Shown piece after piece: positions 1 to 11,453 of a stretch of 11,453 bases of DNA. Origin of the DNA: an uncultured Gammaproteobacteria bacterium (GTDB lineage: Bacteria > Patescibacteriota > Microgenomatia > Daviesbacterales > UBA10151). Each line of letters begins with the position of its first letter. Positions within the stretch are counted from its first letter, which is position 1. Below the pieces are notes generated by a model, which saw only the letters and a program-made list of their open reading frames with translations, was not told the origin of the DNA and did no database searches. The stretch lies in contig CAZFVS010000020.1 in assembly GCA_964522265.1 (NCBI GenBank), positions 1,965 through 13,417 on the forward strand. The letters are read 5' to 3'. A program made the translations under genes and the position numbers.

Positions 1-44
1 TTGTTTTTATGGTGCTTTTGACTGAAAAACATGAAGCACACTAA
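1..44 (+). CDS. atpB: 3' end of F0 subunit a gene (partial, runs off left edge)
   Basis: The frame starting at nt 3 reads VFMVLLTEKHEAH, then TAA at 42-44. The hydrophobic stretch ending in an acidic ...EAH tail resembles the subunit a C-terminus (E. coli ends ...FIFMVLTIVYLSMASEEH, from memory). Its position directly upstream of atpE fits the canonical atpBEFHAGDC order. Confidence 0.45.
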   Translation, partial: VFMVLLTEKHEAH

Positions 45-54
45 TATTTTATAG

Positions 55-270
<216 letters not shown>

Positions 271-278
271 CGCTTTGC

Positions 279-360
279 GTCATCCTGAGGAGACATTAAG
301 TCGACGAAGAATCTGATCCCGAACTAGATCCTTTGACTCACCTCGCTCGCTCAGGATGAC
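279..360. repeat. Imperfect ~82-nt palindromic (REP/MITE-like) element in the atpE-atpF spacer
   Basis: Perfect 11-nt terminal inverted repeat: GTCATCCTGAG (279-289) and CTCAGGATGAC (350-360). Partially complementary inner arms are TCGACGAAGAATC (301-313) and GATCCTTTGA (327-336). No ORF is present. Confidence 0.7.
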
Positions 361-384
361 AGACTCAGCTTGTCAATTTTACTT

Positions 385-876
385 ATGGATTTTTTAAAAG
401 ATTTTGGTGTCCAGCCTATACTGCTTCTTGCCCAGGTAGTTAACTTTTTGCTACTGCTTTTGATACTAAAAAAGCTGCTTTATAAACCTATCCTGAAAAT
501 CCTGCAGCAAAGAAAAGATACAATTGCCCAAAGCTTAAAAAACGCTGAAGAAATTGAGAAAAAGCTGTTAAAGACTGAAGAAGATCGGGAGAAGGTTTTA
601 GCAAAAGCCGTGGATGAATCCAAAAAAATCATTGAGGATGCCACAAAATCCGCAACCCAAGTTATTGAAGATGCTCATATACGCGCCGGTCATGACATTG
701 AGCTGATGTTACAAAAAGGCCGGGTAGGAATCAACCAGGAGCGCGAAAAAATGCATCAGGAAATCCGGGAAGAAATTACGGACATTGTCGTAGCGTCTCT
801 CCAAAAAGTCACCGGGAAAATCATTACTAAAAAAGACCAAAAAGATTTAATTTCAAAATCGATCAGATCAATATGA
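385..876 (+). CDS. atpF: F0 ATP synthase subunit b
   Basis: Single N-terminal TM helix (ILLLAQVVNFLLLLLIL), then KKLLYKPILKILQQRKDTIAQSL and a long charged coiled-coil, as in typical b subunits. The ORF track starts at TTG 370; ATG 385 (MDFLKDF...) is the more likely start. The stop overlaps the atpH start (ATGA at 873-876). Confidence 0.85.
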   Translation: MDFLKDFGVQPILLLAQVVNFLLLLLILKKLLYKPILKILQQRKDTIAQSLKNAEEIEKKLLKTEEDREKVLAKAVDESKKIIEDATKSATQVIEDAHIRAGHDIELMLQKGRVGINQEREKMHQEIREEITDIVVASLQKVTGKIITKKDQKDLISKSIRSI

Positions 877-1271
877 AGAAAAAAAGACTTAAAAAAACCG
901 CCTCAAAAGCAGCGTCTGCATGTTTTTTAAAAGGCGGATTAGATATCCGGAAAGCTAAAACTTTTGTAATCCTTTTTAAAAAGTTTCCTGCAACAGTGTC
1001 CCTGCTGCTTTTGGGTGAATTTGTGAAAGACCTAAAAAAAGAGCAGGAAAAGTATTCTTTGGTAATTGAGTCCGCAACTGCAATTGAACCTAATCTGAAA
1101 CGCCGGGTTGTGCAGGAGATCAAAAAGAAGCGGAGCTTCATTTTTTCCGAGACCAAATTTGTAATTAACCCGCAGATACTGGGCGGATTGAAAATTAAAA
1201 CCGGTGATAATATTTTTGATATGAGTTTAGAAAACAGGATCTCGCAACTTGGTGCAACGCTAAGGGGATAA
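873..1271 (+). CDS. atpH: F1 ATP synthase subunit delta (OSCP-like), unusually short
   Basis: Operon position between atpF and atpA. The C-terminal INPQILGGLKIKTGDNIFDMSLENRISQL matches the conserved delta/OSCP C-terminal motif (..GG..v..Gd...D.S....L..L). It is only 132 aa, against about 175-180 typically. Confidence 0.75.
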   Translation: MKKKRLKKTASKAASACFLKGGLDIRKAKTFVILFKKFPATVSLLLLGEFVKDLKKEQEKYSLVIESATAIEPNLKRRVVQEIKKKRSFIFSETKFVINPQILGGLKIKTGDNIFDMSLENRISQLGATLRG

Positions 1272-1274
1272 AAT

Positions 1275-2834
1275 ATGGCAGATTTTTTAACATCACTTGA
1301 GAAAGAAGTGGCCGGATTTAAACTAAAGGCTTCAAGGGAAAATATCGGCACTGTGGTTGAAGTTGGTGATGGTATTGCCCGTGTTGAAGGGTTGTCTGAT
1401 GTTCAATATTCGGAGCTGATTGAGTTTCCCGGTAAAATTTTTGGGTTGGCGTTGAATCTTGAGCAATACAACGTCGGAGCAGTTATATTCGGAGATTTCA
1501 CAAAAGTCAAGCAGGGCGATCGGGTAAAAACTACCGGAGAAGTTTTGAAGGTTCCGGCAGGAGACGCGCTGATCGGCCGGGTTGTTGATGCTTTGGGTAA
1601 CCCGCTTGACGGTAAAGGGCCGGTACATACTAGGAACAAATATCCGGTTGAAAAAATAGCAGAGGGTGTAATTGCCCGTCAGTCAGTCGACACCCCACTC
1701 CAAACCGGCATAAAAGCAATTGATTCCATGATCCCGATCGGTCGTGGTCAAAGGGAGCTTATCATCGGTGATCGTAACACCGGCAAAACCACAATTGCCG
1801 TTGATACCATCATTAACCAGGCCCACCTCGGGGGTGAAGCCCGGGTTAAGTCTGGTGGACACCCCCGAGGTGAAAGTCGTCCTGTTATCTGTATCTATGT
1901 GGCAATCGGGCAAAAGGTTTCAAAGGTTGCCCAAATTGTGGCAAAGCTGGAAGAGCATGGCGCAATGGATCATACAATAGTTGTGGTAGCATCAGCCTCA
2001 GATCCCGCTCCTATGCAATATATCGCTCCCTACGCAGGTTGTGCTATGGGTGAATATTTTATGGATCAGGGCAAGGATGCATTGGTCATTTATGATGATC
2101 TGTCTAAACACGCCTGGGCCTACCGTCAGATATCGCTTCTTTTGCGCAGGCCCTCGGGGCGTGAGGCTTATCCGGGAGACGTTTTCTATCTTCACTCCAG
2201 ATTACTTGAGCGTGCATCAAAATTGAATAAAGATTACGGTGGAGGTTCACTGACCGCCCTTCCCATTATTGAAACCCAGGCAGGTGATGTTTCTGCCTAT
2301 ATTCCTACCAATGTTATCTCCATTACCGACGGGCAAATCTATTTGGAAGGTGACCTGTTTTATGCAGGTATCAGGCCGGCTTTGAATGTTGGTTTATCCG
2401 TTTCCCGCGTGGGAGGTGCCGCTCAAACCAAAGCGATGAAATCAGTGGCAGGTAAATTAAGACTGGATCTGGCTCAGTTTAGAGAGTTGGCAGCATTTGC
2501 CCAATTCAGCTCGGATCTAGATCCTGCTACAAAAGCCCAAATTGAGCGTGGCCGCAGGATTACTGAGGTTTTGAAGCAGCCTCCCTACTCCCCTGTTCCG
2601 GTTGAGCAGCAGGTGGCGGTGCTTTGGGTTGCGACCCAGGGTTACTTGGATGGTGTGGAGATGGAAAGAGTTAAGGAATTTGAAACGGGTTTTATTCAGC
2701 ATCTGGGACTGCGTGAGAAAAAATTACTTTCGGATATTGCAGAAAAAAAAGAATTAGACGAAAAATTGACTAAGGAATTGGAGAAAATCACGATTGAGTT
2801 TGTGAAGATGTTTCAGAAAACAAATAAGAGATAA
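1275..2834 (+). CDS. atpA: F1 ATP synthase subunit alpha
   Basis: Walker [63 protein letters not shown] and [31 protein letters not shown] are near-identical to canonical alpha subunits. AAGGGGA Shine-Dalgarno at 1262-1268. Confidence 0.97.
1824..1872. repeat. Perfect 13-bp-stem hairpin (49 nt) embedded in frame inside atpA
   Basis: CACCTCGGGGGTG (1824-1836) is the exact reverse complement of CACCCCCGAGGTG (1860-1872), with a 23-nt loop containing CCCGGG. It starts on a codon boundary and encodes [16 protein letters not shown]. This sits in the loop between ...IINQ and [10 protein letters not shown], where E. coli has only about 6 residues. Confidence 0.8.
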
Positions 2835-2838
2835 TATT

Positions 2839-3708
2839 ATGGCAAATACCAGAGAACTCAGAAGGAGGATAAAATCAATTAAAAATACCAGTCAGATTAC
2901 CAAAGCCATGCAGATGGTGGCAGCGACAAAGATGAGAAAGGCTCAAAATCAGGCTTTAGCCGGCAGGCCGTACGATTTAACTTTAACTCAGGCTCTTACA
3001 AAATTGCGGGCAAAAGCATCGGATGATATTCATCCGTTTTTTCACTCACAAGGCGGAGAGACAATCGGAGTATTGTTTATTGCAACCGATAAAAGTCTAT
3101 GTGGAAGCCTCAACACAAATCTTTTTAGAACGGTTTTGAGTTTTTCTTCCGGAAAAAAGAATTTAAGTTTTTTTACAGTAGGTAAAAAGGCGAGAAACTT
3201 TGTAGTAAAAACCGGTCATCACCTTGAAGCTGATTTTGAAAATGCAGAAGTTGTTGAGTTTCGTTTAGCAAAGCAGATTGGTAAACTTATCACCCCTTTA
3301 TTTTTAGACGGACAGCTTGCTGAAGTCTATCTTGCATATCCTGATTTTATTTCCACTCTCAAACAGGAACCGAATATTGTCAAGCTTTTGCCAATTTCAC
3401 CAGATGTATTAGACTCCCAAACCCGATTTCACCTCACAGGTGCGACAAATGGTGAATTCCTGTTTGAACCAAATCCCAATGACCTGCTGGGTTTTGTATT
3501 AAACCACCAGATTGAAATTAGGATTTACCAAGCTCTTTTGGAGACTAAAGCTTCGGAACACTCAGCCAGAATGATGGCAATGCAGAATGCGACGGATAAC
3601 GCAAACGAATTGATTGGTGACCTGCAACTTAGTTATAATCAGATCCGCCAGGCAGGTATTACGAATGAACTTTTGGAAATAACAAGTGCAGGAGCAGTAT
3701 TGGAGTAA
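2839..3708 (+). CDS. atpG: F1 ATP synthase subunit gamma
   Basis: The N-terminus ELRRRIKSIKNTSQITKAMQMVAATKMRKAQ and the C-terminus ASEHSARMMAMQNATDNANELIGDLQLSYNQIRQAGITNELLEI are the two hallmark gamma coiled-coil helices. Confidence 0.95.
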   Translation: MANTRELRRRIKSIKNTSQITKAMQMVAATKMRKAQNQALAGRPYDLTLTQALTKLRAKASDDIHPFFHSQGGETIGVLFIATDKSLCGSLNTNLFRTVLSFSSGKKNLSFFTVGKKARNFVVKTGHHLEADFENAEVVEFRLAKQIGKLITPLFLDGQLAEVYLAYPDFISTLKQEPNIVKLLPISPDVLDSQTRFHLTGATNGEFLFEPNPNDLLGFVLNHQIEIRIYQALLETKASEHSARMMAMQNATDNANELIGDLQLSYNQIRQAGITNELLEITSAGAVLE

Positions 3709-3713
3709 CAACT

Positions 3714-5029
<1,316 letters not shown>

Positions 5030-5064
5030 TGGAAAAGGGTATGAACAGTTATAGATACATGTAA

Positions 5065-5205
5065 AAAGGTAAAACTAAAAAAGAAGACATAGAAAATACT
5101 AAAAAAGAAATTAAAGCATATATGGAGGTAATATCTAAACACAATAAAAATGTGGAATTTACAAAAAGAAGTATTAATACTCCCCTACCTGTTTTGAATG
5201 CCTAA
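5065..5205 (+). pseudogene. Possible 5'-truncated hicB-like antitoxin remnant
   Basis: An open frame with no credible start reads KGKTKKEDIENTKKEIKAYMEVISKHNKNVEFTKRSINTPLPVLNA*. DIENTKKEIKAYMEV aligns position for position with LIQNVTDAILTYFEV of the intact HicB-like protein at 10391 (pattern xIxNxxxxIxxYxEV). It overlaps the hicA-like start by 8 nt, echoing the 26-nt overlap at the other locus. Confidence 0.3.
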
Positions 5206-5419
5206 ACTTACAAATATCTCAGGTAAACAAGCCGTTAAAACTTTTCTCAAATTTGGATACAAACATATTCATACTTCAGGTGATCATGCAATTTTGCAAA
5301 AAACAGGTTCCCCAACTTTATCCATCCCGCTTCACAAAGAAGTGGCACAATTTCTACTAAAAGCACAAATTAAGAAGGTAGGAATTAAAATTGAAGATTA
5401 TTTAAAAGTGCTAAGGTAA
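5198..5419 (+). CDS. hicA: HicA-family (YcfA-like) toxin, no intact partner
   Basis: The 73-aa protein matches the HicA pattern: MPKL..ISGKQAVKTFLKFGY....TSGDHAIL.....TLSIPLHKE......IKKVGIKIEDYLKVL. This corresponds to the SGKE..k.L.k.GF core, the catalytic G-S/D-H, the P.H motif and the C-terminal helix. Confidence 0.75.
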   Translation: MPKLTNISGKQAVKTFLKFGYKHIHTSGDHAILQKTGSPTLSIPLHKEVAQFLLKAQIKKVGIKIEDYLKVLR

Positions 5420-5428
5420 TGCACTTTT
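5404..5428. terminator. Weak hairpin between convergent genes
   Basis: AAAAGTGC (5404-5411) pairs with GCACTTTT (5421-5428) around a 9-nt loop. A/T runs on both sides suit a bidirectional terminator between hicA (+) and the lipoprotein gene (-). The stem is short and AT-rich. Confidence 0.3.
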
Positions 5429-5460
5429 AGTAGGTAAATTTCAAGTTTTAGTACTTAACT

Positions 5461-5772
5461 TCACTTAACTTCTGGTAAACAATCATCATTTGCGACGATT
5501 ACAAAGTACTCGTTCCTCCCAGATTCAATCTTATACTCTATACTGCACTGCTTTTCTAAAAATTGTTCACCAGCCTGCAGTGATGACTCAAGTTGCCATT
5601 TCCAATTGGTGTTACCGGCAACTCTAAAAACATGCGGTGAAACTCTTTCTATACGGTAATGATCCGTCTGTAATGTAGATGAAGTGTGTAATTTTGGTTC
5701 TCTGCGCAGTTCAGCAATTGATGGTGCACAACCACCCAGGAATAATCCCACCATAGCTATCCCCCTACCCAT
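5461..5772 (-). CDS. Small lipoprotein of unknown function
   Basis: From ATG 5772 the protein begins MGRGIAMVGLFLGGC|APS, a classic lipobox (L-G-G-C). The ORF track extends to a TTG at 5826, which would add 18 polar residues before the signal peptide. Confidence 0.6.
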   Translation of the reverse strand: MGRGIAMVGLFLGGCAPSIAELRREPKLHTSSTLQTDHYRIERVSPHVFRVAGNTNWKWQLESSLQAGEQFLEKQCSIEYKIESGRNEYFVIVANDDCLPEVK

Positions 5773-5834
5773 TTTGCTTAAAGCACTTATATTTTGTTCT
5801 CTATCTTTCAAATTAATCACCCCCAATTTTTAGA

Positions 5835-5863
5835 AGAATAGTCTTTTAGGGGAGGCATGTCAA
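5835..5863 (-). promoter_or_regulatory. Sigma70-like promoter candidate for the lipoprotein gene
   Basis: On the minus strand: TTGACA (complement of 5858-5863), a 17-nt spacer, then TATTCT (complement of 5835-5840). Confidence 0.35.
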
Positions 5864-5935
5864 CCCTTAAGTCGACAGATCATGTAAATCATACGGTTGC
5901 GGTTGAAGGTTTCTACTAACTCTTCTGTGCGAACT

Positions 5936-6529
5936 TTACGGTTTTTTCCAGTCCCCTGCGTTGAAGCGGTTCCTTCCGTTTAAGTGCCAGTCATGGGGAT
6001 TTGATTTATTAATTAATTTTGCCAACCTTTTTGCAGTTTTTGTGTAAAGCTTTTTGTAAACAGCAGTATCGCGCTGCTTGCTCCAAAATTTTTTTAACTT
6101 AAACCCCCTGGTTTCCTGTTCCTGAAGTTCCATATCTACGTCTAAATTGTCAGCGTCCTTGACGATTTTTGCCTCTATCGATTTTCTCTCCGAGTATTCG
6201 TGCCAAAGCTCCAAAAATTCCTCTTCCAACGAGGTTGTTTCGAAGACATCTCTTGCAGCTAGGTCCTCATTTCTTTCGACATATTGCCGAGACAGATAAT
6301 CCACATCAGTACTTCTGCTTTCCGGTAAATCATGCAAAAGCGCCAATTTTAAAATCTTTTCATGGTTTCCTGTTCCCTCAATGTTTGCGATCATTAAAGC
6401 AATCCAGGCTACCCTAAAGGTATGTTCAGTATTGTTTTTGAAATCGGGAGTTAAAAACCTTTTCCAAAGCCTGGGCATATGTCTCAGGCTGCCAACTTCA
6501 TATAAAAATTCCAGGTCCCTTTTCTTCAC
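5936..6529 (-). CDS. HD-domain phosphohydrolase (YfbR-like 5'-nucleotidase type)
   Basis: H...(HTFRVAWIALMIA)...LLHDLPESRSTDVD gives the H..HD..E..D metal-binding pattern of HD superfamily hydrolases. GTG start at 6529. It lies 18 nt downstream of the preceding minus-strand gene. Confidence 0.7.
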   Translation of the reverse strand: MKKRDLEFLYEVGSLRHMPRLWKRFLTPDFKNNTEHTFRVAWIALMIANIEGTGNHEKILKLALLHDLPESRSTDVDYLSRQYVERNEDLAARDVFETTSLEEEFLELWHEYSERKSIEAKIVKDADNLDVDMELQEQETRGFKLKKFWSKQRDTAVYKKLYTKTAKRLAKLINKSNPHDWHLNGRNRFNAGDWKKP

Positions 6530-6547
6530 TGCGATATTATTTTTTTA

Positions 6548-6916
6548 CTACGCCCCGATGTTCTCAAATGTGCCGTCAAGTTTTGCAAAGTAAATTTGGA
6601 TTGCAATATCCGGGTGCTGCCGGGCAATTTTTTCTGCAGCAGCCCTGAGGTCCCGGGTATGGTTTTCCGGCGACCCTTCGTCTCCATACGCACCGCAGTC
6701 TTCATGGTTAATCAGCACTGCTTTTTTAATGTTGTGAAGCCTTTCAGATATCTCGATCTGATTTAATACGTACTCTAAGTCTTTAATTCCGCCGGCTATT
6801 GACACCCGGTCATAACTTCCCGGGGCAAAATTTACCTCAAGCCATTTATTAATATAATCCTGGAACCTGAAATCAATACAGGTGACTATAACTCCTTCAC
6901 AGCTGTGTGCTGTCAT
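6548..6916 (-). CDS. Minimal beta-carbonic-anhydrase-like protein (CxDxR ... HxxC)
   Basis: TCIDFRF (C-x-D-x-R) and NHEDCGAY (H-x-x-C-G) reproduce the beta-CA zinc-ligand and Asp-Arg dyad signatures. The protein is only ~122 aa from ATG 6916 (MTAHSCEGVIVTCIDFR...). The track start at 6937 adds 7 residues. Confidence 0.5.
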   Translation of the reverse strand: MTAHSCEGVIVTCIDFRFQDYINKWLEVNFAPGSYDRVSIAGGIKDLEYVLNQIEISERLHNIKKAVLINHEDCGAYGDEGSPENHTRDLRAAAEKIARQHPDIAIQIYFAKLDGTFENIGA

Positions 6917-6918
6917 AC

Positions 6919-6947
6919 TGGCAATATTACAACACATTCAATATAAT
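6919..6947 (+). promoter_or_regulatory. Candidate promoter giving a leaderless or near-leaderless atpC transcript
   Basis: TGGCAA (6919-6924), an exactly 17-nt spacer, then consensus TATAAT (6942-6947). The ATG at 6955 is only 7 nt downstream and no Shine-Dalgarno is present. Confidence 0.4.
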
Positions 6948-6954
6948 TCATAGT

Positions 6955-7365
6955 ATGCCGATGGATCTAAAAATAGTTACTCCGGAAAAAGAGATCTATA
7001 GTGGAGAAGTTGACATGGTAACTGTGCCTTCGTCTGAAGGAGAGCTTGGTATACTTCCCCATCATGCAAATTTAATGGCCAAACTTATTCCGGGTGAGCT
7101 GCGGATAAAAAGCGGGAATAAAACTCAGGTTATGGCGGCTGGTGCAGGTTTTATACAGGTTGTAGATAATACCCTGACAATACTGACTGATTTGGCAGTA
7201 GACGAGAATGAAATTGACGAGAAAAAGGTGGAAGAAGCAAAAAAAAGAGCTGAAGCGGCACTAGAGCAAAAACTTTCAGACGAGGAGTATGCTAATACTT
7301 TAGCAGTCCTTGAAAGATCACTTGCCCAGCTCAGGGTTAAAAGAAGGCACAAAACAAGGTCTTGA
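6955..7365 (+). CDS. atpC: F1 ATP synthase subunit epsilon
   Basis: MPMDLKIVTPEKEIYSGEVDMVTVPSSEGELGILPHHANLMAKLIPGELRIK is the typical epsilon beta-sandwich N-terminus. A helical C-terminal domain follows. The track start at 6907 adds a non-homologous 16 aa, so ATG 6955 (or 6961) is preferred. Confidence 0.9.
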   Translation: MPMDLKIVTPEKEIYSGEVDMVTVPSSEGELGILPHHANLMAKLIPGELRIKSGNKTQVMAAGAGFIQVVDNTLTILTDLAVDENEIDEKKVEEAKKRAEAALEQKLSDEEYANTLAVLERSLAQLRVKRRHKTRS

Positions 7366-7398
7366 CAAAGTCCCAGATTTTGAGGACTATATTAGTTG

Positions 7399-7668
7399 AT
7401 GATTAAAAAACTGCTCCTTGCTCAATCAGGAATAGCACATCTTATCCTGCTTCTGGTTGCAGTTATTTTTATATCAGCCCTGTTATTGTTGGTTTCTTCA
7501 GGGATTATTAAAAATCCTACACAACTTATTAGAGATAAAGTCCAAAAGAATTCAGTTAAAGAGCCTGCAGTCAAGCTCCTGAGCTCCTATAGAAACCCGT
7601 TTGATAAAAACTCCCAATATGTTAATCCCTTCTCAGCATATAAAAATCCGTTCGATTCGCTGAAGTGA
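7399..7668 (+). CDS. Small N-terminally anchored membrane or secreted protein with a YxNPF-repeat tail
   Basis: MIKKLLLAQSGIAHLILLLVAVIFISALLLLV is a single hydrophobic helix. The C-terminal tail is YRNPFDKNSQYVNPFSAYKNPFDSLK (three NPF motifs). It lies 10 nt upstream of the Cys-rich gene. ATG 7399 is preferred over TTG 7396. Confidence 0.55.
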   Translation: MIKKLLLAQSGIAHLILLLVAVIFISALLLLVSSGIIKNPTQLIRDKVQKNSVKEPAVKLLSSYRNPFDKNSQYVNPFSAYKNPFDSLK

Positions 7669-7678
7669 AATATATAAA

Positions 7679-9526
7679 ATGACAGAAATTATATACGGAC
7701 AATACAAAAAAATAATTATTTTCCTCGCAGTGGTTGTTTATTTAGTGTTTGGAGCGAAGGGTGTTTTTGCTCAAACCCAATCCGCCAGTGATTCTGCAGA
7801 ATCTGCTCAAAAGTATGGGGTTACATTTCCGGTTGTAGAACTGGGTAGCTGTAAAGATATCTCATCATGCAGAAGCTTTTGTGAGGATCCCGTAAACTAT
7901 ACGACCTGTATTGATTTTGCCAAAAAGAAAGGTTTTTATAAAGAAGAGCAGGAAAATGTCAAAAAAGATGAGATTTTAGCCAAGGCAAAACAGACCTTTG
8001 GGTGTAATTCCTTTGAAAGCTGTAAAACTTATTGTGATAAGCCTGAGCATGTGGACGAATGTGATTCGTTTGCCAAGAAGAATAATCTTACTGGAGGCCA
8101 AGTCAGGTCAACAGAAGAAAGAAAGATCCTCGAAAAAGCAAAGGAGGCTTTAGGGTGTACCTCACCTCAGGACTGTATGACATTTTGCGGATTGGAGGCA
8201 AATAAACAAAAATGCTCAGAGTTTGCAAGAGAGGTCGGTTTACGCGGAGGCCAGCAGCAGGTTGGTCCGGGTGGATGCAGCTCAGAAAGCACCTGTAAGG
8301 CCTTTTGCAGCGATCCTGCAAACTACAATATTTGTTCGTCATATTCAAAATCAGTTGGGGTGGAATCCTTCAGTGGTCCGGGTGGGTGTAATAGTACAGA
8401 ATCCTGTGCAACATACTGCAAGCAAAACCCGGAAAAATGCCAATCTTTATCACAAAATCGTGAAGGCGGCAGCAACTACTCTCCTCAGGAATACTGTGCC
8501 AGAACACCCAATTGTGCATGGAATAATAATACCTGCGTATGCGGTTCTTATGGTGGGAATGTTTATACACAAGCCTGTCCCGCTAACTATTACTACGGGC
8601 CGGGAGGTGTATGCACTCCCTTAGACAAAAGCCAGGATGCCTGGCGGTGTTCGGAGAGGGGTAGGTATTGGGATGGTGGATCCTGCCGTGATTCATCGCC
8701 GGAGGGCACGACAGGCAATTATAATCCCCAGGATATGTGCAACAAAACAACTAATTGTAAATGGGCAAACAATTCATGTGCATGTGCTTTTAACGGAGAG
8801 ATTAAAACATACACCCCAGGGTTACAGGATGGTTATTATGGAAGCAGGGAAAGTCAGGAGTCAACATGCAGATCTGGTGGAGGAACCTGTGATTGGAGTT
8901 CAGGCCATTGTTACTGCAAAGGTTACCAAAGCCCAAGTAATACAACTACTGGTACGAGTCCTTACCCAGGTACATCCTCCTACCCGTCTTCGTCTGGTTA
9001 TTATGGAAGCAGGGAAAGTCAGGAGTCAACATGCAGGTCCGGAGGTGGAACGTGCGATTGGAGCCCGGGTTACTGCAGATGCGCCGGATATAATTCTTCA
9101 GGGACAACAAGCGGAGGAAGCAATGCTTCACCTTACCCGGTTGCCTCATACAGCAGCGATCCTGCAACAGGTTGTAGGCAAGCAGGAGGTACATGGAATG
9201 GATCTTACTGTCAAATGCCTACTACCTCCTCAACCTCAACTTCCACGACTACTTCTACAATGAGTCGTGACCAGCAGCAGGCGGGTTGTACATCATGCGG
9301 TGGGAGTTGCAACTGGAATGGTGATTATTGCCAGTGCCAGTGTAGTACATCGGGTTCATCAGGCGGATCTACCCCCGCTCCCACGTCTTCATCATCTACC
9401 CCTGCCCCGGATCAGTCAACTCCTGCTCCGCAGCAGTCGACTCCAGCTCCCAGTGTTCAGGGAGTATCTGTATCATCTGAGCCCAATTTTCTTCAAATAA
9501 TATGGGATTTCTTCTTTCATAGGTAA
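7679..9526 (+). CDS. Large secreted cysteine-rich modular repeat protein, unknown function
   Basis: Signal peptide KKIIIFLAVVVYLVFGAKGVFA|QT. Five modules show C-x5-C-x3-C-x8(6)-C, most followed by FAKK/FAR (aa 57-254). Five modules carry a C-x-W-x4-C-x-C core (NCAWNNNTCVC, NCKWANNSCAC, TCDWSSGHCYC, TCDWSPGYCRC, SCNWNGDYCQC). Then comes an S/T-rich linker, four STPAP repeats and a short hydrophobic end, FLQIIWDFFFHR. I count about 48 Cys in 615 aa. Confidence 0.8.
   Translation: MTEIIYGQYKKIIIFLAVVVYLVFGAKGVFAQTQSASDSAESAQKYGVTFPVVELGSCKDISSCRSFCEDPVNYTTCIDFAKKKGFYKEEQENVKKDEILAKAKQTFGCNSFESCKTYCDKPEHVDECDSFAKKNNLTGGQVRSTEERKILEKAKEALGCTSPQDCMTFCGLEANKQKCSEFAREVGLRGGQQQVGPGGCSSESTCKAFCSDPANYNICSSYSKSVGVESFSGPGGCNSTESCATYCKQNPEKCQSLSQNREGGSNYSPQEYCARTPNCAWNNNTCVCGSYGGNVYTQACPANYYYGPGGVCTPLDKSQDAWRCSERGRYWDGGSCRDSSPEGTTGNYNPQDMCNKTTNCKWANNSCACAFNGEIKTYTPGLQDGYYGSRESQESTCRSGGGTCDWSSGHCYCKGYQSPSNTTTGTSPYPGTSSYPSSSGYYGSRESQESTCRSGGGTCDWSPGYCRCAGYNSSGTTSGGSNASPYPVASYSSDPATGCRQAGGTWNGSYCQMPTTSSTSTSTTTSTMSRDQQQAGCTSCGGSCNWNGDYCQCQCSTSGSSGGSTPAPTSSSSTPAPDQSTPAPQQSTPAPSVQGVSVSSEPNFLQIIWDFFFHR
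8831..9063 (+). repeat. Intragenic direct repeat, 165-nt period, inside the Cys-rich gene
   Basis: 8831-8898 and 8996-9063 both begin GGTTATTATGGAAGCAGGGAAAGTCAGGAGTCAACATGCAG, with 41 nt identical. They then differ mainly at synonymous positions. Both encode GYYGSRESQESTCRSGGGTCDWS. Confidence 0.85.
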
Positions 9527-9538
9527 ATTCCCTGTTAT

Positions 9539-10216
9539 ATGAGTTATCAGTACTGGTTTGGTGTTCGGGTTGAGAGCTCTAGATTAAAATTCCTGCCCTA
9601 TCATGTAATGCGGATACTGGCCTGCATATATTTTGCAGTAAGAAACGCCAAAATTCAGGGAGATGGTATTCCCAAGAAAGGTCCAGTCCTGCTTGCCGCT
9701 GCCCCGCACACTTATTGGGCAGATCCGATAATTCTTGATTGGGTCATAGAAAGATTAAGCCTTCGGACAATGCGTATAATCGCAGCAGCAGACCTTCTTG
9801 AGATGATTAAACCGGTTGCGCGTAGCGTTCTGATACGAAAGTTGGTAATAAGATCTATTATCGGTGCATTTGACCCTATCCTGGTACACAGAAAGACCGG
9901 TGATATAAATTTTAGGGAGGAGCTAGATAAAGCTGTATTAGGAGGTTGTCTGGTTGGGTTATTTGTTGAAGAAAGCGATAAATATAATGATCTGTCAAAA
10001 ATAAGATCTGGTGCTGCCAGTATTGCTATGAAATACCCAAACCTGAACATTTGCCCGGTAGGCATATTTCATGCAAATCCGGCATTAGGCTTTCGGAGTT
10101 TAAAGATACGCATAGGAAAATCCTTTACAGTAAACCAGCTCAGAAGTATAAATCCAAAAATCACCAAACAGGAGATTACACAACATCTGGCAGATAATCT
10201 AGTAGAGTTAATATGA
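9539..10216 (+). CDS. PlsC-family (lysophospholipid/glycerolipid) acyltransferase-like protein
   Basis: The layout is GPVLLAAAPHTYWADPIIL (H-x4-D catalytic motif) ... LVGLFVEESD (degenerate FPEG block) ... SGAASIA ... ICPVGI, as in LPLAT/PlsC acyltransferases. It lies 12 nt downstream of the Cys-rich gene. Confidence 0.6.
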   Translation: MSYQYWFGVRVESSRLKFLPYHVMRILACIYFAVRNAKIQGDGIPKKGPVLLAAAPHTYWADPIILDWVIERLSLRTMRIIAAADLLEMIKPVARSVLIRKLVIRSIIGAFDPILVHRKTGDINFREELDKAVLGGCLVGLFVEESDKYNDLSKIRSGAASIAMKYPNLNICPVGIFHANPALGFRSLKIRIGKSFTVNQLRSINPKITKQEITQHLADNLVELI

Positions 10217-10310
10217 AAGGGTTAAAAGTCCACCTGGTAAACGTTAGTCGAACCTTAATACCAAATTTATCATTTGAGGAAATCCAAATTTATAGAAACT
10301 TAAACACTTC

Positions 10311-10371
10311 TTACACAAATTTAATTTGATTGTGGTAGAATCTTGACACGACATTACAAAGTCGGATATAA
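10311..10371 (+). promoter_or_regulatory. Two tandem sigma70-like promoter candidates upstream of hicB
   Basis: First: TTACAC (10311-10316), 18 nt, then TGgTAGAAT (extended -10, hexamer 10335-10340). Second: TTGACA (10342-10347), 17-18 nt, then ATATAA/TATAAA (10365-10371), with a small inverted repeat CGAC..GTCG in the spacer. AAGGAG Shine-Dalgarno at 10375-10380. Confidence 0.4.
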
Positions 10372-10390
10372 ATAAAAGGAGCAGTCATTA

Positions 10391-10747
10391 ATGGATTTAA
10401 AATCACTTCTCGATAAATATAAACTGCCAGAAACAGTACAGGTTGAAATTTCTCGAAATGAAAAGGGTAGTTTTTTTGCAAAATTAGTGGATTATCCTGG
10501 CTGTTTTACTGTTGCGGATAGTCCGCTTGAGTTAATTCAAAATGTTACTGATGCTATCCTTACCTACTTTGAGGTATCAAGAGATGATGCATTGAAATGT
10601 AATGTTTTGTACGGTCCTCCAATGCCTGATTTTTCAGAGTTTGAAAGGATGATTGTCCATAGAAGAGGACCTTCATTAACAAACCAAATAGAATTTTTAT
10701 ATTATATGGCTCCCCACCACTATGGCGGTTTTACCCGTGTTCGGTAG
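10391..10747 (+). CDS. hicB: HicB-like antitoxin (N-terminal HicB fold, atypical C-terminal region)
   Basis: GSFFAKLVDYPGCFTVADSPLELIQNVTDAILTYFEV matches the HicB/UPF0150 core (..a.vpdlPGc.sqGdT.eEa..n..eAi.l.le). It sits immediately upstream of, and overlaps, a HicA-like gene. I see no recognisable RHH or HTH in the last ~45 aa. Confidence 0.65.
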   Translation: MDLKSLLDKYKLPETVQVEISRNEKGSFFAKLVDYPGCFTVADSPLELIQNVTDAILTYFEVSRDDALKCNVLYGPPMPDFSEFERMIVHRRGPSLTNQIEFLYYMAPHHYGGFTRVR

Positions 10748-11018
10748 AGTTAAATTTGAAAGAGCCTTAAAAACCCTCGGTTTTGAAATCTTATATGATA
10801 GAGGTAAGGGTGGACATGCCTTGGCGAAACACCCTATTAGGAAACCAGACCCAAACCAACAAATAGCTAATATAACTATCCCTCATACGAAATCAAAAAA
10901 TTATGACGACCCAAGGTTAAGAAAGGAAATACTAACAGTTGTAAAAAGTTATGGTTTTTCCGAAGAAGAATTTCTCCTTGCATTAAAAGGTAAGACATTA
11001 AAGAGTAGTTCCCCCTAG
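10722..11018 (+). CDS. hicA: HicA-family toxin
   Basis: FERALKTLGFEILYDRGKGGHALAKHP ... ITIPHTK ... RLRKEILTVVKSYGFSEEEFLLALKGK fits the HicA/YcfA pattern, including the G-x-H catalytic histidine. An insert (IRKPDPNQQIAN) is present. Confidence 0.7.
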   Translation: MAVLPVFGRVKFERALKTLGFEILYDRGKGGHALAKHPIRKPDPNQQIANITIPHTKSKNYDDPRLRKEILTVVKSYGFSEEEFLLALKGKTLKSSSP

Positions 11019-11033
11019 CCTGATCCCACGATA

Positions 11034-11063
11034 TTGACTTTAAGTATTACGAAATGTTATAAA
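11034..11063 (+). promoter_or_regulatory. Promoter candidate giving a leaderless transcript of the 120-aa ORF
   Basis: TTGACT (11034-11039), an 18-nt spacer, then TGtTATAAA (hexamer 11058-11063). The ATG at 11072 is 8 nt downstream with no Shine-Dalgarno. Confidence 0.4.
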
Positions 11064-11071
11064 CTTTCCGT

Positions 11072-11434
11072 ATGTCAGAATTTGTACCCGTATCACTTGA
11101 TTCAGAGCGGAAAGCTCAGCTGAAAAGATATAAGACTGCCATTCAGAATGATAGAAGAGAATTCGGTGATGAATATTTTGCAAGATATTTAGGTCAATCA
11201 ATAGCTGCCCGTTTAGAGAATTTTCCTCAGGCGCATTATCCCAGACAAGCTCTTTTGGAGCATAAATTATTCCAATATGATTTAAAATTATTAAATGAGA
11301 TTTTGGAAAATCCATCATTACATAAACCATATCTGGAAGCACAGCTCTACTACTTTAGAAAAAGGGGGTTTATCAAGGATTCTCCTATGAGATATGCACT
11401 AGTGAAAGCCTCTGAGACCCCCGCCCTCTTTTAG
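11072..11434 (+). CDS. Hypothetical protein, predicted helical, no recognisable family
   Basis: A 120-aa ORF with protein-like composition (MSEFVPVSLDSERKAQLKRYKTAIQNDRREFGDEYFARYLG...) and a well-placed promoter. The antisense ORF 11040-11342 reads less protein-like. Confidence 0.45.
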   Translation: MSEFVPVSLDSERKAQLKRYKTAIQNDRREFGDEYFARYLGQSIAARLENFPQAHYPRQALLEHKLFQYDLKLLNEILENPSLHKPYLEAQLYYFRKRGFIKDSPMRYALVKASETPALF

Positions 11435-11441
11435 GGCGGGG
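11419..11441. repeat. GC-rich 9-bp-stem hairpin at the window edge
   Basis: CCCCGCCCT (11419-11427) pairs with AGGGCGGGG (11433-11441) around the loop CTTTT. The TAG stop of the 120-aa ORF lies across the loop and stem. No T-tract follows on either strand. Confidence 0.6.
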
Positions 11442-11453
11442 ATGAAAGAGGCA

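Follow-up and report, generated by a model that had tools for sequence, protein, structure and literature searches.

A conserved two-gene cassette of Candidate Phyla Radiation bacteria encoding an NPF-tailed small membrane protein and a cysteine-rich modular protein with a signal peptide

Surface proteins that are paired with a small anchor are known from Sulfolobus (SlaA/SlaB) and from the Csc/WxL clusters of Lactobacillales, and the locus studied here is comparable to them in that the gene of a large exported protein (ORF2) adjoins that of a small membrane-anchored partner (ORF1), which would keep it on the cell surface and with which it is co-conserved. However, the proteins are related neither in sequence nor in fold, and the ORF1 anchor is far smaller and would act, if at all, by a short linear motif; S-layer proteins, moreover, are typically poor in cysteine, in contrast to the 48 Cys of ORF2. 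Substrates of the LPXTG/sortase type resemble ORF2 in their succession of signal peptide, domains, Pro/Ser/Thr stalk, C-terminal motif, hydrophobic stretch and basic end. Nevertheless, the motif of ORF2 is (V/I)(Q/R/H/K)G, its stretch is amphipathic, comprises 12-14 residues and includes one acidic residue, and its tail ends in 1-2 basic residues, whereas a transmembrane (TM) segment of at least about 17 residues is expected of sorting signals; no NCBIfam sorting-signal model matched the ORF2 C-terminus.

Two further comparisons concern recognition and fold. As in NPF-EH recognition (epsin, Eps15), the disordered tail of ORF1 holds several NPF motifs that are separated by a few residues and have acidic neighbours, and its partner is made of small helical units, multivalent short-motif binding being the proposal made here. 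ORF2 differs in having no EH or EF-hand domain according to Pfam and Foldseek searches, the proposed site of contact is extracellular and bacterial, and the modules would be stapled by cysteines; the resemblance is an analogy without homology. The small Tim (twin CX3C) and CHCH (twin CX9C) proteins likewise consist of small helical units, presumably pinned by two disulfides as proposed for the type A modules of ORF2, and share with them a CxxxC helix. The A module, conversely, follows the pattern C-x5-C-x3-C-x8-C with a single CxxxC and three helices, and is repeated in tandem, from 5 to about 11 times, in exported bacterial proteins; no sequence or Foldseek match between A modules and small Tim or CHCH proteins was found.

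In this work, we analysed a stretch of 11,453 nucleotides (hereafter the window), whose features of interest are listed in Table 1. An earlier note on this DNA had described three tightly packed ORFs in it, and these were recovered at the same positions, all on the plus strand and with intergenic gaps of 10 and 12 nt; atpC, on the same strand, stops 30 nt 5' of ORF1. Since the three ORFs share one strand, are separated by such short gaps and show no terminator-like site between them (none was found in the window between atpC, ORF1, ORF2 and ORF3), they are probably co-transcribed.

Table 1. Features of the ORF1-ORF2-ORF3 locus, in window coordinates.
Feature	Position	Strand	Remarks
ORF1, single-pass membrane protein with NPF tail	7396..7668	+	89 aa from ATG 7399; alternative start TTG 7396 (90 aa)
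ORF1 hydrophobic TM segment, ~aa 12-34	7432..7500	+	family motif Q-(K/S)-G-(V/I)-x-H-L just N-terminal
ORF1 C-terminal tail YRNPFDKNSQYVNPFSAYKNPFDSLK	7588..7665	+	NPF x3 at 7594-7602, 7624-7632, 7645-7653
ORF2, secreted modular protein	7679..9526	+	615 aa, 48 Cys
ORF2 Sec-type signal peptide, aa 1-31, ...GVFA/QTQ	7679..7771	+	read from sequence; cleavage site inferred
ORF2 conserved core, five A modules x 4 Cys	7811..8455	+	20 Cys invariant; modules 4 and 5 start GPGGC
ORF2 A-module Cys cores	7850-7909, 8003-8062, 8156-8215, 8276-8335, 8387-8440	+	
ORF2 variable region, five B modules and 11-residue-spaced Cys stretch (8540-8650)	8456..9343	+	
ORF2 B modules, C-x-W-x4-C-x-C	8513-8542, 8756-8785, 8888-8917, 9053-9082, 9308-9337	+	
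Internal duplication, 69-nt direct repeat	8830-8898 and 8995-9063 (span 8830..9063)	+	91% identical, 165 nt apart
ORF2 Ser/Thr/Pro-rich stalk, aa 556-591	9344..9451	+	21-nt tandem repeat at 9401-9444
ORF2 conserved C-terminal tail SVQGVSVSSEPNFLQIIWDFFFHR	9452..9523	+	VQG motif, then short amphipathic helix, then basic end
ORF3, PlsC-like acyltransferase, 225 aa	9539..10216	+	adjacent gene, excluded from unit

The second gene encodes a protein made of a signal peptide, an invariant core of A modules, variable four-Cys mini-modules, a Ser/Thr/Pro stalk and a short amphipathic C-terminal helix, and the layout of its signal peptide recurs in its homologues. The count of about 48 cysteines given in the earlier note proved exact, and its five A and five B modules were found again. 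Type A cores start at aa 58, 109, 160 and 200, and the fifth, at aa 237, is a variant (C-x5-C-x3-C-x6-C), so that the spacing is exact in four copies, as had been claimed; modules 1-3 are spaced by 51 aa, with EILAKAKQTFG ahead of copy 2 and KILEKAKEALG ahead of copy 3. None of the 20 Cys in the five A modules varies among 58 homologues (40-90% identity), and the pattern is neither chance nor low complexity; the GG/GPGG hinges are invariant in the family as well. The array comprises five A modules in this lineage and up to about 11 elsewhere, at ~45 aa per module. In the AlphaFold2 model of full-length ORF2 the A region is all-helical, with pLDDT values of about 80-95; every A module is predicted with confidence to comprise three helices, and a Gly-Gly hinge links it to its successor. 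When the A region was modelled alone the pTM was 0.33, and we therefore read the array, as modelled, as confident modules on flexible Gly-Gly hinges.

Downstream of this core, type B modules start at aa 279, 360, 404, 459 and 544; in the AlphaFold2 model each consists of a helix and a beta hairpin, and the modules of the variable region differ in number and kind among homologues; the 69-nt direct repeat represents a recent duplication of a B module. Four Cys are found in every module type of ORF2, and their overall number, 48, is even. The stalk is modelled with pLDDT <50, and aa 604-613 of the tail as a helix. Among 253 family tails examined, some of them cut by contig ends, 154 display [VIMLT][QHMK]G within the last 32 residues, distant members included, and the motif is usually followed by the amphipathic stretch of 12-14 aa. 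The arrangement of stalk and conserved C-terminal tail is as in wall-spanning surface proteins.

A profile search with the A region retrieved 1,728 clusters at 50% identity, and none of the databases consulted assigns ORF2 to a family. Pfam and NCBIfam returned no family at E <= 1, PADLOC and PHROGs no match, and the PDB neither a sequence nor a Foldseek match. Scanning of 58 family members yielded no family match except for two low-complexity hits to Trypan_PARP, and among ten distant members the sole match was Big_13, in one protein. No published description of the A-module family was found. The modules belong to no described family, and the earlier description of ORF2 as a signal-peptide protein built from unassigned cysteine modules is upheld by these searches.

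Four-cysteine units may also be metal sites, in which case ORF2 would bind metal or serve redox reactions on the outside of anaerobic CPR (Candidate Phyla Radiation, Patescibacteria) cells. Most CPR bacteria inhabit anoxic groundwater, the 48 Cys come in strictly four-Cys units, and a secreted, Cys/His-rich protein with a cupredoxin domain adjoins the gene pair in 6/69 loci, all of which would suit such a function. Against it, no His or Asp co-ligand is conserved, no metal-binding family of Pfam or the PDB was matched, and C-x5-C-x3-C-x8-C with its CxxxC pair inside a helix is, to our knowledge, not a metal-knuckle pattern; furthermore, CPR bacteria carry oxidative-folding enzymes, and the NPF partner would be left unexplained. 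Consequently, we consider metal sites improbable.

The partner, ORF1, has a single hydrophobic segment and NPF motifs at aa 66, 76 and 83. Its 89 homologues, of 68-105 aa, are annotated as hypothetical without exception, and in the N-terminal motif of the family G is found in 79/89, K/R in 77/89 and H in 58/89 sequences. The N and P of all three NPF motifs do not vary in any of the 89 sequences, while the third positions of the NPF codons do, which indicates that selection acts on the peptide. A second type of partner was recognized at distant, Parcubacteria-type loci, namely small membrane proteins ending in 2-4 NP[F/L/Y] motifs, the last of them 1-2 residues from the C-terminus in 46/53 cases; the remaining sequence is unrelated to ORF1, the NPF repeats and a TM segment being the only features common to both types. 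The linkers preceding the NPF tail are often rich in Thr/Ser/Pro/Gln, resembling the ORF2 stalk. The product of gene 1 is, in sum, a protein of ~70-110 aa with one TM helix and 2-4 NPF-type motifs, the last at or near the C-terminus.

The two genes occur together with great regularity. An ORF1 homologue lies immediately 5' of the Cys-module gene in all 42 testable genome loci, drawn from Daviesbacteria, Gottesmanbacteria, Levyibacteriota, Roizmanbacteria, Woesebacteria and Microgenomates, and in 31 of these the genes share a 4-nt ATGA overlap, which indicates translational coupling. The pair was also present in 6/6 gene contexts looked up and at 4/4 distant arrays, one of them from Kuenenbacteria, and 53 of 55 Parcubacteria-type metagenome loci, fetched solely via a DNA pattern for one module, carry a gene for a small NP[F/L/Y]-tailed membrane protein 5' of the array gene. 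The suggestion that ORF2 has a small membrane-anchored partner is thereby supported: the ORF1-type gene is a near-obligate partner of the Cys-module gene, and the conserved unit is a two-gene cassette spread across the CPR. No fusion of the two genes was found among about 250 family proteins, and the number of NP-x motifs (2-4) is uncorrelated with that of modules (1-9; Spearman -0.007, n=36), therefore one motif per module is unlikely.

No third conserved partner emerged from the 138 flanking genes, 112 of which are singletons, and since the flanking genes vary, genomic context guides function little. The neighbours are often envelope or secretion genes, for instance three GT2 genes 5' of the pair in 12 loci, a class A PBP 3' in 11, SecA 5' in four and SecDF 3' in one.

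ORF3, in turn, resembles PlsC/LPLAT acyltransferases, with a match to Pfam PF01553 above threshold (E 1.2e-7, 32.1 bits against a cut-off of 23, aa 39-176) and the HX4D catalytic motif present as HTYWAD at aa 57-62; however, it scores 17.6 bits against NCBIfam AGP_acyltrn (TIGR00530), far under the cut-off of 102.95, and has no link to the ORF1-ORF2 pair. The packing and probable co-transcription described above would fit an apparatus of all three gene products, the acyltransferase acting together with the two others in, for instance, envelope modification. Yet atpC lies equally close on the 5' side, tight packing is usual in these small genomes, tblastn found no ORF3 homologue within 5 kb of the pair at any of 43 species-representative loci, and next to an 89%-identical relative the 3' gene encodes an unrelated protein of 208 aa. 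A conserved three-gene unit was rejected on the absence of ORF3 at the 43 related loci and beside that relative, and we give such an apparatus hardly any credence. Of the three-gene conservation envisaged in the earlier note, the part concerning genes 1 and 2 held and that concerning gene 3 did not, and acyltransferase-linked envelope modification, proposed there, loses its basis. The acyltransferase is an unrelated housekeeping neighbour, adjacent by chance, and should be dropped from the system in further work, which corrects the first reading.

One alternative places the NPF tail in the cytoplasm. If ORF1 were oriented N-out/C-in, the small protein would connect the exported protein with a conserved partner inside the cell or influence its export, and the N-terminal motif and TM segment would contact the C-terminal amphipathic helix of ORF2. 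In the Microgenomates family, net positive charge is higher on the C-flank than on the N-flank of the TM segment in 73/89 sequences, both the QKG(V/I)xHL motif and the ORF2 C-terminal helix are conserved, and SecA or SecDF adjoins the pair in 5 loci, all of which speaks for this orientation. Short-N-tail members have K/R more commonly on the C-flank (89/110), which is partly an effect of window length; allowing for the short N-terminal tail, K/R density is about equal on either side. Conversely, among small proteins with an N-terminal tail of at least 15 aa, N-side K/R equals or exceeds C-side K/R in 25/32, and one member has an N-terminal extension of 114 aa without a signal peptide. These two observations speak for N-in/C-out; the Thr/Ser/Pro/Gln-rich linkers, like the extracellular stalk of ORF2, and the lack of any cytoplasmic NPF-binding domain known or found in the analysis also count against a cytoplasmic tail, which we regard as unlikely.

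ORF1 may alternatively be a cis-acting leader or monitoring peptide of the SecM, MifM or VemP type that gates translation of the Cys-rich gene, the TM segment bringing the ribosome to the membrane and the C-terminal motif stalling translation until the segment inserts. Like those peptides it is encoded immediately 5' of the next gene by a small ORF and begins with a signal or TM segment, here a TM helix, from which a variable linker leads to a conserved C-terminal motif; the motif contains Pro and ends 1-5 residues ahead of the stop codon. From what is known of arrest peptides, the TM-to-motif distance of ~25-50 aa would fit the ribosomal exit tunnel. No conserved RNA structure, however, was detected at the ORF1/ORF2 junction, where RNAalifold gave 0 pairs and 0 kcal/mol over 21 junctions, that is, no stem-loop masking the ORF2 ribosome-binding site. 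Moreover, given the ATGA overlap a stalled ribosome would block the ORF2 start rather than open it, the motif is present 2-4 times, as in binding motifs, and the downstream gene encodes no Sec/YidC or other translocon component, whereas all known examples precede such a gene. A stalling activity of NPF is not known, and a leader function has, in our estimation, a low probability.

The N-terminus of the Microgenomates proteins, M-N-Q-K-G/V-I-H-L followed by ~20 hydrophobic residues, further resembles a type IVa prepilin leader, and G and K/R are as frequent in it as given above. ORF1 might then be a miniature type IV pilin-like protein, which a prepilin peptidase would cleave after the conserved Gly and which would display the ORF2 product on a pilus or pseudopilus. 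Both PilD and type IV pilus systems occur widely among CPR bacteria (10.1101/335083). Nonetheless, position +5 is Ala or Leu instead of Glu, the TM segment is followed by ~45 disordered residues and no globular pilin domain, and Parcubacteria-type partners are without any Gly-ended leader, which is therefore not a general feature. Such a pilin-like role appears very improbable.

We tentatively favour, at somewhat less than an even chance for the mechanism as a whole, a surface protein that is exported by Sec, stapled by disulfides and kept in place or organized by the NPF tail of its membrane partner. The gene 2 product would be exported by Sec, and each of its modules would be locked by two disulfides, as suggested indirectly by the four Cys per module and by the frequency in CPR bacteria of VKOR and of MdbA-like thiol-disulfide oxidoreductases, the latter being enriched in this group and often adjoining VKOR (bioRxiv 10.1101/335083). 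It would then stay on the cell surface in complex with the gene 1 product, whose N-in/C-out orientation would place the NPF tail outside the cell. There, the tail may function as a multivalent short linear motif docking onto the array of helical modules, in a bacterial and extracellular analogue of NPF-EH recognition, and the stalk and C-terminal helix of the gene 2 product may provide a second envelope contact. As to function, these episymbiotic bacteria would probably use the complex in their cell envelope, for structure or for adhesion.

Much of bacterial diversity belongs to the CPR, a group of ultra-small bacteria whose lineage-specific envelope proteins mostly lack a known function. A single unnamed hypothetical protein has become part of a defined two-gene cassette, very widespread and found in Microgenomates as well as Parcubacteria, which brings a new, putatively Cys-stapled helical module and a short, synthesisable NPF peptide as a candidate interaction handle. 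Culture-free work is thereby enabled, including peptide-domain binding, disulfide mapping and the structure of the 45-residue module. It is possible, although we hold it to be rather doubtful, that the cassette constitutes an undescribed, CPR-wide extracellular recognition system, in which a membrane-anchored NPF tail docks on tandem disulfide-stapled three-helix modules and so tethers and organizes a major surface protein. If true, the NPF-module system would be a prokaryotic counterpart, on a new fold, of eukaryotic networks of short linear motifs and domains, and the conserved head, variable mini-modules and stalk could serve envelope architecture or host attachment. If the pair builds or anchors a surface layer or an adhesin, it would bear on the envelope integrity of these episymbionts or on their attachment to the host.

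The coordinates of three neighbouring open reading frames, encoding a small membrane protein with an NPF tail (ORF1), a large cysteine-module protein (ORF2) and a PlsC-like acyltransferase (ORF3), bear out the tight packing described in the earlier note, with gaps of 10 nt (ORF1/ORF2) and 12 nt (ORF2/ORF3). The same note had read all three genes as one cell-surface or secreted apparatus; their co-occurrence in relatives holds for ORF1 and ORF2 and fails for ORF3. The latter matches Pfam Acyltransferase (E 1.2e-7) and carries the HX4D motif as HTYWAD (aa 57-62), with a score far under the cut-off of the NCBIfam PlsC model. No ORF3 homologue was detected by tblastn within 5 kb of the ORF1-ORF2 pair in any of 43 loci from species-representative genomes, the acyltransferase was absent from all six contexts found through exact protein matches, and the gene 3' of an 89%-identical orthologue encodes an unrelated 208-aa protein. 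A three-gene unit was therefore ruled out, an apparatus that includes the acyltransferase being extremely improbable.

Table. Features of the window and of the ORF2 protein (nucleotide positions unless marked aa)
Feature	Position	Strand	Remarks
F-type ATP synthase operon (atpE, F, H, A, G, D)	67-5029
121-aa hypothetical, HD_3 phosphohydrolase, Pro_CA_2	5461-6937	-	three genes between atpD and atpC
atpC	~6955-7365		same strand as ORF1-3, which come next
ORF1	7396/7399-7668
ORF2	7679-9526		615 aa, 48 Cys
ORF2, signal peptide ...VFA|QTQ	aa 1-31		cleavage site inferred
ORF2, conserved head	aa 45-259		five A modules
ORF2, variable region	aa 260-555		B modules and stretch with Cys every 11 residues
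ORF2, stalk	aa 556-591		Ser/Thr/Pro-rich
ORF2, conserved tail	C-terminus		SVQGVSVSSEPNFLQIIWDFFFHR
ORF3	9539-10216
HicB-like antitoxin	10391-10747		Pfam below threshold, E 1.9e-4
HicA-like toxin	10722-11018		Pfam below threshold, E 1.6e-3

The association of the two remaining genes is strict. A gene of 76-107 aa lies directly upstream of the Cys-rich gene in 6/6 contexts, where a class A PBP is usually found downstream and three GT2 genes or SecA upstream; furthermore, the small gene is present in all 42 species-representative loci that retain upstream DNA, bearing 2-3 NPF motifs and, in 31 of them, an ATGA overlap with the large gene, an arrangement typical of translational coupling. Clustering of the genes next to the pair on either side at 69 loci brought out no third conserved partner: 112/138 were singletons and the largest groups were lineage-restricted (GT2, 7; cupredoxin/Cys-His-rich protein, 6; PBP1, 3). 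Among ~250 family proteins, none was a Rosetta-stone fusion joining an NPF tail to a module array.

Searches with the A-region profile, covering the five A modules of the ORF2 head, extended the family, at E <= 1e-3, to 1,728 clusters (50% identity), of which 867 reach E <= 1e-30; hits are as long as 1,555 aa and align over as many as 8 stretches. Named members belong to Kuenenbacteria, Azambacteria and the 'Parcubacteria group'. Four genes for distant arrays are each preceded by one for a 73-91-aa protein with a single TM segment and a tail such as AANPFEQTSVNPFEKSPANPFEKVKVNPFE, unrelated to ORF1 except for the NP[F/L] motifs. Metagenomes were scanned with a DNA pattern for one module only (GPGGC-x4-EC-xx-YC), yielding 55 testable loci. 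In 53 of them a small ORF lies upstream, combining a TM segment with two or more NP[FLYMI] motifs among its 50 C-terminal residues; in 46 of the 53, the final motif stops 1-2 residues short of the C-terminus. The remaining two loci have short module ORFs, of 153 and 184 aa, with two modules each. Judging from the sequences compared, this pairing cannot be due to chance. Since motif, TM segment and position are all that is conserved, we regard the NPF tail as the functional element of the partner.

Several observations concern the surroundings of the pair. Two pairs of NPF anchor and Cys-module protein (81 aa + 773 aa; 84 aa + 753 aa) lie inside 6 kb at L006/L044 (CAYOOO010000005.1), among the loci of relatives, and the 773-aa paralogue has long YYTPPPGSxYTTP repeats in place of B modules. 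A family of secreted, Cys/His-rich helical-repeat proteins with a cupredoxin domain adjoins the pair on either side in 6/69 loci (L010, as the 863-aa gene that precedes the pair; L006, 3055-4590, matched by Pfam Cupredoxin_1; L030, L031, L041 and L065); it is a further uncharacterised extracytoplasmic family, possibly with a link to metals. In both Parcubacteria-type loci examined, a DUF5667 protein is encoded close to the pair (L053, 8206-8799; L055, 9-1240, where it adjoins a sigma-70 family gene), a proximity that may be coincidence. The Microgenomates-type cassette, with Microgenomates-like neighbours, also occurs in numerous genome records (TPA assemblies) titled 'uncultured Gammaproteobacteria', many with 'binchicken' isolate names (L012, L015, L016, L018-L020, L024, L028, L031, L033, L036, L038-L040, L042, L044, L052); these titles look like defaults or mislabels.

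The best matches of all proteins in the window are to Candidatus Daviesbacteria and other Microgenomates (CPR bacteria, Patescibacteria). Because the antisense gene directly before atpC, whose Pro_CA_2 product is a putative carbonic anhydrase, is kept in the relatives L003, L005, L022 and L039, the split in the atp operon is characteristic of the lineage. The mechanical atpC ORF (window 6907-7365) opens with GTG at 6907, which would give it a 31-nt overlap with the divergent Pro_CA_2 gene; a start at ~6955-6961, where the conserved epsilon sequence opens with MPMDLKIV, is likelier. In the region 3767-5500, the product of atpD (ATP synthase beta) has just 420 aa, ending ...EAFTGR, and its relatives run ~40 residues further (KGKYVPIKETIK.FKEILEGKHD...); the missing tail is not encoded in any of the three frames past 5029, and the 500 nt that follow have 31% GC and a lone HicA-toxin gene (5198-5419). 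An insertion could have truncated the 3' end of atpD, or the assembly could be at fault. The lone HicA gene is one of two HicA-type genes in the 11-kb window, the second (10722-11018) sharing 26 nt with the HicB-like gene.

Regarding ORF2, the cysteine modules are as the earlier note had described them: type-A units (C-x5-C-x3-C-x8-C) start at aa 58, 109, 160 and 200, with a C-x5-C-x3-C-x6-C variant at 237 and a 51-aa period over the first three, and five type-B cores (C-x-W-x4-C-x-C) start at aa 279, 360, 404, 459 and 544. In an alignment of 58 homologues (40-90% identity) all 20 A-unit cysteines are invariant, and likewise the Gly-Gly and G-P-G-G hinges between the units, which shows a real fold constraint rather than low complexity, as had been proposed. 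That the four-Cys modules are metal sites instead of disulfides, a reading compatible with several other models, we consider quite unlikely. AlphaFold2 with the family alignment gave a mean pLDDT of 71.6 for full ORF2, with an all-helical A region (block means ~80-95), B modules formed by a helix and a beta hairpin (75-89) and linkers <50. The long A module comprises three helices, namely a long leading helix, a CxxxC helix with Cys 2 and 3, and a Cys-4 helix; A modules 4 and 5 start at GPGGC and dispense with the leading helix. The A region alone reached pLDDT 76.6 and pTM 0.33; as modelled, each A module is confident by itself and the modules have no fixed placement relative to one another, which argues for beads on flexible hinges. 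An alpha-solenoid or TPR-like rigid rod was rejected on this pTM and on Foldseek, which returned only non-significant helical-repeat noise.

Beyond the head, module count and kind vary among homologues. A 69-nt direct repeat inside ORF2 (8830-8898 and 8995-9063, 91% identical, 165 nt apart) marks a recent B-module duplication, and a 21-nt tandem repeat (2.1 copies, 9401-9444) encodes the STPAPQQ stalk; module duplication is driving the evolution of the gene's variable half. In distant members 6-10 modules form the array, and other family members have as many as 11; the module consensus is GPGGCxSkeeCeAYCxxPanxeeCxxFAekxGlixpeEaexakk. The sequence [VIMLT][QHMK]G occurs within the last 32 residues of 154/253 family tails, distant members included; in most cases an amphipathic stretch of 12-14 aa comes next, with a basic residue at its end.

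The modules could be assigned to no known family, in agreement with the earlier note. ORF2 had no matches in Pfam, NCBIfam, PADLOC or PHROGs, the last two speaking against a defence-system or phage origin; 58 family members gave nothing in Pfam but two low-complexity matches, and ten distant members only one Big_13 domain. PDB sequence profiles gave no match better than E 0.15, and Foldseek hits in the PDB had E >= 0.98 with the full ORF2 model and E >= 4.5 with the A region (TPR, 14-3-3 and COPI-type hits). A 46-aa module profile used as query for homologous proteins returned 2 matches. Database names are 'hypothetical', save for one cluster called 'Kazal-like domain-containing' after an accessory domain, and we found no paper on the A-module family in the literature on cysteine-rich CPR proteins, Parcubacteria NPF motifs or GPGGC. 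No coverage of the A module, the conserved C-terminal tail, the NPF-tail partner or their obligate pairing was thus found in searchable curated families, structures or papers, and for this reason the pair is counted as new in kind. We are highly confident in both the two-gene unit and the novelty of the module.

ORF1 has a single hydrophobic segment and the tail YRNPFDKNSQYVNPFSAYKNPFDSLK. The NPF codons vary at their third positions, and at the gene junction no RNA structure was detected by RNAalifold, which indicates selection on the NPF peptide. A one-to-one correspondence of NPF motifs and modules was discarded, as their numbers are uncorrelated (rho -0.007, n=36). A monitoring peptide of the SecM/MifM type would fit the gene layout; however, the motif is repeated, the small and large genes overlap, a masking stem-loop is missing and the downstream gene encodes no translocon part, so this role has a low probability. 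A pilin-like small subunit is very doubtful, given that a Gly-ended leader occurs in the Microgenomates family only and Glu at +5 is lacking. As for topology, C-flank net charge favours a cytoplasmic tail in 73/89 small proteins, and so does the raw K/R count in 89/110 members with short N-terminal tails; K/R densities are about equal on both sides of the TM segment, N-in/C-out is favoured in 25/32 members with N-terminal tails of at least 15 aa, and one member has a 114-aa N-terminal extension (start codon as predicted) without a signal peptide. Since very short N-terminal tails skew positive-inside counting, the cytoplasmic tail derived from simple counts was set aside and neither topology was assigned. 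That the NPF tail is cytoplasmic, and that the two proteins touch by way of the TM helix and the ORF2 C-terminal helix, is unlikely but deserves some weight.

With strict co-conservation of both genes, a signal peptide and invariant four-Cys modules as its observed part, we propose, as a possibility somewhat short of probable, that an exported, disulfide-folded ORF2 protein is held at the surface by an extracellular NPF tail. The ORF2 product would undergo export and oxidative folding, with two disulfides in each module, and would remain at the cell surface in complex with the ORF1 product, whose NPF tail may act as a multivalent short linear motif docking onto the helical modules. A second envelope contact would come from the stalk together with the C-terminal amphipathic helix. 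According to the preprint of Meheust et al. (10.1101/335083), most Microgenomates-enriched families are non-cytoplasmic hypotheticals, and an MdbA-like thiol-disulfide oxidoreductase, often beside VKOR, is enriched in CPR bacteria; the Dsb/VKOR system that the earlier note had proposed to look for is accordingly supported at the level of the CPR lineage only. Still a conserved pair with a candidate function only, the cassette is nevertheless widespread and sharply defined, and its proposed mechanism is directly testable.
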